Origin: Acidobacteriota bacterium
Lineage (GTDB): Bacteria; Acidobacteriota; Vicinamibacteria; Marinacidobacterales; SMYC01
Assembly: GCA_004356105.1 (NCBI GenBank)
Contig: SMYC01000060.1
Coordinates: 1,194-65,193 of the forward strand
Length of the DNA stretch: 64,000 nt
Direction of reading: 5' to 3'
Below are positions 1-64,000 of the stretch, one piece after another. Within the stretch, counting starts at the first letter, position 1. Each line of letters begins with the position of its first letter. The notes beneath the pieces are model-generated. The model ran no database searches. It had not been told where the DNA came from and saw only the letters and a list, made by a program, of their open reading frames with translations. Made by a program: the position numbers and the translations under genes.

Positions 1-447
1 CTCCGACATTATGCTCTCGGATGCCCAGCACGCGCGAGGGGATCCGATACTGCAGACCGACACGCGCTCGTCGAACAGCTCCGGTCTCGCCTTCCTCGTG
101 TCCGGGTTGGGCCGAACGCCGGGCTTGAACTCGACGTCCACGATATCGACGAGCGTCTGGGGTCGAATGGCATTGATGCCGCCCTTGAGGGCCATCATCG
201 CCCGCAGATCCCAAAGGCTCAGGTCTGCGCGGAGACTCTCGGAGCCTGGGTTCGAGCCGAGCAGCACGAGCACGTTCTCCTTGGCAACGAGTCCGGGGAG
301 GATGCGAGGAGCCTCGAAAAGAGGTTTCTCCGCGAGGCTTTCTCCGAGAGCAGCAGACGCCCTTCTCGTCGCGGTCGGTGGCGACAAACGTGAGTGGGCT
401 CTCATCACGCGAGCGAGAACGGCTGTGACCATCAATGGTTGCCGCAT
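1..447 (-). CDS. Hypothetical protein, N-terminal ~149 aa only (gene runs off the window start). Start codon is the complement of 445-447.
   Basis: The reverse frame has high GC3 and a globular-looking sequence (MRQPLMVTAVLARV...ENVLVLLGSNPGSESL...KGGINAIRPQTLVDIVDVEFKPG). The forward ORF 11-745 over the same bases is S/T/R-rich, typical of a shadow frame. It is not in the ORF track because no stop lies in the window. Confidence 0.45.
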   Translation of the reverse strand, partial: MRQPLMVTAVLARVMRAHSRLSPPTATRRASAALGESLAEKPLFEAPRILPGLVAKENVLVLLGSNPGSESLRADLSLWDLRAMMALKGGINAIRPQTLVDIVDVEFKPGVRPNPDTRKARPELFDERVSVCSIGSPRACWASESIMSE

Positions 448-745
448 GGCGAGTGGGCTTCGCCTTCTGAGGGACCGGGATGAAGTCCGCCTAGGCCTTG
501 GCCAGCCTTGGTTTTTCTCGACCGAGACGCTCGCCGTCGCGCCGCCGAGCGACGTCGCCCGAAAGTGCCCCCGGTGCAAGCGGGACATCAAAGCCGGCTC
601 GGAGGCGGTGCGTTGTCCAGGGTGCGACGTCTGGTACCACCAGTCGGACGAATGGCCGTGTTGGACCTACGCCGAGACGTGCGTCCTATGCGAGCAACCC
701 ACTCAGTTTGCCGCGGGATACCGTTTCAACCCGGATGGACTTTGA
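446..745 (+). CDS. Small zinc-ribbon / multi-Cys zinc-finger protein of about 99 aa.
   Basis: It is the C-terminal part of ORF 11-745. It has two CxxC knuckles (CPRC-x12-CPGC) followed by H-x6-C-x7-C-x2-C, and GC3 rises over the Cys-rich part. Its TGA stop overlaps the ATG of the E1 gene (TGATG at 743-747), which suggests translational coupling. The exact start is uncertain. Confidence 0.45.
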   Translation: MASGLRLLRDRDEVRLGLGQPWFFSTETLAVAPPSDVARKCPRCKRDIKAGSEAVRCPGCDVWYHQSDEWPCWTYAETCVLCEQPTQFAAGYRFNPDGL

Positions 746-1873
746 TGATTTCGATGTCGAGCCCCCCTGAATCCGGCAAGCACGTCGTGGTTGTGGGGTG
801 TGGGCACCATCGGCTCGCACGTCGCGGCGCACCTCGCCAGAACGCCGGCCGTCGTGCGCGTCACCCTCGTCGATCCGGATGTCTACGACGCGTCGAATTT
901 GCGGGGGCAGAGCATAGGCGCGGCGGACGTGGGACGAAAGAAAGTCCACGTCCAAGCTCGGCGCCTTCGCTCGATCGACCGCGGGCTCGCCGTCGCGACA
1001 TGGGACGAGGTCGTCGAGAGCATGCCGCGTGGCCAACTTCGGGCAGATGTCATCCTCGCATGCCTCGATTCGCGGCGGGCGCGGCAAAGCGTCAATGAGC
1101 TGGCATTCGTTCTCGGCGTGCCTTGGATCGACGCCGGCGTCTCCTCCGAAGCCCATCTGGCCAGAGTCGACGTTTACCATCCGGGCAAAAGGAACCCTTG
1201 TCTCGAATGCGCGTGGGACGATCGAGACTACGCCGCTCTCGAGCAGCTTTATCCATGCTTGGCGGGTGGCTTAGGCGGCGGCGAGCCCGCGCCCACGAAC
1301 GCGTCCTCGAGTCTCGGGGCTCTTGCGGCATCGCTTCAGATGATCGAATGCGAAAAGCTCATCTCGAGGAGCGCTCTCGCCGCTGACGGCGGTACGCAGG
1401 TTCTGATCGATGTGGGTCGGCACAAACATTACGTGACCCGTTTTCGTCGCAATCCTCGTTGCCGCTTGCCGTCTCACGAATCTTTGACGGTTGAGCCACT
1501 CTCGACAACGGCCCGGGATTTGACGCTTTCTGAGACCTTTGGGCTCGCGCGGCTCCGACGCGAAGCGTCCGAGGTCCACGTCGCCGGAAAATCCTTCATT
1601 CGCGGTTTCACATGCATGGGTTGCGCCCGCACGAGAGACGCTTTTCAGCTCGTCGTCGACGCCGTACGCCCACTTTGTCGGCTCTGTCGCCACCCGATGC
1701 GGGCCGCGGGACTGGACACCGTCGACCGCGTCGAGCTTCGCACCCTTCCGGCGAAGTGGCTCGGACGGAACCTGGCCTCGCTCGGCTTTCGTGCGGGCGA
1801 GATCGTGACGGTCGGCGACGCAAGGCAACAGCGGCACTTTGAGCTCGGAGGTACCCGCAATGACTCGAGGTAG
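745..1873 (+). CDS. E1-like ubiquitin-activating-family enzyme (ThiF/MoeB/HesA Rossmann fold) with a Cys-rich C-terminal extension. A +1 frameshift lies near 802-804.
   Basis: Reading from ATG 745 gives MISMSSPPESGKHVVVVGCG, and ORF 791-1873 continues with TIGSHVAAHLARTPAVVRVTLVDPDVYDASNLRGQ. Joined, this is a canonical E1 Gly-loop followed by the D-x-D...NL-RQ motif. The join requires deleting one G from the run at 802-804. There are CxxC pairs at CLEC and CMGC...CRLC. Confidence 0.75.
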
Positions 1874-2357
1874 AGACCCCATCTTTCGTAGCTTCCTCGA
1901 AAGGCAGTACGAGGACGGTAACGAATTCACGGAGACGAGCAAACGGGTCGAGCTCGTACCGCTTCATGGCTCGCCACCATCCCGCTATCTGGTGCGCTTC
2001 GATGCCAAAGGCCTCGTGCGCCACGGCGCCTCCGAACCGCAAGAAGCAACCTCCTTCACCATGGGCCTGTATTTTCACGACGGCTATTTGAGACGGACGA
2101 ATCCGGGCCGTGTTCTGACGTGGCTGAGCCCGGTCGAGGTCTTTCACCCGAATATCGCAGCGCCATTCATCTGCATCGGGCCGGTGGCTCCGGGAACCGG
2201 TCTCGTCGATCTGCTCTACCGTGTGTACGAGGTAATCACGTTTCACAACGTCTCGCCCCGCGAGGACGACGCGCTCAACCGCGCCGCCTGCGCGTGGGCG
2301 AGACAGAACCGCCGTCTTTTCCCCCTCGACCGCCGTCCGTTCAAGAGCCTCACATGA
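1860..2357 (+). CDS. E2-like ubiquitin-conjugating (UBC-fold) protein.
   Basis: It contains HPNIAAPFICIG, an HPN motif with a Cys 8 residues later as in eukaryotic E2 active sites (compare HPNINSNGSICL). A GGAGG Shine-Dalgarno lies 9 nt upstream of ATG 1860 (the ORF track starts at TTG 1839). It overlaps the E1 3' end by 14 nt, and its TGA overlaps the next ATG (ATGA). Confidence 0.65.
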   Translation: MTRGRDPIFRSFLERQYEDGNEFTETSKRVELVPLHGSPPSRYLVRFDAKGLVRHGASEPQEATSFTMGLYFHDGYLRRTNPGRVLTWLSPVEVFHPNIAAPFICIGPVAPGTGLVDLLYRVYEVITFHNVSPREDDALNRAACAWARQNRRLFPLDRRPFKSLT

Positions 2358-3244
2358 TGAAGGGCGCGTTCCGTAGGCTCGCTCGCGACGGCATCACCGT
2401 CGTCGAACGGCGTGACTGGCTCCACCTCCGGCGCCCGCTGAGTGCCGGGCGGGAACCGGTCTCTGACTGGCACCGGCTCGAGTGGAACCACCAGCTCGCG
2501 GGTGGCACGAAGCTCGCGCTCGCGAGCGACGGCAGGATCGAGCTTCGAAGCGAGATCCCAGTTTGCGACAAGGACCGTCTCTCCGAGCGCCTCGCCCGGA
2601 CGCGCCAAGGGTTCAAGCAGGGCGCCGCGCAACACGATGGAGAGTCTTCGCGCCCGCGCCTATCGACGACCGAACCTCTCGAGCCTCTCGAGCCTCTTGA
2701 TATTGCCCGACTCGAAGCGATGCTCGACGAGGGCGGCCGTGTTTTCCGACGCCGATCCGAAAGCGCACTCAGCGTCACGCTCCCGGGCGTCGTCGAGCGC
2801 CCCCTATGCCTCGAGTCGACGCCTCGATGGGCGGTTCGCGCCTCGCTCGATCTCGTCACGCTCGCGGACTGGTCCCCTGAGTCCCGAACCGCGTTCTGCC
2901 GTTTCCTCATGATGACGAACGGCACCCTTCGCCTGGCCCGCGCAAGCCTCGAGGGCGAACGAGCCCGGTTCGAGGTTTGCTACGACACCACGCCCACTCT
3001 GATCGATCTCGACCACGCCATCGTCGCACTAGAAGCGGCCTCTCGTTTCTACTACCGCGAAGCACGCGCTCTCAGCGAGCCTGTTTTGGCCAGCCGTTTC
3101 CTGGACTGGCTCGAAGGCCCTTCCGAGAGCTCACGAACGACCACTCACACCGAACACCTACAAACGCGAGCACGGCCACGTCGTCCGCTTGCTCCGCGTC
3201 ACCCTCTGGGGATGTCCCGGCCGCTGTTGAATCTGGTCGGGTAG
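2354..3244 (+). CDS. Hypothetical protein of 296 aa, co-operonic with E1/E2.
   Basis: This is the in-frame part of ORF 2120-3244 from ATGATG at 2354, ATGA-coupled to the E2 stop. It looks globular with acidic patches (EPLEPLEPLD) and has no JAB HxH...S..D motif and no terminal GG. Confidence 0.5.
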   Translation: MMKGAFRRLARDGITVVERRDWLHLRRPLSAGREPVSDWHRLEWNHQLAGGTKLALASDGRIELRSEIPVCDKDRLSERLARTRQGFKQGAAQHDGESSRPRLSTTEPLEPLEPLDIARLEAMLDEGGRVFRRRSESALSVTLPGVVERPLCLESTPRWAVRASLDLVTLADWSPESRTAFCRFLMMTNGTLRLARASLEGERARFEVCYDTTPTLIDLDHAIVALEAASRFYYREARALSEPVLASRFLDWLEGPSESSRTTTHTEHLQTRARPRRPLAPRHPLGMSRPLLNLVG

Positions 3245-3520
3245 CGGCGGCACCAGTGAATACTCTCACGCAGCAAACTCATCGCTGTCAAGAGATTTCT
3301 GTTTGCTTCTAAGGGCGTGAACAAGAGCTGTCTCTCATCATTATTAATCTGGACGGGCCACCGGTCGCAAAGGCCGTGTTCCGATACGGTCGAGATGGCG
3401 CTCAGCATGTGGAGTGCGGCCGATGACCCTGGTTGACAACACAAGGACATTGGCTAAATTGGTGAGAACGAACTCCCGCTGCCTTGTTCAGAATGCGAGC
3501 GACGAGAGTTGCCAGCGCTC

Positions 3521-3930
3521 TCAGGCCGCCTCGCGCCATTCGTACCGGTGGTGCGGTCCGCCCACTCGCGGCAGTGCAACGACTCTCGCCGTTGAGGATG
3601 GCCGAGGTGTGGCATCTCTCTCGTTCGGCGTATCCTTGTGGAGCGCCAAGTGACAGCGGTCCTCGTGATAGTAGCTGATGTAAGACCGCACGAGGCGAAT
3701 GAAATGACGCTCGCTAAGGACGACTACGTGTTCGAGGAGCTCTCGACGACAGCTGCCGATCCAGCGCTCGGCTGTCCCGTTCTGCCACGGGCTCCGATAA
3801 GAAATGCGAACAGGCTTTGTGCCCATGGCCCTTATAAACTCAACCACCGCAGGCTGAATATAGAGTCGCGGTCGAAGACCAGGTATCGCGGCGCGGTGTC
3901 GTACGGAAACGCGTCACGTAGTTGCTGCAT
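3521..3930 (-). mobile_element. IS481-family (rve/DDE integrase) transposase remnant, C-terminal ~135 aa, with an internal frameshift and stop. The N-terminal catalytic region is missing.
   Basis: ORF 3521-3847 reads SPWQNGTAERW...YYHEDRCHLALHKDTP...GGPHHRYEWREAA, typical of the rve C-terminus. The upstream piece MQQLRDAFPYDTAPRYLVFDRDSIFS is in another frame and ends at a TAA. Confidence 0.6.
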
Positions 3931-3943
3931 CACCCACGCCGGC

Positions 3944-4007
3944 GTCGGATGGAACGTGGCGTTGAAGTGCAAGATATCTTGTACTTCAACGCCACGTTGC
4001 ATCCGAC
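3944..4007. repeat. 64-bp near-perfect inverted repeat (palindrome) with 2 mismatches.
   Basis: The left arm gtcggatggaacgtggcgttgaagtgcaagat and the right arm atcttgtacttcaacgccacgttgcatccgac are reverse complements apart from 2 positions. It is centred on gat|atc at 3975/3976. Confidence 0.85.
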
Positions 4008-4234
4008 AAGAAGAACAGGTGTCCCAAGGTGAGAAGAGGCCCGAGAAGTTCGCTGCGGCACGGAATACATGAACTGGCCTTTCTCGTCTTCATGATCGAA
4101 TGCTGTGGTTCGTCTTGAACCCACATTACGGCTGCAAGAAGTTCACGAAAGAGAACGTGCGGTGGCACAAGCGCTGGACCCTTGGCGTCCCCATGGACTC
4201 TGTGGCCGCCGGAGCCCTCGCGATGTGCTCTTAG

Positions 4235-5059
4235 CTATTTCGTAAGCTCGCGGTGCACGCCTTCGATGTTCATGTCGAAGTGCTCGTCGTAGCGTGTCCA
4301 GTCCGTGTACTCCGAAAGCTCCACCGATTCTTGCATCTGCGCGAGTGTCTGACCTTTGTCGATGCCATCTTGAACGGCCGCAATCAGAGCCTTCATGTAT
4401 CCGATATATTCCCCGACATTTTCCTTCTTCCCCGTCGGTCCGTGCCCGGGCGCGAGAATCTCGAAGTCGATCGCGTCCATTTTCTCGAGGGCGGCGAGCC
4501 ACTCGTGTGGATCGGACCCGGACATGTTGCGCCATGGAACAACGCGAACGCCGACGGCATCCACCATGAACGCAACGCCGCGCTCGGGAACGTGGACGAT
4601 GATGTTGCTCTCCGTCTCGGACGGTCCGGGGAAGATCAAGCGAACTTCCAAATCGTCCAGATAGAGAGAGGTCTCTTCGGCAAAAGTGATGTGGGGCGGG
4701 AGGATGTCCCCTTGAATGTGATCAAGCACCCCTTGATGCGCGATGATCGTCACGTCGTCACCGAACGCAGCGCCGCCGGAGACGTGGTCGGCGTGATGGT
4801 GGCTGTAGACGAGGTACTTGATGGGCGCCTGACTTATCTTGCGGATTTCCTCTACGTAGTGCGGCGCCGCTTCCACCGATTGCGGATCGGTCGCAAGAAT
4901 GGCGCTGTCGGTGACAACGAAGAGCGAACGATGCGCGTTGTGGGTAAAGAGATAGACGTTCTCCGCTAGCTTCTCGACTTCGATCTTCGGTGTGTCTTGC
5001 ACGGCCAAAGCTGCGCCCGCGAGCATCGTCAAGAGAACCAGCATTATTGTACGCGGCAT
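4235..5059 (-). CDS. Secreted metallo-beta-lactamase-fold hydrolase (subclass B3-like).
   Basis: It has a signal peptide (MPRTIMLVLLTMLAGAALA) and the HHHADH zinc-binding motif. Downstream His/Asp residues are consistent with the MBL fold. Confidence 0.8.
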   Translation of the reverse strand: MPRTIMLVLLTMLAGAALAVQDTPKIEVEKLAENVYLFTHNAHRSLFVVTDSAILATDPQSVEAAPHYVEEIRKISQAPIKYLVYSHHHADHVSGGAAFGDDVTIIAHQGVLDHIQGDILPPHITFAEETSLYLDDLEVRLIFPGPSETESNIIVHVPERGVAFMVDAVGVRVVPWRNMSGSDPHEWLAALEKMDAIDFEILAPGHGPTGKKENVGEYIGYMKALIAAVQDGIDKGQTLAQMQESVELSEYTDWTRYDEHFDMNIEGVHRELTK

Positions 5060-5143
5060 GACCTAACCTCCCTGTTGGTTCGAGGATAGTAAGGCGGGCG
5101 GTCCACCGGACGCAAACCCGTGATCTTGATAAGATGGCGCCCT

Positions 5144-5953
5144 ATGTTCGGACTCGTCGTCGCGCTTGCCCTCGCGCAATCCACACCTCTGAAGGTAGCC
5201 GCCGATGTCGGTTTCGCGCCGCACGCGATGGCCCTCCCGGATGGCTCCACCGAAGGCTTCAATATCGACCTCGCCGCGGAGATTGCCAAACGGCTCGGTA
5301 GGCCGGGCTACGAGATCGTGGACTCCGAGTGGTCAGGCATGTTTGCCGGTCTCGGCGCGAGAAAATTCGAGTTCATCATCGCCCCGACGACGGCGACACC
5401 CGAGCGGGCGCGGATGGTGCTCTTCACCGAAGGCTATCTCGACACGGATTATACGTTTCTGATTGGGAGACACTCGCCCGAAATCACGTCGCCCGAGGAT
5501 CTGCGGGACAAAGCCATCGCGGTCAATAACGGCTCCGCCTATGACCTGTGGGCAACGGAGAACGCCGCGAAATACGGCTTCGAAGTGCAGCGTTACGGCA
5601 AGAACGCCGACGCGATCCAGGCCGTCCTGACGAGGCGCGCTTATGCCAACCTCGCCGCGCACTCGGTTGTGAGCTGGGCCGCTCAGAAAAATACGCTTGT
5701 GAAGACGAGCTACACGATCCGCTCGGGTCGGGCCTTCGCGATGGCCTTTCGCAAGGAAGACGCCGCCTATCGCAATCAAGTGGAAGAAATCCTGGAATGC
5801 ATGAAGCTGGACGGCACTCTCGCATACATCCATGAAAAATGGCTCGGGGAGGCCCCGGCCGAAGGCTCGGCGGCCGCGACCGTCTACGAGGGCTATGGTG
5901 TTCCCGGGCTCGACGGCTTCGATCCCACGCCACACGAAGCGACGTGCCGCTAA
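5144..5953 (+). CDS. Amino-acid ABC transporter periplasmic substrate-binding protein (SBP_bac_3 family).
   Basis: It has a signal peptide and the family-3 SBP pattern, and it sits directly upstream of the ATPase and two permeases. Confidence 0.8.
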   Translation: MFGLVVALALAQSTPLKVAADVGFAPHAMALPDGSTEGFNIDLAAEIAKRLGRPGYEIVDSEWSGMFAGLGARKFEFIIAPTTATPERARMVLFTEGYLDTDYTFLIGRHSPEITSPEDLRDKAIAVNNGSAYDLWATENAAKYGFEVQRYGKNADAIQAVLTRRAYANLAAHSVVSWAAQKNTLVKTSYTIRSGRAFAMAFRKEDAAYRNQVEEILECMKLDGTLAYIHEKWLGEAPAEGSAAATVYEGYGVPGLDGFDPTPHEATCR

Positions 5954-6687
5954 GAGACGTCATCCTTCACATCGAAGGCCTCCGCAAATCCTTCGGCGAT
6001 CTCGAAGTCCTCAAAGGCGTCGACCTCGAGCTTTCGCGAAAAGAGATGCTCTTCCTCATCGGCCCCTCGGGCTCGGGCAAGAGCACGCTCCTTCGTTGCT
6101 GCAACCGGCTGGAGGAGCCGTCCTCCGGCTTGATCTCGTTCGACGGCGAGAACATCTTGAGCGCCGAGATCGACGTGAACCGATTGCGCCAAAAAATGGG
6201 CATGGTGTTCCAGTCGTTCAACCTCTATCCGCACATGACGGCGCTCGGCAACGTGACGCTCGCGCTTCGAAAAGTGCTAAAGCGGCCGAAGCGCGAGGCC
6301 GAGGACGCGGGGCGGGCCGCGCTCGAGCAGGTCGGGCTGGTAGACAAAGCTGATGCTTACCCGAACGAGCTCTCTGGAGGCCAGAAGCAGCGGGTCGCCA
6401 TCGCACGAGCGCTCGCGCTCGAGCCGCGCACACTCCTCATGGACGAGCCGACGAGCTCACTCGATCCAGAGCTCGTGGGAAGCGTGCTGAAGGTCATCCG
6501 TGAGCTGCGGGCGTCGGGGATGACCATGCTCATCGTCAGTCATGAGATGGCCTTTGCCCGTGAAGCCGCCGACCGCGTTCTGTTCATGGATGCGGGCGAG
6601 ATCGTCGAGCAGGGAGACCCGGAAGCGCTCTTCACCGAACCGAGAGAAGCGCGCACGCGCGCTTTTCTCGAGCGTTTTCAAAGCTAA
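5944..6687 (+). CDS. Amino-acid ABC transporter ATP-binding protein.
   Basis: It has Walker A (GPSGSGKST), the signature LSGGQKQRVAIARALA, and Walker B (LLMDEPTSSLD). The likely start is GTG 5944, overlapping the SBP stop. Confidence 0.85.
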   Translation: MPLRDVILHIEGLRKSFGDLEVLKGVDLELSRKEMLFLIGPSGSGKSTLLRCCNRLEEPSSGLISFDGENILSAEIDVNRLRQKMGMVFQSFNLYPHMTALGNVTLALRKVLKRPKREAEDAGRAALEQVGLVDKADAYPNELSGGQKQRVAIARALALEPRTLLMDEPTSSLDPELVGSVLKVIRELRASGMTMLIVSHEMAFAREAADRVLFMDAGEIVEQGDPEALFTEPREARTRAFLERFQS

Positions 6688-7358
6688 TGGGATCGCTCGT
6701 CGACAGTTTCTTCAACGCGGAGATTCTGGCGCGAGCGCTGCCGGCCGTCACGGCGGGACTCTGGGTCACGCTGCAGCTAACGCTCGCCATCATCCCGACA
6801 GGCATCACACTCGGACTCGCATTAGCACTCGTGCGCGTACGGCGCCTTCGCCCTCTCAACATTCTGATCGTCATCTTCGTCGACGTATTTCGCGCGGTCC
6901 CTCCACTCGTCATCTTGATCGTGCTCTACTTCGCGCTCCCCTATCTCGATATCCGGCTCTCGGGATTCACCGCCGCGTGGCTCGGATTGAGCCTCGTCCT
7001 CGCAGCTTTTTCCGAAGAGATTTTCTGGGCCGGCATCTTGTCCGTCGACGAGGGCCAGTGGGAGGCCGCGCGCGCGACGGGACTCAGCTCGAGCGCGACG
7101 CTCGTCTACGTCGTCTTGCCTCAAGCGGTTCGCCTTGCCATTGCGCCGCTCACGAACCGCGCGATCGCGATCGGCAAAGGAACAGCTCTCGCCTCCGTCA
7201 TCGCCGTACCCGAGATCCTCAATCAAGCGACGAGCATCCAAGCGCAAACGGCCAACCCGTCGCCGTTGACGCTCGCGGCAATGGCCTACCTCGTGCTGTT
7301 TCTTCCACTCGTGGTGGCGAGCCGATGGGTGGAATCGCGCTTTGGCTGGAGGCATTGA
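6687..7358 (+). CDS. Amino-acid ABC transporter permease.
   Basis: It has multiple transmembrane segments and the EAA loop (EAARATGLS). Its ATG overlaps the ATPase stop. Confidence 0.8.
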   Translation: MGSLVDSFFNAEILARALPAVTAGLWVTLQLTLAIIPTGITLGLALALVRVRRLRPLNILIVIFVDVFRAVPPLVILIVLYFALPYLDIRLSGFTAAWLGLSLVLAAFSEEIFWAGILSVDEGQWEAARATGLSSSATLVYVVLPQAVRLAIAPLTNRAIAIGKGTALASVIAVPEILNQATSIQAQTANPSPLTLAAMAYLVLFLPLVVASRWVESRFGWRH

Positions 7359-8029
7359 TGGAATCTCTCATCGACAGCTTCTTCAATCCCGAGGTCATGA
7401 AAGCGAGCCTGCCCTACTTGGTTCGTGGGCTCGTCATGACGCTTCAGCTCTCGTCAATCGTCATCCCGACAGGCGTCGTGAGCGGCGCCGTGCTCGCGAT
7501 TCTCTTCACCTCCCATCACCGATGGCTTCGCGCTCTCCTCATCGTCTATGTCGATTTCTTCCGCGCTTTCCCGCCTCTCGTCCTCGTGATCTTCGTGTTC
7601 TACGGGCTTCCTTATCTCGGGATCGAGATTTCGAATCTCGCTGCCGTGAGCCTCGCTCTTGTCTTGAACACGTCGAGCTTCTACGGGGAGATTTTTCGCG
7701 CGGGCATCGAGAGCATTCCAGCCGGGCAGTGGGAAGCGGCACGAGCGACAGGGCTCTCTTCGTTGCAAACGATGACCTATGTCGTCTTGCCACAAGCGAC
7801 GCGCAACGTGCTTCCCGACCTCGTGAGCAATACGCTCGAAGTGGTGAAGCTCACTTCGCTCGCGAGCGTTGTCGCACTTCCAGAGCTTTTGCGGATGGCG
7901 CGCATTGCGCAAGGCGTAACCTTCAACCCCACGCCCCTCGTGATGGCCGCGCTCGTTTACCTCGTGTTCCTTTGGCCCCTCGTCCGGCTCTTGAGCTCTA
8001 TGGAGCGCCGTTTGGCTGCTCCCGTTTGA
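7358..8029 (+). CDS. Amino-acid ABC transporter permease (second copy).
   Basis: It is a paralogue of the previous gene (MESLIDSFFNPEV...EAARATGLS). It overlaps the first permease by ATGA. The upstream part of ORF 6542-8029 is a shadow frame. Confidence 0.8.
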   Translation: MESLIDSFFNPEVMKASLPYLVRGLVMTLQLSSIVIPTGVVSGAVLAILFTSHHRWLRALLIVYVDFFRAFPPLVLVIFVFYGLPYLGIEISNLAAVSLALVLNTSSFYGEIFRAGIESIPAGQWEAARATGLSSLQTMTYVVLPQATRNVLPDLVSNTLEVVKLTSLASVVALPELLRMARIAQGVTFNPTPLVMAALVYLVFLWPLVRLLSSMERRLAAPV

Positions 8030-8043
8030 GTTAGAATCATGCC

Positions 8044-8442
8044 ATGAACGATATCGCTACGCTCCTGACCGAGCCGGCAACCACGGTCGCGGTCGTCGGC
8101 GCAACGGACAATCCGAGCAAATACGGCTACGTGATTTATCGGGACCTCAAGCGCAAGGGGTACAGCATCTATCCGGTCAACTCGAACCGCTCCGAAGTCG
8201 ACGGCGACAAGGCTTATTCGAAGCTCGCCGAGATTCCAGAGAAGCCGACGATCGTGAACATCGTCGTGCCGCCCGCCGAGACGGTCCAAGTATTGGAACA
8301 GAGTCTTCTGCTTCATCTCATGAATGTCTGGCTCCAACCCGGCGCCGAGAGCCCGGAAGCCATGGCCTTTCTGCAAGAGCACGATTTCAACTACCTCGCC
8401 AACGCTTGCATCATGATCGAAAGCCGTCTCGCGGTTCGGTGA
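8044..8442 (+). CDS. CoA-binding domain protein (YccU-like).
   Basis: The sequence VAVVGATDNPSKYGYVIYRDLKRKGYSIYPVN is the typical CoA_binding_2 N-terminus. Confidence 0.7.
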   Translation: MNDIATLLTEPATTVAVVGATDNPSKYGYVIYRDLKRKGYSIYPVNSNRSEVDGDKAYSKLAEIPEKPTIVNIVVPPAETVQVLEQSLLLHLMNVWLQPGAESPEAMAFLQEHDFNYLANACIMIESRLAVR

Positions 8443-8465
8443 CCGGTAAACGTGAAGCGTGAAAC

Positions 8466-9119
8466 GTGAAGCCCATCGTCGTCATCAATCCCAACTCGAC
8501 CGAGGAAGTCACCCGCGGCATCGACGGCGCGCTCGACCCGCTTCGGCTCGAAGGCGGCCCGCCGCTCGAATGCGTTACGTTGAAAGAGGGGCCGCCCGGC
8601 ATCGAGTCGCAAGCGCATGCCGATGCTGTCGTCGCACCGCTCTGTGAGTTGATCCGATCACGCGACGACTCCGCGAGTGCTTTCATCATCGCGTGCTATA
8701 GCGATCCCGGATTGCATGCGGCGCGCGAGACGACGTCGAAGCCCGTGCTCGGGATTGCCGAAAGTGCCATGGTCACGGCCCTCACTCGCGGGGAGCGCTT
8801 CGGCATCATCTCGATTCTCGACGCGTCGATCCCGCGGCACCAGCGCGCGGTGCGCGCCGCGGGTCTCTCCGCTCGTTTCGCCGGCGACGTGCCGATAGGC
8901 GTTAGCGTGGTCGATCTCGCGGGCGAAGACGAGGTTTTCGGAAAACTCGTCACCGCGGGCCGACGCTTGCGTGACGACGACAGCGCGAACGTGCTCATCC
9001 TCGGTTGCGCCGGGATGGCGCGTTATCGGAAACGGCTCGAGGACACGCTCGGCATGCCCGTCATCGATCCCACGCAAGCGGCGGCGACCCTCGCCATCGG
9101 CGCGGTTCGGCTTGCCTGA
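8466..9119 (+). CDS. Asp/Glu/hydantoin racemase family protein (probable hydantoin racemase).
   Basis: Family-like sequence (IIACYSDPGL...ILGCAGM) with two conserved Cys-containing segments. It lies in the hydantoinase cluster. Confidence 0.7.
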   Translation: MKPIVVINPNSTEEVTRGIDGALDPLRLEGGPPLECVTLKEGPPGIESQAHADAVVAPLCELIRSRDDSASAFIIACYSDPGLHAARETTSKPVLGIAESAMVTALTRGERFGIISILDASIPRHQRAVRAAGLSARFAGDVPIGVSVVDLAGEDEVFGKLVTAGRRLRDDDSANVLILGCAGMARYRKRLEDTLGMPVIDPTQAAATLAIGAVRLA

Positions 9120-9534
9120 GAACGCTTTGCGATGACACAAGGAACCCCCGCCTATCGCGACGCCGAAGTCGATGCGGGCCTCGCGGCCTCGATGCTCGGC
9201 TGCGCCGAATCGGATATTGGTGAAAGCGCCACCGAGATCGTCTCGACGGGGCTCTGGTGGATGATCATCCCCGTACGTTCTCTCCGGGCCATGTCCGCGC
9301 TCTAGCCCGATCAACGCCTCATCGAGAGTGTTTGCCGCGAGCGCGGCGCGATCGGCATCACAAATTAACACTATAAGGACGTTGGAGCATTTCAAGAATA
9401 AACGCTCGCTCCGCACCCGTTAGGTAGTTCAAACGGCAACCCTTTAAATAGCAACCACTTAGTTTGACGAGCCTTGTTTGGCGCACTTTTTGCAGGTTTT
9501 TCTCGAGAAGGTGCTGAGCGTTGGAGTAGGCCGT

Positions 9535-9744
9535 ATGGGAAGCGTCAATATCACCCTGGAGCGCGCCGTGTTCGTCGAAGCCTGCCAGGAAGGCTGGAAC
9601 CCGCAAACCGCCGTGCGCCAGACCGTCTGGAAAGACGACACCGTGCACGAGGAGCTCATCGTGTTTCCGTCGCTACGCGAAGCGCTCAGCTACGCACAAA
9701 ACGCCTTCGTCACCGAAGACGGACCCCAGGCCGCAGCCGCCTAA
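9535..9744 (+). CDS. Hypothetical small protein of about 69 aa.
   Basis: The sub-ORF of 9478-9744 from ATG 9535 has a strong GC3 bias. No domain was recognised. Confidence 0.3.
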   Translation: MGSVNITLERAVFVEACQEGWNPQTAVRQTVWKDDTVHEELIVFPSLREALSYAQNAFVTEDGPQAAAA

Positions 9745-9769
9745 GGCCCGCGTGCTATCCTCCGCGCGC

Positions 9770-10043
9770 TGTGGACTGCGCGCGTAATTTCGGCCCCTTC
9801 GAAGGCAAGACGTGGATCAACTGCTCCCACCAAGGCGCGCTGCCGCCGGTCGCGGTCGAAGCGGTCGAGGAAGCCATCCGCTGGAAGCAAGCCCCGTTCA
9901 ACTTGACCTCGGATCGTTTCACCGAGGTCCCCGCTGTGCTCCGACAAACGTTGGCACGGCTCATCGGAGCGGATCAGAAAGACATCGTGCTCGCGAACAG
10001 CGCCTCCTATGGACTGCACTTGCCAAACGATACGCCGAGATGA
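9770..10043 (+). pseudogene. Fragment of a class-V aminotransferase / cysteine-desulfurase-like gene (N-terminal ~90 aa only).
   Basis: The fragment FGPFEGKTWINCSHQGALPPVAVEAVEEAIRW...IVLANSASYGLHL resembles the N-terminus of the intact class-V aminotransferase at 61828-63033. It ends in a stop, and a short unrelated ORF follows. Confidence 0.4.
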
Positions 10044-10299
10044 AAATACGCGCGATGGCGAAGTTCCCCCTCGAGAACCCGAACCCAATCATGCGGGTCG
10101 GACCAAACGGCGCCATCGAGTTTGCGAACGAGTCGGCGCTTCGGCTTTTGAAGCGCCTCGACGCGCAATACGAGCTGCGCGTTCCCGCGTGTTTGAAGTT
10201 GAAGGGTTGGATGGTGGACACGATCGAGAAAAGAAGCATCCCTGAAGAACAGCTCGTCGGCCGAGTCCGCGAGCTCGTCAAAACCCAGACGTAAGACCT

Positions 10300-11226
10300 T
10301 TACTTTGGCGGGGGCACGACACCGGTCTGGCTCGTGATGAGGCCGTAATGCTCGATGCGCCGGTGTTTGTCGAAGTTGAAGACGTTCTCTTTGATGTCGC
10401 GCCCGACGTCGAGGTCGCAGTCATAGGCGATGAGCTCGTCCTCTTCCGTGATCGATTGCGCGACAATCTCCCCGGTGGGCGCCACGATAGCTGAGCCTCC
10501 AATAAGCCCGTAGCCGTCTTCCTTGCCCGCTTTGCCCGCGGCAACCACCCACGTGCCGTTTTGATAGGCGCCTGCCTGAAGCGACAAGAGGTGATGGAAC
10601 ATGCGCCGATGGACCGGCTCGCTGTGATAGATGTTGTCGGTCGGCGTGTTGTAACCGAGCACGACCATCTCGACGCCTTGAAGCCCCATCACACGGAACG
10701 TCTCCGGCCAGCGCCGGTCGTTGCAGATGCACATGCCGAGGATGCCGTCGAAGGCACGCCAAACGGGAAAGCCAAGATCGCCGACCTCGAAGTAGCGCTT
10801 CTCCAGGTGCTGGAAGGGCGCGTCCGGCCGGTGATCCGCGTGTCCCGGAAGATGGATCTTGCGATACTTCCCGAAGATCGAGCCATCCGTGTCAACGAGA
10901 ATCGCGGTGTTGAAGTGACGCGCGCCGTCGAGCTCCGCGTAGCCGAGATGAAAGCCGATACCGAGCCTTTTCGCTTCTTCGAAAAGAGGCGCCGTCTCCC
11001 GGCCCGGCATCTCTTTTTCGAAATAGGCGTCGACGTGTTCTTGGTTTTCCATGTAATAGCGCGGGAAGAACGTCGTGAGCGCGAGCTCGGGGAAGACGAC
11101 GAAGCCGCAACCCGAGCGATGGGCTTTACCAAGAAGAGCAATCAAGCGCTCGACGACCGAGCCGCGACTATCGGCAAGATGGATCGGCCCGAGCTGCGCG
11201 GCCGCGACTCGCAGTTGGCGCGCCAC
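10300..11226 (-). CDS. N-carbamoyl-D-amino-acid amidohydrolase (D-carbamoylase), nitrilase superfamily.
   Basis: Strong similarity to Agrobacterium D-carbamoylase is remembered from the family: VFPELALTTFFPR, HLEKRYFEPGDLGFPV, GMCICNDRRWPE, YNTPT. The start is GTG at 11226. Confidence 0.85.
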   Translation of the reverse strand: MARQLRVAAAQLGPIHLADSRGSVVERLIALLGKAHRSGCGFVVFPELALTTFFPRYYMENQEHVDAYFEKEMPGRETAPLFEEAKRLGIGFHLGYAELDGARHFNTAILVDTDGSIFGKYRKIHLPGHADHRPDAPFQHLEKRYFEVGDLGFPVWRAFDGILGMCICNDRRWPETFRVMGLQGVEMVVLGYNTPTDNIYHSEPVHRRMFHHLLSLQAGAYQNGTWVVAAGKAGKEDGYGLIGGSAIVAPTGEIVAQSITEEDELIAYDCDLDVGRDIKENVFNFDKHRRIEHYGLITSQTGVVPPPK

Positions 11227-12689
11227 TACCAGGCCTCACCAAAACCGTAGCGCGCCATGAGGCCCGCTTCGTGCGAGCCGCGCCCTAGGGGCTCAGCCGA
11301 GCTCGGCTTCTCCCGCGGGATGAAGAGACCACTGCCTTTTTCGGCTTGGAGCTCGCCCGCGTCCACGACAACGCGGCCCCGGCTGAGCACCGTCAACGGC
11401 CACCCCGTCACCTTGCGTCCTTCGTAGGGCGTGTACCCGACATTGTCATGAAGGTTCTCCCAAGCGATGGTGACCTCTTTCTGCCCGTCCCAGATGACGA
11501 GATCCGCGTCCGCACCAACGGAGATGCTGCCCTTGCGTGGAAACATTCCATAGAGCTTGGCCGCCCGCGTCGACGTGAGGTCGACAAATTGATGGAGGTC
11601 GATCCGCTTCTTCAAAACGCCTTCCGAGAACAGGAGCGGCATCCGTACTTCGAGGCCGGGCACGCCGTTCGCAATCTTGTTGAACGGAGCCTCCTCGCCT
11701 TGGGAAAGCTTCCCCGTCTCGTCGAAACGATAGGGCGCGTGGTCCGACGAGAAGACTTGAAAAGTGCCGTTGGCCAGACCGCGCCAGATGGCTTCTTGCG
11801 ACGCAACGTCTCGAGGCGGCGGGCTGCAACAACACATCGCACCCGCCATGTCCGGCTGGTCGAGGTCCTCCGCCGTGAGGAAGAGATATTGAGGACAAGT
11901 TTCGGCAAAGACTTTGAGCCCGCGCCGCTGCGCCCGCTGGATCGCCTCCATGCCGTCTTCGGCGGAAACGTGCACGATGAGGCACGGCGTGTCGAGAAAC
12001 TCTGCGAGCGAGATCGCGCGCGATGTGGCCTCCCCTTCCGCAAGGCGCGGATGGCTGACGGCATGAAACTTCGGCGCTCGCGCGCCGAGGTCGAGAAGCC
12101 GCTTCGTCACCCATCGGATGATGTCGTGATTCTCGGCGTGGATCATCGTGAGAGCGCCTTCGCGCCGCGCGAGGTGGAAGACGTCGAGCATCTGATAGTC
12201 GTCGAGCCGAAGTGCGTCATAGGTCATGTAGACCTTGAACGACGTATAACCGTTTCGGATGAGCTCGGGCAGCTCGTCCTGTAACACCGACTCGCTCGGG
12301 TCCGAGATGATGAGATGAAATCCGTAATCGATGACGGCTTTCTCTTTGGCCTTCATGTGATAGTCCGAAACGACGTCGCGCAGGGAGTCGCCTTTGTGCT
12401 GCGCCGCAAAGGACAGAATGGTGGTCGTGCCGCCATGCGCCGCGGAGACGGTCCCCGTGTAGAAATCGTCGGCGCACATGATGCCGGAGGAGGAGAGCTG
12501 CTCGATGTGGGTGTGGCTGTCGATGCCTCCGGGAAAGACGTAGTTCCCTTCCGCGTCGATCTCCCGCTCGCCCTTCGGGAGCTTTTTCCCGATCGCGGCA
12601 ATCGTGCCGCCTTTGATGCCGATATCGCAAAACACTTCTTCCGTCGCGGTAACGGCGTTGCCGTCGCGTATCACTAAGTCGAAATCCAT
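11226..12689 (-). CDS. D-hydantoinase / dihydropyrimidinase (cyclic amidohydrolase).
   Basis: The start MDFDLVIRDG...GGIDSHTH carries the metal-binding HxH, and the protein is 487 aa. The longer ORF to 13628 is a shadow of the opposite-strand transporter. Confidence 0.85.
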   Translation of the reverse strand: MDFDLVIRDGNAVTATEEVFCDIGIKGGTIAAIGKKLPKGEREIDAEGNYVFPGGIDSHTHIEQLSSSGIMCADDFYTGTVSAAHGGTTTILSFAAQHKGDSLRDVVSDYHMKAKEKAVIDYGFHLIISDPSESVLQDELPELIRNGYTSFKVYMTYDALRLDDYQMLDVFHLARREGALTMIHAENHDIIRWVTKRLLDLGARAPKFHAVSHPRLAEGEATSRAISLAEFLDTPCLIVHVSAEDGMEAIQRAQRRGLKVFAETCPQYLFLTAEDLDQPDMAGAMCCCSPPPRDVASQEAIWRGLANGTFQVFSSDHAPYRFDETGKLSQGEEAPFNKIANGVPGLEVRMPLLFSEGVLKKRIDLHQFVDLTSTRAAKLYGMFPRKGSISVGADADLVIWDGQKEVTIAWENLHDNVGYTPYEGRKVTGWPLTVLSRGRVVVDAGELQAEKGSGLFIPREKPSSAEPLGRGSHEAGLMARYGFGEAW

Positions 12690-12722
12690 AACGGCCCGTA
12701 TGGTAGCATCCCCCCGCCGACC

Positions 12723-14498
12723 ATGACTCTCGCAACCATCGACTGGATCATCATCGTCACCTATTTTGCGATCGCGCTCGGCGTCGGTCTTACGTTCCGC
12801 AAGCGGGCCGGGTCGAGCCTCGACGAATTCTTTCTCTCCGGGCGCTCCCTCCCCTGGTGGATTGCCGGTACATCCATGGTCGCGACCTCCTTCGCCGCGG
12901 ACACGCCGCTCGCAGTCACGGCTCTCGTCGCGCGCCACGGGATCGCGGGCAACTGGTTCTGGTGGTCTTTCGCGCTCGGCGGCATGGTCACCGTGTTCGT
13001 CTACGCGCGGCTCTGGCGCCGCGCCGCCGTCATGACCGATGTCGAGCTCGTCGAGCTTCGCTACGGAGGTAAGCCCGCGGCCTTTCTTCGCGGCTTCCGA
13101 TCGATCTACATCGCGTTTCTCGTGAACTCGATCATCGTCGGTTGGGTCACGGCAGCCATGCTCAACGTGCTCAAGTTCACCGTGTTCTCGGGGACGGAAG
13201 CCGCAACGGGTACGAGCGACTGGCTCATCATCCTCGCGCTCTTCGCGATCGTCGGCCTCTACAGCACCCTGTCGGGGCTTTGGGGCGTTGTCATCACGGA
13301 CTTTCTCCAGTTCATCGTCGCTATGGGGGGCTCTATCGTGTTCGCGTTCTATTGCGTGCGCCACGTCGGTGGGCTCGACGCGCTGCGTGAGCGCTTGGTA
13401 ACGAGCTACGAAGGCGGCGAACAAATCCTGCGCTTCCTGCCCGACTTCTCCGCCGCCGATCCGTGGATGCCCCTCAATATTTTTCTCATCATGCTCTTTG
13501 TTCAGTGGTGGGCGTCCTGGTATCCGGGCTCGGAGCCCGGCGGCGGCGGCTCGACAGTACAGCGCATGGCGTCGTGCCGGAGCGAGCGGGACTCGCTTCT
13601 CGCAACCCTGTGGTTTCAGCTCGCGCATTATTGTTTGCGACCGTGGCCATGGCTTCTCGTCGCGCTCACGGCGCTCGCCGTCTATCCCGACCTTCGTGAG
13701 CTCGACGATCCCGGCGTCGGCTTTCCCATGCTGATCCGCGACCTGGCCCCGGCCGGGCTCCGCGGCATCATGCTCGTCACGTTCTTCGCGGCGTTCATGT
13801 CCACCATCAGCACACAGATCAACTGGGCTGCCTCTTATCTCGTCGGCGATTTCTACAAGAGGTTCTTGAAGCCCGACGCCTCAGAAAAACACCTCACACG
13901 CGTTTCCCGCTTGGCGACGATCGGGGTCATCGTCGTCTGCATCGGCTCGTCTTGGCTCATGCGCGGAATTCCCGTCGACGAGGCTTGGAAGTTTTTGGCG
14001 GCGCTTGGTGCGGGCACGGGCGCGGTGTTCATGCTACGTTGGTTCTGGTGGCGCGTGAACGCGTGGTCGGAGATCAGCGCGATGATCGCGTCACTCATTT
14101 ATTTCATCATCGTGAGCCGCTACGTCGAATCGAACGAGCACCGGCTCGCGATCGTGGCGGCGCTCACGATTCCCACTTGGCTTCTCGTGACGTTTCTTAC
14201 GCGGCCTGAGAATGACGCGACGCTCGATGCGTTTTACGAGAAAATCCGGCCGGGTGGCGCGGGCTGGAAACCTGTGGCGGCGCGGAAGCCCGGTGTGGAC
14301 GTGGACCAGCATGTCGTGATGTCTTTCGTCACCGCATTTGTGGCGACGGCCGTCGTGTATTTGACGATCCCGGGGGTGGGGCTCATCCTTTTCGGCGAAA
14401 CAAGTCGAGGGCTCATAGCACTCGGGGGCGCTGCCCTGTGCTGCGTCTCCGTGTACAAGCTCGTTCACCGACTCGGCTGGGAAGGACAGACACAGTAG
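12723..14498 (+). CDS. Sodium:solute symporter family permease (candidate hydantoin / amino-acid-derivative transporter).
   Basis: It has 12 or more hydrophobic segments and SSF-like motifs. It is divergent from the hydantoinase with only a 33-bp spacer. Confidence 0.8.
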   Translation: MTLATIDWIIIVTYFAIALGVGLTFRKRAGSSLDEFFLSGRSLPWWIAGTSMVATSFAADTPLAVTALVARHGIAGNWFWWSFALGGMVTVFVYARLWRRAAVMTDVELVELRYGGKPAAFLRGFRSIYIAFLVNSIIVGWVTAAMLNVLKFTVFSGTEAATGTSDWLIILALFAIVGLYSTLSGLWGVVITDFLQFIVAMGGSIVFAFYCVRHVGGLDALRERLVTSYEGGEQILRFLPDFSAADPWMPLNIFLIMLFVQWWASWYPGSEPGGGGSTVQRMASCRSERDSLLATLWFQLAHYCLRPWPWLLVALTALAVYPDLRELDDPGVGFPMLIRDLAPAGLRGIMLVTFFAAFMSTISTQINWAASYLVGDFYKRFLKPDASEKHLTRVSRLATIGVIVVCIGSSWLMRGIPVDEAWKFLAALGAGTGAVFMLRWFWWRVNAWSEISAMIASLIYFIIVSRYVESNEHRLAIVAALTIPTWLLVTFLTRPENDATLDAFYEKIRPGGAGWKPVAARKPGVDVDQHVVMSFVTAFVATAVVYLTIPGVGLILFGETSRGLIALGGAALCCVSVYKLVHRLGWEGQTQ

Positions 14499-14540
14499 CC
14501 CACAGCCCGCCGTCGAGCGGTTGCTTTTCGGAGACCACCC

Positions 14541-15519
14541 GTGTCATCGTGCCTCGCGCGACAGGAGGTTCAAATGAGCGAGAAAGAACCAAAGGAACCG
14601 TCGCCTCGTGAGGCGCTTCTTCAAATCGTCAACGGCTATATGATTTCCCAGGCAATCTATGTGCTCGCCAAGCTGGACATCCCGGACGCGTTAGCCGACG
14701 GCCCCATGAGCTCCGAGGAGCTCGCTGGCACCGTCGACGCGGACCCGCGGTCGCTCCATCGTGTTCTGAGAAGCGTTGCTGGTGTCGGCGTCCTGTCGCA
14801 AGACGATGATGGCCGCTTCGCGCTCACTCCGATGGGCAAGCTTCTGAGGAGCGACGTGGAAAGTTCGGTCAAAGGCTGGACGATCATGCGCGGGGAGCCG
14901 GTCCTGTGGCGACCCTGGGGTGAGATTCTCCATAGCGTGAAGACAGGTAAGCCCGCCTTCGACCACGTGTTCAGCAAACCCGCCTTCGACTCCCTTCGCG
15001 ACCACCCAGATGACGCCCGCTTGTTCGACGAAGCTATGCGATCGATTTCCGGGTCAAGTTCAGCGCCGTAGCGAACGGGTATGACTTCGCGGAGGTCGAT
15101 ACACCCGTAGATATTGAGGGCGGCGATGGCGGAATGAAACGGAGATCCTCGAAGCCCACCCCGACGTGAAAGGTACGATCGCGGAGCTTCAGCACGTAGT
15201 CGATCACGCCAAAGAGTGCATAGAAGCCGCAGGCCTCACCGATCGTTGCAGATGTGTGCCGGTGGATATTCTCGAGAAAGTCCCCGAAAGAGATGCGTAC
15301 ATTTTGGGTAACGTCATCCACGATTGGAACGATGAGCGTTCACGCCTGATCCTCTCGAACTGCCGCAAAGCGATGCGCGAACAGGGCACGCTCTTGCTCG
15401 TCGAGTTGGTCATCACGCCGGGAAACGAGCTCCACCTCGCGAAACTCGTGGACGTCGAAAAGCTCGTCATGACCGACGGAGGCCGAGAGCGCACGGAGAA
15501 TGAGCGCCGCTTGTCTTAA
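14541..15519 (+). pseudogene. Class I SAM-dependent O-methyltransferase disrupted by at least 2 frameshifts.
   Basis: ORF 14541-15071 is the OMT dimerisation/N-terminal part. An intervening frame reads GYDFAEVDTPVDIEGGDGG, the SAM-binding VDVGGGxG equivalent. ORF 15166-15519 is the C-terminal part (GNVIHDWNDE...). Confidence 0.6.
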
Positions 15520-15745
15520 AATACACGTTACCAAGGGTGACACTCGCCAGCTTCTCCCACCTGAAACCCCTGCACCTGAACTCCGTAAAGCCACCCGGGA
15601 GGATATTGTTTTCAGGAGACTCCTTGCTCGACCGTTACTCAGAGCTCGGCGCCCACGACTTACTTCATCTCGCATCCTACAAGCGACGTGAAACAGGACG
15701 ATCATGACCTACGAACGCGCGCTCAGCGCGCCATTCGAAACGTAG

Positions 15746-15905
15746 CGGCGTTTCGCGTAATCGCGTGTCTCACGTGAGTCACGATTTCCACAGTTTTCCC
15801 ACAGGCCCCGAAGCACTTTTCCACAAAAAACGTTTCCGCGGAAACGTTTCACCGCTGCCATCAGACGGCGAAAGGCTCCGAGGAGCCAATAGGGGGCGCA
15901 CTTCA
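15746..15905 (+). repeat. Direct repeat copy A (about 105 bp near-identical, about 160 bp with degraded ends). It contains an imperfect 23-bp palindrome.
   Basis: It matches 16987-17150 with a handful of mismatches over the first ~105 bp. The core is tcacgtgagtcacgatttccacag...ccacaaaaaacgtttccgcggaaacgttt, and the palindrome aaaacgtttccgcggaaacgttt lies at 15827-15849. Confidence 0.85.
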
Positions 15906-16011
15906 ATGCTCGATGACGGATTCCCATCCCACAATCCTGACGTGCACCGCTCAGAGGAACGGCGCACAGATCCGCGAGTCGACGCGCACCTCGAGCAGCT
16001 GGCCGCCTAAA

Positions 16012-16440
16012 TCATGCCCCGAGCACAATGACGCCATCTAGCCTACGGGAAGCCTTCTCGAACGTGATCAAAGTGGCGGGGATCATCCCATACTGTGCGT
16101 GTATCATCCGATCCACGAATCCCGGTTTCTGGGATGAACCCTTGATAGACTCGAGCGCCTGAACGGCGACACCGTTTTCTTCCGGCTCTACAAACCGCGA
16201 TCGTAGAAAATCCAGCAGCACCCTGACAGCTGCTTTCTTCGGCACTTGGTAGTGGGCCTGCAATGCGAAATAAGCTTCCGACACGACCAGGTCGGAAACG
16301 AACGCTCTTCGACCGGCAGACTTCAGCTCTTTGAGAAATCCCAGCGCCTCGTCAGCTTGATCGGAAGGCTCGGCCGTCAAGAGTCGAAGAACCACAGAGG
16401 TATCGAGGCCCACGGTAGGCGCTAAATCAGAGCTCGCCAC
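16012..16440 (-). CDS. vapC: PIN-domain ribonuclease toxin VapC.
   Basis: It has acidic PIN residues (LDTSVV...D...), is about 142 aa, and overlaps the upstream antitoxin by 14 nt. Confidence 0.75.
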   Translation of the reverse strand: MASSDLAPTVGLDTSVVLRLLTAEPSDQADEALGFLKELKSAGRRAFVSDLVVSEAYFALQAHYQVPKKAAVRVLLDFLRSRFVEPEENGVAVQALESIKGSSQKPGFVDRMIHAQYGMIPATLITFEKASRRLDGVIVLGA

Positions 16441-16687
16441 AGCTGCGCGCCTCTGCGACGCTTTTGCGAATAGACTTCATATCGTGTCGCTTGCCCTTCG
16501 CGTAACTTCTTAGGCTACCGAACCACGGAGTCTCGATGTCCGCAGCAGGCTTTATAACCCAGACCTTTTCCCCATCCACAATCAGTGAGTCAACAATCAA
16601 CGCATCACCCGGCTGCAATCTCATCTCCTCACAGAGCTTCTTGGGGAGCGTTGCTTGACGTTTCGCCGTTATTCTAATTACAGTCAT
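16427..16687 (-). CDS. vapB: AbrB/MazE/SpoVT-type antitoxin VapB.
   Basis: An 86-aa protein with an N-terminal swapped-hairpin-like segment (MTVIRITAKRQATLPKKLCEEMRLQPGDALIV). Confidence 0.7.
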   Translation of the reverse strand: MTVIRITAKRQATLPKKLCEEMRLQPGDALIVDSLIVDGEKVWVIKPAADIETPWFGSLRSYAKGKRHDMKSIRKSVAEARSCGEL

Positions 16688-16986
16688 GGTGATAGCTCCT
16701 TACCATTTTACAGTAGAGTAAGGCGTGATTCTTGTCAAGATAGTCCAATCAAGTCCCACTCAATCAGGCGTGATGTGGAAATCAGGGCATCGTGTGCGTG
16801 AGGAGTTGGGGTCGAGTGTCGTCTTGTGGGGCTATGTTCCGCTCTACTTTACTTTGGCGGTGCGCCAGAATGAGGCGTATCAGAGCGGGCTCGGTGACGA
16901 AAGCAACGATCTTCATCTGGGCCCGCGGGGCGGGTCAACGACGCCGCTCGGAGGCTTAACGCGGCGTTCGGAGACCTCTAACTAGC

Positions 16987-17150
16987 TGCGTTTCACGCAA
17001 TCGCGTGCCTCACGTGAGTCACGATTTCCACAGTTTTTCCACAGGCCCCGAAGCACTTTTCCACAAAAAACGTTTCCGCGGAAACGTTTTCGCCTCTGCA
17101 TCCGACAGCAACAGGCCCCGAGGAGCCAAGAGGGTGCTCGGGGCAAGCAA
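16987..17150 (+). repeat. Direct repeat copy B, with a perfect 24-bp palindrome aaaacgtttccgcggaaacgtttt at 17067-17090.
   Basis: See copy A. The two copies are 1240 bp apart and bracket vapBC. Confidence 0.85.
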
Positions 17151-17155
17151 CGGCA

Positions 17156-17491
17156 CTACTCGACGGGGACGCGCTCTTTCAGCACCTCGAACCAGTTGAC
17201 GACGACGTGGATCGTCTCAGCCTGCGAAGATGGGCCGCCACGAACCATAACGAATCTCTTCCCGTCAGGGGTCACGTCGTAGTTCCGGCCGATGTAATCG
17301 GAGTAAAACACATCGCGGATCGGGCGTGGCGTCCCCGCCCTGAGCTCGGGCTCCGTCAGTAATAGATCTGACGTCACAAAGCACCACGGGCGCCCCCCGT
17401 TGACGGAGACTTTCTGAAGCTTTCCGTCCGCCCAATAACCGATCCACCGCCCATCCGGAGAGCCCATGCTGACCAAGAAACGTCTTCGCAT
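17156..17491 (-). pseudogene. C-terminal remnant of a TolB-propeller kinase paralogue.
   Basis: The fragment YDVTPDGKRFVMVRGG...TIHVVVNWFEVLKERVPVE matches the C-terminus of the neighbouring kinase (YDVAPDGQRFLMIQD...LNVVINWFKELKTNVPNP). Confidence 0.5.
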
Positions 17492-17529
17492 GGGGACATC
17501 AGACAGCGTAAAATCGCCTACGAATCAAG

Positions 17530-19933
17530 ATGGCACTCGAAGCTGGGACCAGGCTAGGCGACTACGAAATTCTCTCGCCCATCGGCGCCGGAGACATGGA
17601 GAGGTCTATAAAGCGCGAGACGTGCGCCTCGACCGTATCGTGGCCATCAAGGTTCTACCGGCGCATCTTTCCGAGAACGCCCAGCTGCGGCAGCGCTTCG
17701 AGCAGGAGGCGCGCGCGATCTCGAGCCTCAATCATCCGAACATTTGTACGCTTCACGATATCCACCTTCGCCAAGGCTCCGGCGGACAAGCCGGCTATGA
17801 CGTCGATGTGGACTTCATGGTGATGGAGTACATCGAAGGGGAAACGCTTGCCCAGAGAATCGCGCGCGGCGCTATCCCGTTGGAAGAGGCCATCGAGATC
17901 GGCTTGCGGGTGGCGGATGCGCTCGACAAAGCGCACCGAAACGAGATCGTACATCGTGATGTGAAGCCCGGAAACATCATCTTGACGAAGTCCGGGCCCA
18001 AGCTTATCGATTTTGGACTGGCCAAGCGTCGTGTGACCGGAAGCAGCGAAAGCGATGCGTCGGCGGTCACGGAACAAAAGCCGTTAACGGAAGAAGGCGC
18101 GATTCTCGGAACGTTCCAGTACATGGCGCCGGAGCAGGTAGAGGCTCTGGATACGGATGCGCGGACCGACATCTTCGCCTTCGGCGCGCTTCTCTACGAA
18201 ATGCTGACCGGACGAAAGGCTTTCGAAGGCAGGAGCCAAGCGAGCCTCATCAACGCCATCCTGTCTTCGGAGCCGCAGCCGATCGCCGAGCTTCGTCCTA
18301 CGACACCTAGCAGGCTCGGGCGCATCGTACGGCGCTGCTTAGCGAAAGATCCTGACGATCGCTGGCAGTCGGCGCGCGACATGGTGCTCGAGCTTTCGTC
18401 TCTGAGCGACGAAGTCGACGCACCGTCGCCTATGGCGCCGGCATCCAGAACCGGTGAGCGGCTCCTTTGGACTCTAGCCCTAATGGCTGTTGCGATAACG
18501 GGTGTCGTGCTCAGGCATTCGGGAACCGCGGACACGACGCGGTTGTCTGTATCGCTCCCGCCGGGGCACCAACTCCTGGGCGGTAGTAGCGCCTTAGGAC
18601 GAATCGCATCCTTCGACATCTCACCGGACGGCCGGAACATCGTGTATGCAGCCCGGAGCAGTTTAGGGAGACAGCTCTACCTTCGCCGGCTGGGAGATTT
18701 CGAGGCCGTCGCCATTCCGGGTACGGAAGGCGCCTCAATGCCGTTTTTTTCTCCGGACGGAGAAAGGATCGCTTATTGGGCCGGGCCCGGGCTGGGTAGT
18801 CTCCGAAAGATTTCGATAGCCGGCGGGGCGTCTACGAAGATTTTCGATGGGAACTTTCGTAACGGTGGGAGCTGGGGACCGAACGGAACGATCGTGTTCG
18901 GCGGCCCGCAATTATCGCGCGTCCCCGAAGATGGCGGCGTGCTCGAGCCAATCGGCACAACGGAGCCCAATAGCGTTTTTTCCTGGCCACAAGTGCTGCC
19001 GGACGGCAAGGAAGTCCTCGTCACCGTGGCGCGGCGAGACCATGACCGCATCGTTGTGGTTTCGCTCGAAACGGGCGAGGCACGCACGGTACTCGAAGGA
19101 TACGGTAGTGCTCGCTACGTCTCGAGCGGCCACCTTATCGTTCACGACGTGCCGACAGCGAACCTGCTCGCCGTCGGCTTCGATCTCGCGAAACTCGAGG
19201 CTCACGGCGCCCCCGTGCCGGTCGTCGAGAACGTGTACGCGTCGCCACGCGGCTTCGCTCAATTCGCGGTTTCTGAAACCGGGGTCCTCGCCTATGCGCC
19301 CGCCGGACAAGGAGGCAACGCGCTCATCTGGGTGGATCGCGAAGGCCGCGCGAGCGAAGCCTGGGAAATCGAAAGAGGCGCCTACACCCATCCGCGCGTC
19401 TCGCCGGACGGCAGCACGCTTCTGTTCCTAGAGATACAAACGACAGGAGCCTCCGATTCCGATATCCTCATACTATCGGATGGCGGTGAGCCGGTTCGGT
19501 TTCTCTCGAGCCCGTTCAGGGAGCTGTCCCCCATCTTTTCCCCGGACGGTCGCTACATCGCCTACGTTTCAGACGAATCGGGACGATCCGAAGTGTACGT
19601 GCGTCCGTATCCTGCCGGTAACCAGAAGTGGGCCGTCTCGACCGACGGCGGCCAAGAGCCGGTCTGGTCCCGCGATGGGCGAGAGCTCTTTTATCGCAGC
19701 GGCACCAAGATGATGGTCGCCACCGTGCGTCTCGGCTCTTCCTTCGAGGCGGACAGACCGCGGCACCTGTTCGAAGCAACGTACTTCACAGACGGCGCCC
19801 ACCCCCGCCTACGACGTCGCACCGGACGGCCAACGCTTTCTCATGATCCAGGACAACGAAGAAGAACGCACACCAGTTGAACGTCGTCATCAACTGGTTC
19901 AAGGAGTTGAAGACAAATGTGCCCAACCCCTAG
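17530..19933 (+). pseudogene. Ser/Thr protein kinase fused to a C-terminal TolB-like (PD40) beta-propeller. About 3 single-base frameshifts.
   Basis: From ATG 17530 the sequence reads MALEAGTRLGDYEILSPIGAG, then the frame slips near 17599 (GAGDMERS should read GAGGMGEVYKARDV). The kinase motifs HRDVKPGNIIL, DFGLAK and APE are present. Frames change again near 19800 (ccccc run) and near 19873 before the final NVVINWFKELKTNVPNP* at 19933. Confidence 0.7.
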
Positions 19934-22853
19934 TCGTGTATGGGTCGTCATCGCGCTGACCGCGGCGAACCTGGCCACCGCGCAAACCTCCTACAGCCCC
20001 GAGAGCTTCGCCGCTCTCGAGTGGCGCAACATAGGACCGAACCGAGGCGGCCGATCAATCGCCGTGGCCGGAAGCCCGAGCCGGCCGCTCGAGTATTACT
20101 TCGGCGCCACTGGTGGCGGGCTTTGGAAGACCACCGATGGCGGCGTAAGCTGGCGGCCCATGACCGACGGCCAGATAAATAGCTCCTCCGTCGGCGCGGT
20201 GGCCGTCGCGCCGTCGAATCCCGACATCATCTATATAGGCATGGGCGAAGTGCAGCTTCGCGGAAACGTCATGCAAGGCGACGGCATATACAAGTCCACG
20301 GACGCGGGCGCGAGCTGGGAGCACATGGGACTCGCCGCGACACGCGCCGTCGCACGCATTCGCGTCCATCCCGAAAACCCCGACCTCGTCTACGTCGCCG
20401 CACTCGGCGATCCGACCGGCGGAAACGACGAGCGCGGAATTTTTCGAAGCCGAAACGGCGGCCAAGATTGGGAGAAGATTCTCTTCGAGAGCCCGCAGAC
20501 GGGCGCGGTCGATCTGTTGCTCGACCCGTCGAGCCCAAACGTTCTCTACGCCTCGATGTGGCAGGTCTACCGCAACGCCTATCAGCTCTGGAGCGGCGGC
20601 CCGGAGTCGGGACTCTTCAAGTCGACCGACGGCGGCGATCATTGGACCGCGCTCACGACGAAGCCGGGATTTCCCGTAGGTCCTCTTGGAAAGATCGGCA
20701 TTGCCATCGCCGCCAATGGCAGAAGGCTCTACGCCGTCATCGAGGCCGAGGCCGGCGGGCTCTACCGCTCAGACGACCGAGGCGAAAGCTGGGAGCACGT
20801 GAACAGCTCCCGCGATCTCTGGCAACGTTCCTTCTACTTCAATCGCGTCGCGGCCGACCCGAAAGATCCGGACACCGTCTACGTTTTGAACTTTCTTCTG
20901 TTCAAGTCGGAAGATGCCGGCGAAACATTCGAGCAAGTGCGCACGCCGCACGCGGACCATCATGAGCTTTGGATCGACCCGAACGACCCCACGCGCATGA
21001 TATGCGGCAATGACGGCGGCGGGACGGTCTCGACGAATGGCGGTGTGAGCTGGACGCCGCAAAACTACCCGACAGCGCAGATGTATCACGTCAACACCAC
21101 GGCGGAATTTCCCTATCACGTCGTCGGCGCCCAACAAGACAATTCAACGGCGGCGGTTCCGAGCTACGTCGATGGATGGTGGACGACGCCTCGAGGGCGG
21201 CCCGGCGATGATTACTACGCGGTGGGCGGCGGTGAGAACGCCTATGTCGCCACGCATCCTGGCAATCCCAACGTCTTTTTCGCGGGCGCGACGAACACGC
21301 TTACCCGCTTCGATCGAGCAACAGGCGCCGCGAGCGACGTGCAGCCCTATCCGCGGATCTTCATGGGCGAGTCGTCACGCGACATCCCGGAGCGCTGGAA
21401 CTGGGTCTACCCCATCGTGATGACACAGAGCGTGCCGCACACACTCTACGCGGGCTCGCAGCACGTTTGGCGCTCGCGCGACGAAGGGATTTCATGGGAA
21501 AAGATCAGCCCCGACCTCACGCGCGCGGACCCTGAAACCCTTGGGCCTTCCGGCGGACCCATCGTACTCGACCAAGACGGGCCTGAAGTCTACGCGACCG
21601 TCTTCACCATCGCCCCTTCGGAGCGGGACGCTCGAGTCGTCTGGGCGGGCTCCGACGACGGACTTGTGCACATAACAAGAGACAGCGGGACCGAATGGCG
21701 CAACGTTACGCCGAAAGCAATGGTGCGCGACACAAGGGTCAGCCTCATCGAAGCGTCCCCCCACGACCCGGCGGCGGCCTACGTCGCCGCGAAACGAAAC
21801 CAAATGGGCGACCGCGCGCCGTACATCTGGAAGACCGACGATTACGGCGAAACCTGGACGTCGATCACGAGCGGCATCGCGGCCGAGGACTTCGTCCACG
21901 CGATTCGAGAGGACCCCAAACGGGGCGGCCTTCTCTATGCCGGGACCGAGCACGGCATTTACGTCTCTTTCAACGACGGCGAGCGCTGGCAGTCGCTATC
22001 ACTGAATCTTCCCGACGTGCAGGTACCGGACCTCATCGTCGAAGAGCGCGACCTCGTCATCGCAACTCACGGGCGGTCCTTTTACGTGCTCGACGATATC
22101 GGGCCGCTCCGGCAAGTCGGGCGCGCATCGTTTCGTCCTACCGACGCCGTCCGCCGTATTTATCCCGCCAACATCGACCTGTACCTCGAGCCTTCGGAGC
22201 GCGTAGACGCCGTCGAGATTCTCGATGCGCGAGGCGAGCTCGTGCGTCGCTTGTCGATCGATGGGCTCGAGACGGGTTTGAATCGGCTGGTGTGGGACCT
22301 GCGCTACGCCGGCGCGACCGTGTTCGAGGGGATGGTGCTCGAGAGCCCGAGCCCGCGCCGCGGACCTTGGGCGCCGCCGGGCTCTTATAGCGCTCTCATC
22401 CGCACGTCACGCCAGGCCACGACGGAAGCGTTCGCAGTGCTGAAAGACCCGCGGCTCGAGCACGTCTCGATCGCCGACCTCGAGGAGCAGTTTCGCTTGG
22501 CGAGCCAGGTTCGCGATCGAACGAGCGAGGCGAATGAAGCCGTCATCGCGATTCGTCAGCTCAAGAAAGAGCTGGACGCATCGGGCGCACCCCGATCGCT
22601 CGCCGAGCGACTGACCACCATCGAAGCCAATCTCTACCAAATCAAGAACCAGAGCCCAAAGGACAAGATCGCTTTCCCGATCCAGCTCAACGACCGGCTC
22701 GCGGGCCTCTTGTTCAACATCCAGCGCGCCGACGGACGGCCGAACCGCGCGCACTACCAGGTCTTCGATGAGTTATCGACTGAGCTCGACGGTTACCTCT
22801 CGGAGCTAGAGAAGGTCGTGAGCGAAGCGCAAGAAGCGCTTGCGAGTCGCTAG
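19917..22853 (+). CDS. Secreted BNR/Asp-box repeat protein, sortilin/VPS10-like (glycoside-hydrolase-like beta-propeller).
   Basis: It has a signal peptide, repeated S-x-D-x-G-x-T-W motifs, and an N-terminal WRNIGPNRGG...GGGLWKTTDGGVSW. The protein is 978 aa. Confidence 0.7.
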   Translation: MCPTPSRVWVVIALTAANLATAQTSYSPESFAALEWRNIGPNRGGRSIAVAGSPSRPLEYYFGATGGGLWKTTDGGVSWRPMTDGQINSSSVGAVAVAPSNPDIIYIGMGEVQLRGNVMQGDGIYKSTDAGASWEHMGLAATRAVARIRVHPENPDLVYVAALGDPTGGNDERGIFRSRNGGQDWEKILFESPQTGAVDLLLDPSSPNVLYASMWQVYRNAYQLWSGGPESGLFKSTDGGDHWTALTTKPGFPVGPLGKIGIAIAANGRRLYAVIEAEAGGLYRSDDRGESWEHVNSSRDLWQRSFYFNRVAADPKDPDTVYVLNFLLFKSEDAGETFEQVRTPHADHHELWIDPNDPTRMICGNDGGGTVSTNGGVSWTPQNYPTAQMYHVNTTAEFPYHVVGAQQDNSTAAVPSYVDGWWTTPRGRPGDDYYAVGGGENAYVATHPGNPNVFFAGATNTLTRFDRATGAASDVQPYPRIFMGESSRDIPERWNWVYPIVMTQSVPHTLYAGSQHVWRSRDEGISWEKISPDLTRADPETLGPSGGPIVLDQDGPEVYATVFTIAPSERDARVVWAGSDDGLVHITRDSGTEWRNVTPKAMVRDTRVSLIEASPHDPAAAYVAAKRNQMGDRAPYIWKTDDYGETWTSITSGIAAEDFVHAIREDPKRGGLLYAGTEHGIYVSFNDGERWQSLSLNLPDVQVPDLIVEERDLVIATHGRSFYVLDDIGPLRQVGRASFRPTDAVRRIYPANIDLYLEPSERVDAVEILDARGELVRRLSIDGLETGLNRLVWDLRYAGATVFEGMVLESPSPRRGPWAPPGSYSALIRTSRQATTEAFAVLKDPRLEHVSIADLEEQFRLASQVRDRTSEANEAVIAIRQLKKELDASGAPRSLAERLTTIEANLYQIKNQSPKDKIAFPIQLNDRLAGLLFNIQRADGRPNRAHYQVFDELSTELDGYLSELEKVVSEAQEALASR

Positions 22854-22874
22854 CCTACGGCCTAAGATTTCATC

Positions 22875-24146
22875 GTGAGGAGAATATCGATGTCGAAGAG
22901 AACCACAATCGCAGCCCTCCTGCTCGTCGCTACCGCGGGATTCGGCGAAGACAAAGTTCACATGCTCACCGTCGACGGCGAGGGCTCGCGTTATTGGCCC
23001 AGCTGGCGCGGGCCGTCGGGCCAAGGCTACGTTGTAGGCTCCGGTTACCCCGATCGCTGGTCGGACTCCGAGAACGTGATCTGGAAAGTCGCCGTGCCCG
23101 GCGCGGGCAACTCCTCACCCATCGTTTGGGCCGATCGAATCTTTCTGACGACAGCCGAAGAAGGCGGGAGGCGCCTCTCTCTCTTGAGCTACCGCCGCTC
23201 GGACGGAAAGCTGCTTTGGAAGACCGCCGTCCAGCAGAAAGGCATCGAGAAAGGCCACGGCAAGAACGGACACGCTTCGGCCACGCCGATTACCGACGGA
23301 CAGTTGATTTATGCCTCCTTCGGCACCCACGGCCTCGTCGCGATGGATTTCGACGGCCAGATCGTTTGGCAAAGCGAGGTCGGGACCCTCGACAACTATC
23401 ACGGGTCTGCCGGCTCTCCGATTTTCTACAAAGACAAGGTCATCCTGTACCAGGATCACCAGGGGCAGTCTTTCGTTGCGGCCTTCAACAAGAAGAGCGG
23501 CGAGCGTGTTTGGCGCACCGAACGCAGCACGCGCACCGGTTGGGGAACGCCGGTCGTTATCAACGCCGATGGGCGAGATGAGCTCATCGTCTCGAGCCAA
23601 GGCAATGTGACGGCCTATAACCCGGAAAGCGGCGGCGAGCTATGGACCGTCACGGGCAACAAGTTCGAAGTCATCCCCACGCCGGTTGTCGGGCATGATC
23701 TCGTCTTCGCGTCTTCGGGAAGGGCGGGACCGACGCTCGCGATCCGGCCGGGCGGAAGCGGCGATGTTACCGACACGCATGTCGTCTGGAAGAGCCCCAA
23801 AGGGGCGCCCTTCGTTCCGTCGGCCATCATCGTCGAAGGACAGCTCTACACGATCAACGATATGCAGGCCATCGTGACGAGCTTCGAAGCAGAGACCGGC
23901 AAGGTGCTGTTCCAAGGCAGGCTGGGAAACGCGCCGCGAGAAGGTTTCTCGGCTTCTCCCGTCGTCGTCGACGGAAAGGTGTTCTTCACGAATGATGAAG
24001 GTGAGACCTTCGTGCTCAAAGCGGGTCCGACGTTCGAGCTTCTCCACGTGAACCGCATAGGCGCACGCACCCTCGCCTCGCCCGCCCTCGTGGACGGACG
24101 CTGGTACTTCAGAACGGAGCGCGAGCTTCTCTGTATCGGAAGCTGA
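22875..24146 (+). CDS. Secreted PQQ-like beta-propeller repeat protein (BamB-like).
   Basis: It has a signal peptide and repeated PQQ-type motifs (LLWKTAV, IVWQSEV, GELWTVTG). Confidence 0.75.
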   Translation: MRRISMSKRTTIAALLLVATAGFGEDKVHMLTVDGEGSRYWPSWRGPSGQGYVVGSGYPDRWSDSENVIWKVAVPGAGNSSPIVWADRIFLTTAEEGGRRLSLLSYRRSDGKLLWKTAVQQKGIEKGHGKNGHASATPITDGQLIYASFGTHGLVAMDFDGQIVWQSEVGTLDNYHGSAGSPIFYKDKVILYQDHQGQSFVAAFNKKSGERVWRTERSTRTGWGTPVVINADGRDELIVSSQGNVTAYNPESGGELWTVTGNKFEVIPTPVVGHDLVFASSGRAGPTLAIRPGGSGDVTDTHVVWKSPKGAPFVPSAIIVEGQLYTINDMQAIVTSFEAETGKVLFQGRLGNAPREGFSASPVVVDGKVFFTNDEGETFVLKAGPTFELLHVNRIGARTLASPALVDGRWYFRTERELLCIGS

Positions 24147-24193
24147 CGAAGGCAGCGCCAGCTACCAGACGGCTTTTTGGTAGTGATCGTGAA

Positions 24194-24418
24194 TCAGAGA
24201 GTCCTTCGTGACCAAAGCTGCATCGTGGATCGAGGCCTCCCCACAACGATCCTATCGAACGGGTCTTTCGTCCACGACTGACGACTAGCTTCAGCAACGA
24301 CCCTCTCGAAGGTCGTCGTGGATCGTTCGAGTCTGATTCGACTCTCCAAATAAGAAACCATTGTTTCGCCGGATTCGTACACGCGTCCGATCTCTCGAAG
24401 CAAATCGATCTCTAGCAA
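24194..24418 (-). CDS. Hypothetical small protein of 74 aa.
   Basis: Supported only by ORF length and moderate coding bias. A TATAAT box flanked by an inverted repeat lies just upstream. Confidence 0.3.
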   Translation of the reverse strand: MLEIDLLREIGRVYESGETMVSYLESRIRLERSTTTFERVVAEASRQSWTKDPFDRIVVGRPRSTMQLWSRRTL

Positions 24419-24452
24419 GCGTCGAAGCCGTAACTGTAGGCATTTTTCTTGC

Positions 24453-24490
24453 CACCCCAGTATCGTACGTACGTATTATAGTAAAGATAC
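24453..24490 (-). promoter_or_regulatory. Candidate promoter with operator: a perfect TATAAT (minus strand) bracketed by the inverted repeat cgtacgta / tacgtacg.
   Basis: The + strand reads atcgtacgtacgtattatagtaaagatacgtacgag, and its reverse complement contains ctttacTATAATacgtacgtacga. It lies 35-70 bp upstream of the start of ORF 24194-24418. Confidence 0.4.
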
Positions 24491-24513
24491 GTACGAGTTG
24501 ACCGCAGAAATCT

Positions 24514-25041
24514 TTAGCTGTCGAGAATTGTTTTCCGAAGCTCTTGCCGCTTGCCAGAATCCGTCACCATCCATTGGAGCGCGTATTCCACCGCTTCCTC
24601 AGCGGTGCCAACCTTGACCATCTTGCGCGCGAGGTCTTCTGGGTCCTTGCCGAAGAGGATCCCGTCGAACGGGATGTAGAGGATCGTAGCGCCTTCCTTC
24701 GATAGGGGCCGGTGGGTGGAGCCTTGGCTGTAAAACACGACCGAGCCCGCCGGGTAGGTGTTGATCACGCCGCCCTCCATGTCGCCGTCGAAATATTCGC
24801 CTTCGACGACATAGCTGAACTCGCCGCCCGGATGGCAATGCGGCCCTTGTTGCAGGCAGCCCTTCGGCATCGAGAGAAGGGTAGGGCTGATCCGAGCGCC
24901 TTGTCGGAAGAAGTCTTGGAAGCTGTCGCCGAGGACGGCGAAGTCGAGCTTGGACGGATCGAGCTTCTGTTCGAGTCCGACGCCCGAGTTCACGAACGTG
25001 TCCGTTCTCGTGATCTTGGAAAAGCCTTCGAGAAAATTCAT
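24514..25041 (-). CDS. Cupin-domain protein (ChrR-like / cupin_7 family).
   Basis: It has a G-x5-H-x-H...E-like cupin core (QQGPHCHPGGEFSYVVEGEYFD). Confidence 0.7.
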   Translation of the reverse strand: MNFLEGFSKITRTDTFVNSGVGLEQKLDPSKLDFAVLGDSFQDFFRQGARISPTLLSMPKGCLQQGPHCHPGGEFSYVVEGEYFDGDMEGGVINTYPAGSVVFYSQGSTHRPLSKEGATILYIPFDGILFGKDPEDLARKMVKVGTAEEAVEYALQWMVTDSGKRQELRKTILDS

Positions 25042-25425
25042 GGCGCGATCCTACTACATCCAAATAGCAAGAGCCCCGGCTCGCATCCGCGAGACCGGGG
25101 CTCGGTAGCTTCGCTTTGGCGGCGTGGGCTCCCCCTCCAAGATTTAACTTGGGGGACGCACCCTCGCTACGCACGAAGAGTGCTGCCCACTAAGGGGACG
25201 CCACCTCCACGGAAACTGTAGTACTACTCACTAGGCCACCTCCTTTCCGGACGTTCCAACGATTGACGGGGCCCGCCCGTCCAGCTCTCAGGGCCGCCCA
25301 CAACCCGCCCGGAGCCGCCACACGCCTACACTATTGAGGCGCACGGAGTAGAACTTAACCTCACGATGGCCCAGATCGCGTGTTTTGTCAATAGAGATCC
25401 GGTCAACCGGTCAACGGCCTCGATC

Positions 25426-26139
25426 TCAGAGCGTATAGGCCTCCGCAAGCGGGATCCCGGCTTCGATCTTGCGCCGCGTGTCGTCTTCCTCCTGTTGAAG
25501 CTCGTCCGCGGCACGTGCAACTTCGACGAGCGCGTCCTGCGGGACAACAATGACACCATCGCCATCCGCGACGACAACATCGCCGGGCCGCACGTCGACA
25601 CCGCCGCAGACGATGGGAACGTTCGCGGCGACCGGCCGGATCGCGTCACCCGGCCCGTACAACACCGTACCTTTGGCAAATACAGGAAAGCCGTAAGATT
25701 CCATCGCAGCAACGTCCCGGCATCCGCTGTCGGTGATGGCGCCCGACATCCCTTTGCGCTGGCACGCGAGCCCGATGACATCGCCGAACATGCTCAAAAG
25801 CCGCTCCGTCCCGCTCTCGATGATCCAGATCGAGCCCGCTGGGGCTTCGTCCACGGGCTCGAAGACGAAGCGGCGGACGGCCGCGCTGCTCATCCCCTCG
25901 CGAGTGAGCTCCCACTTCGTCGTGACCGCGGGCCCGGCGATAGGACCGGCGTGGCCCGCCACCGGGCGGATATCCGTGGACATCGTCAAGCGACGTGGGT
26001 CGTGGCCAACCTTACGAAGCGCGTCCGCCACCAGGCTGGCGCTCGCTCCCTCTAGGCTTGATGCCGATGTCGTTTGAGCTCCAGTCGGGCTCGCGGCTAG
26101 GAGGGCGCTTCCCTTCAACAAAGACCGTCGGGTCATGTG
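25426..26139 (-). CDS. RraA-like protein (RraA / 4-hydroxy-4-methyl-2-oxoglutarate aldolase / DMK methyltransferase family) with a Tat-type signal.
   Basis: The N-terminus RRSLLKGSALLAA is Tat-like, and the core matches the RraA family (GDVIGLACQRKGMSGAITDSGCRD). Confidence 0.75.
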   Translation of the reverse strand, partial: HMTRRSLLKGSALLAASPTGAQTTSASSLEGASASLVADALRKVGHDPRRLTMSTDIRPVAGHAGPIAGPAVTTKWELTREGMSSAAVRRFVFEPVDEAPAGSIWIIESGTERLLSMFGDVIGLACQRKGMSGAITDSGCRDVAAMESYGFPVFAKGTVLYGPGDAIRPVAANVPIVCGGVDVRPGDVVVADGDGVIVVPQDALVEVARAADELQQEEDDTRRKIEAGIPLAEAYTL

Positions 26140-26199
26140 CATCACTCGTAGGCTCCTTTTCTTGCTTCGATCGTTCTGTTTAGATCCTATATCGCGAAG

Positions 26200-26612
26200 C
26201 TAGTGTGAGCTCGGAAGCGGCATCTGCTCACTGTCGCTGTCTCGGGCCGCCTCGAAGGCCGGAACCGGCTCGTCGGAGCGGACTTGCTCGAGCCAGAACA
26301 CACCATCATTAGGAACGCTGTTCCCGCGCGTCGAGACGAAATCGACATCGCCGTCTCCGTCCATGTCGCGCGGGATGAATTTGTCGTACATGCCTCGCTT
26401 CCGCCGCGAGATGTCGTGACGCCAATGGCAACGTCTTCCGCGGCGCCCGCTTCCTCGCCTTCGGCGAGCGTCACGAGCTCCCAGATGTCCGGATCCGCCG
26501 AGCCGAAAGCGATGCGCACGTGGCCGTCGGACACGGTACACGACACCGCAACAAGAGCCGCTGCAAACGCCGCGTGAAGCTCGCTAATTGTCCAGATTGC
26601 TGCGAATCTCAT
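26200..26612 (-). pseudogene. Possible frameshifted small secreted FG-GAP/VCBS-repeat-like protein.
   Basis: ORF 26187-26612 (signal-like N-terminus) and ORF 26200-26541 (DMDGDGDVDFVSTRGNSVPNDGVFW, an FG-GAP-like Ca-binding repeat) sit in different frames over the same span. Confidence 0.3.
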
Positions 26613-26642
26613 GGTGCCGAAGATAGCACGGCAGAGTAGAAT

Positions 26643-27104
26643 GTGGCGCGGAGGTCACCCATGCATCGATTTCTCGGAGCTCTCGTCCTTGCCGCCGCCA
26701 CGATGGCCTCGGCCGCGGAGCACCCGCCCGTCGCCGGGCACGTCACGTTTCTCTACTTCAACGACCTCGACAAGGCGAATCATTTCTACGGCGAGGTGCT
26801 CGGCCTTGAAACCGCCTTCGACCTCGAATGGGTCAACATTTACAAGCTCTCACCCACCTCGTCCGTGGGTCTCGTCAACGCTTCGGGCGGCGCACACAAA
26901 CCTTCTGCCGACAAACCAGTGATGGTGAGCATGGTCGTCGAGGAGAAAGACGTCGACGCGTGGTGGGAATACCTGAAAAGCAAGGGCGTCGACGTGGGTG
27001 ATGGCCCGGGCATCGGAGCCGACGGCCATGTGAAGGCATTCGGCTTCACAGACCCCGAGGGCTATACGCTCGAGGTCTTCGCGTGGATCGACCATCCAAA
27101 ATAA
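26643..27104 (+). CDS. Secreted VOC-family (glyoxalase/bleomycin-resistance fold) protein.
   Basis: It has a signal peptide, and the H...E residues are spaced as expected for VOC proteins (HVTFLYFNDLDKANHFYGEVLGLE...GYTLEVF). Confidence 0.75.
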   Translation: MARRSPMHRFLGALVLAAATMASAAEHPPVAGHVTFLYFNDLDKANHFYGEVLGLETAFDLEWVNIYKLSPTSSVGLVNASGGAHKPSADKPVMVSMVVEEKDVDAWWEYLKSKGVDVGDGPGIGADGHVKAFGFTDPEGYTLEVFAWIDHPK

Positions 27105-27551
27105 TCGACGCGGATCCAAAATTTGGTTCTTGTTCTTTGCTTTTTTACATAGTGTGTAGCTTTTTCACCGCCTACACGATCCCATAGTTAGCTTTGACCG
27201 CGTAAACACCGCTCCGAATGCGCCGTTCGTGAATCCGGCGTGAACCGCTTGCGTTGGCCCGTGATTTGCATAAGAGTAGTACAGAGGGCAGAAGGTAGCT
27301 TCGCTCTCTACACCTAGAGTCGCAAGGAAGCGAACGATGCATAGCAACAGGGAAGTGAAGGTAACCGAACCCGAGCCGCTGAACGACTCCGAAGGCCTGT
27401 ACCACGAAGCCCAGGCCGACGGGGTTCCGTACGACGAAGAGCTCGAGCCCTTCACCAAAGATTTACCGAAGCTGGATATCTCCAGAAACTGACGCGAGTC
27501 AAGCATCCTTCCCCCAAGGATTTAGGCACGGTCGTAAGGTACACTGGTACC

Positions 27552-27827
27552 ATGGCCAAGCGTAGCTCGCCCCGAAAGCCCGAAATCATCGTCGAGCGTG
27601 TCCAAACAGGCGTCCGCATCGAGAAGCGTCTGCTCAAAGTCCTGAAAGGTATCGCCGAATACCACGACATGAGCCTCGGCGACCTCCTCGAAGGCATCGT
27701 CCTCCATGCTTTCGACGGCAAATGCGCCTTCGAAAGCAACAGTCTCGAACGCATCAGGAACTTGAAGAAGGTCTATGGCCTAAACCTCGACGCGAGCCAC
27801 AGCCACAAGCTCCGCGAAAAGCCCTAG
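27552..27827 (+). CDS. Hypothetical protein of 91 aa.
   Basis: It has a strong GC3 bias, and an AT-richer 400-bp region lies upstream. No domain was recognised. Confidence 0.5.
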   Translation: MAKRSSPRKPEIIVERVQTGVRIEKRLLKVLKGIAEYHDMSLGDLLEGIVLHAFDGKCAFESNSLERIRNLKKVYGLNLDASHSHKLREKP

Positions 27828-27829
27828 CG

Positions 27830-32468
<4,639 letters not shown>

Positions 32469-32478
32469 AAGGACGTGC

Positions 32479-33192
32479 ATGTCGACATTCACTGCTGAGA
32501 TCGTAGGAACTGCGATTCTGATGCTTCTAGGCAACGGCGTGGTCGCCAACGTTCTTTTGAAAGGCACGAAAGGCGAAGGGGCGGGCTGGCTCGTTATCAC
32601 GCTCGCTTGGGGCGCGTCCGTTTTCGTCGCCGTCGCGGTCGTGGCGCCGGTGAGTGGCGCTCATATCAATCCCGCCGTCACACTGGCCTTGGCCGTAGCG
32701 GGAAAATTCGCCTGGGCGAAAGTGCCGCTCTACTGGACCGCACAAATGCTCGGCGCTGCTCTCGGAACCGCGCTCGTATGGCTCATGTACCGGCAACATT
32801 ACGCGATCACGGAAGACGGCGACGCGAAGCTCGCGACGTTTTGTACCGGCCCCGCTATCCGCAGCCCGCTCGACAATTTCGCTTCGGAAGTCATCGGAAC
32901 CTTCGTTCTCGCCTTTGCGGTTCTGATGATGGCCGCCCCAGGCGTAGGACTCGGCGCGATCGATGCACTGCCGGTCGCGATTGTCGTGCTCGTCATCGGC
33001 CTTTCGCTCGGCGGCACGACCGGCTACGCGATCAACCCCGCCCGCGATCTCGCGCCGCGGCTAATGCACGCTTTGTTGCCCATTCCGGGAAAACGCGACA
33101 GTAACTGGAGCTACGCGTGGGTGCCGGTCGCAGGCCCTCTATCGGGCGCTGTCCTCGCGGCTGTGCTGGCCCGGGCGCTCTCTTCCACCTGA
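32479..33192 (+). CDS. glpF: Aquaglyceroporin / glycerol uptake facilitator (MIP family).
   Basis: It has two NPA boxes (SGAHINPAVTLA and NPARD) and 6 transmembrane segments. Confidence 0.85.
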   Translation: MSTFTAEIVGTAILMLLGNGVVANVLLKGTKGEGAGWLVITLAWGASVFVAVAVVAPVSGAHINPAVTLALAVAGKFAWAKVPLYWTAQMLGAALGTALVWLMYRQHYAITEDGDAKLATFCTGPAIRSPLDNFASEVIGTFVLAFAVLMMAAPGVGLGAIDALPVAIVVLVIGLSLGGTTGYAINPARDLAPRLMHALLPIPGKRDSNWSYAWVPVAGPLSGAVLAAVLARALSST

Positions 33193-33202
33193 CACTTTTA
33201 GA

Positions 33203-33730
33203 TTAAACGTCTGATTTGAAGCCGATTCTCTGTTTAGATTTTGAAGCGGGCTTCATGAGCTCGCGAATGGCGTCGAAGACCACCCTGAACTGGACGTCAT
33301 ACGCCTTCTCAAGGGCGGCCAGCTTTTGGGCAAGTTCTCCATGGGAAACCAAGAACCCTCTAAGTCGGACGAATGTCCGCATGATCTCGATGTTGACGAG
33401 GACGGCGCGCTTGCTATCGAGCACGGAGGACAACATTGCTACACCTTGCTCCGTAAAGACGTAAGGGGGATAGCGGCGGCCGCCCCACGATCTTGAGGTC
33501 ACAGTTTGTGACCTCAAGAAGATCCACTCCTCACGACCCAACTGGAAAGCAAAGTCGTGGGGGAAGTGATCCAGATTCCGCTTGAAGGCTTGGTTGAGTG
33601 CTTTCGTCGGAACTTCGTAGAGCTCGGCCAAGTCCTCATCCAGCAAAACGTTCTGGCCCCTGATGAAGTAAATACGATTCTCGATCAACTGCGGCGGAAC
33701 GACGAGGGCGGTAGTTTTCTTCTTGGGCAT
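33203..33730 (-). CDS. ORF6N-domain DNA-binding protein (phage anti-repressor-like).
   Basis: The segment [49 protein letters not shown] is a typical ORF6N domain. The start is taken as ATG 33730 (MPKKKTT). Confidence 0.65.
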
Positions 33731-34307
33731 GTAATCCTTGACGGGGTTTGAGGACAACAATTTCCAGTTTCATTTTGGTGGACTGTTTTCTATGGGAGGA
33801 TTTCCTCGACGACTGTTTTAGATCACCTCTTGGTTTTCGCTGACACCGACATAGACCCTCGCCGGTTCTCGTGCCGGTTTGGCAGTCTTCGAGTCATCTC
33901 GTGGGCTTGTTACAAGTGAAGTATCGACAACCCGCGTCGTGCTGTTTGCTACTTGCCAGATCTCGAAAATTTCTTCCGACAAGCACTCTCGTATATAACG
34001 ACGAGAACCGCAGACTCAGTCCTCCCTCAGAGGTGCACAAATTTCGCCATCGGATGGGTTTCGACGACCCACCGAGAACACTCATCGAAGCCAAAATGGC
34101 CGCGTACTGCGTGACGGGCGGAGCCCACGAAGACGTCGCGACCGTCATCCTCGACGAGTACGAAGAACTCGAGCAGATGATGTACCCTGCCGGACCGCAC
34201 GCAACGCGGCCCTCGCTCGTCAAGTTTATCCGTGACGAAAGCGGCGCCGTGACTTGGGTCCGGGAACGGGCGCAACGCGCGGAAGGAGGGGCGCTAGCGA
34301 GCCGTAA

Positions 34308-35420
34308 CTATTGGACGCGACCGCCCGCGCTGGAATCTGTCGCGCGATCCAGAGCGGCGTCCGCGGCGCTCAGCACGAGCACAGCAAACGCAGTTGCCGC
34401 GTCGGAAGCCAAGAGACGGGTAAACGCTTCTTCCTTGCTCCGATCCTTGTTCGGAGACAGCGTCTCCCAGCGCCCATCGGCTTCCTGATTCTGCTGAAGC
34501 CACGACACGCCACGCGCGATAGCGGTCGCGTAACGCGCCTCGTCGAGCTGCTGCAAGACGAAAGTGGAAAACGCCGTCGCATAGCCGTCGCTCTCTTGAT
34601 GAGGCGCCGAACCGTCCTTCGAAGGCCAAGGCGCTAAATCCACGAGTCGAAAGCCGCCATCGGCACGTTGCTGCTCGAGAACCTCGCCCGCGAGCCGTGA
34701 CACCTCGGACTCCGACAAAAGACCATCCCACGCGCTCGCCGCCCAAAGAAGCGAAAGGCGGTTGTGAAGATTCGTTTCCCCCGAGAGCCCGCCGCGTAGA
34801 TAACGGCGAAGCCGCGCGAGCCCGTCTGCCGGAGGCGTCACTTCCTCCCGCTGCGCCATGGCCGCCACTATCGCCAAAGAAGCGCCCCAGAACTCGCTAC
34901 CATCCGACTCCCATGGTGCGAGCCCGAAATGAAGCCACGACCACTTGCCGTCGTCCTTCTGCTCCGCCCACATATGCGCCAGCGCCAGCTTCGCCTCACC
35001 GCTCAACGCCCCAGGCGCGCGCTGATCCCGGAGCGAGAGCACTAATGCATTGAGCACGGACTCCGTCCCACGCGACTGATCCGGCTTCTCCGCACCGCGA
35101 GAAGCCTCGTACCAGACCCGCGCATCCTTCCAACCTGTAACCCGCGCTTCCACATCCGCGAAGAACTCGAGCGCGGGGTCCGGGAGCGAGTCGTCGATCG
35201 AAGCACGTGAAATAAGGTACGGCATCCCGGTGTGACAGGACACGCACGCATGCTCCAGCTTCTGCCGAGGCCGTGAGCGCTCCATCCAGAGCGAGGCGCG
35301 TTCATCCAGGTATCGCGCCGCGGCGACACGGTCCCAATTTTCCTCTGCGGCGACGGCGGACGACAGCGACACCGTGGAAAGAAGAAGGACAGCTGAAAGA
35401 CTCAAACGCATCCGAGACAT
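34308..35420 (-). CDS. Secreted protein with a CxxCH haem-binding motif and prenyltransferase / squalene-cyclase-like alpha-alpha toroid repeats.
   Basis: It has a signal peptide, CVSCH, and repeated QxxxDG(G/K/R)W motifs (EQKDDGKWSW, EQQRADGGFRL, QNQEADGRWETL). Confidence 0.55.
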   Translation of the reverse strand: MSRMRLSLSAVLLLSTVSLSSAVAAEENWDRVAAARYLDERASLWMERSRPRQKLEHACVSCHTGMPYLISRASIDDSLPDPALEFFADVEARVTGWKDARVWYEASRGAEKPDQSRGTESVLNALVLSLRDQRAPGALSGEAKLALAHMWAEQKDDGKWSWLHFGLAPWESDGSEFWGASLAIVAAMAQREEVTPPADGLARLRRYLRGGLSGETNLHNRLSLLWAASAWDGLLSESEVSRLAGEVLEQQRADGGFRLVDLAPWPSKDGSAPHQESDGYATAFSTFVLQQLDEARYATAIARGVSWLQQNQEADGRWETLSPNKDRSKEEAFTRLLASDAATAFAVLVLSAADAALDRATDSSAGGRVQ

Positions 35421-35532
35421 TGTAGAGAAACTAGCACGCTGGGCGAGGGGCTACAACCCTCGAACCCTCGGCTCGGAAAGATGGTCGAACAAGGGATCCG
35501 GTGCCCGGCTGAGAGTTAGCTGCGGGGGGGGA

Positions 35533-35870
35533 TCACGGACGGAAGGCAGGCGACGGCTCAATCGTCGTCGGATTTGACTTCATGAACTGGGAGTCGTAGT
35601 TGCGCTCCATGGCGGTGATCTTCCGGGCGAGCTCTTCGTAGCTTACGATCCACTGCCTCAGTCGCACGAAGGTTCGCATGATGGCGATATTCACCTGGAC
35701 AGCCCGCTCGCTTCGAAGAACGCTGGAAAGCATCAAGATTCCATGCTCCGTAAAAGCGCGGGGATGATACTTCCGATGAACATGAAATCCTCGGGGAATC
35801 GATTGATGTTCCGGACTAGGACTTCGCCGGCGAGCTGGTAAGCGGCCTTCAACATCGTCTTCCTCGGGGG
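35533..35870 (-). pseudogene. Second ORF6N-domain gene copy, frameshifted.
   Basis: ORF 35533-35736 ([28 protein letters not shown]...) is paralogous to the C-terminus of 33203-33730. The N-terminal part ([27 protein letters not shown]) is in another frame. Confidence 0.5.
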
Positions 35871-35904
35871 AGCCCCCTTTGAGTGAGTAGGAGACCGTGG
35901 AGTG

Positions 35905-36666
35905 TCAGTCCTTGCGTGCGAGCCAGATTTGGTGGGTGGAGCTGGCCTCTAGCGGACGCCCTTCGAAATCGCCAAAGACATCTTCAATCACGAACCCGGT
36001 CTCTTGCAGAAGTTTGCGGCTCTGCTCCGGAGTGAGCCACGAAAGGCGGATGCGCCGGTATCGGCGGCTCGTCACGACCCCTTGCGGGTCGAGCTCGTCT
36101 GTCCAGACGAGGATGTCGAGAACTTGATTCTCGATATCGCGCGTCGTTGCTTCCCACAGAATCCAGTCGGGACGGCTGGCACGCAGGTGGGGCACGCCCG
36201 ATTCTTGCGGGTAGTCAGGATCGAAGATGAAATGGTCGAAGATGAAATAGCCCCCTGACCGCAGCTGCCCGCGGATGGTCTCGAGCGCCCGGCGCTTGTC
36301 CTCTTCCTTTATTAGATGACCGATGCTGTGGAAGGGGATCGTGATGAGCGCGGCGGGCTCGGGAAGCTCGAAATCACGAAAATCGGCTTTAATGAGCGTC
36401 AAGCGGTCGAGGACGCCAGCGGCGCGCGCCCGTGTCTCACAGAGCTCGAGTATTTTCTCGGAAGAGTCGACGCCGATGACGGCTTTGCCTCGCTTGGCCG
36501 CTTCGATACAAATGCGCCCATTGCCGACGCCGAGCTCGACCGCGGGCCCGTCCGCTTCCACGAGGCACTTTACGTAGAATTCCTGATTTTCGCGGGTGAC
36601 GGGAGCGCTCTCAGCCCAGGCGTCGTAGATGTCGGCGAAAGCGTCGTACGGCACAGCAGCGGTCAT
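35905..36666 (-). CDS. Class I SAM-dependent methyltransferase.
   Basis: Motif I is VELGVGNGR and motif II is LIKADF. ATG 36666 (MTAAVPYD) is chosen as the start to avoid overlapping the divergent fadB-like start. Confidence 0.75.
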   Translation of the reverse strand: MTAAVPYDAFADIYDAWAESAPVTRENQEFYVKCLVEADGPAVELGVGNGRICIEAAKRGKAVIGVDSSEKILELCETRARAAGVLDRLTLIKADFRDFELPEPAALITIPFHSIGHLIKEEDKRRALETIRGQLRSGGYFIFDHFIFDPDYPQESGVPHLRASRPDWILWEATTRDIENQVLDILVWTDELDPQGVVTSRRYRRIRLSWLTPEQSRKLLQETGFVIEDVFGDFEGRPLEASSTHQIWLARKD

Positions 36667-36751
36667 TTTTCTTCTAACGTTGCTCGCCAAGCTCTGATAA
36701 AGTTGCGAGCCCTCGGCAAGCGGTTTCAAAAGAGTATCAGATGGAGGTCTC

Positions 36752-38851
36752 ATGAGCAGCGTGGTCGAAGTGACTCAGGACGGGTCGGTGCGCGTCCTAT
36801 CTATCGACAACCCTCCCGTGAATGGGCTCGGCGCCGCCGTGCGGTCGGCTCTCGCCGAAGAGCTCACGAAAGCTCTCCAAGATGAAGGTGTCGAGGCCAT
36901 TGTTCTCGCGGGAAAAGGAAAGTTTTTTTGCGCTGGAGCCGACATCCGGGAGTTTGGCAAGGAGCCACCTCCCGACACACCGCATCTCCCCGACGTCATC
37001 GACGCGCTCGAAGCTTCGACGAAGCCCGTCGTCGCCGCGATCCAAGGTGTCGCCGCCGGCGGCGGGCTCGAGCTTGCGCTCGGCTGTCACGGACGCGTGG
37101 CCACGGCCGACGCACGTGTTGGCCTTCCCGAAGTCACGCTCGGCATCATCCCGGGTGCGGGCGGCACACAGCGTTTGCCGCGGCTCATTGGCGTTGCAGC
37201 CGCGCTCGACATCATTGTCGCCGGGAAGCTCGTGCCCGCTCCGAAAGCCGAGAAGCTCGGCTATGTGGACCAAGTCGTTACCAATAACGCCAACGTCATC
37301 GACGCCGCCAAAGACTACGCGCGAGCCATCGTCGCAGGAGACAAACCTTTCCGCCGGGCCTCCGAAGGGACCGTCGAAGCGGAGGCCACCGTCTTCGACG
37401 ACGTGAAAACGCGCATCGCGAAAAAGGCGCGCGGCTTCGAAGCACCCTACGCGGCCATCGACGCGGTGCGCGCTTCGGTCGAGCTTCCAATCAAAGAAGG
37501 TTTCGCCCGCGAGCGCGAGATCTTTGTCGGCCTCGTTGATTCCGTTCAGGCCCAAGCGCAACGGCACGTCTTTTTTGCCGAGCGCGCGATCGCAAAGATT
37601 CCCGACGTTCCGAAGGACACGCCGGCGAAAGAGATCCGCCGTGTCGGTGTTGTCGGCTGTGGCACGATGGGAGGGGGTATCGCGATGAGCTTCGTGAATG
37701 CCGGTTTCCCAGTGAGCGTTCTCGAAAGCAACGAGGAGTACCTCGATCGCGGCCTCGAGAAGATCCGTGGACTCTATGCTTCGAGCGTCTCGAAAGGCCG
37801 CCTGTCGCAAGAGGACATGGACCAACGGATGGGACGTCTTCAAGGAACGCTCGAAGCTTCCGAGCTCGCGGACGCGGACCTCGTCGTCGAAGCCGTCTTC
37901 GAAGAGATGGACGTCAAGAAAGACATCTTCCGCCGCCTCGACGAAATCTGCAAAGACGACACCATCCTCGCGACGAACACGTCGACGCTCGACGTCAACG
38001 AGATCGCCAACGCGACCAAGCGCCCCGAGCTCGTCATCGGCACGCATTTCTTCAGCCCGGCGAACATCATGAAGCTGATGGAGAACGTGCGCGGCGAGAA
38101 GACGTCGAAAGAGACCATCGCGACGATCATGAAGCTCTCGAAGCAACTCGGGAAAGTCGGTGTGCTCGTCGGTGTATGCGACGGCTTCGTCGGCAACCGC
38201 ATGCTTTATGCCTATCGCCAGCAGGCGGATTTCCTTCTCGAAGAAGGCGCGCTTCCACGGCAAGTCGACAAAGCGCTCTTCGACTTCGGTCTTCCGATGG
38301 GCCCGTTCGCGATGATGGATCTCGCGGGGCTCGATATCGGCTGGGCCATCCGCAAACGGCAAGCACCAACGCGGCCGAAAGAGCTGCGCTACTCCCCCAT
38401 TCCGGACCGCATCTGCGAAATGGGCCGCTTCGGCCAAAAGACAGGCGCGGGCTGGTATCGCTACGAAGAAGGCAGCCGCACCCCCGTCCCCGACCCCGAG
38501 ATCGAAGCGCTCGTTGTCGAGGTCTCGAAAGAGCTCGGCTTCGAGCGGCGCGAAATCAGCGACGAGGAGATCGTCGAGCGCTGCATGTTCCCGCTCATCA
38601 ACGAGGGCGCGAAGATACTCGAAGAAGGGATAGCTCTTCGGCCGGGTGATATCGATATCGTATGGATCTACGGCTATGGTTTTCCGCGCTATCGCGGCGG
38701 GCCGATGTTCTACGCGGACACGGTGGGCATCGACAAGATTCACGAGACGATGGTGCGCCTCTATAAAGAACAAGGTGAGTGGATGAAGCCCGCGCCTCTC
38801 CTTACGCAGCTCGCCAAAGAAGGCAAAAGCTTCAAGGATTACGCGTCATAG
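36752..38851 (+). CDS. fadB: Fatty-acid oxidation multifunctional protein (enoyl-CoA hydratase / 3-hydroxyacyl-CoA dehydrogenase, FadB/FadJ-like).
   Basis: It has an N-terminal crotonase fold (FCAGADI), a central NAD-binding GxGxxG (VGVVGCGTMGGGIA), and a C-terminal 3HCDH domain. The protein is 699 aa. Confidence 0.85.
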   Translation: MSSVVEVTQDGSVRVLSIDNPPVNGLGAAVRSALAEELTKALQDEGVEAIVLAGKGKFFCAGADIREFGKEPPPDTPHLPDVIDALEASTKPVVAAIQGVAAGGGLELALGCHGRVATADARVGLPEVTLGIIPGAGGTQRLPRLIGVAAALDIIVAGKLVPAPKAEKLGYVDQVVTNNANVIDAAKDYARAIVAGDKPFRRASEGTVEAEATVFDDVKTRIAKKARGFEAPYAAIDAVRASVELPIKEGFAREREIFVGLVDSVQAQAQRHVFFAERAIAKIPDVPKDTPAKEIRRVGVVGCGTMGGGIAMSFVNAGFPVSVLESNEEYLDRGLEKIRGLYASSVSKGRLSQEDMDQRMGRLQGTLEASELADADLVVEAVFEEMDVKKDIFRRLDEICKDDTILATNTSTLDVNEIANATKRPELVIGTHFFSPANIMKLMENVRGEKTSKETIATIMKLSKQLGKVGVLVGVCDGFVGNRMLYAYRQQADFLLEEGALPRQVDKALFDFGLPMGPFAMMDLAGLDIGWAIRKRQAPTRPKELRYSPIPDRICEMGRFGQKTGAGWYRYEEGSRTPVPDPEIEALVVEVSKELGFERREISDEEIVERCMFPLINEGAKILEEGIALRPGDIDIVWIYGYGFPRYRGGPMFYADTVGIDKIHETMVRLYKEQGEWMKPAPLLTQLAKEGKSFKDYAS

Positions 38852-39142
38852 AGTCGAGAGCTTCGGCGAGAACTGTAGCCGTTGTCGAGCTCTCGCCGCT
38901 CCTCCGCGGCATCCGCCACGCTCACCCAAAGCTCGCGCTGACGTTCTCGCTCAGCCGCGGTCAAAGCGTCACGTTCGCAAACGATCGGAAGCTCTATCAT
39001 GCTTCCATTATTAGCACAGATCGGCGCGGTAGTTCTTTGATGATCTCGGTGGTCCGCACTCGGTCAATGTTGTCCCAAAAACGTAAACGGAGCCGGCAGT
39101 CGCACCGCGATATCGAGAGAATAGAGCTGGCACGATCCATGC

Positions 39143-40105
39143 GTGTCTTTGCGGCGGAGGCTCCAGATGTCGTCGATTACCCTCATCGCTCTGGCGGCGA
39201 TGGCATCCTCGCAACAGGTCGCCGTCACGACCTTCAAATTCGAGAACACGACACCCGCGTTCGAGCGCGAGCAGGGACCTTCCGTCTGCATCGACGAAGC
39301 CCATCACAACTTTCACACTCTTGAAGGCCGTTATGCACCGTTCGGGACCCTCATGCGCGACGACGGCTACCGCGTCGTGCCGTTCAACGAGAGTTTCGAC
39401 GCCGAGGCACTCGGACGATGCGACGTCCTCGTGATCGCGAGCGCGCTGTCGTCCGAAAACGCTGCGCGCGACCAAGGTTTCCCGCACAGGTCTGCTTTCT
39501 CTCAATCGGAGATCAACGCTTTGTTCCGATGGATCGACGGTGGCGGGTCGTTGCTTCTGATCTCAGACCATCCCCCGTTCTCACCGGCCGCGGCCGACTT
39601 GATCGCGGTCCTAGGCGCGGCAAGCGTCCACACATCCACCGTCGCCATCCCCAAAAAAACGGACGTGTTCCGCCGCATCGACGGGACGCTGCGGGATCAC
39701 GTCATCCTGGAGGGTCGACATCCGGATGAGCGCGTCGCGTCCGTCGCCACTTTCAGCGGGTCCGCCTTTTACCTCTCGAGCCACTTTAAACCGCTGCTCG
39801 TGCTCGGACCTGAGGCCTACGGCATCACCTACCTACGGGAGAATCTTGGTTCTTTGCCAAGAGAAGCGCTTCCCAGATACGACCTCGCCGGTTGGGCGCA
39901 GGCGGCCACACGGCACCTAGGAGAAGGACGCGTGGCGATCCTCGGCGAGGCTTCGATGTGTACGGCTCAGCAGGACGAATATGGTCCGTTCGGCATGAAC
40001 CACCCGGACGCGGCTTCCAACGCGCAGTTCTGCGTGAACCTCGTTCGTTGGTTGAGCGGGGTTTTGGTCGACCCGACCGTTTCGGACGCCGACCGTTTGC
40101 GCTAA
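39143..40105 (+). CDS. Secreted hypothetical protein.
   Basis: It has a signal peptide, 320 aa and coding bias. No confident domain was found. Confidence 0.5.
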   Translation: MSLRRRLQMSSITLIALAAMASSQQVAVTTFKFENTTPAFEREQGPSVCIDEAHHNFHTLEGRYAPFGTLMRDDGYRVVPFNESFDAEALGRCDVLVIASALSSENAARDQGFPHRSAFSQSEINALFRWIDGGGSLLLISDHPPFSPAAADLIAVLGAASVHTSTVAIPKKTDVFRRIDGTLRDHVILEGRHPDERVASVATFSGSAFYLSSHFKPLLVLGPEAYGITYLRENLGSLPREALPRYDLAGWAQAATRHLGEGRVAILGEASMCTAQQDEYGPFGMNHPDAASNAQFCVNLVRWLSGVLVDPTVSDADRLR

Positions 40106-40158
40106 GCTGGAAGTACCGCGCGCAAAGGCCCCGCTCGAATTGACACGATAGGGAGAAC

Positions 40159-41016
40159 ATGAGTCTTAGGACGGATACCGATTCGACGACGACGGGCAGC
40201 AAGAGCCCAAAGCTCGGGCTCGTGTTGCTCGCTCTCGCTTTCGTTTTGCTGCTCGCCGCGGTGGGCGTTATCGGGTTGCGGGTTCTAGGGCAACTGGATG
40301 CCATCGAATCCCAGATCGTGGATTTGAGTACGCAAGCGGTCGAGGCGACCGATGCGTCGGAGCGCGCGCTCGCGCGTGCCGCGCGCGCGGAAGAGGTCGC
40401 CCGCGCAGCCGCGGAAGGACGCCTGCTTGCCGAAGCGGATACGGCGCGCGCCGAGGAAGACGCGGTGGCTGCTCGTGACGACGCGGCCATGTCGCGAGCT
40501 GATGCCGACACGTCGAGGGAGGAATCCGCCCGCGCCCGCGCGGAGGCCGATCGTATCCGCGCGGAAGCACAAGCGGAGCTCGACCGTCTCGAAAAAGCGC
40601 TCGGCAAAATCGCGGACACACGGCGGACCGCGATCGGCCTCGTGATGAATCTCGACGAGGATAAGCTCAAGTTCGACTTCGACAAAGCGGAGTTGAAGCC
40701 GGAGGACAAAGAGCTATTGAGCCGCATCGCGGGCATCCTCCTCACGTCGCAGGACTACACGATCGCGATCAACGGACATACCGACGACGTCGGCAGCGAC
40801 GAATATAATGAGGGGCTCTCGGAGCGACGCGCCGCCGCCGTTCGCGACTACTTCGTCGAGGCCAGCATCAGCGAGGAAATTCTGAGCGTCCAAGGCTGGG
40901 GCAAGAGGCAGCCTCTCGTTCAAGGCACTTCCGACGCGGCCCGTGCCAAGAACCGGCGGGTCGAGCTCGGGATCGTGAACATCCGCATCAACTACCCGAG
41001 AGCTCCGCGACACTAG
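40159..41016 (+). CDS. Membrane-anchored coiled-coil protein with a C-terminal OmpA/MotB peptidoglycan-binding domain.
   Basis: It has an N-terminal TM, an Ala/Arg/Glu-rich coiled coil, and a C-terminal OmpA_C domain (TIAINGHTDDVGSDEYNEGLSERRAAAVRDY...NRRVEL). Confidence 0.8.
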   Translation: MSLRTDTDSTTTGSKSPKLGLVLLALAFVLLLAAVGVIGLRVLGQLDAIESQIVDLSTQAVEATDASERALARAARAEEVARAAAEGRLLAEADTARAEEDAVAARDDAAMSRADADTSREESARARAEADRIRAEAQAELDRLEKALGKIADTRRTAIGLVMNLDEDKLKFDFDKAELKPEDKELLSRIAGILLTSQDYTIAINGHTDDVGSDEYNEGLSERRAAAVRDYFVEASISEEILSVQGWGKRQPLVQGTSDAARAKNRRVELGIVNIRINYPRAPRH

Positions 41017-41084
41017 TTAGTAGTGTCAGCTCACATCATCGAGCCGCACGAGCACGGTGCTCGTCTGTCGGCGACCATTGGGCT

Positions 41085-41770
41085 ATGAGGGGAAGGGACA
41101 GAGGTTGTAACTTCCCCGTCGAAACGGTAAGTTCTCTCGATGTCCCTCGCCTCCGGGACGCGCCTCGCCCGCTACGAGATCCACTCGGGGACGGTCGCAA
41201 TTGGAACGATGCGGAGATCGTGGTGCATTCCCTCGAGACCGGGGAGAGAAAGGTTCTAATCAAAGGAGGCAGAGATGCCCGCTACGTCCCCACAGGGCAG
41301 CTTATCTACGTATTGGATGGGTCGCTTCTAGCGGTGCCGTTTGATGTGGCCAAGCTCGAGGTGACGGGTGGTCCCATACGGATGGCCGAGGGCATCAAGA
41401 CTTCTGAAAGCGACGTTACGGGAGCTGCGCAGTTGAGCATTTCGGACACCGGTGCCTTGGTGTATTTGCCCCTTCGTGTTCCAGGTCTCCGTTCGCTCGT
41501 GTGGGTAGATCGGGACGGAAGAGAGGAGGCCCTCACGACTGAGCCGCGCTCCTATGGGCCTCTGAGTATCTCCCCCGATGGTGGTCGGCGTTGAGACCGA
41601 GCCTAGCTTTGCTCCGGATAACGCCGAGGAACTTTTCGAGGGCTACTGGGTGGGACACCCGGGACGCACCTACGACATCTCCCCCGATCGCGAGCGCTTC
41701 CTGATGATTAAGGAAACCGCGAGCGACAAGTCCCGGCGTTTTGGCGTTTCACGTATCAGTCGAAGGACGT
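41085..41770 (+). pseudogene. Remnant of a TolB-propeller (kinase-associated) gene. The N-terminus is missing and it is frameshifted.
   Basis: ORFs 41085-41594 and 41578-41847 read VLDGSLLAVPFDVAKLEVTGGPIRMAEG...LVWVDRDGREEALT...YDISPDRERFLMIKE, paralogous to the propeller of 17530-19933. No kinase domain lies upstream. Confidence 0.45.
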
Positions 41771-42891
41771 GCTCTCGTCTGCCGTTCGATCGCGCGCACG
41801 AGCTCGTCGCGCTCGAGCGGTTTGTTCACGAGCTCGGAAGCACGTAGGGGTCCGACCGATTCTTCGAAATCCGGATTCCGAATCAAAACGATAGGGATGC
41901 GCGCGACGGCGGGATCGTTTTTGAAGCGCTGAAACCAATCGACTTCGTCTAGCCTCAGCTGCATGTGATCGAGCGTGATGACGTCGGGGCGATTCTTTTG
42001 AGCGCTCTCGTAAGCCTCTTCGAGTGTTGAAGCCGTCACAACTTCGTAGCCTTCGAGTGCGAGGACCCGAGACATGTAGTCCCGCGCGGCTGGCTCATGG
42101 TCTGCGACCAGCACGAGGGGCCCGGGCTCTTTTTGCGCGGGTTCCGCTTCCTCGATAACCGCCTCAACTGGGCGAGGAAACGTCAGCACGGGAGCCGGAG
42201 AGGCGAGCGATACCTCCTCCTCCTCCTCCTCCTCAAAAACTTCCGGAGGCTGACAGACAGCAAGAGACAGGCGCAGCGTGAGCTCACCATTCTCTTCCTC
42301 GAGCTCGAGCTCGCCGCGCATCAACTCGGCCAATCTCCGCACGAGAGCGATCTGAACATCCGTCGAGCTCGCAGCACCGTCCTTCATGCGCGCCTCGAGG
42401 ACCACATGGTCGGTCGAAGCGTGCACTTCGCGGCGTACTTCGAGCCTTGTGTTCCGGGGAGACATCCCCGACACAAGCTGCATGAAGAGCGCGAGCCCTT
42501 GCTCGAGGCAATTCGGATCCCAGAAGCTCTTTCCGAGCTCGCCTCGAATCGACAGACGGAGCGCGCTAGCGAGCCGCGGTCTCTTGGCGATGTTCTCGAG
42601 CATCGCCGTAAGAGCAACGCCCTCGGGCAAGACGGGCTCGGCGGCTCGCTCGTAAGCCGCGAGCGCTATCAGCGGCTCTAAGACGCCTTCGAGCACGTGG
42701 GAGAGCTCTACGAGCTCGGCCGCGCGGTCGTCCTCTTCATGCTTCTTGTCCAAGGCGTGAACCTCGGCCAAGAGCGCCTGGAGAGGCGACTCAATCTGGC
42801 GGCCAACGAGAGCTAGGAGCTCTCCCGCAGTCTTGACCTTCGATGCCAGCTCTTTGGATACGATGATGGAGGTCTCCGCAACGAGATACAC
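41749..42891 (-). CDS. Degenerate histidine-kinase-like domain fused to a C-terminal response-regulator receiver domain.
   Basis: It has an H-box-like segment LSHVLEGVLEPL, a degenerate ATPase region, an acidic linker (EEEEEEE), and a REC domain (LVLVADHE...DVITLDHMQ...IPIVLI). Confidence 0.6.
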   Translation of the reverse strand: MYLVAETSIIVSKELASKVKTAGELLALVGRQIESPLQALLAEVHALDKKHEEDDRAAELVELSHVLEGVLEPLIALAAYERAAEPVLPEGVALTAMLENIAKRPRLASALRLSIRGELGKSFWDPNCLEQGLALFMQLVSGMSPRNTRLEVRREVHASTDHVVLEARMKDGAASSTDVQIALVRRLAELMRGELELEEENGELTLRLSLAVCQPPEVFEEEEEEEVSLASPAPVLTFPRPVEAVIEEAEPAQKEPGPLVLVADHEPAARDYMSRVLALEGYEVVTASTLEEAYESAQKNRPDVITLDHMQLRLDEVDWFQRFKNDPAVARIPIVLIRNPDFEESVGPLRASELVNKPLERDELVRAIERQTRARPSTDT

Positions 42892-42968
42892 GAACCGCGC
42901 GCCGAAACGACGCAGCTTCGGTCCACCCTACTGAATAATTTTTGGATATCTCTAATGATAGTGGCTGG

Positions 42969-44624
42969 TTACGCGGGGGTCAACTTGGCCGGGCTCGAGA
43001 TGCGATAGAGGTCCGCCTGGAGCTCGCCAATCTGTTGATAGCGCTCTGCCGGATCTTTCGCCATGCAACGGACGATGATGGCCTCGAGCGCTTCGGGGAT
43101 TGTCGGGTTCACCGAGCGCGGCGTCGGAGCCACTTCATGGACGTGTTTCAAAGCAACGCTAAACGCGGAATCGCCGGAGAACGGGAGCGCTCCAGTGAAC
43201 ATCTCGAAGAACACGACCCCGACCGAATAGATGTCGCTTCGGAAATCGAGGTCGCTCTTTCCTTGGGCTTGCTCGGGCGACATGTAATCCGGTGTCCCCA
43301 TCACGAGCCCCGTCTGGGTCGTGCTGACTTTTTCTTGCTCCCGCACGATGCCGAAGTCCATGAGCTTCACTTCGCTCTGGTAGGTCAGCATGATGTTCTG
43401 CGGTTTGACGTCGCGGTGCACGACTTTGGCCTCATGAGCGGCGGCAAGGCCTGCGCAAGTCTGCTTCGCTATCTGGAGCCCAACGTTCACGGGTAAACAT
43501 CCGCGGCTCCGGATCAGCTGCTTGAGGGTCATGCCTTGCACGAACTCCATGCTGATGAACTGGATGCCGTCCGCTTCCCCGAAATCGAAAGTGCGGACGA
43601 TGTTGCGATGCGCGATGCGCCGGGCGACGCGAATCTCCGTTTTGAACCGCTCGAGGATGCTCGGGTCCATCGACAATGTCTCCGGACGCAGCACTTTGAG
43701 TGCCACCGGCTCGTCCAGATCGCGGTCATGGGCTTGAAAGACCACGCCCATCCCGCCGCTTCCGAGAACGCGTCGAATCTCGTAGCGCTTGGCGAGGATC
43801 GTCCCAGGCTCGAGGGAGCTCAGCGTCATCGCCGGCCGTTGTGGCTCCTCTGGTCCCCCGGCGCCCGCCGCCCACGTCCCCTCTCCATCCGGCGCCGCGG
43901 CGGAGCGCGCCTCGAAGATTTGACTCTGGCGCATCGTTCCGGTGGCGAGGCTGAACACACCCACCGGCTCGTCGACGCCGTGCAGCTTCATGGGAGTGAT
44001 CGCTTCGCCGGAGATCCGATCCTTGACCGTTTCGAAAGCGTCCTGTGACAGCAGCACGTCGCCGGGGAGCGCTTCGGAGGCGAGCCGTCCCGCGATGTGG
44101 ACCACCGGGCCGAGCAGCGAATAGTCGAGACGATCGGCGCTGCCGACGGCTCCGAACACGGCATCGCCCGCGCTCACGCCAATACCAGGAACGAGCACGT
44201 GGTCCGAGCCCGCGTCGTCGAGCTCCATCAAGTGCTGGATCGAAATGGCGCAGCTGATCGCGGGCCACACGCGATCGTCACCTTTGAATACGGCCATCAT
44301 GCGGTCACCGATAAACTTATCGACCAGACCGCCATAGCGTTTGACCAGCTCCGCCTGGCGGCTCAAGGCGTCGTTCACTCGCGACAGCACATCGGCAGGC
44401 TCGCTTACGCCATCGCGAAACGCCGCGTGTGACTTCAAGTCAGAGAACAGGACCGTGACAGGCTGACGCTCCCCCACCCCTATATTGGCGCCCGAACGTT
44501 GGATCATCTCGGCGGCCGAATGGGAAATGAACTTTTCCATCTCCTGTTTTTCTCGAAGCTCGCGCAAGAGGACGCGAAAGGACTTGGCAAGGGCCCCAAT
44601 CTCGTCGGCCGAGTGGATCTCCAC
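42969..44624 (-). CDS. Signalling fusion of a partial HAMP, a class III adenylate/guanylate cyclase domain, and a Ser/Thr protein kinase.
   Basis: The N-terminus starts with the HAMP AS2 helix (DEIGALAKSFRVLL). The cyclase domain reads VTVLFSDLKSH...FIGDRMMAVFK. The kinase has GSGGMGVVFQA, HRDVKPQNIML, DFGIV and SPE. The start is GTG 44624, and an in-frame TAA lies 150 nt upstream. Confidence 0.75.
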   Translation of the reverse strand: MEIHSADEIGALAKSFRVLLRELREKQEMEKFISHSAAEMIQRSGANIGVGERQPVTVLFSDLKSHAAFRDGVSEPADVLSRVNDALSRQAELVKRYGGLVDKFIGDRMMAVFKGDDRVWPAISCAISIQHLMELDDAGSDHVLVPGIGVSAGDAVFGAVGSADRLDYSLLGPVVHIAGRLASEALPGDVLLSQDAFETVKDRISGEAITPMKLHGVDEPVGVFSLATGTMRQSQIFEARSAAAPDGEGTWAAGAGGPEEPQRPAMTLSSLEPGTILAKRYEIRRVLGSGGMGVVFQAHDRDLDEPVALKVLRPETLSMDPSILERFKTEIRVARRIAHRNIVRTFDFGEADGIQFISMEFVQGMTLKQLIRSRGCLPVNVGLQIAKQTCAGLAAAHEAKVVHRDVKPQNIMLTYQSEVKLMDFGIVREQEKVSTTQTGLVMGTPDYMSPEQAQGKSDLDFRSDIYSVGVVFFEMFTGALPFSGDSAFSVALKHVHEVAPTPRSVNPTIPEALEAIIVRCMAKDPAERYQQIGELQADLYRISSPAKLTPA

Positions 44625-44884
44625 CTCGCTTCCATAGACCCCGGCGCGCTCTTTACGGCCATCGAGCCCGTCCTGCGGGTGAGCCGGATCAAGAACGATT
44701 TCCGAGCGCCGCCGGGGTTCGCCGCCCCGAGCGTCGTGTGGGATTGGACGAAGATCGATGTCGGCGTGCGCATTGCGATATTACAGAACGTCGACCTCTT
44801 CGCCGAATATGCCTTTCACGATATCGAAGCGAGCAAACAAATCGGGCATGACGAGTTCTTGATGACGCTGCGTTGGGCTTTTCC

Positions 44885-45424
44885 CTAATCGAAATAGCCG
44901 CGTTTCAACGTGACGCCCAAGGTTTCGTAGGTGTCGTCCGGGAGCCTCGCGATGACGCCGTAGAGACGGATAGCGGGGAGCGTCGGGCGGCGGGAGACGT
45001 CGATCCGAACGACGTAGATCTCGAGCTTTCGATAGCGGTAGACGTAGCGGCCTTCGGCGTCGACTCCCGCGACCTCTAAATCCGCCTTCTTCGCGGCCGT
45101 TCCGGTGATAACGAGGCCGTCTTGCGAAACAACGATGTCCTCCTCACGCGAGACCCGCGCGCTCGTGGTGTGGCTTTCGAACCCGCGTATGCGAAAGGTC
45201 GTCCCCTGGTTCGGTTCGAGGTCCATGCCGTCAGCCGTGAGCCGATTCCGCGCTTCCTCGAAGCCCGCATAGGCGACGAACTCTTCGTCCAAGATGTCGC
45301 GAAAGTCGAGCGAGTGCCGCTGCCACCGAAACGCCATGCGCGCCAAGAGAAGCGTAGGCGGCAGCATCACGAGGATCGCGATGAGCACGACGATGAGAGC
45401 GCTGCCGCGTTCACTTTTTTGCAT
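44885..45424 (-). CDS. Pseudopilin-like minor pilin (GspK / PilX-like N-terminus).
   Basis: MQKSERGSALIVVLIAILVML resembles the GspK-type N-terminal hydrophobic segment. The protein is 179 aa, and its ATG overlaps the upstream gene's TAG. Confidence 0.45.
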   Translation of the reverse strand: MQKSERGSALIVVLIAILVMLPPTLLLARMAFRWQRHSLDFRDILDEEFVAYAGFEEARNRLTADGMDLEPNQGTTFRIRGFESHTTSARVSREEDIVVSQDGLVITGTAAKKADLEVAGVDAEGRYVYRYRKLEIYVVRIDVSRRPTLPAIRLYGVIARLPDDTYETLGVTLKRGYFD

Positions 45425-47374
45425 CTAGAGCCCCGGCACTCGCTCCCGCCAAGCATGGATCCGAACCATGGGGCTCAGTCCCGCGCCGCGCTCGACCACA
45501 CCGGCAGCGACACCCACTGCGTAGCGGCGCGAAGGCCGTGCGAGCTGGAACTTCAGGACAAGGTTTTCCTCCCACGCTCCCATGTACAGCGAGCCGAGTG
45601 AGTCGAAGGACAAGAAGTCGAGATTGTCGATGCGCAGCACACCCATTTTTTGAGCAAGCTCACCGAGCGAGAATGGAATCTCGCTCTGGTCGACGCGGCC
45701 TTCTTCGAGCTTCGTCACCCATTCACGCAGCGAAAAGAGCACCGGCGGATCCTCCCGCGGCACTCCCTCCAAAACGTCCGCCCCGCGAAGCCACGCGCGG
45801 CTCAGCTCCAGGATCACGAAGTCTCCATTGCGTGCGCGCACGAGACAAAGCAAGCTGCCTTCCACAGGATCTCGAGCTAGCGAAACGCCCGCTCCATCGA
45901 GCCTACCCACGAGCTCGGGCTCGACCGGCTCGAGCGTTTCATCGAACGCCATCCGCCAAACGCTCCCGCGCTGACCGTGTTGCAGGAGGAAGTAAAGATG
46001 CCCGTCGCTGCCTTCTACGACCGGACCTGGCGTTCCCGTCAAGCCGAACACCCGCTCGGGCTTTCCGGGTTTTCCCGAGCTGTCGAATCGATAACGATAG
46101 ATCGCCCCTTTTTCCTGGCTCATCACATACAGCGCGCCTTCGACGCCGAAGGCTATCCCTCCGGCCTGGGCGATGACGTCGGTGCCATCGAAAGCAATGA
46201 CCTCGGACTCGCTCGAGAAATTACCGTTCTCGTCGGGCAACATTCGGGTAATGTGGCCGATACGAAGGCCCGCCGCCGCGACGAACAAAGAGCCCGCGAG
46301 CGGCCCTCGCTCAGGCCCGAGAACCGCCGCGACCGGTCCCCGCACGTCTTCAAAAAAAGCAACGCTGTCAACGGTCGCGCTCATGAACTGCTGCTCCATT
46401 TGGAACGTGTAGACATAGCTCGGGTCTCGGCGCGGATTCGTGCCCGCGCCCACGACAACGCCCCGGTCCGCAGCGGGACGAGACACAACGGCTATGGGAT
46501 GTTCGAGCGGGTACAGGATGCGCGACAGCCGGAACCCGATATCGGGACGTTCAAAATCCACCGTGCCCGACGCGGGTCTCAAAGAAACGGCGGTCACAAT
46601 CGAGAGCGGCTCGAGCGCGCCCGCCTTAACTGAATATTGGAGCTTCAACCTTATCGTCTCGAGATGGGAATATTCATCTTCGACTTTGGCCGCAGAAATG
46701 ACCTTCCCGTTCGCATCGAGATAGACGAAGGTCAGCGCAATGATGTCGCGCGCGAGCACCCGGCTCGTCACACCCGTAACATCCTTGACGAGCTCCTTCC
46801 CTTCACCCTCCCCGGACGCACGCAAGTAGTAGCGAACTTCGCGCAGCCCCAGCGCACGGGTGGCTGCGTTCTGGGTGAAACGGTTGCGGAAGTCGCCACT
46901 CGTCGTCTCGAGCGAGCGAAGTTTCATCCAAAGAGGTGACCGCTTGACGACCTCCGCGACTTCGTTGCTACGTCGCGCATCGGTCAGCAGCACCGTCTCG
47001 CCCGGCTCGAAAGCGTCCGCGCCCGTGAAAGCGAGCTCCGTGTCCGTCTCGATGAGCCCCGACGTGAGATAGCCCGCTGTGAGGTTCGGGTTCGAGCGCA
47101 AGGTCAAGGCGAACGAGCTCACCTCGCCACCCGGGACACGCGGCATCACCGCGACAACGCCTTCACCTAGTCCTTGCCCGGCGAGCGTGAGCTCATATCC
47201 GATGTCGTCGAGCGCACGTGTGATGCTTGACGAAGCGGCGGCGAGATCGCTTTGCGCGCGAAAGATGCGCGCGACATCTCGGAGCGTTCTCGCGACGAGC
47301 GCCATCACGACGAGCGTGATCCCGAGCGCTATGAGCACCTCGAGCAGTGTGTAGCCGCGCTCGTCCCTCGTCAA
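45425..47374 (-). CDS. Large (649 aa) protein with a type IV pilin / prepilin-type N-terminal methylation domain and a C-terminal beta-rich domain.
   Basis: The N-terminus MTRDERGYTLLEVLIALGITLVVMALV carries the G(F/Y)TLxE prepilin cleavage/methylation motif. The C-terminal 450 aa are rich in G/V/S/T strands. Confidence 0.6.
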   Translation of the reverse strand: MTRDERGYTLLEVLIALGITLVVMALVARTLRDVARIFRAQSDLAAASSSITRALDDIGYELTLAGQGLGEGVVAVMPRVPGGEVSSFALTLRSNPNLTAGYLTSGLIETDTELAFTGADAFEPGETVLLTDARRSNEVAEVVKRSPLWMKLRSLETTSGDFRNRFTQNAATRALGLREVRYYLRASGEGEGKELVKDVTGVTSRVLARDIIALTFVYLDANGKVISAAKVEDEYSHLETIRLKLQYSVKAGALEPLSIVTAVSLRPASGTVDFERPDIGFRLSRILYPLEHPIAVVSRPAADRGVVVGAGTNPRRDPSYVYTFQMEQQFMSATVDSVAFFEDVRGPVAAVLGPERGPLAGSLFVAAAGLRIGHITRMLPDENGNFSSESEVIAFDGTDVIAQAGGIAFGVEGALYVMSQEKGAIYRYRFDSSGKPGKPERVFGLTGTPGPVVEGSDGHLYFLLQHGQRGSVWRMAFDETLEPVEPELVGRLDGAGVSLARDPVEGSLLCLVRARNGDFVILELSRAWLRGADVLEGVPREDPPVLFSLREWVTKLEEGRVDQSEIPFSLGELAQKMGVLRIDNLDFLSFDSLGSLYMGAWEENLVLKFQLARPSRRYAVGVAAGVVERGAGLSPMVRIHAWRERVPGL

Positions 47375-47455
47375 TTTGGGCTCCTTCGTCGAAACTGTAT
47401 GAGCTAGGTATTAATGATGGCACACTCTTTTGAATCGGTCAGCGGCGCACGGACG

Positions 47456-48091
47456 TCAGGGACGAAAGGAACCGTTGTCGAGAAAGTGCAGGCATAGATC
47501 GAACGTCTCGGCAGCGTACATGATGAACGTGTGGGTGCGGTCGACTTCGACCCAATCGCGCATGCCGTCGAGCTTCGTGTTCTCGACGCGCACGACCCCG
47601 TCATTGGCGTCGCGGAACCCGATGCGATGACCACAATTACCCGCGATCACGCCGAACTCGACATCAGGGACTGGAAGCGTTCGAAAGAACGCGTCATCGC
47701 CGAGTTTTTGTCCGCTGTCCCCGGTGAGCCACTGATAGACACGCAGGTGGCGCATCATGCTCGCTAGAGCAGCCGGGCCATTCGGCGGCGCGAGCATGAC
47801 GATGCGCTTCAACCCCGCGCGGTACCCCTCCTGGAAGCCGTTGCGAACAATGATATTTCCGAGCGAATGGCCGATGAGGTGATATTGAGGTGCTCGGACT
47901 TGGTTCTCGACGAGCTCCCGAAGTCGCACCGTGAGCTGGTCGAGGGTGGATTTGCGCGGGCTATAGCCGAACCAATGCACTTCGTAGCCGGCGTTGCGCA
48001 AGCGCAGCCCGAGAACGGCCATGGACATCCAGGTACGGCCCATTCCGTGCAACAGGATGACGGCCTGCTCCCGGGCCGGTGGCCGCGTCAT
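47456..48091 (-). CDS. Alpha/beta-hydrolase (serine esterase/lipase-like, GHSLG nucleophile elbow).
   Basis: It reads [18 protein letters not shown]...[12 protein letters not shown]. Its ATG overlaps the Macro gene's TGA (ATGA). Confidence 0.7.
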
Positions 48092-48696
48092 GGATCCAAG
48101 GCGAGCTCGACGGCCGCGATCCGTTCGTAGACGGCAAGGTCGTTCGAGAAAAAACAGCAGAATATGACACGCTCCGGGGCCTCGTGACCGAGAAGCCACT
48201 CGCGGACCGTCGACTGTGCCACGACCGCCGCCGGCTCGATGGGATATCCGTAGATACCGGTCGAGATGCAGGGAAAGGCGACCGTGCGGAGCCCACGGCG
48301 TTCGACGAGCTCGCAAGCGTTTCGATAGCAGCTAGCGAGAAGCTCGGGCTCCCCTGCGGCTCCGCCTTGCCACACGGGGCCCACCGCGTGGATCACGTGA
48401 TTCGCCGGCAGCCGATAGCCGCGCGTCATCTTCGCCTCGCCGGTCTGAGCGCCTCCCAATCCCCGACACTCCATAAGGAGCTCGGGGCCGGCGGCCCCGT
48501 GGATGGCGCCGTCAACGCCTCCGCCACCGAGAAGACTCGACTTCGCGGCGTTCACGACGGCATCGACCGCAAGCTCCGTGATGTCCCCTTGCACGATTTC
48601 GACACGTCCTTCCAGGTACACTCGAGGCGACCTCCGGAAATCGATCATAGCGCGACCCCGCTCATTTGCTATCCTAATTAATAGTCCAGAAACCAA
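48088..48696 (-). CDS. Macro-domain protein (O-acetyl-ADP-ribose deacetylase, YmdB/MacroD-like).
   Basis: It has the Macro-domain motifs [20 protein letters not shown] and HAVGPVW. Confidence 0.8.
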
Positions 48697-48770
48697 TTCG
48701 AAAGATGCCCGTTCGGCGAGGGTCTTCCCGCGTCCGTGGGCCTCACAGCGGATCCATCGAGCGATTTTCT

Positions 48771-51700
48771 ATGGCAGAGCGTTACGCCCTCGTCATCGAC
48801 GACGACACCACGTTTCGTGATCGGGTCTCCGGACTCCTCGCGCCGCACAAGATCGTTGTAACGGGCGCCTCGGACAAAGACGAGGTCCTGTCCCTTCTCG
48901 AAGACCGGCGCCCCGTTCTCGTGATCCTCGCGGTAGAGCTTCCCGACAAAGATGGCTTCGCTCTTTTTCGTAAAGTGAAGAAGGCGGACTTCGACGTTCC
49001 CGTCATTATTACAACTGCGACGGTAGCGAAGGCCGAGCTCAGCCGACACGAGACACAGCCATCCCACGCAGAGTACTACCTCCAAAAAGACGAGATCTCC
49101 GACTCGGACCTTCTAAACGCGATCGCGAAGGCCGGCCGTCTCGACCTCACTTCGCCAGACACGACCGCGCGAGCCGAGCCTTCGGCCTCCGAGGAGGATG
49201 TCGCCGAATCCGCGGAGAGCATCGGCGACGACCTCGACCCCCGTTTGGCGAGATATCTGGATGACGAGACCACCACCATTTTCGCCCAGATCGACGAGCG
49301 CGCGCTCGAGGAGCACAGCCAGCGCAACCCGGCGACGCAGCAAGGCGAGGTCTCCGCAGAGCGTGTCGCCGAGCTCGAGAGCGAAGTGGATCGGCTCACG
49401 GACGAGCTCGATCAATCCCGCAGCGCCGCGCGCAGCTCGCCGTTCTCGAAAGACTTCCTGAAACTCCGCGACGTCGCGAGCCAGAAAGACAAAGAGATCC
49501 ACGTTCTAACGGACTCGCTCGCCGACCGCGAATCCCAGGTGCGCGTCGTCAGGCGCAAGCTGTCCGAGCTCGTAAAGCGCTTCGTCGGACCGGAATCGTG
49601 GGACGGCGAAGATCAGGACGAGCTGCGAGCCCTCACCGAAGAGCTCGACCATTCGCGGGCGAAGTTTCGAGATCTAACCGAGCACGTCGAAGCCACCGAG
49701 CTCCGGCACAAGCAAGAGATTGACGAAATAGCCAAACGACTCGTCAAGACGCAGCGAGCGCGTGACCAAGAACGCGACGAGGCGGCCGAGCTCCGACGCG
49801 GTCTCGAAGGCGCCGAATCCACGCTCGGAGAGGTACGGCAGCAATCCGACCAAGAGAACGACGACCAGCAACGTGAGCGCAAAGACCTCACGAAGCGGCT
49901 CGTCCTCACCCAGCGCGAGCGCAACCAAGGTCGCGAAGAAGCCACAGAGCTCAAAGGACTCCTCGAGAGTCTCGAGGTCAAGCACGCTGAGCTCACCGAG
50001 CAAACGGACGCGACAAAAGCTCGGCACGAGCGCGAGAGCGCGGAGCTCACTGAACGGCTCGAGGCCGGCCAGAAAGCTCGGGACGAGGCGCGCCAGGAGA
50101 CGGCTGAAGTTCGCGGGCTTCTCGACGGTGTCCGCGCGAAGCTCGAAAAACTCACCGGAGAGGCCGAGGCGACCCGTGCCAAACACGAGCAGGAGGCCGA
50201 GGAGCTGACGAACCGACTCGTCGTGACCCAACGCGATCGAGACGAACGACGCGAAGAAGTCACCGAGCTTCGGAGCCTGGTGACGGTATTCCAGGCCAAG
50301 ATCGAACAGCAGACGGAAAAAGCCGAGGAGTCACGAAGCAAACACGAGCAAGACGCCGCCGTGCTCGAGGAGCGAGTCGTCACGGGCAAGAGGGAGCGTG
50401 ACAAGATCCGAGAGGAAGCCGCGGACCTCGCTGAACGCCTCTCCGAAGCCAAGGCCAAGCTCACCAAGACGGTTGCAGAGGCCAACAAAGCGCAAGGCCG
50501 CTACGAACAGCAGAACGAAGCTCTCGAGCAGAAAGTCTCCGCGGAGACGGCCAGCGCGGCCCAAGCGCATGTCGAGCTCGAGACCGGACTCTCAGAGCTG
50601 CGGCTTCAGCACGCGCACGAGCTTCAGGAGCACAACGCGAACCAAAAGGCGGAAATCAAGAAGCGCGAGAAGACTCTCGCGGAGGAAAAAGCCGCGGCGA
50701 TGAACGAGCTCAAAAAGAAGCTCGATACGAGGCTTCGACAGTCGGAGACCAGCCACACGCGCTCGCTCGCGGCTTTGGGCGAGGAGCACGTCAAAGAGTT
50801 GGCCTCCGTCCATTCGGGCCATGGTGAAGCGAGGCGGCGCGCCGCCACGGAAGTCCAAGAAGCTCTCGAGGAAGCATCCAAGAAGAACGCCGCCGCCCTC
50901 AAGCAGTCGGACGAACAGCGCGCCGCCCAGCTCCTGCAAGCGGAAAACAAGCGCGTCGCGGAAGTCACGTCTCTCGAACAACGCTATGAGGAACGGCTTG
51001 CGTCGCTCACTCAAAGCCATGCCGCCGAGACCAGCGCCCTCGACCAGAAGGCCAAAGCCGCGATTCGGTCGAACGAGCAGATGCTCGAAGAGGTCACAGC
51101 TAAAGTCCAGGATGTGTTGAAGAGCTGGGAGACGGAGCGCACAGCGCATTACCAGACGCGCGAGCGCTACGAGAAGGAGACGACGGAGCTCCAGAAAAGC
51201 CATACGAAGAATCTCGCGACGGCGGAGCAGGACCAATTCGCGGCGCTCGCGGGCATGTCGCGCAAGTTCAAGGAAGACCGCACGGCCGCGCTCGAGGTGG
51301 AACGGCGGCGGTGGCAGGAGATAGCAGCCGACCTACAAACAAAACATGCGGAGGCTCTCGGCTCTCTCAAGACCCAGCATGAGGACGAGCTCGAGCAACG
51401 CGACAAGGTGCACGACAAGACCATCGAGCAAAAGAGGCGCGAAGCGATGCAAGTACAAAAAGCGGCGCTCGAGCGCAAGGCCGCTTCACATCACAAAGCG
51501 TTAGAAAAGATGGGGCGCGAGCACGCCGACGAAATCGTTTCCTGGCGTCAAAAGAGCGAACAAAGCGTCGCAGGGCTCCGACAGAGCCACATGAAAGTCC
51601 TCGCCGACCGCGATCGCGACGCGGAGCACACGCTTCGCACCACGGTCGAGCAGCTCAAGAAAGACCACGGCCGTCATCAAGAAAAATTGCGCGACGCGCA

Positions 51701-52679
51701 GGCGCAAATGGTCAACGCGCTGCGCGGCGAGTATGGGAAAGAGCTCCAAACCATGGAGCAAGCTCAACGCAGCGCGCTCGCGCTCCAGGAGCAAGCCGCC
51801 CACACAGCGCTCAGCGCAGTCGAGGAAGAACGAGATGAATCCCGGGTGATGATCGACGGCCTACGGGCCGAAATCGCCGAGATGGCCGCGAAACACCGCT
51901 CGAGCACTCGGGTCGCCGAAGAGGCACACAATGCCGAGGCCAAGGAGCTCAAAAAGGAGCTCGAGTCCAGCCGAGCACGGCTCGAAGTGGAACGACAGGC
52001 GCTCCAGGCCTCGATGGCGAAGCTCGAGCGTGAATCGTCCGGCGAGCTCAAACAAGCCAACGAATCGCTGCAGCACGAAAAGAAGCTTCACGTGGCGACG
52101 CGCGAGAGATATGAGCGACGCGTGAACGAGCTCAAGACCCGCCACAGCTTGGGGATCGACCGCGTCGAAAGTGACTGGATCGACAAGCTCGAACACTTGG
52201 AGACGAGCTTGAGAGCGAAAGCCGAGAAGGCCGTCGTCACCGCGGAGCAGGACTGGAAGGGTAAGCTCGAATCACTGCGGAGGGAATACGAAGAAGTGGT
52301 CGAGAGCTCGCGGAAGGAGTTCGAGCTCGAGCTCGCCGCCGCGATCCGGGCATCGGAGGGTGCTCGCTCCATCGAGGAATCCTACGAAGCGGCTTCGCGC
52401 GAGCTCAGCACTTTGAACGCAAAACTCGAGAAACTAGAGACCGAGCTCTCCGTAGCAAGGCACGAAATCGTCGAGCGCGACACAACCATCCAATCCAACT
52501 CCCGCAAGGCCGCCGAGCACCAGCAGACGGTCGATTCCCTGAAAGCCGTCATCAACGACTTCTCACGATCCGTCGACGGCTACGTCGAGGACGGCGACGA
52601 AAAGACGCATGAAAAGATCAATTCCCTGAAAGCCGTCATCGACGACATGTATCGCAGCATCGACGGCCCAAAAAACTAG
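48771..52679 (+). CDS. Response-regulator receiver domain fused to a coiled-coil region of about 1150 aa (AglZ/FrzS-like architecture).
   Basis: The REC domain reads MAERYALVIDDD...VLVILAVELPDKDGF. It is followed by E/R/K/A/Q-rich heptad sequence with about 53-aa tandem repeats (…TQRARDQERDEAAELRRGLEGA…, …TQRERNQGREEATELKGLLES…, …TQRDRDERREEVTELRSLV…). The C-terminus has a duplicated motif SLKAVINDFSRSVDG / SLKAVIDDMYRSIDG. The start could alternatively be ATG 48705. Confidence 0.75.
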   Translation: MAERYALVIDDDTTFRDRVSGLLAPHKIVVTGASDKDEVLSLLEDRRPVLVILAVELPDKDGFALFRKVKKADFDVPVIITTATVAKAELSRHETQPSHAEYYLQKDEISDSDLLNAIAKAGRLDLTSPDTTARAEPSASEEDVAESAESIGDDLDPRLARYLDDETTTIFAQIDERALEEHSQRNPATQQGEVSAERVAELESEVDRLTDELDQSRSAARSSPFSKDFLKLRDVASQKDKEIHVLTDSLADRESQVRVVRRKLSELVKRFVGPESWDGEDQDELRALTEELDHSRAKFRDLTEHVEATELRHKQEIDEIAKRLVKTQRARDQERDEAAELRRGLEGAESTLGEVRQQSDQENDDQQRERKDLTKRLVLTQRERNQGREEATELKGLLESLEVKHAELTEQTDATKARHERESAELTERLEAGQKARDEARQETAEVRGLLDGVRAKLEKLTGEAEATRAKHEQEAEELTNRLVVTQRDRDERREEVTELRSLVTVFQAKIEQQTEKAEESRSKHEQDAAVLEERVVTGKRERDKIREEAADLAERLSEAKAKLTKTVAEANKAQGRYEQQNEALEQKVSAETASAAQAHVELETGLSELRLQHAHELQEHNANQKAEIKKREKTLAEEKAAAMNELKKKLDTRLRQSETSHTRSLAALGEEHVKELASVHSGHGEARRRAATEVQEALEEASKKNAAALKQSDEQRAAQLLQAENKRVAEVTSLEQRYEERLASLTQSHAAETSALDQKAKAAIRSNEQMLEEVTAKVQDVLKSWETERTAHYQTRERYEKETTELQKSHTKNLATAEQDQFAALAGMSRKFKEDRTAALEVERRRWQEIAADLQTKHAEALGSLKTQHEDELEQRDKVHDKTIEQKRREAMQVQKAALERKAASHHKALEKMGREHADEIVSWRQKSEQSVAGLRQSHMKVLADRDRDAEHTLRTTVEQLKKDHGRHQEKLRDAQAQMVNALRGEYGKELQTMEQAQRSALALQEQAAHTALSAVEEERDESRVMIDGLRAEIAEMAAKHRSSTRVAEEAHNAEAKELKKELESSRARLEVERQALQASMAKLERESSGELKQANESLQHEKKLHVATRERYERRVNELKTRHSLGIDRVESDWIDKLEHLETSLRAKAEKAVVTAEQDWKGKLESLRREYEEVVESSRKEFELELAAAIRASEGARSIEESYEAASRELSTLNAKLEKLETELSVARHEIVERDTTIQSNSRKAAEHQQTVDSLKAVINDFSRSVDGYVEDGDEKTHEKINSLKAVIDDMYRSIDGPKN
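49650..50550 (+). repeat. Diverged about 159-nt tandem coding repeats inside the coiled-coil gene.
   Basis: The recurring protein unit is ...ELT(N/E)RLV(V/L)TQR(D/E)R(D/N)..REE.TEL(R/K).L... The DNA repeats are diverged, not identical. Confidence 0.45.
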
Positions 52680-52711
52680 GCGACACACCCCTCGTCGGGG
52701 AGTTAGGGAGG

Positions 52712-53503
52712 TTAGGGTTGGGCGGGGGCCTTTTGGGGTTCGTCGGGGTCATCCTTTAGGGTAGGGGCGAGGGCGACGCGATTTTTTCCACCTTGTTTTG
52801 CTTCGTAGAGGGCTTGATCTGCGGCGGAGTAAAGCCGGTCGGGTCGAAGCTCGGTCACCGAACGCGTATCGGCTAGGCCGATGGACAGCGTTAGGGGGGG
52901 GAGGGCCGTGGCGATCCAGCTCGCCTCGATGGCCAGCGCCTTGCGGATGCGGTCGGCGAGCGTGCGCGCTTCTAGCTCCGTGATGTTGGGCGCGAGGACG
53001 ACGAACTCGTCGCCACCGATACGAGCGGCTAGGTCCGTCGCACGGCACGTGCGTTGAAGCGTACGCGCTACAGCTCGGATCGCGTTGTCGCCGGCCTCGT
53101 GGCCGGAGACGTCGTTGACCGCCTTGAGTCCGTCGAGGTCGAGCAGCATCAAGGTCAGCGGTTTGTTGTACCGGTCGACGCGCGCGAGCTCTTCGAGCAG
53201 TCGGCGGTCCGAGTGGCGACGGTTCGGGAGCCCGGTCAAGGGGTCGGTCAGTGAAACGCGGCGGAGTAGGTCCTCGTGCGAACCGAGGATGGCCCCGAGG
53301 CCGACGAACATCAGGGCCGTCGCGCCGGCAATGTAGCCATAGGTCAAGGCACGGCTCGAGAACTCCTCCACGGCCCAGTCCCAATTGCCGAGCTCTCCGT
53401 GGACGAGCGCCCGCATCACGAAAAGCCCCCCCGGTGCGCCGACCGCCAGAAAAAGACCCAAAACAGGGTACAGACGACCCCTCGGGGTGGTTGCAAAACG
53501 CAT
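52712..53503 (-). CDS. Membrane-bound GGDEF-domain diguanylate cyclase.
   Basis: It has 2 N-terminal transmembrane segments and a GGDEF domain with an intact IGGDEF active site and RxxD-like region. Confidence 0.8.
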   Translation of the reverse strand: MRFATTPRGRLYPVLGLFLAVGAPGGLFVMRALVHGELGNWDWAVEEFSSRALTYGYIAGATALMFVGLGAILGSHEDLLRRVSLTDPLTGLPNRRHSDRRLLEELARVDRYNKPLTLMLLDLDGLKAVNDVSGHEAGDNAIRAVARTLQRTCRATDLAARIGGDEFVVLAPNITELEARTLADRIRKALAIEASWIATALPPLTLSIGLADTRSVTELRPDRLYSAADQALYEAKQGGKNRVALAPTLKDDPDEPQKAPAQP

Positions 53504-53609
53504 CTACGCCACCTATTCGGAGAGTGTTATCGCCCGGGAGCGAAAAAGCAAACGGCATCCCTTTCCCGTGTAGTACGATCAGAAGTTTGGACGATCGTAG
53601 AAGCATCTC

Positions 53610-56027
53610 GTGATGAAAGTTCTCAAGTTCGGCGGCACCTCGCTCGAAAGTCCGGAGCGCATCCGCGCCGTCATCGACATCGTCGGGGACCAGGAACCCA
53701 CCAAGCTCGTGGTCGTGGTCTCCGCCATGTCCGGTGTGACAGATGCCCTGACCGACGCCGCGCGGGTCGCCGTCTCTTCTATGTCAGGCATGTCAGGGGA
53801 CGCGACGTACCGCGGGACCTGCACGTCCATCGAGGCACGCCACCGCGCAGCCGTGAACGAGCTCGGCGACCCCGCCGAGGCCCCGGCGCTCATCAGCCGT
53901 ATCGAACGCCGGATCGAGGAGCTATCCGATCTTCTTCACGGCGTCGCGCTCGTCCGTGAGTGCTCACCGCGCAGCCTCGATCAAATATCGAGCTATGGTG
54001 AGAGGCTTTCGGCCGACCTCGTCGCGGCCGCGCTCCGAAAACGCGGCATCGACGCGGAATATGCTGACGCGCGCGGCTTCATCGTCACGGATACGAATTT
54101 CGGCAACGCGCGGGTAGAGCTCGAAGCGACCGAGCGAGGGATCCGGAACCACTTCGACAACCACAAGGCCCTTCAGGTCGTCACGGGTTTTCTCGGCGCA
54201 AGTGTCGACGGCGAAACAACGACGCTCGGCCGCGGTGGCTCGGACTACACGGCCGCTCTGCTCGGCTCGGCCCTCGGGGCGGATCGCATCGAAATTTGGA
54301 CGGATGTGAACGGCGTGATGAGCGCCGACCCACGACTCGTCGCGAACGCGTTCTCTCTCGAGGAGCTCAGCTACGAGGAGCTCATGGAGCTTTCTCATTT
54401 CGGCGCCAAAGTCGTCTACCCGCCGGCCATCCACCCCGCGCGCGCCCAGCGCATCCCTCTCGTCATTCGGAACACGCTCGAGCCGAGCTTTATCGGGACA
54501 CACGTCAACGAGCGGGCGGCGCCGAGCGAGAACCCCGTCCGCGGAATTGCGTCGATCCACGACATCGCGCTCTTGCGGCTCGAGGGCGATGGGATGATGG
54601 GTGTCCCAGGGACGGCGCGGCGCCTGTTCGAAGCGCTCGCGCGAGAGAACATCAATATCATTCTCATTACACAAGCCTCGAGCGAGCACTCCATTTGCTT
54701 CGCGGTCGCGCCGGACGATGTCGCCAAAGCCGGTCGGAGCGTCGACAACGAGTTCACGCTCGAGCAGCGCGCCGGTCTCGTCGATCCTCTCATCATCGAA
54801 CGCGACCTATCCATCGTCGCCGCCGTCGGCGAAGGCATGCGCGAGCGCCGCGGCATCGCCGGGCGGCTCTTCAGCGTACTCGGCTCGGAAGGCGTCAACG
54901 TCCGCGCGATCGCGCAAGGTTCGTCCGAGCTCAACATCTCGCTCGTCATCGCCCGCGACGATGAGAAAAAAGCACTCAACGCGATCCACGAAGCACTTCT
55001 CGGGGAGCCGCGACGCGCGGTAATACACCTGTTCGTCCTCGGCATAGGCGGCGTCGGGAGTGAGCTTCTCTCACAACTAAGCGCCCAATGCGAAACGCTT
55101 CGAGCAAAGGGGCTCGAGCTGCGCCTCTCGGGCGTAGCGGCGAGGCGGACGATGCGCTTGTCGCGCCAGGGACTCGACTTCAGCCAAGGCAAAAGTCTGC
55201 TCGAGGACGGGTCCGCGAACGATCTCGACGAGCTCGCCCGATTCATCGAGGCGACGCCAGGTCCACGCATCCTGGTCGACGTCACCGCGAGCCCTGACGT
55301 CTCTAAGCTCTACGAGCGGCTTCTCACCCAAGGCGTGGCGGTCGTCACCGCGAACAAGCTTCCGCTCGCCGGTCCGATGAAAGACTTCGAACGCCTTCAC
55401 CGCCACGCGCGACTCTATTACGAGACGACCGCAGGCGCGGGACTTCCCGTCGTAAGAACGCTCGCCGGTCTCGTCGACACTGGGGACACTATCGAGCGCA
55501 TCGAAGGGGTGTTCTCGGGAACTTTGAGCTATCTCTTCAACCGAATCCGGGAAGGGGTCCCGCCTGCGGCCGCGCTTCAGGAAGCGCGCGACAAAGGCTA
55601 TACCGAGCCCGATCCTCGTGAAGACTTGAGTGGGATGGACGTCGTCCGGAAGCTCTTGATACTCGCTCGCACCGCGGGCATAGCGATCGAGCCCGAGGAG
55701 GTCTCGGTCGAGTCGCTCGTTCCGGAAGGCGAGATCGACCGTTTCGGTGACACCGTCGCGGACGCCCAAGACCGAGCCCCCGAAGGCGCAACACTTTGCT
55801 ACCTGGCCAAGCTCGAGAACGGGCGCGCCTCCGTCGGTCTCGAAGCCGTCGAGCCGTCGCACCCGGCCGCGTCTCTCGAGGCCACGGACAATTTGTTCGC
55901 TATCACGACCGCGCGCTACCACGAGACGCCGCTCGTCATCCGCGGCAGCGGCGCGGGCCCCACGGTCACCGCGGCCGGCGTTTTTGCCGATATACTGCAA
56001 GCATGCGCGGAGCTCGAGTCCAGGTGA
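53610..56027 (+). CDS. thrA: Bifunctional aspartokinase / homoserine dehydrogenase.
   Basis: The N-terminus MMKVLKFGGTSL is the aspartokinase start, ACT domains follow, and the C-terminal homoserine dehydrogenase part has GIGGVGSELL. The protein is 805 aa. Confidence 0.85.
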   Translation: MMKVLKFGGTSLESPERIRAVIDIVGDQEPTKLVVVVSAMSGVTDALTDAARVAVSSMSGMSGDATYRGTCTSIEARHRAAVNELGDPAEAPALISRIERRIEELSDLLHGVALVRECSPRSLDQISSYGERLSADLVAAALRKRGIDAEYADARGFIVTDTNFGNARVELEATERGIRNHFDNHKALQVVTGFLGASVDGETTTLGRGGSDYTAALLGSALGADRIEIWTDVNGVMSADPRLVANAFSLEELSYEELMELSHFGAKVVYPPAIHPARAQRIPLVIRNTLEPSFIGTHVNERAAPSENPVRGIASIHDIALLRLEGDGMMGVPGTARRLFEALARENINIILITQASSEHSICFAVAPDDVAKAGRSVDNEFTLEQRAGLVDPLIIERDLSIVAAVGEGMRERRGIAGRLFSVLGSEGVNVRAIAQGSSELNISLVIARDDEKKALNAIHEALLGEPRRAVIHLFVLGIGGVGSELLSQLSAQCETLRAKGLELRLSGVAARRTMRLSRQGLDFSQGKSLLEDGSANDLDELARFIEATPGPRILVDVTASPDVSKLYERLLTQGVAVVTANKLPLAGPMKDFERLHRHARLYYETTAGAGLPVVRTLAGLVDTGDTIERIEGVFSGTLSYLFNRIREGVPPAAALQEARDKGYTEPDPREDLSGMDVVRKLLILARTAGIAIEPEEVSVESLVPEGEIDRFGDTVADAQDRAPEGATLCYLAKLENGRASVGLEAVEPSHPAASLEATDNLFAITTARYHETPLVIRGSGAGPTVTAAGVFADILQACAELESR

Positions 56028-56034
56028 GACCGAA

Positions 56035-57117
56035 ATGACGCCGCGAGACAAGATCCCCGTCGCCGTCCTCGGAGCGACTGGCTCGGTCGGCCAACGGTTC
56101 TTGACGCTTCTCGCCGACCACCCGTGGTTCGACGTCCAAGCACTCACGGCGTCCGACCGCTCGGCGGGAAAGGCGTACGGAGACGCGGCCCACTGGTTGC
56201 AGTCCACACCTCTTCCCGAGCGCTTCGCGCGCATGGAGGTGCTAAAAAGCGCGCCGCCCATCCCGTGCCCGCTGGTCTTCTCGGCTCTCGACGCGAGCGT
56301 CGCCGGGGAAGTCGAGACAGCCTTCGCCTCCACGGGCCACGTTGTCATTTCGAACGCCAAGTCCCATCGCATGGATCCCAGCGTGCCGCTCGTCGTTCCG
56401 GAGGTGAACCCTGATCACTTGCAGGTCGCCAGCACATCGAGCCGTGGCGGGGGCGCGATCCTCACGAACCCCAACTGCTCGACGATTGGGCTCGTTCTCG
56501 CGCTGAAGCCGCTATGGGATACATTCGGTCTGAAACGAGTGTCGGTCGTCACCATGCAAGCGGTCTCGGGCGCGGGCTTTCCTGGCGTCCCGAGCTATCA
56601 GATTCTCGACAACGTCGTCCCCTACATCCCGGGCGAGGAAGAAAAGCTCGAGTCCGAGACGCGGAAGATCCTCGGGACCTTTGACGGCGGCGCCGTGCGG
56701 GACGCCGAGATTCGGCTGAGCGCGCAATGCCATCGGGTTCCCGTGCTGGACGGCCACTTGCTCGCCGTCTCGGTCGAGCTCGGGAGAAAGGCGGAAGCTT
56801 CCGAGCTTCGGGACGCTTGGGAGCGCTTCTCGGGCGAGCCTCAAGCTAAAGCGCTTCCGACCGCGCCTCGACACCCGGTACATTTCTTGGAGGAAGACGA
56901 TGCGCCGCAACCGCGCTTGCATCGCGATCTCGACGGCGGCATGGCGGCGAGCGTCGGACGTCTGCGCCCATGCTCCATTCTTGACTTCAAGTTCAACACG
57001 CTGTCGCATAACACGATTCGCGGCGCGGCCGGAGGCGCGTTGCTCCTTGCCGAGCTCGCCGTGGCCAAAGGCCTGCTCGAACGTGAAGGCGCACGCACCG
57101 TGGGCGTCGAGACATGA
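56035..57117 (+). CDS. asd: Aspartate-semialdehyde dehydrogenase.
   Basis: It has VAVLGATGSVGQRF and the NPNCSTIGLVLAL active-site Cys. It is the real part of ORF 55747-57117, from ATG 56035. Confidence 0.85.
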   Translation: MTPRDKIPVAVLGATGSVGQRFLTLLADHPWFDVQALTASDRSAGKAYGDAAHWLQSTPLPERFARMEVLKSAPPIPCPLVFSALDASVAGEVETAFASTGHVVISNAKSHRMDPSVPLVVPEVNPDHLQVASTSSRGGGAILTNPNCSTIGLVLALKPLWDTFGLKRVSVVTMQAVSGAGFPGVPSYQILDNVVPYIPGEEEKLESETRKILGTFDGGAVRDAEIRLSAQCHRVPVLDGHLLAVSVELGRKAEASELRDAWERFSGEPQAKALPTAPRHPVHFLEEDDAPQPRLHRDLDGGMAASVGRLRPCSILDFKFNTLSHNTIRGAAGGALLLAELAVAKGLLEREGARTVGVET

Positions 57118-58070
57118 AAAAGGCTTTCGCGCCCGCGACCGTCGCCAACGTCGCCTGCGGCTTCGATGTTCTCGGCCTCGCGATCGAAGCGCCAGGCGAC
57201 ATCGTAACCGCCGAGCTCGCCGAAGACGATACTCCTGGGACGCCCGGCAAAATTGCCCTCGAAGTCGAAGGTGACGCACGGCTGCCGAGAGAGCCCGAGC
57301 GCAACACGGCCTCGGTCGCGGCCCAAACGTTTCTCGACCGCTACGCCCCCGACGCGTCCGTCCGGTTGAAGCTCGAAAAGGGCCTGCCGCTTGCGAGCGG
57401 CATGGGGAGTAGCGCGGCGAGCGCTGTCGCCGCCGTCGTCGCCGTCAACGATTTGCTCGCCGTCGGAGCGACACTCGATGATTTGCTGAACTGCGCTCTC
57501 GAAGGCGAGCGCGTCGCCTCCGGCACCGCGCACGCCGACAACGCGGCTGCGTGTCTGTATGGTGGATTCGTGCTCGTACGCGGCGCCGCCCCCGCACTCG
57601 ATGTCGTCCGGCTACCCGTCCCCAAGGGACTCTCCGTCGCTCTCGTGCGCCCGCATCTCGAGCTATCGACGCGAGACTCGCGCACGCTTCTCGGAAACGA
57701 AGTGCGCCTCCAGAACGCCGTCACGCAATGGGGGAATCTCGGCGGTTTGGTCGCCGCGCTCTTTCGGGAAGACTGGGACTTGATGACGCGCTCGCTCGTC
57801 GACGTCATCGCCGAGCCCATCCGATCGAGCCAGGTGCCCGGCTTTGCCGACGTAAAGCGCGCAGCTCTCGAGACCGGCGCGCTCGGATGCAGTCTTTCAG
57901 GCTCCGGGCCAGCGATGTTCGCGCTCTGCCGCAACCTAGAGACGGCCGAGGCCGTTTCGCAAGTGATGGCGAGCGCCTTCGCCGACACGGCCGACCTGGA
58001 GACCGACGTGCACGTCTCGCCCGTCAGCAAGCAAGGCGCACGACCCGAGGTCGAGTCGTGCGCTTCGTAA
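57114..58070 (+). CDS. thrB: Homoserine kinase (GHMP family).
   Basis: It has the GHMP motif PLASGMGSSAASAVAAV, and its ATG overlaps the asd stop. Confidence 0.85.
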   Translation: MKKAFAPATVANVACGFDVLGLAIEAPGDIVTAELAEDDTPGTPGKIALEVEGDARLPREPERNTASVAAQTFLDRYAPDASVRLKLEKGLPLASGMGSSAASAVAAVVAVNDLLAVGATLDDLLNCALEGERVASGTAHADNAAACLYGGFVLVRGAAPALDVVRLPVPKGLSVALVRPHLELSTRDSRTLLGNEVRLQNAVTQWGNLGGLVAALFREDWDLMTRSLVDVIAEPIRSSQVPGFADVKRAALETGALGCSLSGSGPAMFALCRNLETAEAVSQVMASAFADTADLETDVHVSPVSKQGARPEVESCAS

Positions 58071-59341
58071 GCACGAAAGGCAACTCCCAAAAAGTCTCTC
58101 TCGAAGAAGCTCTTTTCGCCGGCCCTGCACCGGATGGCGGCCTCTATATCCCCGAGACACTTCCTGTTCTAAGCGCAGAGACCCTCGACGCGCTTTCCGG
58201 AGGCTCGATCGCCGACACCGCTCTCACCGTCGCGAAATGTTTATTCGACGACGATCTCGATTCCACGACTCTGGAATCCATCGTGCGCGGCAGCCTCGAT
58301 TTCACGATCCCGCTCGTCGAAGTCGAGGACGAGCTCTTCAGCCTCGAGCTCTTTCACGGCCCGACCCACGCGTTCAAGGATGTCGGCGCGCGCTTCATGG
58401 CCCGACTGATGGGCCACTACTTGAAGAGCCGAGACGAGCGCGCCACCGTGCTCGTCGCGACGTCAGGCGATACCGGAAGCGCCGTCGCCCATGCTTTCTA
58501 CGGTCTCGACGGAATCCGCGTCATCGTGCTCTTCCCAAAGGGAAGAGTCAGCGCTCTCCAGCAGCGTTTGTTCACAACGCTCGGAGACAACGTGTTCGCA
58601 CTTTCGGTCGACGGTACGTTCGACGACTGCCAGCGCCTCGTGAAGTCAGCTTTCGCCGATCCCGAGCTCGCCGATCAGACGCTCGTCTCGGCGAACTCGA
58701 TCAATGTCGGGCGCTTGCTGCCACAAACGTTTTATTACTTTCACTTGTTCGCCGAGCTTCCGCGGGCGTCTCGTGACAGCCTCGTCGTTGCAACGCCGAG
58801 CGGCAACTTCGGAAACCTCACCGCCGGGCTCATGGCGAAACGGATGGGCCTTCCGATTACGCGCTTCGTCGCGGCGACGAACGTGAACGACGTCGTCCCG
58901 GAATATCTCGCCTCAGGTGATTTTCGACCGAGGCCATCCACGGCTACGTTGTCCAACGCAATGGACGTCGGTGATCCGAGCAACTTCGCTCGCATTTTGT
59001 GGCTCTATGACGGCGAGCTCGACGCGATCCGGGCCGACGTGGCCGGCCGGGCCTACACCGACGAAAATACGCGAGCGACGATCCTGGACGTGTATGAGCG
59101 ACGCGGCTACGTGCTCGATCCTCACTCCGCTATCGGCTATCTTGGCGCGCGGGACCATCGTCAAAAAACCGCTGTCTTTCTTGCCACGGCGCACGCTGCG
59201 AAGTTTCAAGAGACCGTCGAAGCCGTCCTGAAGACACCCGTCCCGCTCCCGCCCGCCATCGCAGCCTGCGCAGAACGGCCGGAAACCATCACAGAGATCG
59301 ACGCCTCCATCGAATCCCTGAAAGGATTTCTGAAGCCATGA
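58058..59341 (+). CDS. thrC: Threonine synthase (PLP-dependent).
   Basis: It reads VRFVSTKGNS...FHGPTHAFKDVGARF with the PLP-binding Lys. GTG 58058 overlaps the thrB stop. The longer ORF from 57551 is a shadow frame. Confidence 0.85.
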   Translation: MRFVSTKGNSQKVSLEEALFAGPAPDGGLYIPETLPVLSAETLDALSGGSIADTALTVAKCLFDDDLDSTTLESIVRGSLDFTIPLVEVEDELFSLELFHGPTHAFKDVGARFMARLMGHYLKSRDERATVLVATSGDTGSAVAHAFYGLDGIRVIVLFPKGRVSALQQRLFTTLGDNVFALSVDGTFDDCQRLVKSAFADPELADQTLVSANSINVGRLLPQTFYYFHLFAELPRASRDSLVVATPSGNFGNLTAGLMAKRMGLPITRFVAATNVNDVVPEYLASGDFRPRPSTATLSNAMDVGDPSNFARILWLYDGELDAIRADVAGRAYTDENTRATILDVYERRGYVLDPHSAIGYLGARDHRQKTAVFLATAHAAKFQETVEAVLKTPVPLPPAIAACAERPETITEIDASIESLKGFLKP

Positions 59342-59700
59342 ACCCAAAACTCTCCTTTCATGGCGGTGCTGGCACGGTGACGGCTCGCGCTACCTCGTCG
59401 AGACCGACACGGCACGCTTTCTCATCGACGCGGGAATGTTTCAAGGGCTCAAGAAGCTCCGCGAGCGGAATTGGAATCATCCCGGCTTCGACCCCAAGAC
59501 GCTCGATTTTCTCCTTCTGACGCACGCCTATATCGACCACGCGGGCTATCTCCCGCGGCTCGTGAAAGACGGATTCCGAAGCCCCATCTACTGCACGCCG
59601 GCGACGCAATCCCTCCCGCAGCTGCTTCTGCGGGATTCAGCGCGGATTCAGGAAGAAGACGCCAAGTACGCGAACCGGGTTGCGGAAGACGCCATCGAGG
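59338..59700 (+). pseudogene. N-terminal fragment of an MBL-fold (RNA-metabolising beta-CASP-type) hydrolase, frameshifted near 59385 and truncated.
   Basis: MNPKLSFHGGAGTVT slips one base into GSRYLVETDTARFLIDAGMFQGL...LLLTHAYIDHAGYLPRLV, and the similarity is lost after about 115 aa. Confidence 0.45.
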
Positions 59701-59823
59701 CCTTGATTCTCGAAGCGCCGCGTGACGGCGTGATTCTCATCGGGGACATTCCGTGGGAAGGACGGAAGCTCCAGGAGGGCGACAATGTCTGGCGCGGCTT
59801 CGTGATCATGAGGCTCCCAGACC

Positions 59824-60015
59824 TGTCGGATCATCGTGCTTCCCGGCCACGCGGTGTTCGTCGAGGACGGGAAACGGGTCGTCTACCGGAAGCGCGGAAC
59901 GTCTTTCGAGACCGTGGAGGTGGCGCTCGGCGCATCGTCACTCGGCCGCATCGTGATCGAGAACGGGCTCGAGGACAGTGACGTCGTAGCGCTCCAGAAC
60001 CTGTCCCCGAAATAA
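59824..60015 (+). pseudogene. C-terminal fragment of an RND/MacA-type membrane-fusion (HlyD-family) protein.
   Basis: The fragment AVFVEDGKRVVYRKRGTSFETVEVALGASSLGRIVIENGLEDSDVVALQNLSPK is a typical MFP C-terminal beta-domain. No N-terminal part is present. Confidence 0.4.
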
Positions 60016-60020
60016 GCCTC

Positions 60021-60215
60021 ATGGGGGGCGGCGCCGGCGTGTTGATGGGCCCAGCCATCGCCCAGGCGTATTACGCAGGTTGGCCAACCCTAGTAACACT
60101 ATGGTCCATCCTCCTGTCGACCCGCGTATCTGTCACCGTGGACGTTCTATCTGGCCTCTACCCCGCCAGAAGAGCCTCCGAGCTAGACCCAGCGGTAGCC
60201 CTGGGATACGAGTAG
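60021..60215 (+). pseudogene. C-terminal fragment of a MacB/FtsX-family ABC permease.
   Basis: LSGLYPARRASELDPAVALGYE is the conserved FtsX-family C-terminus. Only the last TM is present. Confidence 0.5.
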
Positions 60216-60316
60216 CCGCATTTCGGGTTGCTACCTGCGCTGCTCCGGCCGCCCGGTCGTTTCACAGGAACGCCGACGCTTCTTTGGAGCAACCCACCGC
60301 GTGGGACGCGCCATCG

Positions 60317-61261
60317 CTATGGCGATCGTTCGGCCCGCGCGTAGTAACCCTGCCGGGTGCGAACGATGAGGTCGTCGCGGTCACGCACTCGGACTTCGAG
60401 AGGGCGCCAGGTTTCTTCGGTCGTGTCCGTGGTTTCGGACGGAGCCTCGCGCGGGATATAAGCCATGCGGTAGTGGCGGTGCAGATCTTCTTGCACATCC
60501 AAGAAGGCCTCTTTGACTTGCTCCACATCCTCGGGAAAGAAAGCACGCCCACCCGTGGCTTCGGCGAGCGTCGTCAGGAACGGAATGTTGACGCTTTCGC
60601 TGCCTTCCGGACCCCAACCCGTGAAGCCCACGGTGTAAATCGTCACTTCGCTGAGCTTGGCGCCTTCGGTCGCGTCGTCGCTCGTCGCCTGACTGCCTTG
60701 CTGTGCCGGCCCCGCGTCGTCACCGTCCGTGAACACGAGGAGCGACTTGCGTCCTTCTACCGTCGAGAGCTCGTCGAGGGCCGTGAGGATGGCATCGTAG
60801 AGGGCCGTGCGTCCGGCAGCCCTCATGGATTGGAGGATCGCAAGATGCTCGTCGACCTCATCCGTGAAGCGCGGCCCGAAGCGCACATTATTCGAGAACA
60901 GCCCCACGCGCGCCGTGTCCCCCTCGCTCAGATTGCGCGCGAACAAGTAGGCGGCGGTCTGGATGGCGGTCAAGCTCGAGCGGATGCTCGAAGAAGAGTC
61001 GAGAAGAAGCATCGTCGTCACGGGAGTAAACTCCGGCGCAAAGAACGCAAGCTCCTGCTCCTCGCCGTTTTCCAGGATGACGAAGTCTTCCTGACTCAGA
61101 CCGGGAACGAAGCGGCCGCGACCGTCGACGACAATGACATCCAACGTGACGGATTCGACGCTGACCTCGAACCGAACGCGATGATCTTGAGCGCTCACGG
61201 CCCCTGAGAAAAGCACCGCCGCTATCCAGACGTGAAAACGCAAGCTGTTTCGACTCCTCAC
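60317..61261 (-). CDS. Secreted von Willebrand factor type A (VWA) domain protein.
   Basis: It has a signal peptide and a MIDAS-like DSSSS motif (LLLDSSSSI...FTDGDD). Confidence 0.75.
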   Translation of the reverse strand: MRSRNSLRFHVWIAAVLFSGAVSAQDHRVRFEVSVESVTLDVIVVDGRGRFVPGLSQEDFVILENGEEQELAFFAPEFTPVTTMLLLDSSSSIRSSLTAIQTAAYLFARNLSEGDTARVGLFSNNVRFGPRFTDEVDEHLAILQSMRAAGRTALYDAILTALDELSTVEGRKSLLVFTDGDDAGPAQQGSQATSDDATEGAKLSEVTIYTVGFTGWGPEGSESVNIPFLTTLAEATGGRAFFPEDVEQVKEAFLDVQEDLHRHYRMAYIPREAPSETTDTTEETWRPLEVRVRDRDDLIVRTRQGYYARAERSP

Positions 61262-61306
61262 TTGGCCATACTAGCATGGGCCGCGAGGGACGCCCTATGC
61301 CCAGCG

Positions 61307-61828
61307 TTAGTTGGAACTGGGCTCGTAAGCGTGGAGGTCTTTCCTCAAGAGCTTGCCCCACTGCTCGTCAAACGGATGGACTTCTTCGACGCTGCGGCCA
61401 TCACGTTCCACGCTACGGCCGCCATTCGCCCACCCGAAGATGGAGCCTTCGAGGTTCCGTATGTTCGTGAAACCGCGTTCTCGTAATTTGTTGACGAGCT
61501 CCGCCGAGCGGTAACCCACGGAGCAATAGGCGACGATGGCTGCGTCGTGGGCGAGCGTGTCGAGAAAGGCCGAAGTGTCGGTTCCGGGCTGCACCCGGAC
61601 AGCACGGGGAAGATGGCTCACCGCATATTCCGCTTCTTCGCGAACATCCAGCAAGATGGGTGCGTTCTCCGGCTCCGTCGCCATTTGCTGGCTGAGCTCG
61701 TCAGCGGAAACGTGCTCGACCTCTGGAAAATCCTGGCGCACCATCTCTTTGACGGACGTCCAGGACGGCCCCTGTGAACAGCCAAACACCGCGACCATCA
61801 TTATTAGAAAGAGCGTGTGAGCCTGCAT
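61307..61828 (-). CDS. Rhodanese-domain sulfurtransferase, lipoprotein-type signal.
   Basis: It has a lipobox-like VFGCSQ and the rhodanese active-site loop CSVGYRS. Its ATG overlaps the upstream gene's TAA (ATGA-type coupling). Confidence 0.8.
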   Translation of the reverse strand: MQAHTLFLIMMVAVFGCSQGPSWTSVKEMVRQDFPEVEHVSADELSQQMATEPENAPILLDVREEAEYAVSHLPRAVRVQPGTDTSAFLDTLAHDAAIVAYCSVGYRSAELVNKLRERGFTNIRNLEGSIFGWANGGRSVERDGRSVEEVHPFDEQWGKLLRKDLHAYEPSSN

Positions 61829-63033
61829 TATCGAGCACCCGTCGATGCCGCGGTGATCGAAGCTTCGACGCTCGCCACCACGTGCTCTATTTCATCGAGC
61901 GCGTTCGGCCAGTGCGGCGAAAAGCGCAGGTATCCGTCCGGAGCGGTACAGAAGATGCCGGCCTCCGCGATCGCCTTTTGGAGCGCCCTCGCATCGACAT
62001 CCGTGGGAGGCGCCAAGCTCAATATCCCCGACCGCTGCTCGCGCTTCGCCGAGCGCAAGCTCTCGAAACCGAGCTGCACGAGCTTCGGCTCGAGCATATC
62101 GAGATAGCCGTTGACATGGTCGAAGATAGCCTCGGGAGACAGCTGAAGGAGCAGGTCGAGCGAGGCTTCGAGAGCGGCACAACCGACCGTGCTGAAGCTC
62201 CCCGACTCGAGAAAGTCGATGCCTGTACGGATGGGCCGGTCATAGCGCAAATTCCCAGGACCTTCGAGCAAGAACGCGACCGGACTCTCGTGGCTGAGCC
62301 ATCCCGCGACGTACGGACGCAAAGCTGCCGCCTTGTCCGCGGCCGCGTAGACGAAGGCGATCCCGTCAATGGCCATCATCCATTTATGGCTGCCGCATAC
62401 GAGATAGTCGATGCCTTCGACCACCACATCCATAGGCACCGCGCCGAGACCTTGGATCGCGTCCACACAAATCTCTGCACCGGCCGCGTGACACCGAAGG
62501 CTCAACTCAAGGACGGGCATGCGGAAGCCTGTCTGAAACTCGATGGTGCTCACGGCAACAAGACGGACGCCTCGCTCGAGCGCTTCCGAAAAACGCCTGA
62601 GTGCCCGCTCTTCGTCCACACGAAACTCGGACGCCGAAAGCATGACGATCTCGAGCTCGTAGAGCTCTGCCGCGCGTTGCCATGGCGTTACGTTCGTCGG
62701 GAACTCACCGTCGAAAACAACGACGCGGTCACCCCTCTCCCATGGAAAACAGAGCGCTATCTTGACAAGCCCCTCCGTGGTGCTCGAAACGAAGGCGAGA
62801 TCGTCGGGCGCTCCCCCGACGAGTGTTGCTAGCTTGTCTTTCAGCCGCTTCCGTTGCTCGTGCCACGAGAAGAACGCGCCGAGACCTCGTCGCCCGTAAT
62901 CGTCCATGCATGCACGCATCGCTTCGCGCACGGCGAGCGACCAGGGCGACATCGCCGCGTGGTTCAGATAGGCGCGCGGCTCGAGGTCCGGGAAGAGCTC
63001 ACGACTCCCGAAGCGCGCTTCGAATCTCGCCAT
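61828..63033 (-). CDS. Class V aminotransferase-fold PLP enzyme (cysteine desulfurase / selenocysteine-lyase-like).
   Basis: It has the PLP-lysine segment SGSHKWMMAIDGIAFVY, and the N-terminus reads MARFEARFGSRELFPDLEPRAYLNHAAMSP. The start could alternatively be 63054. Confidence 0.8.
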   Translation of the reverse strand: MARFEARFGSRELFPDLEPRAYLNHAAMSPWSLAVREAMRACMDDYGRRGLGAFFSWHEQRKRLKDKLATLVGGAPDDLAFVSSTTEGLVKIALCFPWERGDRVVVFDGEFPTNVTPWQRAAELYELEIVMLSASEFRVDEERALRRFSEALERGVRLVAVSTIEFQTGFRMPVLELSLRCHAAGAEICVDAIQGLGAVPMDVVVEGIDYLVCGSHKWMMAIDGIAFVYAAADKAAALRPYVAGWLSHESPVAFLLEGPGNLRYDRPIRTGIDFLESGSFSTVGCAALEASLDLLLQLSPEAIFDHVNGYLDMLEPKLVQLGFESLRSAKREQRSGILSLAPPTDVDARALQKAIAEAGIFCTAPDGYLRFSPHWPNALDEIEHVVASVEASITAASTGAR

Positions 63034-63121
63034 GGGACGATTGTATCCTGACATTGCCGACTCCGGATTGAAGCATCCGACTGGCAAAGCGGCTTCCAAA
63101 TTGGCATGCTAGTGCTCAACT

Positions 63122-63970
63122 ATGGAATTTCGAGCCATGATCGTGATACCGCTCGCGGTCGTCTTCGCTTCGTCGGCATTCCTCACAGCGGAGCAGTCGA
63201 GCGTTTCGTCTTTTGGCCGCGACGCAGAACGCTTCCGCAATCTGGATGTCTTCGCTGTCGCAGCGCACCGATCCCTCGACACGGATTGCGACGACGTCGT
63301 GGAGCTCGGCGATCTAGCTTCCGTCCAGGAGTTGTCACCCGAAGAGCCGCGAGCCCAGGCCAGGTTGCGCACCTTCGATCCCGACGAGGACGGCCACGTC
63401 ACACCGGCCGAGCTCGCGGCAGGCATTCGCGCGGGTGCGCGCGAGCAGGTCGACATCACGATGCTCACGGACGCCAACGACGATGGCGAGCTGTCTCTCA
63501 AAGAACACGCGCTGGGTTTTCCGGACCATGAAGGAAAGCCGGATGCTAACGGTTTTACGCCCCGACAGCTCCAAAGCTTCGGGTTTCTCGACCAAGACGG
63601 CGATGGAAGGGTAACTCGCGAGGAAATCACCGTTCGGCACGAAGCAACGTTTTTATTGATTTTCTGGACACGGATCGTGTCGCACCACATGGAGCGCATC
63701 GATACCGACGGAGACGGCTTGCTACGCATCGATGAATTCGCGAAGGGGCTCGGCTACGACTCCGGTGCCGAGCTTCCTTCCGAACAACGCGCCTGGTACG
63801 ACATCGTTGCGAATCGCCATCAAGGGGAGAGCGCCATCTCCCTTCGAGTGTTTCGCATCCAGCTCCTTCAAGACCGGCCTATCTCGTCGCGTTTGTCCAT
63901 GGAGCGCCCGATCCTCTCGCTGCTCTTCCCCGCTTGCCAGTCAGCGGACAATATAGGAGATCATCCGTGA
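63122..63970 (+). CDS. Secreted EF-hand calcium-binding protein with 4 canonical loops.
   Basis: It has a signal peptide and the loops DPDEDGHVTPAE, DANDDGELSLKE, DQDGDGRVTREE and DTDGDGLLRIDE. Confidence 0.75.
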   Translation: MEFRAMIVIPLAVVFASSAFLTAEQSSVSSFGRDAERFRNLDVFAVAAHRSLDTDCDDVVELGDLASVQELSPEEPRAQARLRTFDPDEDGHVTPAELAAGIRAGAREQVDITMLTDANDDGELSLKEHALGFPDHEGKPDANGFTPRQLQSFGFLDQDGDGRVTREEITVRHEATFLLIFWTRIVSHHMERIDTDGDGLLRIDEFAKGLGYDSGAELPSEQRAWYDIVANRHQGESAISLRVFRIQLLQDRPISSRLSMERPILSLLFPACQSADNIGDHP

Positions 63971-64000
63971 TCTATTCGAGATCGACACCGCTCGCAGTCA

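What the first reader, a model, noticed from the sequence alone, without database searches (positions are those of the whole stretch)
446..3244. Minimal E1-E2 ubiquitin-like conjugation operon with a zinc-ribbon gene and an unknown fourth gene, and no detectable Ubl or JAB
Four genes are chained by overlapping stop and start codons: TGATG at 743-747, a 14-nt overlap at 1860-1873, and ATGA at 2354-2357. Gene 2 has a textbook E1 N-terminus once a 1-nt frameshift is corrected (HVVVVGCGTIGSHVAAHLA...VTLVDPDVYDASNLRGQ). Gene 3 carries the eukaryote-like E2 signature HPNIAAPFICIG, an HPN tripeptide with a catalytic Cys 8 residues later. Gene 1 is a roughly 100-aa protein with CPRC-x12-CPGC plus an H/C3 site; it could be an adaptor, an E3-like zinc finger, or the substrate or modifier itself. 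Gene 4 (296 aa) has no JAB/MPN, Ubl or nucleotidyltransferase motifs. The known bacterial E1/E2 cassettes (CBASS type II Cap2/Cap3, the Bil ISG15-like system, and the Bub/6A-6E operons of Iyer-Aravind and Chambers et al.) all pair E1/E2 with a beta-grasp Ubl, a JAB peptidase, a CD-NTase, or a combination of these. None of those partners is visible here. An IS481-like remnant and a 64-bp palindrome lie immediately downstream, consistent with a mobile or defence-island context.
Basis: partly seen in the sequence, partly recalled or inferred. Interest (0 to 1): 0.85.

Follow-up and report, generated by a model that had tools for sequence, protein, structure and literature searches.

The report
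Decayed remnant of a RING–E1–E2 operon
The four genes are real ubiquitin-type enzymes (a RING E3, an E1, an E2 and a chaperone-like protein), but this copy is a broken leftover of a much larger conserved operon, which explains why the ubiquitin-like tag and its protease appear to be missing.

Summary
The coordinates, the gene overlaps and the E2 motif are all correct. Gene 1 is a Prok-RING_1 (C4HC3) finger, gene 2 a ThiF-type E1, and gene 3 a canonical UBC-fold E2 (AF2 pLDDT 94; every top PDB match is a eukaryotic E2). Gene 4 belongs to a YbjN/T3SS-chaperone-like family.

I examined about 80 related loci from Acidobacteriota, Gemmatimonadota, Planctomycetota, Binatia and other phyla. Wherever sequence is available, gene 4 is followed directly by a ~96-aa Ubl ending in ...PNIDAG (72/72 loci) and a Prok-JAB protein (66/66). 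An Mpa-like AAA+ ATPase, Dop, Pup (...GGQ/E) and PafA come next.

The closest relative (L089, ~89% nucleotide identity) carries this full operon intact. Against it, the window copy has three lesions:
- a ~905-bp deletion that removes the upstream regulator gene, the promoter region and the RING 5' end;
- a +1 G insertion in the E1 nucleotide-binding loop;
- loss of everything beyond 7 codons before the gene-4 stop, next to an IS (rve_3) remnant.

So this is a decayed member of a known, computationally described bacterial RING/E1/E2/Ubl/JAB system. The Ub-plus-Pup super-operon in the relatives is the more interesting object.

The parts
1..349 (-). 5'-truncated remnant of a divergently transcribed gene of unknown function (358 aa in relative L089; no Pfam match). 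It continues beyond the left edge of the window.
   Evidence: blastn places window -557..345 on L089 5919-6830 at 90-95% identity. The first ~72 codons of the L089 protein are absent here. Pfam finds nothing.
346..352 (.). Junction of a ~905-bp deletion relative to L089 (L089 ~6831-7735). Lost: the 5' ends of both divergent genes, the intergenic (promoter) region and a 118-aa winged-helix regulator-like gene.
   Evidence: Two blastn segments abut at window 342-345 but lie 900 bp apart in L089. L089 p118 gives a weak Trans_reg_C hit.
353..745 (+). Gene 1: the 3' 130 codons of a Prok-RING_1 E3-like protein. The native N-terminus (MAHLW..., ~25 codons) has been deleted. The C4HC3 zinc-binding domain is at 566-691.
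   Evidence: Pfam PF14446 scores 29.7 bits against a cut-off of 29.1. All 50 relatives hit PF14446, and the eight Zn ligands are invariant. The profile matches PHD and RING-H2 structures in the PDB. The truncation is shown.
745..1873 (+). Gene 2: a ThiF-family E1 (375 aa once repaired), broken by a +1 insertion in the G-run at 795-798 inside the GxGxxG nucleotide-binding loop. The C-terminal ~115 aa carry CxxC...CxxC followed by a conserved tail.
   Evidence: Pfam ThiF 6.2e-26. The nearest solved structures are ThiF, MoeB, UBA5 and SAE2. DNA alignment to L089 shows one extra base. The sequence is identical in L001-L003.
1860..2357 (+). Gene 3: an apparently intact UBC-fold E2 of 165 aa, with HPN at 2145-2153 and the catalytic Cys105 at 2172-2174.
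   Evidence: AF2 pLDDT 94.1 and pTM 0.89. The Foldseek PDB top 50 are all canonical E2s with probability 1.0 and TM ~0.55-0.65. The family profile against the PDB gives 2pwq at E=0.0026, aligned across HPN...C. H96, P97, N98 and C105 are invariant in 40 homologues.
2354..3244 (+). Gene 4: a member of a conserved YbjN/T3SS-chaperone-like family that always follows the E2. It is native up to ~3157. The segment 3158-3244 is an unrelated tail that replaces the last 7 native codons.
   Evidence: HMM hits fall at this position in all related loci. Six of 61 members hit Pfam YbjN (best 2.3e-8) and one hits CesT. Close relatives P0121 and P0122 end ...PTKEES, whereas the window diverges after ...HTEH. 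The AF2 model is unreliable (pLDDT 45).
3521..4002 (-). 5'-truncated transposase (integrase-core) remnant lying where relatives carry Ubl, JAB, Mpa, Dop, Pup and PafA.
   Evidence: Pfam rve_3 4.1e-9 on 3521-3847. The ORFs are listed.
3944..4007 (.). 64-bp palindrome with no spacer (32-nt arms, 94% complementary) at the truncated end of the transposase remnant.
   Evidence: the repeat finder. It is also present in L001.

Best explanation
The window holds a degraded, very probably non-functional remnant of a conserved 10-11-gene operon.

In intact relatives the gene order is: winged-helix regulator; RING E3 (Prok-RING_1); E1; E2; YbjN-like protein; ~96-aa Ubl ending in ...PNIDAG; JAB peptidase; Mpa-like AAA+ ATPase; Dop-like protein; Pup (...GGQ/E); PafA-like protein.

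In this genome three events damaged the locus (shown by comparison):
- a ~905-bp deletion removed the regulator gene, the promoter region and the first ~25 codons of the RING gene;
- a +1 G insertion split the E1 within its ATP-binding glycine loop;
- everything from 7 codons before the gene-4 stop onward was lost next to an IS remnant, including the Ubl, JAB, Mpa, Dop, Pup and PafA genes.

How the intact system most likely works is inferred, not shown. The JAB protein trims the variable tail of the Ubl to expose the C-terminal Ala-Gly, and probably also reverses conjugation. The E1 adenylates the Ubl and passes it to Cys105 of the E2, whose HPN motif forms the oxyanion hole. The C4HC3 RING protein, through its N-terminal beta-rich domain, brings the charged E2 to substrates. 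The YbjN-like protein acts as an adaptor or chaperone. Tagged proteins are handled by the co-encoded Mpa-like unfoldase, which also serves the adjacent Dop/Pup/PafA tagging module.
For: Operon conservation was measured in ~80 species-level loci from at least 8 phyla. Downstream of gene 4 the counts are Ubl 72/72, JAB 66/66, AAA 60/60, Dop-like 56/57, Pup 54/56 and PafA-like 47/51. Upstream of the E2 they are RING 65/70 and E1 71/76. Gene-level Pfam annotation of six neighbourhoods agrees.

For the Ubl, A and G at the C-terminus are invariant. 24 of 75 proteins end exactly at AG; the rest carry unconserved tails. The best PDB profile hits are the beta-grasp proteins SAMP1/MoaD, the NP95 Ubl domain and ISG15, aligned to the C-terminus, but they are not significant.

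The JAB protein hits Prok-JAB at 29.5 bits against a cut-off of 25. By NCBIfam, the AAA best matches the pup_AAA proteasome ATPase, PL1 best matches Dop and PL2 best matches PafA.

The lesions are supported as follows. L089 (~89% nt identity) has every gene, with a 381-aa single-ORF E1. The junctions and the extra base are seen. The foreign gene-4 tail is seen. The same sequence occurs in L001-L003. No Ubl, JAB, AAA, Pup-ligase or Pup lies anywhere in the 64-kb window.
Against: The E2 ORF is intact and gene 4 is open to a stop (its native 3' end is replaced), and the stop/start overlaps are preserved.

dN/dS between the window and L089 is 0.19-0.26 for RING, E1 and E2. Constraint therefore acted over most of the divergence, and decay must be recent, or some genes may still be in use.

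Some Blastocatellia keep E2-to-PafA without an adjacent RING or E1. The modules can therefore be unlinked, and a second locus elsewhere in this genome cannot be excluded.

No raw reads were available to confirm the junctions or the G-run. The four assemblies that agree may share the same reads. The mechanism of the intact system is inferred from homology and synteny only.
Confidence: 0.85

Rival explanations
1. The four genes still work as a split system. The Ubl, JAB and pupylation module would be encoded elsewhere in this genome. The E1 would be made from the internal TTG/GTG start or by frameshifting, and the RING protein from ATG 446.
For: In Blastocatellia loci L009, L012, L014, L032 and L036 the E2-to-PafA block has no RING or E1 within up to 10 kb, so unlinked modules exist in nature. 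dN/dS is 0.19-0.26. The E2 is intact with all invariant residues. Gene callers predicted a 357-aa E1 from the internal start.
Against: An E1 starting at 791 or 800 lacks strand beta-1 and the first glycine of the GxGxxG loop. The ~89%-identical relative has no extra base, so this is not a conserved recoding site. The RING gene has lost its promoter region and its conserved MAHLW N-terminus, and now abuts another truncated gene. Gene 4 has lost its native C-terminus. Three independent lesions plus an IS remnant are the signature of decay.
Confidence: 0.07
2. The lesions are assembly or sequencing artefacts. On this view the real chromosome carries the intact full operon, and the contig is a chimera joined at repeats, with a homopolymer error in the E1.
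For: A zero-spacer 64-bp palindrome and an IS fragment lie just downstream; such features often mark mis-joins in metagenome assemblies. Several long-read MAG loci in the survey show many split genes that are probably indel errors, for example L039 and L070.
Against: The sequence from -598 to 3263 is identical in three other assemblies (ENA, JGI, Logan). At least one of them differs from the window elsewhere (2 SNPs and 1 indel at 3834-3868), so they are not copies of one file. The 3' junction (3157) lies ~790 bp from the palindrome. The 5' junction is a clean fusion of two unique sequences. The names suggest short-read k-mer assemblies, which rarely add a base to a 3-G run.
Confidence: 0.06
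3. The locus is, or was, an anti-phage ubiquitin-like defence system of the CBASS type II, Bil or Bub kind, in a mobile defence island.
For: The E1 N-terminal ~80-150 residues match PADLOC 'E1-E2' (Cap2-type) models at 1e-16 to 1e-6, and the NCBIfam 6A-MBL cap2_3 model weakly. An IS remnant is adjacent.
Against: These matches cover only the generic adenylation domain. The E2, gene 4 and RING have no PADLOC hit. There is no CD-NTase, the E2 and E1 are separate genes, and the E2 keeps its Cys and C-terminal helices; Bub E2s have Ser and lack those helices (PMC11601596). In more than 50 species the operon is fused to Mpa/Dop/Pup/PafA, a proteostasis module. Neighbouring genes are not defence genes.
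Confidence: 0.05

Closest known systems
Bacterial Prok-RING_1 ubiquitin-like operons (RING + E1 + E2 + Ubl + JAB), predicted by Burroughs, Iyer and Aravind, Mol Biosyst 2011. Cited in PMC4197634 as present in Actinobacteria, Planctomycetes and Acidobacteria. The paper itself was not held, so its details rest on my memory and on the Pfam model.
   Same: A C4HC3 RING that hits PF14446, a separate ThiF-type E1 with a C-terminal extension, a separate E2 with the eukaryote-like HPN...Cys configuration, and, in relatives, a Ubl and a Prok-JAB protein. The phyla are the same.
   Different: The window copy lacks the Ubl and JAB and is damaged. The E2, gene 4 and the Ubl match no Pfam model. In relatives the operon is invariably continuous with Mpa/Dop/Pup/PafA; I could not verify whether the 2011 paper reported that linkage.
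Caldiarchaeum subterraneum five-gene Ub/E1/E2/RING/Rpn11 cluster (Nunoura 2011, PMC3082918; summarised in PMC4197634)
   Same: One operon encodes the modifier, E1, E2, a small RING E3 and a JAB/MPN+ peptidase. The E2 is the canonical UBC type.
   Different: The system here is bacterial. The Ubl ends in Ala-Gly rather than Gly-Gly. It has an extra YbjN-like gene, a larger (~360 aa) JAB protein and a RING protein with an N-terminal domain. It is linked to pupylation genes rather than being free-standing.
Pup-proteasome system of Actinobacteria (mpa-dop-pup-prcBA-pafA; Iyer 2008, PMC2588565)
   Same: In relatives the downstream block runs Mpa-like AAA+ (OB domains), Dop-like, Pup ending in GGQ/GGE, then PafA-like, in the actinobacterial order.
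   Different: No 20S (PF00227) gene was seen in six annotated neighbourhoods. All proteins score below the NCBIfam equivalog cut-offs. The block is fused to a ubiquitin-type cascade. None of it remains in the window.
CBASS type II (Cap2/Cap3), Bil and Bub anti-phage systems
   Same: They have an E1 adenylation domain and a UBC-fold E2, and JAB-type or other deconjugating peptidases are encoded alongside.
   Different: Those systems have no RING. Cap2 is an E2-E1 fusion acting on a CD-NTase. Bub E2s use Ser and lack the C-terminal helices. Here the E2 is a canonical stand-alone UBC, and PADLOC recognises only the E1 core.
MoeB/ThiF sulfur-carrier activating enzymes
   Same: They are the nearest solved sequences to the E1 core (1zud ThiF 2.4e-11, 1jw9 MoeB 1.1e-8).
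   Different: The scores are far below the equivalog cut-offs (83.9 against 275 bits). The E1 has an extra ~115-aa C-terminal region. It is translationally coupled to an E2, which sulfur-carrier systems lack.

Membership tests
Prok-RING_1-type bacterial Ub-like conjugation operon | Binuclear C4HC3 RING finger matching Pfam PF14446 | tested here: met
   29.7 bits against a gathering score of 29.1. 50/50 relatives match, and the eight ligands are invariant.
Prok-RING_1-type bacterial Ub-like conjugation operon | Stand-alone E1 (ThiF adenylation domain) | tested here: met
In the window the gene is interrupted by a +1 insertion.
Prok-RING_1-type bacterial Ub-like conjugation operon | Stand-alone UBC-fold E2 with HPN and a catalytic Cys | tested here: met
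   AF2 pLDDT 94. Foldseek hits are all E2s. HPN and Cys are invariant.
Prok-RING_1-type bacterial Ub-like conjugation operon | Ubl modifier gene in the operon | tested here: not met
   It is absent from the whole window and present in 72/72 relatives. The loss is secondary.
Prok-RING_1-type bacterial Ub-like conjugation operon | JAB/MPN+ peptidase gene in the operon | tested here: not met
   It is absent from the window and present in 66/66 relatives, with Prok-JAB above its cut-off.
CBASS type II | CD-NTase plus a fused E2-E1 Cap2 and a JAB Cap3 | tested here: not met
   The E1 and E2 are separate genes. No nucleotidyltransferase was found. PADLOC E1-E2 models match only E1 residues ~10-150.
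Bil / Bub anti-phage ubiquitination | Match to the defence-system E2, Ubl or DUB models; for Bub, an E2 with Ser in place of Cys and no C-terminal helices | tested here: not met
   The E2 and gene 4 have no PADLOC hit. The E2 has Cys105 and C-terminal helices H115-126 and H141-149. The contrast with Bub is taken from PMC11601596.
MoeB/ThiF sulfur-carrier adenylyltransferase | Score above the equivalog cut-off and a sulfur-carrier context (ThiS/MoaD, no E2) | tested here: not met
   TIGR02356 scores 83.9 against 275 and MoeB models 42-54 against 266-449. The gene overlaps an E2 gene.
Pup-proteasome system (applies to relatives only) | Mpa/ARC ATPase, Dop, PafA and Pup ending in GG[QE] | tested here: not met
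   None of these is in the window. In relatives all four are present, but below the NCBIfam cut-offs. 20S genes were not seen nearby.
YbjN / T3SS-chaperone-like (gene 4) | Match to PF10722 or a confident fold match | tested here: inconclusive
   The window protein itself has no hit. 6/61 family members hit YbjN (best 2.3e-8) and 1 hits CesT. The AF2 model has pLDDT 45 and was not searched.

The most novel reading that the evidence does not exclude
The parent operon, of which this window keeps a wreck, may be an undescribed dual-tag machine. In it a eukaryote-like RING/E1/E2/Ubl/JAB cascade and a Dop/Pup/PafA cascade are co-transcribed with a single Mpa-like unfoldase and no 20S core. The arrangement is found across Acidobacteriota, Gemmatimonadota, Planctomycetota, Binatia and other phyla. 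The two tags would either modify one another's machinery or mark the same substrates. That would be a bacterial precedent for coupling ubiquitin-type tagging to an AAA+ unfoldase. My literature searches found no paper describing this linkage, but the key 2011 paper could not be read.
Probability: 0.3. Interest if true: 0.75.

Novelty: new member of a known kind. Interest (0 to 1): 0.3.

Why it matters
For the window itself, the result removes a false lead. The apparent absence of a Ubl and a JAB is due to gene loss, not to a new minimal conjugation chemistry.

The work also gives a clean operon definition with anchor sequences and more than 70 loci. The system is widespread and experimentally untouched: a canonical-looking E2, a RING E3, a Ubl ending in Ala-Gly and a YbjN-like partner are hard-wired to pupylation genes. 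An intact relative such as L089, or any cultured carrier of the operon, would be the right object for biochemistry on how ubiquitin-type and Pup-type tagging relate in bacteria. Such work also bears on which eukaryote-like E2 and RING features predate eukaryotes.

Tried and rejected
- Pfam, NCBIfam and PADLOC scans of the E2 and gene 4 gave nothing usable.
- Word-indexed homologue searches for gene 4 returned only 2 and then 5 proteins, even with a 61-sequence profile. The AF2 model on a 6-sequence alignment was therefore unreliable (pLDDT 45) and I did not fold-search it.
- The gene-4 profile against the PDB gave only a short Ala-rich match to an SDR (3ak4), which I regard as spurious.
- The Ubl profile against the PDB gave only sub-threshold beta-grasp hits. 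Its fold is therefore inferred, not shown.
- The RING protein's N-terminal domain looks FHA-like by eye (…NG…DRDEI…FFS). Neither Pfam nor the PDB profile search supports this, so I make no claim.
- A metagenome scan with gene 4, meant to find intact alleles in the same sample, found nothing; even the known JGI contig was not recovered, so the test was uninformative.
- AFDB Foldseek was unavailable.
- Ten literature searches found no text linking RING/E1/E2 operons to Pup. Burroughs 2011 and two related reviews are not held.
- I considered programmed frameshifting in the E1 and rejected it, because the ~89%-identical relative simply lacks the extra base.

Full report
**Observation.**
- TGATG at 743-747;
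- a 14-nt overlap between the E1 stop and the E2 start at 1860-1873;
- ATGA at 2354-2357;
- HPN at 2145-2153, with Cys at 2172-2174;
- a CPRC-x12-CPGC-x4-H-x6-C-x6-C-x2-C pattern at 566-691;
- a 296-aa fourth ORF ending at 3244;
- an integrase-core (rve_3, 4e-9) remnant on the minus strand at 3521-4002;
- a 64-bp zero-spacer palindrome at 3944-4007.

The E1 reading frame does change between "HVVVV" (frame of 745) and "GVGTIGSH" (frame of 791). The same sequence occurs in three other public assemblies of this contig (L001-L003). At least one of them differs from the window at three positions elsewhere.

**What the four genes are.**
- Gene 1 hits Pfam Prok-RING_1 just above its gathering score (29.7 against 29.1 bits). 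All 50 relatives I aligned hit the same model, and eight Zn ligands in a C4HC3 arrangement are invariant. The family profile finds PHD and RING-H2 domains in the PDB.
- Gene 2 is a ThiF-family adenylating enzyme (6e-26). Its nearest solved relatives are ThiF, MoeB, UBA5 and SAE2, and it falls far below every MoeB/ThiF equivalog cut-off.
- Gene 3 has no Pfam, NCBIfam or PADLOC match. An AlphaFold2 model on 40 homologues is confident (pLDDT 94.1, pTM 0.89). Its 50 best Foldseek matches in the PDB are all canonical eukaryotic E2s with probability 1.0 and TM 0.55-0.65. The family profile aligns HPN...C to the same motif in 2pwq (E=0.0026). H96, P97, N98 and C105 are invariant. Gene 3 is a UBC-fold E2.
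- Gene 4 has no direct match. Six of 61 family members hit Pfam YbjN (best 2.3e-8) and one hits CesT. The predicted secondary structure is a tandem beta-sheet-plus-long-helix pattern, but the model is unreliable (pLDDT 45). I file it as YbjN/T3SS-chaperone-like, provisionally.

**Relatives.** The E2 has 229 homologues in the protein collection, none carrying a Pfam domain. Gene-level neighbourhoods of six of them show one conserved order: Prok-RING_1, ThiF, E2, the gene-4 family, a ~96-aa protein, a ~360-aa Prok-JAB protein, an AAA+ ATPase with proteasomal OB domains, a Pup_ligase, a ~65-aa protein and a second Pup_ligase.

I then fetched 80 species-representative loci. They come from Acidobacteriota, Gemmatimonadota, Planctomycetota, Binatia, Eisenbacteria, Latescibacteria, Chthoniobacteraceae and others. 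I scored every six-frame ORF with HMMs for each component. Counting only loci with enough flanking sequence gives the following:

| Component | Present / assessable loci |
|---|---|
| Ubl (downstream of gene 4) | 72/72 |
| JAB | 66/66 |
| AAA | 60/60 |
| first Pup-ligase paralogue | 56/57 |
| Pup | 54/56 |
| second Pup-ligase paralogue | 47/51 |
| RING (upstream of E2) | 65/70 |
| E1 (upstream of E2) | 71/76 |

The only locus that ends after gene 4 with sequence still available is the window's own contig.

The ~96-aa protein has an invariant C-terminal Ala-Gly within ...L-x-P-N-I-D-A-G. 24 of 75 copies stop exactly there, and the rest carry unconserved tails of 1-13 or more residues. That is the design of a conjugatable Ubl with a processing peptidase. 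Its best PDB profile matches are beta-grasp modifiers aligned to their C-termini, but they are not significant. The ~65-aa proteins all end in GG[QE] or SG[QE]. By NCBIfam the ATPase is closest to the pupylation proteasome ATPase, the first ligase paralogue to Dop and the second to PafA. All fall below the equivalog cut-offs. No 20S proteasome gene appears in the annotated neighbourhoods.

**Why the window lacks these partners.** A gene-4 homologue with 77% identity lies on a 1.07-Mb contig (L089) that carries the complete operon, including a single-ORF 381-aa E1. The window aligns to it at ~89% nucleotide identity in two blocks: window -557..345 to L089 5919-6830, and window 342..3156 to L089 7731-10557. 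Three differences follow.
1. About 905 bp of L089 are missing at window ~346-352. The missing stretch holds the 5' end of a divergent 358-aa gene, the intergenic region, a 118-aa gene with a weak winged-helix (Trans_reg_C) match, and the first ~25 codons of the RING gene (VAHLW...). This explains why two opposing ORFs run into each other with no intergenic space. It also explains why gene callers did not call gene 1 at all.
2. The window has one extra base in the G-run at 795-798. L089 reads GTT GTT GGC GTG GGC GCC ATC (VVGVGAI), and the window reads GTT GTG GGG TGT GGG CAC C. The break falls inside the GxGxxG loop.
3. Homology stops at ~3157, seven codons before the gene-4 stop of L089. There the Shine-Dalgarno sequence and the ATG of the Ubl gene follow in L089. 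The window continues instead with unrelated sequence, which gives gene 4 a unique 29-residue tail that close relatives P0121 and P0122 do not have. The IS remnant follows.

Because the RING N-terminus, the Ubl and the JAB are present in essentially all other lineages, the window state is the derived one. dN/dS between the window and L089 is 0.19-0.26 for RING, E1 and E2. The genes were therefore under purifying selection for most of their separation, and the decay is recent.

**Mechanism.** The following are shown: the folds and families of RING, E1 and E2; the conserved synteny; the modifier-like C-termini; and the lesions.

The following is inferred from the established chemistry of E1/E2/RING cascades, JAMM peptidases and the Pup system. 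The JAB protein exposes and recycles the Ubl-AG terminus. The E1 adenylates the Ubl and charges E2 Cys105, and the RING E3 directs transfer. The YbjN-like protein serves as an adaptor. The Mpa-like unfoldase receives Ubl- and/or Pup-marked proteins.

In the window this pathway cannot run as encoded. The modifier, the peptidase and the unfoldase are gone, the E1 is split in its ATP-binding loop, and the RING gene has no native start or promoter.

**Comparison with known systems.** The architecture matches the bacterial RING/E1/E2/Ubl/JAB neighbourhoods that Burroughs, Iyer and Aravind predicted in 2011, from which the Pfam Prok-RING models derive. A review cites that paper for related operons in Actinobacteria, Planctomycetes and Acidobacteria (PMC4197634). 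Another notes the C4HC3 arrangement of prokaryotic RINGs (PMC11354881). The archaeal Caldiarchaeum five-gene cluster is the best-known analogue.

The system is not a CBASS type II, Bil or Bub system. It has no CD-NTase and no E2-E1 fusion, and PADLOC recognises only the generic E1 core. The E2 keeps its Cys and C-terminal helices, unlike Bub E2s (PMC11601596). It is not a plain MoeB/ThiF.

I could not read the 2011 paper. No held paper links these operons to pupylation, and the 2008 pupylation analysis does not mention it (PMC2588565). Whether the Ub-Pup fusion is already described therefore remains open.

**Verdict.** The enzyme assignments are right.

The locus is a decayed member of a known, experimentally uncharacterised kind, so interest in the window feature itself is low. 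The intact parent operon couples a eukaryote-like ubiquitin cascade to Dop/Pup/PafA and an Mpa-like ATPase in dozens of species. It deserves separate attention.

Noticed in passing
L009, L012, L014, L032, L036 (Blastocatellia) and L086: These loci carry E2, gene 4, Ubl, JAB, AAA, Dop, Pup and PafA. Where upstream sequence is available (up to 10 kb), most of them (L009, L012, L032, L036) lack both the RING and the E1 gene upstream of the E2; L014 lacks a detectable E1 and L086 a detectable RING. In this lineage the E1/E3 module is apparently unlinked or lost.
   Followed up: partly
L004-L089 generally, e.g. L005 7109-12352 and L089 11849-16797: An Mpa-like AAA+, Dop-like, Pup (GGQ/GGE) and PafA-like block is fused to the Ub-like operon in more than 50 species from several non-actinobacterial phyla. 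No 20S proteasome gene appears in six Pfam-annotated neighbourhoods. All the proteins score below the NCBIfam equivalog cut-offs.
   Followed up: partly
window 3944-4007: A 64-bp palindrome with no spacer sits exactly at the 5'-truncated end of the transposase remnant. It could be a foldback rearrangement or an assembly artefact. It is also present in L001.
   Followed up: partly
window 3834-3868 compared with L001/L002: The window differs from the ENA and JGI assemblies by two substitutions and one 1-nt indel, all inside the IS remnant. The 3.8 kb upstream is identical.
   Followed up: no
L008 9338-9985; also L041 and L055: An extra ~215-aa gene with a hydrophobic N-terminus and Gly/Ala-rich sequence (possibly an outer-membrane beta-barrel) is inserted between the E1 and the E2 in some Solibacteraceae-like loci.
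   Followed up: no
L005 12359-13528, L007 18563-19717, L008 18340-19515: A ~390-aa AAA_16/AAA_lid_9 ATPase gene follows PafA in 17 of 47 loci with enough sequence. It may be an accessory component of the operon.
   Followed up: no
L005 1904-2518, L007 7428-8051, L089 7302-7658: At least 18 loci have a conserved ~200-aa gene directly upstream of the RING gene; L089 instead has a separate 118-aa gene in that position. Both give weak Trans_reg_C (winged-helix) matches (L005 up200, L089 p118). It is a candidate operon regulator and is deleted in the window.
   Followed up: partly
window 1-349 (minus strand) and L089 5970-7046: The divergent 358-aa neighbour has no Pfam match. It is truncated in the window by the same deletion that clipped the RING gene. 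Gene callers extended its ORF across the junction, giving 259-366 aa in different assemblies.
   Followed up: partly
L017 19064-19663: A second, partial match to the RING-protein profile lies ~9 kb downstream of the operon in a Gemmatimonas MAG.
   Followed up: no
L039, L070, L063, L081 and other MFD or long-read MAG loci: Many operon genes are split into several HMM hits. This probably reflects indel errors in long-read assemblies rather than pseudogenes, and it is a caution for any pseudogene census of this family.
   Followed up: no

Follow-up and report, generated by a model that had tools for sequence, protein, structure and literature searches.

The E1 gene near the left end of the window (the whole 64-kb stretch of DNA that was analysed) very probably carries a recent, genuine pseudogenising frameshift within a decaying operon remnant, and would as such be an ordinary pseudogene of a known kind. 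This verdict rests on three lesions of the locus taken together, namely the frameshift itself, a deletion on the 5' side of the operon and a break on its 3' side; its main weakness is that the E1 displays no independent sign of relaxed constraint. The parts of the interrupted gene are as follows:

745-798, forward strand, frame 1: start of the E1 gene and strand beta-1 (MISMSSPPESGKHVVVVG)
795-799, forward strand: single extra base in the E1 gene, either within the GGGG run at 795-798 or T 799
797-1873, forward strand, frame 2: remainder of the E1 gene, comprising the ThiF-type adenylation domain and a Cys-rich C-terminal domain, with the stop TAG at 1871-1873
1096-1098, forward strand: TGA, premature stop for ribosomes starting at ATG 745 (117-aa product, of which approximately 18 residues are native)

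The original prediction that two overlapping frames each hold half of the E1 motif is borne out, with the bases and frames as quoted. From ATG 745, frame 1 reads MISMSSPPESGKHVVVVGCGHH… (…KHVVVVGCG). Frame 2 is open since 749 and contains …WGVGTIGSHVAAHLAR… on its way to TAG 1871-1873, corresponding to 360 codons counted from TTG 791. Deletion of one base yields a repaired E1 of 375 aa. A tblastn search of the window with this protein needs both frames, with frame 1 covering residues 1-20 (745-804) and frame 2 covering residues 18-375 (797-1870), and an identical two-frame pattern is obtained when the orthologue from locus L002 (see below) is used as query. The repaired protein matches the Pfam ThiF family (PF00899) at 6.2e-26 (91.4 bits, gathering cut-off 28.1) over residues 13-222, and the original identification of the gene as an E1 is right. 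As the match begins at residue 13, the N-terminal strand encoded in frame 1 forms part of the domain. The E1 start is coupled to the upstream RING gene, with ATG 745 overlapping the stop TGA 743-745 (TGATG).

The beta-1 strand and GxGxxG motif of the repaired E1 align residue for residue and without gaps with the VLI(I/V)GLGGLG of E. coli ThiF and MoeB (1ZUD, 1JW9). In the window gene, the strand and the first Gly lie in frame 1 and everything after them in frame 2. As the element is thus split, the window gene is a descendant of the ThiF family that encodes no intact member of it. The Cys motifs (CxxC pairs) and further invariant positions are retained, the clade-invariant columns including C156, C159, C175, C243, C294, C297, C317 and C320 (P0002 numbering).

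The closest intact orthologue is P0002 (locus L002, ENA assembly ERZ26167118), a protein of 381 aa with 88% amino acid identity, in which the motif GKHVVVVGVGAIGSH (VVVVGVGAIGS) is encoded in one frame by the codons GTC GTT GTT GGC GTG GGC GCC. A DNA alignment with L002 places the lone unpaired base of the window at 795. If a G from 795-798 or T 799 is taken out, window and orthologue differ at two bases over five aligned codons, both differences being synonymous. In contrast, removal of a G from 802-804, as had been proposed originally, leaves five mismatches and breaks the GTGGGC common to window and orthologue. The resulting GCGTIGS repair was rejected on these grounds of parsimony, the proposed site lying off by a few bases. 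Because the 795-799 repair is the more parsimonious and the orthologue keeps GTGGGC, the motif was ancestrally GVGTIGS, not GCGTIGS. All other E1 indels relative to L002 are multiples of three or locally compensated (12 nt; +2/-5/+3; 6 nt), and 795-799 is the sole frame-breaking indel.

The strand-loop-helix unit of ThiF, MoeB and E1 enzymes forms the ATP site. An AF2 model of P0002 (pLDDT 86) shows beta-1 as KHVVVV (16-21), followed by the loop G22-V23-G24 and a first helix spanning 25-35 (AIGSH onward). Mapped onto this model, the break falls in the nucleotide-binding loop between beta-1 and the first helix, which agrees with the original placement of a +1 insertion within the Gly-rich loop. 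A fold search with the same model retrieves UBA5, UBA3, ThiF, MoeB and MccB at E values of ~1e-16. The E2-like protein encoded by the next gene has no match in Pfam, NCBIfam or PADLOC over its 165 aa. Its AF2 model (pLDDT 93) has eukaryotic UBC E2 enzymes as the best Foldseek PDB matches, and H96-P97-N98 as well as C105 are invariant in 39 homologues.

We compared the site with orthologous loci at the DNA level, using L002, 13 loci of GTDB species representatives and 27 loci from JGI metagenomes; the GTDB set spans Acidobacteriota, Planctomycetota, Gemmatimonadota and Binatia. Among the 39 loci covering the N-terminus, the window alone needs two frames; the motif is read through in a single frame in P0002/L002 and all the others (38/38), a result independent of gene calling. 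At the protein level, 119 of the 120 best homologues have the hydrophobic strand and GxG(x)xxG in frame, the lone exception being the frameshifted allele itself. A GTDB genome scan and a second metagenome scan with the repaired protein retrieved relatives of at most 59% identity, which were used as outgroups. The uninterrupted orthologues support an ancestral gene with one continuous frame, a notion raised in the original prediction.

The intact L002 operon is tightly packed, with starts and stops overlapping by 1-14 nt and the E1 as third gene. It consists of:

gene 1: 118 aa, weak Trans_reg_C similarity
gene 2: 161 aa, putative Prok-RING_1 domain (23.9 bits, cut-off 29.1)
genes 3-5: E1, E2-like gene and a third gene of no known domain
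gene 6: 96 aa in the Ubl position, ending …AGGLG (Gly-Gly near the C-terminus)
genes 7-8: Prok-JAB and AAA ATPase
genes 9-11: Pup-ligase-family gene, 61-aa Pup-like gene and a second Pup-ligase-family gene

The same gene order is seen in eight GTDB loci from four phyla, and both Ubl and JAB are found in L002, L004 and L010-L019. Compared with this arrangement, the window holds:

1-345, reverse strand: fragment of a divergent 358-aa gene, 94.8% DNA identity to L002 8344-8688
342-346, no strand: junction of a ~900-bp deletion, L002 8689-9588 being missing, with CTCC microhomology
344-745, forward strand: 5'-truncated RING gene, residues 26-161 of the 161-aa orthologue, stop TGA 743-745
1860-2357, forward strand: intact E2-like (UBC-fold) gene, 165 aa, overlapping the E1 stop by 14 nt
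2354-3244, forward strand: 296-aa third gene without a known domain, in which read-through past the 3' breakpoint replaces the last codons
3160-3165, no strand: 3' breakpoint at which homology to the intact operon ends, 13 nt before the third-gene stop
3521-4032, reverse strand: transposase debris made up of part of an rve_3 integrase core (3521-3847) and a duplicated piece in inverted orientation (~3944-4008)

Two blastn blocks against L002 meet at approximately 342-346 of the window. The ~900 bp deleted at this junction comprise the 118-aa gene and the intergenic region, as well as 25 codons from the start of the RING gene and ~70 codons of the divergent neighbour. The latter lacks its first ~70 codons owing to this deletion and continues beyond the left end of the window; a tblastn search with the L002 protein aligns its residues 70-187. 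The remaining RING protein is 87% identical to its L002 counterpart (tblastn) and matches Prok-RING_1 at 3.6e-6 with 27.3 bits, slightly below the 29.1 cut-off, the gene being 5'-truncated. At the other end, the third gene terminates as …HTEHLQTRARP… in the window versus …HTEHLTKEEA* in relatives. The nearby rve_3 fragment was identified by Pfam (4e-9) and the inverted duplication as a self-inverted 64-bp match. Both the 5' deletion and the 3' break recur in the three further assemblies with this allele (L001, L005 and L006). A closer relative, L003/L004, has 97% DNA identity over window 2833-3164 and the opposite loss: of the third gene it retains just the 3' end, whereas Ubl, JAB and the genes after them are kept.

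No homologues of the Ubl, JAB, AAA or Pup-ligase genes were detected by tblastn in the whole 64-kb window. Another Ubl/JAB set could lie elsewhere in the genome, beyond the window. A promoter and terminator scan of positions 1-4300 yielded no promoter-like site before 3433, with counts at the level expected by chance.

We propose the following course of events. One base was inserted in this uncultured Acidobacteria lineage, most likely by replication slippage converting G3 to G4 at 795-798. The insertion lies within the GxGxxG ATP-binding loop, between beta-1 and the first helix of the adenylation domain. Translation from ATG 745 would now stop at 1096-1098 after 18 native residues, leaving the remaining 357-360 codons without a proper start, and E1 activity would presumably be lost. 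The locus as a whole is probably non-functional: the ~900-bp deletion removed the operon's first gene and upstream region along with the beginning of the RING gene, and the break beside the transposase fragments removed the genes for the Ubl substrate and the JAB peptidase and all that follow them. Of the explanations put forward in the original prediction, pseudogenisation is the one supported by the data, as the lesion is present in several assemblies, orthologues are uninterrupted and two further lesions affect the same locus.

It could be argued that the downstream ORF is translated alone, from TTG 791, GTG 800 or CTG 767, giving a truncated E1 with residual or altered function. The 357-368-codon ORF is indeed still open and undegraded, and gene callers do call it. 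However, three gene callers choose three different starts (CTG 767, GTG 800 and ATG 1022). The sole G-rich stretch lies 1 nt before GTG 800, and TTG 791 directly follows GTGG with no spacer; neither spacing is fit for a Shine-Dalgarno interaction. Nor can termination-reinitiation feed starts at 767-800, since the frame-1 stop is located 300 nt downstream of them. A product initiated at GTG 800 or TTG 791 would be missing strand beta-1 of the Rossmann-like core as well as the initial Gly of GxGxxG, and the gene for the Ubl substrate is absent from the locus. Reinitiation at TTG 791 or GTG 800, which the original prediction had offered as one option, thus finds no usable Shine-Dalgarno spacing, a frame-1 stop in the wrong place and a product without its first strand, and we consider independent translation of the downstream ORF very improbable.

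A homopolymer indel error in sequencing or assembly, with the true gene being intact, was likewise suggested originally. The extra base does fall within or beside a G4 run, the window derives from a metagenome-assembled genome, and L002 has a +4 change in the C-run of another gene, illustrating that such errors or changes occur in these data. Illumina 150-bp paired-end reads, however, rarely mis-call a 4-base run. An identical 60-mer around the site is found in three other assemblies built with different assemblers, although all four records may stem from a single trench population sampled in related ways. The first (L001, Logan SRR6057749, Illumina) is 100% identical over 3,263 bp (window 1-3263); the second (L005, a MEGAHIT k141 contig of ENA ERZ27251149) and third (L006, a contig of JGI 3300009030) have 99.97% and 99.94% identity, respectively, over 12.3 kb. 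L005 and L006 deviate from the window by 3 and 6 SNPs plus an indel in 12.3 kb, outside the locus, and also differ from each other, and therefore represent separate consensus sequences rather than copies of one. At least one of the three assemblies was built from Illumina 150-bp paired-end reads, SRR6057749 being listed among oceanic-trench metagenomes sequenced in this manner (PMC11136905).

Database records point in the same direction. GenBank TDI46313.1 ('MAG: hypothetical protein E2P02_05110 [Acidobacteria bacterium]') is a 368-aa protein that begins at the frame-2 codon 767-769, which implies that the NCBI MAG would carry the same frame break. A 357-aa form starting at GTG 800 is on record from the Logan SRR6057749 assembly and from JGI 3300009030, and a 283-aa form starting at an internal ATG from ENA ERZ27251149. 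An in-frame 375-aa E1 allele, in either version, was not found among ~15 billion proteins. A pattern scan of JGI metagenome contigs, permitting GGG or GGGN at the site, gave 0 hits; as it missed even the known JGI contig, it carries no weight on whether an in-frame allele exists. Judging from the assembly consensus sequences, it is very unlikely that different assemblers working on short reads would repeat an indel error at a 4-base run, and the two large lesions of the same locus cannot be base-calling errors. An artefact concealing an intact gene is, hence, very improbable.

Programmed or tolerated +1 frameshifting at GGG-U would restore low-level full-length E1 (VVVVGVGTIGS). Slippage of the P-site Gly-tRNA from GGG 796-798 to GGU 797-799 would rebuild the ancestral protein exactly, and the next frame-1 codon, UGU, is rare in the window (1.5 per 1000). 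Set against this, the A site holds UGU and not a stop codon. UGU and UGC are read by the same tRNA. Folding of the downstream RNA is not stronger than that of shuffled controls (z = +0.7), and no upstream Shine-Dalgarno-like element with suitable spacing can be told apart from the G run. The interruption is not conserved, which argues against programmed recoding: the frameshift occurs in none of the 38 other loci and none of the 119 other best homologues. In addition, the operon lacks its first gene, the upstream region and the Ubl and JAB genes. We therefore regard recoding as extremely improbable, and no better odds attach to the E1 being alive through low-level +1 slippage as part of a RING'-E1-E2-gene3 module that uses a Ubl encoded elsewhere. 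Were the latter true, the locus would be a recoding-throttled ubiquitin-type ligase module, and recoding would be expected to yield a protein peptide spanning VVVVGVGTIGSH / HVVVVGVGTIGSH.

Known contingency tracts are, to our knowledge, longer than 4 bases. A phase-variable G run that toggles E1 expression among members of the population is exceedingly improbable, for although a short G run does lie at the 5' end of a gene in a mobile, conflict-type operon class (PMC3417536), it comprises only 4 bases, has the same length in the window and three other assemblies, and has no in-frame variant on record.

Returning to the pseudogene reading, the age of the lesion can be considered. The E1 ORF is otherwise undamaged, with no further stops. 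At the family columns conserved at 90% or more, the window E1 deviates in 10/102 compared with 12/102 for the intact orthologue, and a relative-rate count with 118 outgroup sequences assigns 4 informative changes to the window branch versus 5 to the orthologue branch. Pairwise dN/dS values against L002 are 0.28 for the E1, 0.22 for the RING gene and 0.26 for the E2. These rates and ratios neither support nor contradict inactivation, and suggest that any inactivation would be recent. As the E1 carries no independent sign of relaxed selection, its inactivation is either recent or not proven by decay. The frameshift is thus probably recent relative to the ~12% protein divergence from the orthologue. 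Counting against the pseudogene verdict, both the E2 and the third gene persist intact.

Prokaryotic ubiquitin-type conjugation operons were reportedly described by Burroughs, Iyer and Aravind in 2011. A later paper (PMC3417536) summarises this class with Burroughs et al. 2011 as its source, which PMC11354881 also cites: the operons are mobile, occur in prokaryotes and combine E1 and E2 with a JAB peptidase and in some cases an E3. The archaeal Caldiarchaeum Ub/E1/E2/RING operon is a characterised example (PMC3082918, PMC5654768). The intact relatives have the gene set of this class, with a candidate Prok-RING_1 protein, a ThiF-type E1, a UBC-fold E2 (HPN + Cys), a ~96-aa Gly-Gly protein in the Ubl position and Prok-JAB, and their patchy distribution over several phyla fits the mobility reported for it (PMC3417536). 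The window, in contrast, has a truncated RING gene, a frameshifted E1, an E2 and the third gene, with no Ubl or JAB. The operon of the relatives goes beyond the known class by also containing an AAA ATPase, two Pup-ligase-family genes and a 61-aa Pup-like gene; we found no description of this combination of ubiquitin-type and Pup-type genes in the accessible literature.

Similarity to ThiF and MoeB (1ZUD, 1JW9) extends to the Rossmann-like adenylation domain with its strand and GxGxxG loop, and to a CxxC motif. Unlike these enzymes, the window E1 carries an additional Cys-rich domain of ~130 aa at its C-terminus and is situated in an E2/RING context, not a cofactor operon; all its NCBIfam ThiF and MoeB equivalog scores are far under the cut-offs (83 vs 275 bits). 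A related E1 adenylation domain is shared with the bacterial defence E1-E2 enzymes of the CBASS Cap2, Bil and Bub operons (PMC10557695, PMC11601596), and PADLOC E1-E2 (Cap2-type) models match residues ~10-120 of the E1 at up to 7e-16. However, it is the nucleotide-binding part alone that matches; the E1 and E2 are separate genes, and there are no CD-NTase or Bil/Bub partners. The window E2, RING protein and third gene have no PADLOC model match. As in ordinary short-homopolymer frameshift pseudogenes, a 1-base insertion at a G run leads to an early stop and is absent in orthologues, with other lesions and IS debris nearby; nothing sets the window E1 apart from these.

Taken alone, the finding matters little, as it adds another frameshift pseudogene, lying in what is left of an operon in an uncultured deep-sea Acidobacteria bacterium. 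The gene should be annotated as a pseudogene, instead of the 368-aa hypothetical protein of GenBank TDI46313.1 or the 357-aa and 283-aa versions produced by other pipelines, and MAG surveys that tally ubiquitin-type systems of bacteria should not count the locus as functional. Of greater interest as a by-product is the intact, widespread 11-gene operon of the relatives, which joins ubiquitin-type and Pup-type genes and deserves its own look.

In its intact form, the window locus is a conserved, roughly 11-gene operon, present in L002 (the ENA locus carrying the closest intact E1 orthologue), in orthologous loci of GTDB genomes and, in part, in L004, an ENA contig of a closer relative.

Intact operon, locations and gene content
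L002 9160-18655; also L010, L012-L015, L018 and L019 (GTDB genomes); L004 10001-16593
Genes 1-5, in order: 118-aa gene; Prok-RING protein; E1; E2; gene of unknown function
Genes 6-7: 96-aa protein at the Ubl position, ending …AGGLG; Prok-JAB
Gene 8: AAA ATPase with a proteasomal-ATPase OB domain
Genes 9-11: Pup-ligase-family gene; 61-aa Pup-like gene (…FLRANRQQDGQ); second Pup-ligase-family gene

Acidobacteriota, Planctomycetota, Gemmatimonadota and Binatia share an identical gene order, and the L002 genes overlap one another. No description of ubiquitin-type and pupylation-type sets within a single operon was found in the literature searched, the scope of which did not extend to Burroughs et al. 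2011. The otherwise intact L002 locus has a frame break of its own early in the gene of unknown function that follows E2, called the third gene here (11665-11680, corresponding to window ~2397), where a C-run carries four extra C (ACCCCCCG, compared to ACCG in the window). As a consequence, the third-gene call in L002 starts 75 codons late. Either a homopolymer error of long-read sequencing or a genuine lesion could account for this change.

The E2-like protein (window 1860-2357) has at least 229 homologues, every one of which is annotated as hypothetical, and the family is not represented by a model in Pfam, NCBIfam or PADLOC. An HPN…C motif is invariant throughout the family, and the predicted fold of the protein is clearly that of UBC/E2.

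Three annotation pipelines assign three different starts to the broken E1, and the records of all three are devoid of a pseudogene flag.

Assigned starts of the broken E1
GenBank: codon 767-769, giving a 368-aa protein
Logan and JGI: GTG 800
ENA: ATG 1022

Upstream, a 900-bp deletion has fused two head-to-head genes in the window. The deletion creates two chimeric ORFs, each of which continues past the fusion point into the other gene's antisense strand; they are called in the Logan contig L001 as a 244-aa ORF (plus strand) and a 366-aa ORF (minus strand).

Chimeric ORFs
11-745, plus strand
1-~446, minus strand

The region at window 3260-4235 is non-coding and rearranged. The majority of inter-assembly SNPs are concentrated at 3834-3990. 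Window position 3263 is where the Logan contig stops.

Features of the rearranged region
3521-3847, minus strand: rve_3 integrase-core fragment
~3944-4008: short inverted duplication, the same peptide being encoded on both strands

At the opposite flank, the three other assemblies of this locus (L001, L005 from ENA and L006 from JGI) end 600-710 bp beyond the left edge of the window, just past the 3' end of a truncated 358-aa gene. That all three stop within ~110 bp of one another suggests that the left side of the remnant is bordered by a repeat or a further mobile element.

Breakage of the operon is also seen in the closer relative represented by the ENA contigs L003 and L004, which share 97% DNA identity with the window over 333 bp.

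Matching stretch
L003/L004 ~10021-10353: corresponds to window 2833-3164

These contigs lack RING, E1 and E2. Of the third gene they keep no more than the 3' end, together with the Ubl, JAB, AAA and Pup-ligase genes. Their gene loss is the mirror image of that in the window, and hence the operon is breaking differently among closely related lineages.

What the first reader, a model, noticed from the sequence alone, without database searches (positions are those of the whole stretch)
15746..17150. vapBC toxin-antitoxin cassette bracketed by two copies of a roughly 105-160-bp element with 23/24-bp palindromes
The two direct repeats are near-identical over about 105 bp and similar over about 160 bp. 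Each contains the palindrome aaaacgtttccgcggaaacgttt(t), which is perfect and 24 bp long in copy B, plus a second palindromic core cgtgaGtcacg. Each also opens an ORF beginning M(S/P)HVSHDFHSF(P/S)TGPEALFHKKRFRGNV. Copy A lies just past the vapC stop and copy B lies 300 bp upstream of vapB. Copy B abuts a truncated kinase paralogue, and copy A abuts the OMT pseudogene. This could be a mobile TA cassette delimited by MITE-like or recombination-site repeats, a duplicated operator for a dimeric regulator, or a conserved small-peptide gene.
Basis: seen in the sequence. Interest (0 to 1): 0.6.

Follow-up and report, generated by a model that had tools for sequence, protein, structure and literature searches.

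The report
Duplicated DnaA-box and terminator intergenic module
The two repeats around the vapBC toxin-antitoxin genes are real copies of a small non-coding DNA module (a palindrome, three DnaA-box-like motifs and a terminator hairpin) that sits between genes in one uncultured Acidobacteria lineage; they are not the ends of a mobile toxin-antitoxin cassette and not a peptide gene.

Summary
Copy A (15743-15897) and copy B (16983-17137) are 95% identical over 107 nt, lie 1240 bp apart, and are the only copies in the 64 kb window.

Eleven copies from metagenomes share one architecture. An invariant CTCACGTGA palindrome is followed, after a fixed 11 nt, by three co-oriented TTTCCACAG boxes at 11 and 22-23 bp spacing. 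These boxes fit the DnaA-box consensus. Then usually comes the A/T-flanked palindrome AAAACGTTTCCGCGGAAACGTTTT. Box 2-box 3 spacers and flanks differ between copies, so the motifs themselves appear to be selected.

The small ORF is not conserved. There are no terminal inverted repeats, target duplications, attC cores or Rfam hits.

Copy B is the resident copy. Twelve related contigs carry one B-like element at the kinase 3' end with no vapBC, and two carry vapBC plus B only. Close vapBC homologues elsewhere have no element. The breakpoints of the vapBC presence/absence variant do not fall inside the repeats.

Best reading: an intergenic protein-binding module, probably a DnaA-box cluster with a partner palindrome, joined to an intrinsic terminator and duplicated when a vapBC-bearing fragment arrived. 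The function is inferred, not shown.

The parts
15743..15897 (+). Element copy A. Weaker homology to copy-B orthologues begins near 15717.
   Evidence: Direct-repeat families D1 and D3; alignments; profile hit 15756-15868.
15764..15783 (.). Palindrome 1 of copy A, CGTGTCTCACGTGAGTCACG. The invariant core CTCACGTGAG is at 15769-15778.
   Evidence: Inverted repeat I21. CTCACGTGA is invariant in all 11 copies and lies a fixed 11 nt before box 1.
15785..15826 (+). Three DnaA-box-like motifs of copy A: TTTCCACAG at 15785-15793, TTCCCACAG at 15796-15804, TTTTCCACA at 15817-15825. CCACA starts are 11 and 22 bp apart.
   Evidence: The boxes are invariant while the box 2-box 3 spacer varies. Box 2 reads TTATCCACA in L188. 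The same 11-mers form the dnaA-dnaN intergenic array in L104.
15828..15849 (.). Palindrome 2 of copy A, AAACGTTTCCGCGGAAACGTTT (22 bp perfect). Probably the intrinsic terminator of vapBC on the minus strand.
   Evidence: The hairpin folds at about -12 kcal/mol and is followed by U6 on the minus strand.
16983..17137 (+). Element copy B, the resident copy. It is orthologous to the single copies in L199-L210 and L188.
17004..17023 (.). Palindrome 1 of copy B, CGTGCCTCACGTGAGTCACG.
   Evidence: Inverted repeat I22.
17025..17066 (+). Three DnaA-box-like motifs of copy B: TTTCCACAG at 17025-17033, TTTTCCACA at 17035-17043, TTTTCCACA at 17057-17065.
17067..17090 (.). Palindrome 2 of copy B, AAAACGTTTCCGCGGAAACGTTTT (24 bp perfect). 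Probably the intrinsic terminator of the minus-strand kinase gene.
   Evidence: A symmetric variant, ACGTTCCCGCGGGAACGT, occurs in L206-L210.
16012..16687 (-). vapB (16427-16687) and vapC (16012-16440), both intact. They lie between the two copies but are not functionally tied to them.
   Evidence: Pfam MazE_antitoxin and PIN; gene calls.
16688..16745 (-). vapBC's own promoter region: TTGACA with a 17-nt spacer to TACTGT, and the inverted repeat CCTTAC-N14-GTAAGG. This is the likely VapB operator.
   Evidence: Read directly from the sequence. This is inference.
17156..17491 (-). C-terminal 111-aa remnant of a PD40/Tricorn-type Ser/Thr kinase. The gene is full length in L188 and L207-L209, and its stop abuts copy B.
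14541..15519 (+). O-methyltransferase pseudogene, split across two reading frames.
   Evidence: Pfam Dimerisation and Methyltransf_2 on two separate gene calls; absent in L125.
15765..16010 (+). Spurious ORF opened by copy A. Its counterpart at 17005-17199 is opened by copy B. Neither is a gene.
   Evidence: Frame is not conserved in L125 or in diverged copies.

Best explanation
The repeat is a non-coding intergenic DNA module of about 155-185 bp, found in a lineage of uncultured Acidobacteriota with large genomes. The related contigs that carry the locus reach 5.6 to 10 Mb.

It has two functional halves.

Half 1 is the core that is kept in every copy. It is a CACGTG-centred palindrome, presumably the site of a dimeric protein. 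Exactly 11 nt further on come three co-oriented 9-mers (TTTCCACAG, compatible with the DnaA-box consensus TTWTNCACA) on one face of the helix, at 11 and 22-23 bp spacing. I infer that this core is a non-origin DnaA-box cluster. It would bind DnaA together with an unknown partner, in the manner of DnaA-titrating or DnaA-modulating loci.

Half 2 is an A/T-flanked 22-24 bp palindrome. It is an intrinsic, roughly bidirectional transcription terminator for the convergent genes around the module. It is dispensable for the family, being absent or broken in two copies.

Copy B is the resident copy at the 3' end of a PD40-type kinase gene. Copy A came in with, or was generated together with, a fragment of about 1.4 kb that carries vapBC. 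The bracketing of vapBC is therefore a lineage-specific by-product. In the window the two palindrome-2 hairpins now end the kinase remnant and vapBC transcripts respectively.

Shown: the anatomy, motif-level conservation, non-coding nature, and the locus history. Inferred: DnaA binding, the partner protein, and terminator activity.
For: - Repeat and motifs.
- Eleven copies from at least six loci keep CTCACGTGA, the 11-nt offset and the three boxes. Eight distinct box 2-box 3 spacer versions occur and the flanks are unalignable.
- All three perfect TTWTNCACA matches in the 64 kb window lie inside the two copies.
- Box 2 is the canonical TTATCCACA in L188.
- The same TTTTCCACAGG/TTATCCACAGG 11-mers form arrays in about 100 metagenome loci. 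One of these lies between dnaA and dnaN.
- No dnaA, dnaN or parB is present in the window.
- Palindrome 2 folds at -10 to -16 kcal/mol and is followed by U6-U7 on the strand of the upstream kinase or vapC gene. One symmetric T:A to C:G change is seen in L206-L210.
- Most copies lie between convergent 3' ends.
- Locus history: one element without vapBC in 12 contigs; vapBC plus B only in L188/L189; everything deleted in L184-L187.
Against: - No binding data exist. The boxes could serve another protein that recognises TTCCACA, for example a response regulator that binds 11-bp-phased direct repeats.
- Nothing is known about the binder of the CACGTG palindrome.
- Copy number and positions in a whole genome could not be measured. 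Only about 6 loci were recovered, so a genome-wide role is unproven.
- Terminator evidence is structural only. U-tracts are not conserved in all copies (the L162 group has the T-run on the other strand).
- The pair-count test shows one compensatory change and one disruptive change, and is not significant.
- The consensus terminator scan did not list palindrome 2.
Confidence: 0.45

Rival explanations
1. Operator cluster for unknown transcription factors rather than DnaA. A dimeric regulator would bind the CACGTG palindrome, and an OmpR/PhoB-type or other regulator would bind the three 11-bp-phased direct repeats. Together they would control a neighbouring promoter or act as a roadblock.
For: Motif-level conservation with a fixed palindrome-to-box register. 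In L178 the core lies about 110 nt upstream of a kinase gene start, and in L112 palindrome 2 lies about 10 nt before a possible GTG start.
Against: Most copies lie between convergent 3' ends, where there is no promoter to control. No sigma-70-like or sigma-54-like promoter was found in or next to the element. The boxes match the DnaA consensus and drift within it, for example to TTATCCACA in L188. No regulator gene is consistently linked.
Confidence: 0.25
2. One reading: vapBC is a mobile cassette whose ends, or whose integration site, are the two repeats. Movement would be by site-specific or homology-driven Campbell-type insertion of a 1.24 kb circle carrying one repeat.
For: Direct repeats of 95% identity flank vapBC with a 1240 bp period. 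Relatives have exactly one element and no vapBC at the same locus. The sequence immediately left of the resident element differs in every lineage, which could be read as an insertion hot spot.
Against: - The variable block runs from about 185 nt left of copy A to the left edge of copy B, and unrelated DNA replaces it (100 nt in L199-L205, about 155 nt in L206-L210).
- The solo copy is B-like throughout, not an A/B hybrid.
- L188/L189 have vapBC with B only, plus a remnant of A's right edge.
- Close vapBC homologues elsewhere lack the element.
- Element copies elsewhere lack TA genes.
- No recombinase gene lies within 10 kb.
- No terminal inverted repeats, target duplications or attC cores were found.
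Confidence: 0.1
3. Relic of a plasmid, phage or integrative-element origin of replication. The boxes would be iterons or DnaA boxes, with a Rep or ParB-type operator palindrome. It would have been carried into the chromosome together with addiction modules.
For: TA genes and TA-like remnants lie next to copy A. Phased DnaA-box arrays occur next to ParB-like genes on phage-like contigs and at both ends of a 6.5 kb contig that is probably circular. The L192 copy lies beside a transposase fragment.
Against: No hit in viral contigs, phage records or plasmid records. No rep or par gene is nearby. The resident copy B is stably orthologous at a chromosomal locus across diverged genomes.
Confidence: 0.08
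4. An RNA element: an sRNA or a 3'-UTR structure whose hairpins are the two palindromes.
For: Both palindromes can form hairpins. Copies usually begin within 0-60 nt of the stop codon of a co-oriented gene.
Against: No Rfam family is matched; the best hit has E=0.29 at 18 bits against a 97-bit threshold. There is no consistent global fold, with z-scores from -3.1 to +0.05 across copies and strands. The invariant parts are perfect palindromes and direct repeats rather than covarying stems.
Confidence: 0.07
5. A conserved small-peptide gene starting M(S/P)HVSHDFHSF...
For: Both copies open an ORF with nearly the same first 30 residues.
Against: That similarity is a by-product of DNA identity. 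L125 copy A changes frame after FHK. The L162, L112 and L192 copies give unrelated or stop-interrupted translations. The start codon is GTG and I saw no ribosome-binding site upstream of it.
Confidence: 0.01

Closest known systems
Non-origin DnaA-box clusters: E. coli datA and DARS1/DARS2, and the Bacillus subtilis DnaA-box clusters (own knowledge)
   Same: A short intergenic, non-coding locus outside oriC that carries a few closely spaced DnaA boxes next to sites for accessory DNA-binding proteins.
   Different: Here the boxes are all co-oriented at 11 and 22-23 bp and are locked 11 nt from a CACGTG palindrome of unknown binder. The module is a dispersed small family (at least 6 loci) with a terminator attached. 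No IHF or Fis sites were identified, and DnaA binding and any effect on initiation are untested.
Rho-independent (intrinsic) bidirectional terminators
   Same: Palindrome 2 is a 10-12 bp stem with an A-tract on one side and a T-tract on the other. It lies between convergent genes at -10 to -16 kcal/mol.
   Different: The stem is unusually A/T-rich away from its CCGCGG apex. The identical 20-mer recurs in many phyla, mostly inside DUF222-HNH genes, which ordinary terminators do not do.
MITEs and REP/BIME-type intergenic repeats
   Same: Short, non-coding, intergenic and repeated, containing palindromes.
   Different: There are no terminal inverted repeats, no target-site duplications and low copy number. 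Conservation is confined to discrete motifs rather than the whole unit.
Integron gene cassettes with attC sites, which often carry TA genes
   Same: Direct repeats of about 100-150 bp flank a TA operon in a region full of gene fragments.
   Different: There are no R''/R' core sites. The element is not an end-to-end imperfect palindrome. No integrase lies within 10 kb. The indel breakpoints are not at the repeats.
parS / Noc-binding-site type 16-bp palindromes bound by ParB-family proteins (own knowledge)
   Same: Palindrome 1 of copy A matches the parS consensus TGTTTCACGTGAAACA at 13 of 16 positions. Palindrome 2 shares the GTTTC...GAAAC arms.
   Different: The match is not significant: 13% of shuffles give such a match. 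Other copies match 12 of 16 by eye. No parB gene is nearby.

Membership tests
Non-origin DnaA-box cluster (datA/DARS/DBC-like) | Several close DnaA boxes matching TTWTNCACA | tested here: met
   Each copy has 2-3 boxes that match or are one mismatch from the consensus. All three perfect matches in 64 kb are in the copies. L188 has TTATCCACA.
Non-origin DnaA-box cluster (datA/DARS/DBC-like) | Located outside oriC | tested here: met
   No dnaA, dnaN, dnaB or parB in the window. No GC-skew switch across the window.
Non-origin DnaA-box cluster (datA/DARS/DBC-like) | DnaA binds the locus, and its loss changes replication initiation | not testable with these tools
   Needs EMSA or ChIP and genetics in an uncultured lineage.
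Intrinsic terminator (palindrome 2) | Stable stem-loop followed by a U-tract, downstream of a co-oriented gene | tested here: met
   -12 kcal/mol plus U6 after the kinase remnant and after vapC in the window; -15.7 kcal/mol plus U7 after the intact kinase in L207. It was not listed by the simple scan. U-tracts are weaker in the L112 and L175/L178 copies.
Intrinsic terminator (palindrome 2) | Stem kept by compensatory changes | tested here: inconclusive
   One compensatory pair (UA to CG) and one broken pair among 7 distinct copies. This is no better than shuffles.
MITE | Terminal inverted repeats and target-site duplication | tested here: not met
   The ends of the unit are not inverted repeats, and the flanks show no duplication.
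MITE | Many dispersed copies per genome | tested here: inconclusive
   Two copies in 64 kb, both at one spot. About 6 loci in all collections. Whole genomes could not be scanned.
Integron cassette / attC | R'' (RYYYAAC) and R' (GTTRRRY) core sites with an overall imperfect palindrome | tested here: not met
   No core sites in either copy. Only local palindromes are present.
Integron cassette / attC | Precise presence/absence of the cassette at the repeat | tested here: not met
   The breakpoints lie about 185 nt left of copy A and at the left edge of B, with unrelated filler DNA. The solo copy is not a hybrid.
TA operator (VapB-bound palindrome) | Palindrome overlaps the TA promoter and co-occurs with the TA genes | tested here: not met
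   Copy B is 296 nt from vapB. The element occurs without vapBC in 12 orthologous contigs and at 4-5 other loci. vapBC occurs without the element.
Small protein gene | Reading frame and peptide conserved among copies | tested here: not met
   Frame shift in L125 copy A. Translations in diverged copies are unrelated.
Known RNA family (Rfam 15) | Covariance-model match at the gathering score | tested here: not met
   0 matches at gathering score in the window. The best sub-threshold hit is 18 bits against 97.
parS (ParB site) | At most 2-3 mismatches to TGTTTCACGTGAAACA, with a ParB system present | tested here: inconclusive
   Only copy A reaches 13 of 16, and the chance of one such match in the window is 13%. 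No parB in the window.

The most novel reading that the evidence does not exclude
The module could be a previously undescribed, dispersed class of chromosome-maintenance site in large-genome Acidobacteriota. A fixed pairing of a CACGTG palindrome with a phased DnaA-box trio would act as a datA/DARS-like regulator of DnaA, or as a polar fork- or transcription-barrier. Its left edge would also be a hot spot where foreign fragments, here a vapBC module, are repeatedly captured and replaced.
Probability: 0.15. Interest if true: 0.65.

Novelty: new variant of a known kind. Interest (0 to 1): 0.35.

Why it matters
If the core does bind DnaA, it would be the first hint of datA/DARS-type control loci in Acidobacteriota, a dominant but poorly cultured soil phylum. 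It would also give a compact 60-bp probe (palindrome plus three boxes) for finding the partner protein.

For annotation, the practical points are these:
- The GTG ORFs are not genes.
- The A/T-flanked palindrome is best treated as a terminator.
- The vapBC pair here is an ordinary, locally acquired TA module in a decaying, indel-prone intergenic zone, not a cassette with defined ends.

Tried and rejected
- **Rfam:** searched at gathering and at E-value thresholds. Nothing usable.
- **RNA folding:** four copies folded on both strands. No shared fold.
- **External collections:** the palindrome and two composite patterns were scanned against viral contigs, and the element was compared by blastn with plasmids and phages. 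No hits.
- **Literature:** a full-text search for the palindrome returned only unrelated primers.
- **Genome-collection scan with the 20-mer palindrome:**
  - It returned 74 loci, none with the window's module.
  - In 29 of them the palindrome lies in or next to a DUF222-HNH gene, where it typically encodes NVSAETF.
  - It therefore did not identify the source genome or further copies.
- **Flank similarity beyond the repeat**. None found.
- **PIN-gene remnants:**
  - By eye, short PIN-like tails (...LSAPFET* before copy A; ...LSAAFET* before copy B in L188 and L125) seem to precede both copies.
  - Neither Pfam nor tblastn with 120 PIN proteins confirmed this, so I do not rely on it.
- **parS reading of palindrome 1**. 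Not significant.
- **Association of TCACGTGA with DnaA-box arrays in general**. Only one case.
- **Sigma-54 promoter near the element**. None.
- **attC cores**. None.
- **DUF222 gene in the window or related loci**. None.
- **Covariation test on palindrome 2**. Not significant.
Full report
**1. The observation**

The window holds two direct copies of one element. Positions 15743-15849 and 16983-17089 are 107 nt at 95% identity. They continue at 82% identity in 15859-15897 and 17099-17137, and the copies are 1240 bp apart.

The CCGCGG-centred palindrome (22 bp perfect in copy A, 24 bp in copy B) and the CACGTG-centred palindrome occur nowhere else in the 64 kb. None is expected in shuffles. A profile built from all known copies finds no third copy in the window.

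Sequence beyond the repeat is not similar on either side. About 25-30 nt to the left show weak homology when copy A is compared with copy-B orthologues.

vapB (MazE/AbrB-type) and vapC (PIN) lie between the copies on the minus strand. The minus-strand ORF 17156-17491 is the C-terminal remnant of a PD40-type Ser/Thr kinase. The OMT gene at 14541-15519 is split across two frames.

**2. Anatomy**

Read on the plus strand, each copy contains the following:
- The imperfect 20-mer CGTGyCTCACGTGAGTCACG.
- Eleven nt after the central GTG, three co-oriented boxes (TTTCCACAG, TTTyCCACAGG, TTTTCCACA). Their CCACA starts are 11 and 22 bp apart.
- The palindrome (A)AAACGTTTCCGCGGAAACGTTT(T).
- A less conserved tail of about 50 nt.

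All three perfect matches to the DnaA-box consensus TTWTNCACA in the whole window fall inside the two copies.

**3. Relatives**

A metagenome scan for the three-box pattern gave 105 loci.

Most are tandem 11-bp arrays of TTTTCCACAGG or TTATCCACAGG. One such array lies between dnaA and dnaN (L104). Others lie next to ParB-like genes on phage-like contigs. These 11-mers are therefore used as DnaA boxes in real origins.

Six of the loci carry the same composite module as the window (L125, L112, L166, L162, L175, L178). Look-ups around neighbouring genes added L188/L189, L192, L199-L205 and L206-L210.

In the 11-copy alignment:
- CTCACGTGA, the 11-nt offset, box 1, the CCACA of box 2 and TTTTCCACA of box 3 are invariant.
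- With the L201 and L207 copies, the box 2-box 3 spacer has eight distinct versions. Its length is 22-23 bp start to start.
- Everything outside the module is unalignable between groups.

In L188, box 2 has drifted to the canonical TTATCCACA. Palindrome 2 is absent in L192 and half deleted in L188. The indispensable core is therefore palindrome 1 plus the boxes.

This pattern is what selection on discrete protein-binding sites produces.

**4. What it is not**

- **Not a peptide gene.** In L125 a one-base change in the A-run shifts the frame after FHK, and diverged copies translate to unrelated peptides.
- **Not a known RNA.** Rfam gives nothing, and folds show only the local hairpins with inconsistent z-scores.
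- **Not a MITE or an attC.** It has no terminal inverted repeats, no target duplications and no R''/R' cores.
- **Not found in viral contigs, phage records or plasmid records**.
- **VapB is an unlikely binder.** The module occurs at loci with no TA genes: between STAS and SDR genes, after a YceI gene, upstream of a kinase gene, and beside a BMC operon. vapB also has its own promoter-proximal inverted repeat, CCTTAC-N14-GTAAGG.

**5. History of the locus**

The window's SSF transporter is TDI46329.1 from a MAG labelled Acidobacteria bacterium. Twenty-four contigs from related populations show five states of the SSF-to-kinase interval.

| State | Contigs | Content of the interval |
|---|---|---|
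| S5 | L206-L210 | OMT remnants, about 155 nt of unique sequence, one element, then the stop of the kinase gene (an intact or near-intact 749-773 aa call in L207-L209; split in two in L206; cut off in L210); no vapBC |
| S1 | L199-L205 | One element, B-like along its whole length, next to kinase remnants; no vapBC |
| S2 | window, L075-L078, L125 | Copy A, vapBC, copy B |
| S3 | L188/L189 | vapBC plus B next to an intact 911-aa kinase (intact in L188); only a trace of A's right edge |
| S4 | L184-L187 | The whole block is gone |

Comparing S1 with S2, window positions of about 15559-16945 are replaced by an unrelated 100 nt. The breakpoints are not inside the repeats, and the solo copy is not an A/B chimera.

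VapC homologues at 92% and 77% identity sit in other contexts without the element.

Copy B is therefore an old resident at the kinase 3' end. Copy A arrived with, or was created alongside, the vapBC-bearing fragment.

In L125, copy A carries a different box 2-box 3 spacer from the one copy A has in the window, where it is identical to B's. This suggests later gene conversion between A and B.

**6. Palindrome 2**

It folds into a 10-12 bp hairpin of -10 to -16 kcal/mol. On the minus strand it is followed by U6 in the window and U7 in L207. In both cases it is just downstream of the kinase stop, and for copy A it is downstream of vapC.

L206-L210 carry the symmetric variant ACGTTCCCGCGGGAACGT, a paired T:A to C:G change. 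The L112 copy has an uncompensated change. The formal pair count is not significant.

I read palindrome 2 as an intrinsic, roughly bidirectional terminator. This fits the usual position of the module between convergent genes.

**7. Mechanism**

Shown:
- A conserved, non-coding, motif-structured module.
- A resident copy and a secondary copy.
- No link to TA mobility.

Inferred:
- The core is a non-origin DnaA-box cluster working with an unknown dimeric protein on the CACGTG palindrome, analogous to datA/DARS or the B. subtilis DnaA-box clusters.
- The distal palindrome terminates transcription.

The main rival is that the boxes serve another regulator. The cassette, plasmid-relic, RNA and peptide readings are progressively less likely.

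**8. Verdict**

It is a new variant of a known kind of element and of moderate interest. The next decisive step is a whole-genome scan of the available long contigs, together with a DnaA-binding test.

Noticed in passing
L001-L074 (for example L041 5941 and 6676; L005 7160, 7193, 7724; L009 111 and 363): The exact 20-mer AACGTTTCCGCGGAAACGTT occurs in 74 loci across many phyla. In 29 of them it lies in or next to a DUF222+HNH endonuclease gene, where it typically encodes NVSAETF. It often appears 2-3 times per gene, including the extreme 3' end, and symmetric variants (GTTCCCGCGGGAAC, GTCTCCGCGGAGAC) occur. One such protein gives a weak ParB-HTH hit (E=0.003). This points to a DNA-level role for the palindrome in that gene family.
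   Followed up: partly
L042 about 870-1030: In a Gemmatimonadota MAG the same palindrome is flanked on both sides by GGTTCACGTGAACC palindromes, just upstream of a tRNA gene. This is a second context where CACGTG-type and CCGCGG-type palindromes co-occur, here without DnaA boxes.
   Followed up: no
L002, L008, L019, L051, L055, L056 (MAG NP59) and L007 (MAG NP21): One gammaproteobacterial MAG carries six copies of the palindrome. In L008 and L056 (and in L007 from MAG NP21) it is preceded by a similar CACGATAT...CGGAAAACG stretch, which suggests a local repeat family.
   Followed up: no
L090 198-238 and 6268-6308; L128, L081, L088: Phased TTTTCCACAGG/TTATCCACAGG arrays appear at both ends of a 6.5 kb contig, which is probably a small circular replicon. 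They also appear next to ParB-like genes on phage-like contigs.
   Followed up: partly
L149 about 1054-1160: A DnaA-box array lies directly beside a canonical parS site (TGTTTCACGTGAAACG). It was the only such case among about 100 arrays.
   Followed up: partly
window 17530-17640: The plus-strand kinase gene (ORF 17466-19880) appears to carry a frameshift in its glycine-rich loop: an ORF starting MALEAGTRLGDYEILSPIGAGDME runs out of frame with ...GEVYKARDV. Gene callers start it internally at 752 aa. It may be a pseudogene like its neighbours.
   Followed up: no
L199 10672-11646; L200 11285-12610; L202 10645-11970: A reverse-transcriptase (RVT_1, group II intron-like) gene is inserted between the two divergent kinase genes in some related genomes but not in others such as L201 and L203. 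An IS200-type Y1 transposase lies beside it in L200.
   Followed up: no
window 48705-52679: A 1324-aa ORF coincides with extreme AT skew (0.40-0.46, against about 0.05 elsewhere). It also contains a symmetric palindrome variant, GTCTCCGCGGAGAC, encoding VSAET at 50535.
   Followed up: no
L192-L198, about 5000-8000: The region upstream of a conserved S15 peptidase gene differs in every one of seven related contigs. In most of them it is filled with different transposases (ISAZ013, IS66, IS4-like, rve), which marks an insertion hot spot in these roughly 10 Mb genomes.
   Followed up: no
L178 293-310 and 667-685; L175 left flank: In the L175/L178 subgroup the module has an extra left extension of about 70 nt that starts at a CTCGTTTrrrCGAGATT hairpin. 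A second partial copy of that extension lies about 200 nt downstream of the L178 element.
   Followed up: no

Follow-up and report, generated by a model that had tools for sequence, protein, structure and literature searches.

Class II terpene cyclases such as squalene-hopene cyclase combine an (alpha/alpha)6 toroid with QW-type repeats, and they include single-domain bacterial enzymes such as PDB 8paj/8pak and MstE (6sbb). The toroid fold is also found in LanC-type cyclases, with Cys/Cys/His zinc sites, and in prenyltransferase beta subunits, with an Asp/Cys/His zinc site. We know of no cyclase that contains a haem-c motif, of which CxSCHT is the classic signature and CX3CH a known variant. 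The Acidobacteriota, which rank with the most abundant bacteria of soils, are biochemically poorly understood. ORF6N genes, to our knowledge, are a very common and unstudied gene type for which reports of phage protection exist; the PADLOC group PDC-S05 is a candidate anti-phage system of a single gene. The only PDC-S05 member for which we found a phage test, reported to carry a RhuM domain, protected E. coli B from T7, T5, and T4, and its effect on T7 and T5 was about 1000-fold (10.1101/2024.09.26.614923).

Here, we analyze a locus within a 64-kb stretch of DNA (the window), in which a gene for a putative haem-bearing toroid protein lies between two ORF6N sequences (Table 1). A preliminary description had interpreted the ORF6N pair as the borders of a mini-island and the toroid gene as its cargo. 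The two ORF6N sequences do face the same direction, 1.77 kb apart, and a signal-peptide protein of 370 amino acids with a CVSCH motif is encoded between them. The island itself did not withstand comparison with relatives. We consider it probable that the locus consists of a resident gene for an exported toroid protein with haem-c and of separate ORF6N imports in the flanking spacers, which do not form a mobile unit.

Table 1. Features of the locus, in positions of the 64-kb window
Feature	Position	Strand	Remarks
glpF-like MIP-family channel gene	32479..33192	+	Pfam PF00230 E 3e-44; conserved flank
Lineage-specific segment, 1096 bp	33203..34298	.	ORF6N and 568 bp of orphan DNA; blastn and alignments
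Intact stand-alone ORF6N gene	33203..33730	-	175 aa from ATG 33730; alternative TTG 33760 gives 185 aa
Perfect palindrome inside the ORF6N gene	33491..33519	.	13-nt arms, 3-nt loop; codons for LRSQTVTSR
ORF-X, doubtful	34048..34488	+	Divergent from ORF6N, runs antisense into the toroid gene
Toroid gene, 370-aa predicted exported protein	34308..35420	-	Signal peptide (residues 1-24), haem-c motif, predicted 12-helix (alpha/alpha)6 toroid
Codons for C59-V-S-C62-H63	35232..35246	-	Putative site of covalent haem attachment, with the proximal histidine
Non-syntenic spacer, 411 bp	35493..35903	.	Between toroid gene and methyltransferase gene
ORF6N pseudogene	35584..35855	-	tblastn pieces in frames -3/-2; Pfam fragment E 0.034, 14.9 bits
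Class I SAM-dependent methyltransferase gene	35905..36753	-	Pfam Methyltransf_25 E 2.4e-14; conserved flank

A resident gene between conserved neighbors

The toroid gene is framed by two conserved genes. The glpF-like gene, convergent with both ORF6N and the toroid gene, keeps its synteny in all relatives, and the methyltransferase gene is syntenic in L001, L010, and L093. The methyltransferase also matched PADLOC 'mad2' and NCBIfam 'daptide' models, but these are generic SAM-domain matches (75 bits versus a cut-off of 175); because they are generic and below cut-off and the gene is syntenic, we do not regard it as part of a defense system. An Rfam scan of 32500-36500 (E<=1) returned nothing but one chance snoRNA match, a promoter and terminator scan of the locus gave nothing exceeding shuffled expectation, and no tRNA was found in the 64-kb window.

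In relatives (L010, L011, L012, and L001/L002), the toroid gene lies between the methyltransferase gene and glpF-glpD with ORF6N absent from both sides. The toroid proteins of these loci are 79-91% identical to that of the window, and the gene is 82-90% identical in nucleotides, with values of 88-90% coming near those of the flanks (91-96%). In L010, the toroid gene abuts glpF, exactly the window segment 33203-34298 being missing, and the junction shows only a 2-nt overlap; in L001/L002, L011, and L012, a gap of 15-50 bp without ORF6N separates the two genes. ORF6N adjoins the toroid gene in 7 of 89 loci, namely, L004-L007, which represent the window's own strain, L003, and L092/L093. The comparison with relatives that the preliminary description had proposed thus gave the reverse of its expectation: the 1.7 kb between the ORF6N copies, which it had called an insert, is retained, and presence and absence vary in the ORF6N-bearing spacers, which are lost or replaced. 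The toroid gene has a dN/dS of 0.20-0.27 against five relatives and is under purifying selection. It is a vertically inherited resident chromosomal gene, not cargo, of a marine or soil acidobacterium whose nearest named genomes are 'Acidobacteria bacterium bin61' and Candidatus Marinacidobacterales.

ORF6N genes in the variable spacers

The intact ORF6N protein matches the whole Pfam model PF10543 (positions 1-86 of 86; E 2.5e-34, 117.9 bits at a cut-off of 27.8), the PHROG anti-repressor family (E 3e-24), and two PADLOC PDC-S05 profiles, PDLC04869 (E 8.5e-54) and PDLC04856 (E 8.2e-53, profile positions 7-174 of 177); a PDB sequence search gave no match. It is predicted from its sequence to be a small DNA-binding protein. 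Translation from ATG 33730 is likelier than from TTG 33760, and gene calls in L004-L007 are of 175 amino acids. At least 8000 homologues exist, the sampled ones being 61-70% identical and the named ones coming from several phyla. The closest homologues (83-84% identical) lie among integrase (L090) or transposase (L091) fragments, which together with the anti-repressor match agrees with the earlier view of ORF6N as a mobile-element-type gene. The palindrome inside the gene occurs as a single copy in the 64-kb window, with none expected by chance. As a side observation, ORF6N genes contain an intragenic 11-bp palindrome with covariation, for which a synonymous-codon control was run.

The second ORF6N copy had been described as frameshifted. 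The frameshift is real, but the damage is greater: the first ~41 codons are gone, a 64-nt internal deletion removed residues 73-94 together with the palindrome region and shifted the frame, and the C-terminus diverges beyond residue 158. A 22-letter protein sequence is common to both copies, which share 64% amino acid identity over residues 95-158 (tblastn, E 5e-22) and, judged by their sequences, are old paralogues.

Both spacers are unstable among relatives. The 1096-bp segment, which separates glpF from the toroid gene where their 3' ends converge, is missing in L010, L011, L012, and L001 and partly deleted in L003 and L092/L093. In L003, the last 60 nt of ORF6N are left, joined to ~80 nt of post-gene sequence, and in L092/L093, 317 bp are gone, among them the 5' end of ORF6N, with the stop codon lost as well in L093. 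The 411-bp spacer on the other side is replaced by a 343-bp DUF2283 segment in L010 and L093 and by a 6.5-kb block in L001. In L003, this upstream spacer differs again and contains the 3' end of another ORF6N gene, 85% identical in nucleotides to the intact copy; in a comparison for orthology, local DNA alignment of this L003 ORF6N end with the window's pseudogene scored 36, within the shuffled range (maximum 42).

The 1096-bp segment also contains the start of ORF-X, announced earlier as a possible small gene at 34048-34310. An open reading frame does start at ATG 34048; however, it ends at 34488, and its only homologue among 5.8 billion proteins comes from the same locus. No Pfam, PHROG, or PADLOC match was obtained, tblastn gave only a plasmid match at E=1, and coding is hinted at solely by a 39-nt indel in L092/L093 that keeps the frame. 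ORF-X is probably non-coding and not a conserved gene.

How, then, did two ORF6N sequences come to flank this gene? That they bracket a mobile island and carry the toroid gene as cargo accords with the orientation and spacing of the paralogues, with the association of ORF6N genes with mobile elements, and with the reduced GC content near the intact copy, which the preliminary description had correctly noted (0.50-0.53 across 33200-34000 versus 0.60-0.65 in the surroundings). We nevertheless consider it very improbable. The low-GC stretch is restricted to the ORF6N segment, the copies are merely 73% identical over 99 nt, ORF6N lies beside none of 80 other members of the toroid family, no terminal, direct, or inverted repeats or target duplications were found around either ORF6N segment, and neither a tRNA nor an integrase was found at the annotated locus. 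Above all, the reading fails because the toroid gene sits in place between the methyltransferase gene and glpF without ORF6N. A related proposal is that both ORF6N sequences are remains of one larger element, whether prophage or integrative element, the rest of which eroded around a gene that was already in place. The integrase and transposase fragments beside near homologues, the indel hotspots in both spacers, and the third arrangement in L003 are in its favor. But the toroid gene is orthologous to, and has the orientation and neighbors of, that in ORF6N-free relatives, so that the element must have inserted on both sides without disturbing the gene, and neither spacer holds another element gene, ORF-X being devoid of homologues elsewhere; we consider this proposal improbable. 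The probability that the intact ORF6N protein is a local regulator of the toroid gene or glpF is slight indeed. Its predicted DNA binding and its position, co-oriented with the toroid gene and 547 bp downstream, would fit such a role, but it is missing in most relatives that retain both neighbors, it is decaying in sister strains, and in the window the palindrome is found solely inside its own gene.

In our explanation, this sub-lineage acquired two different stand-alone ORF6N genes in the spacers, of which one is still intact and the other wrecked, with the same genes deleted to differing extents in sister strains. They would be dispensable imports of the mobile-element or candidate anti-phage (PADLOC PDC-S05) type, presumably with no functional tie to the toroid gene. 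Two ORF6N copies at one small locus are an odd coincidence if independently acquired, and, given the further upstream copy in L003, local targeting or rearrangement may have taken place. Genome scans should take from this that two paired genes of mobile-element type are not enough for an island; here, relatives reversed which part was 'cargo'. The intragenic palindrome of ORF6N is a separate lead.

A putative haem-c site on a predicted toroid

The N-terminus of the toroid protein, MSRMRLSLSAVLLLSTVSLSSAVA, followed by AE after the predicted cleavage site, resembles a signal peptide. CVSCH occupies residues 59-63 and contains the only two cysteines of the protein, and the toroid gene is the sole CxxCH-containing ORF of at least 150 codons in all frames of the 64-kb window. 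The three toroid repeats reported earlier are present, but their motif had been written one residue too long (QxxxDG(G/K/R)W): the repeats read QKDDGKW, QRADGGF, and QEADGRW, and the motif is therefore QxxDGx(W/F). Structure prediction, which had been suggested as a check, gives a 12-helix (alpha/alpha)6 toroid (pLDDT 89.5), and the CxxCH motif would sit in the loop between the first two toroid helices.

The motif is invariant in 35 of 35 aligned homologues (alignment A1), and CX2CH (96) or CX3CH (19) is found in 115 of 116 full-length family representatives. E120, E171, D278, and D340 are conserved as well. The preliminary description had raised the possibility of a standard toroid with an incidental CxxCH; this is not borne out, since nearly every member has the motif, which defines the family. 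The family comprises 585 clusters (50% identity, E<=1e-30) from at least 562 species genomes, mostly of Acidobacteriota, and is common in Acidobacteriota and Gemmatimonadota of soils and the sea; one of the carriers is an Edaphobacter MAG. Its members have database labels of 'hypothetical' or, wrongly, 'squalene-hopene cyclase', and no family description was found in Pfam, NCBIfam, solved structures, or the literature. A literature search for haem or cytochrome c proteins with a toroid or cyclase fold returned nothing relevant, and a PDB sequence search with the N-terminal haem region gave no match. As far as can be judged from sequence and model, this is a large, undescribed family in which a putative haem-c attachment motif is combined with a helical ring like that of terpene cyclases, which is in line with the earlier suggestion of a haem-bearing toroid.

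Genomic context added little. Across 80 loci of the family, no conserved gene neighborhood was found, the top neighbor occurring in just 11; the commonest neighbors, a Ser/Thr kinase-TPR protein, a TonB-type outer-membrane protein, and a PQQ quinohaemoprotein dehydrogenase, offer no usable functional clue. In L001, a multihaem cytochrome with nine CxxCH motifs (Pfam c7/c3/Paired_CXXCH) is encoded beside the toroid orthologue, which suggests that the lineage matures c-type cytochromes. The WWD-motif synthase of cytochrome c maturation was not detected in the 64-kb window, a result that is uninformative either way. As a sixth haem ligand, neither an invariant Met nor an invariant second His was found in the family alignment; residue 338, which is Met in 73% of family members, is Ala in the window's clade.

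Instead of binding haem, the Cys-x-x-Cys-His motif might bind a metal (zinc or iron) on the toroid or serve as a thiol-disulfide site there. The zinc sites known on this fold make the idea worth weighing, but we judge it unlikely in view of several features of the family. The histidine always directly follows the second cysteine and is usually followed by Thr (CxSCHT), and the alternative spacing, CX3CH, is itself a haem-c variant. All aligned members have hydrophobic N-termini and look exported, and, according to one account (PMC3601427), maturation systems require little more of a substrate than a periplasmic CxxCH. Furthermore, the family includes fusions to class I cytochrome c and to cytochrome P460 domains. 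Fusions to esterase domains also occur.

We therefore prefer a haem-c site, and with it the toroid protein would be exported via its Sec signal peptide, and the cytochrome c maturation system would attach one haem to C59/C62, with H63 as the proximal ligand. A haem on the toroid loop would make a periplasmic mono-haem redox protein the most likely identity. The toroid ring would offer either a pocket for a substrate or ligand or a surface for docking, and electrons would move to or from soluble cytochromes. A bolder combination, which we rate as rather unlikely, comprises a class of periplasmic haem-c enzymes with a cyclase-like ring and a structure-selected element inside ORF6N genes. In such enzymes, the ring would pocket a hydrophobic or glycan substrate beside the haem, with the sixth position open or exchangeable, and the intragenic element may be central to the regulation or movement of this widespread candidate defense gene.

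If the toroid protein truly binds haem, a new fold would be added to the short list of those carrying covalent haem, and novel periplasmic redox chemistry would be indicated. A practical risk lies in automatic gene calling: three metagenome assemblies have the toroid gene starting at codon 60; the first cysteine is thereby lost, and the motif is hidden in such assemblies.

Comparison with known systems

Like other ORF6N/KilA-N-type proteins of phages and mobile elements, the intact copy aligns to the ORF6N model of Pfam over its full length; unlike them, it is encoded by a solitary gene in a chromosomal spacer, without a phage or defense island around it. The PDC-S05 member tested against phages carries a RhuM domain, whereas the intact ORF6N protein has no RhuM match in Pfam.

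The toroid protein shares the predicted ring and the QW-type repeats with class II terpene cyclases but has no D.DD anywhere, in contrast to their DxDD proton-donor motif, and is predicted to be periplasmic. The Pfam model of these cyclases matches it over only ~80 residues (280-358), and NCBIfam cyclase models reach 16-19 bits at cut-offs of 323-851. The thioester domain of alpha-2-macroglobulin and complement C3/C4/C5 has a CxEQ motif and, in alpha-2-macroglobulin, is embedded in the larger protein, whereas the toroid protein stands alone and lacks C.EQ. The alpha-domain of transcobalamin and intrinsic factor, which has no sequence relationship to the toroid protein, binds cobalamin non-covalently between two domains, whereas the haem of the toroid protein would be covalently held via CxxCH. 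With c-type cytochromes, the toroid protein shares a signal peptide and a conserved CX2-3CH, made from its only cysteines. However, it resembles no cytochrome c family in Pfam, NCBIfam, or PDB, and, unlike for a c-type cytochrome, haem proteins are absent among its listed fold matches. Where c-type cytochromes carry their haem on a small helical fold, the scaffold here would be a toroid of 340 residues.

The toroid gene and its variable flanks

We rate this locus as a terpene-cyclase-like scaffold that bears a c-type haem motif, encoded beside ordinary, decaying ORF6N imports. In the preliminary description, the toroid gene was the cargo of a mini-island bracketed by two ORF6N genes. Comparison with relatives reverses this picture: the toroid gene is constant and the flanking spacers vary. 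In the ORF6N-free loci of the relatives L010, L011, L012, and L001/L002, the gene adjoins glpF in the same orientation throughout; L010, L001, and L012 are the only ones in which synteny was also confirmed towards the methyltransferase. In nucleotide identity to relatives, the gene (82-90%) falls slightly below the flanks (87-96%), and comparison with five relatives gives a dN/dS of 0.20-0.27, showing purifying selection. Conserved synteny without ORF6N, near-flank identity, and low dN/dS therefore identify the toroid gene as resident and constrained. Neither terminal repeats nor a target duplication were found at either ORF6N segment; the 64-kb window has no tRNA, and the annotated locus lacks an integrase gene.

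Features of the locus and state of the toroid gene in relatives
Feature or relative	Position in window	Strand	Toroid protein identity	Remark
Toroid gene	34308-35420	-		370 aa
Intact ORF6N gene	33203-33760	-		counted from first TTG
Second ORF6N-like sequence	35584-35855	-		tblastn
L010 ("Acidobacteria bacterium bin61")			91%	toroid gene abuts glpF; window 33203-34298 exactly absent
L010, toroid gene-methyltransferase side				343-bp spacer with DUF2283 gene remnant
L011 (Candidatus Marinacidobacterales, 10.2-Mb chromosome)			86%	15 bp to glpF, no ORF6N; methyltransferase side not aligned
L012			79%	26 bp to glpF, no ORF6N; toroid gene abuts truncated methyltransferase
L001/L002			87%	to glpF 50 bp (L001), ~15-22 bp (L002), no ORF6N
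L001, methyltransferase side				6.5 kb: nine-haem cytochrome-TPR protein and three unknown genes

The two spacers beside the toroid gene are the indel hotspots. Four contigs (L004-L007) represent the window's own strain at 99.8-99.97% identity, and sister strains show the downstream ORF6N segment, 1096 bp in full in the window, at different stages of decay. In L092 and L093, the ORF6N sequence is 97% identical to that of the window, and 317 bp of the segment (33653-33969) are missing, including the 5' end of the gene; in L093 the stop codon is gone as well. L003, with a 97% identical toroid protein, carries a 963-bp deletion; of ORF6N, the final 60 nt survive, fused to some 80 nt from after the toroid gene. 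Upstream of its toroid gene lies the 3' end of another ORF6N gene, whose 85% nucleotide identity is to the window's intact copy rather than to the pseudogene. Among 89 loci, those of the window's strain and of L003 were the only ones with ORF6N next to the toroid gene; L092 and L093, outside this set, have it too.

The upstream spacer of L003 also holds a 48-nt copy (274-321) of the toroid gene interior (window 34785-34832; 87.5% identity), left by rearrangement at the locus. Across loci, the methyltransferase-toroid spacer has been occupied by at least three different small genes, among them a DUF2283 gene (E 2.9e-5) in L010 (3383-3725), where it is interrupted by a stop, and in L093 (2073-2342). 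In L001, a block at 3466-9936 replaces window 35493-35879. It carries genes for a 957-aa cytochrome (c7/c3-type, nine CxxCH) with TPR repeats attached and for a 318-aa Ig-like/DUF4397 protein, along with two unknown ORFs. Farther out, glpD (30924-32468) seems to be decaying in several relatives and is intact in the window: 992 bp inside it (31407-32398) are missing in L010 and L092, with a 10-nt overlap at the junction, and the L001 gene is called as two ORFs. The methyltransferase gene (35905-36753) is syntenic in relatives; its weak daptide RiPP methyltransferase match (75 bits, cut-off 175) and its PADLOC mad2 match (E 1e-17) probably reflect generic SAM-domain similarity.

Haem motif and fold of the toroid protein

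The N-terminus of the toroid protein resembles a signal peptide (AVA|AE after residue 24) and is followed by CVSCH at residues 59-63, which holds the only two cysteines, C59 and C62, and by the repeats QKDDGKW, QRADGGF, and QEADGRW. Searching 1.84 billion cluster representatives with a profile gave 3862 family members at E<=1e-3; 1562 of them remained at E<=1e-10 and 585 at E<=1e-30. That the CxxCH might be incidental, a possibility left open initially, is not borne out: C59, S61, C62, H63, and T64 are invariant in 35 aligned homologues with identities down to 38%, and 115 of the 116 listed representatives that are 320 aa or longer carry a haem-c motif. It takes the form CX2CH in 96 and CA(L/M)SCHT, a CX3CH pattern, at the same aligned place in a further 19; the sole exception has a garbled N-terminus. 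CX3CH, found in the subclade of P0300, P0309, P0314, and 16 others, is a tolerated haem-c variant. Members occur in at least 562 genomes (one genome per species scanned); among the matches listed, carriers are mostly Acidobacteriota (Terriglobia, Bryobacterales, Vicinamibacterales, and Marinacidobacterales), with a few Gemmatimonadota and one Limnocylindrales.

We found no published description of this large family. Pfam gave a borderline cyclase-repeat match only (26.2 vs 26.1 bits), and nothing came near a cut-off in the NCBIfam scan. Source annotations read "hypothetical protein" or "squalene-hopene/tetraprenyl-beta-curcumene cyclase", and the latter label is wrong. Automatic calls in L004, L005, and L006 (8466-9401, window 34308-35243) start the gene at the GTG of codon 60, giving 311 aa from DNA identical to the window there. 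Starting there removes C59 of CVSCH along with the signal peptide; calls of this kind would leave the haem motif invisible in protein databases.

Because a confident AlphaFold2 model (pLDDT 89.5, pTM 0.89) has twelve main helices and Foldseek agrees with it (TM ~0.5), the protein is predicted to be a generic (alpha/alpha)6 toroid with QW-like repeats. The model places CxxCH between helix 1 (31-52) and helix 2 (65-74), in a loop that belongs to the toroid itself rather than to a cytochrome domain of its own. Like terpene cyclases, the protein has the (alpha/alpha)6 scaffold and QW-like repeats, but a search for their DxDD motif found none, nor was a CxEQ thioester motif found. The listed structural matches included no haem protein, and the N-terminal 108 residues had no relative of solved structure.

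Haem on a toroid passes every sequence-level check applied, and we consider it quite probable that the protein binds haem; any particular activity is far less certain, and both binding and function are putative. The protein would be exported by the Sec route, the cytochrome c maturation system would link haem covalently to C59/C62, and H63 would serve as the proximal ligand. The lineage is probably able to attach haem c, because at this locus the relative L001 has a gene for a cytochrome with nine CxxCH motifs. Across 99 diverse members, no invariant second His or Met was found as a sixth ligand; position 338 is Met in 73% of them and Ala in the window's clade, and Y68, Y104, Y280, R41, R93, E120, E171, and D340 are highly conserved. 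Gene neighbourhoods in the family gave no consistent functional clue. Family domains are fused to a class I cytochrome c (P0297), a cytochrome P460 (P0346), and a BD-FAE esterase (P0269), and P0242 is a triple tandem. Such fusions point to a redox protein that might exchange electrons with soluble cytochromes, perhaps an enzyme rather than a simple carrier.

The ORF6N genes and their internal palindrome

The features initially listed (an intact and a damaged ORF6N gene, CVSCH, three repeats, and low GC) stand, except that the damaged copy is not simply frameshifted. It is a pseudogene with several lesions: residues 61-72 lie in one frame and 95-158 in another (64% identity), the first ~41 codons are missing, a 64-nt internal deletion takes out residues 73-94, and the 3' end has diverged. 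Nucleotide identity between the copies is only 73% over 99 nt, and GC dips to ~0.50-0.53 across 33200-34000. The intact gene matches the Pfam ORF6N model over its full length (E 2.5e-34) and more probably starts at ATG 33730 than at TTG 33760, giving the 175-aa call common to four metagenome assemblies of the strain.

At E<=1e-10, ORF6N proteins number at least 8000. Identity is 61-70% in sampled homologues, and those with a name belong to Peregrinibacteria, Pirellulales, Myxococcota, and Nitrospirota. Outside the orthologues, the two closest homologues (83-84% identical) adjoin fragmented tyrosine-integrase genes (L090) and transposase fragments with YD-repeat toxin cassettes (L091). PHROGs labels the family "anti-repressor" (E 3e-24), and the PADLOC models of PDC-S05, a single-gene candidate defence system, match the protein nearly end to end (E 8.5e-54 and 8.2e-53). 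A PDC-S05 representative was reported to lower T7 and T5 plating ~1000-fold in E. coli (preprint, 10.1101/2024.09.26.614923); that representative is described with a RhuM domain, whereas the window's ORF6N has no RhuM match. We infer that the window's ORF6N genes arrived by horizontal transfer, are of mobile-element or defence type and can be dispensed with, and they appear functionally unrelated to the toroid gene between them.

Inside the intact gene is a perfect inverted repeat (33491-33519; 13-nt arms, 3-nt loop) at the codons for LRSQTVTSR, the single such site in the window, and the internal deletion of the pseudogene removes exactly this stretch. Conserved palindromes of this kind, with arms of 11-13 bp and a 3-nt loop, occur in ORF6N genes at the LRSQxVTS codons, and related copies are often found a short way upstream of the genes. 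Its exact 11+3+11 core recurs in at least 120 metagenome and 18 viral contigs. Of 144 occurrences, 99 lie inside ORF6N genes only 42-72% identical in protein, 24 beside one (~20 of them upstream, most by 20-211 nt), and 21 in loci without an ORF6N match; some loci have a second related palindrome 270-440 nt upstream. As an unbiased set we used 80 viral ORF6N genes picked by peptide patterns elsewhere in the protein, in which 22 of 25 distinct sequences at this position had at least 8 of 11 complementary pairs. Paired cells amounted to 90.2%, against 20-44% in slid registers, and 8 of the 11 pairs had changed on both sides. The covariation score of 0.33 (0.115 in shuffles) was attained by none of 500 shuffles, and when synonymous codons were resampled for the same peptides, 4.5-6.5 of the 11 positions paired, compared with 9.8 in the real sequences. 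Compensatory changes alter the protein (LRSQSVTSS, LKCQFGISR, LMSQNATSS, LTSQIVMSS, LKSQIGISS, and LRCQIGTSK), and the encoded residues lie at a helix end and in a low-confidence loop of the model.

The paired changes may reflect an RNA or single-stranded-DNA hairpin; no Rfam family matched the palindrome. Alternatively, a protein that binds as a dimer, perhaps ORF6N itself, may use the palindrome as its operator, and the half-sites would then covary too. An operator of this kind would have promoter and intragenic copies, as do the lac O2 and gal OI systems.
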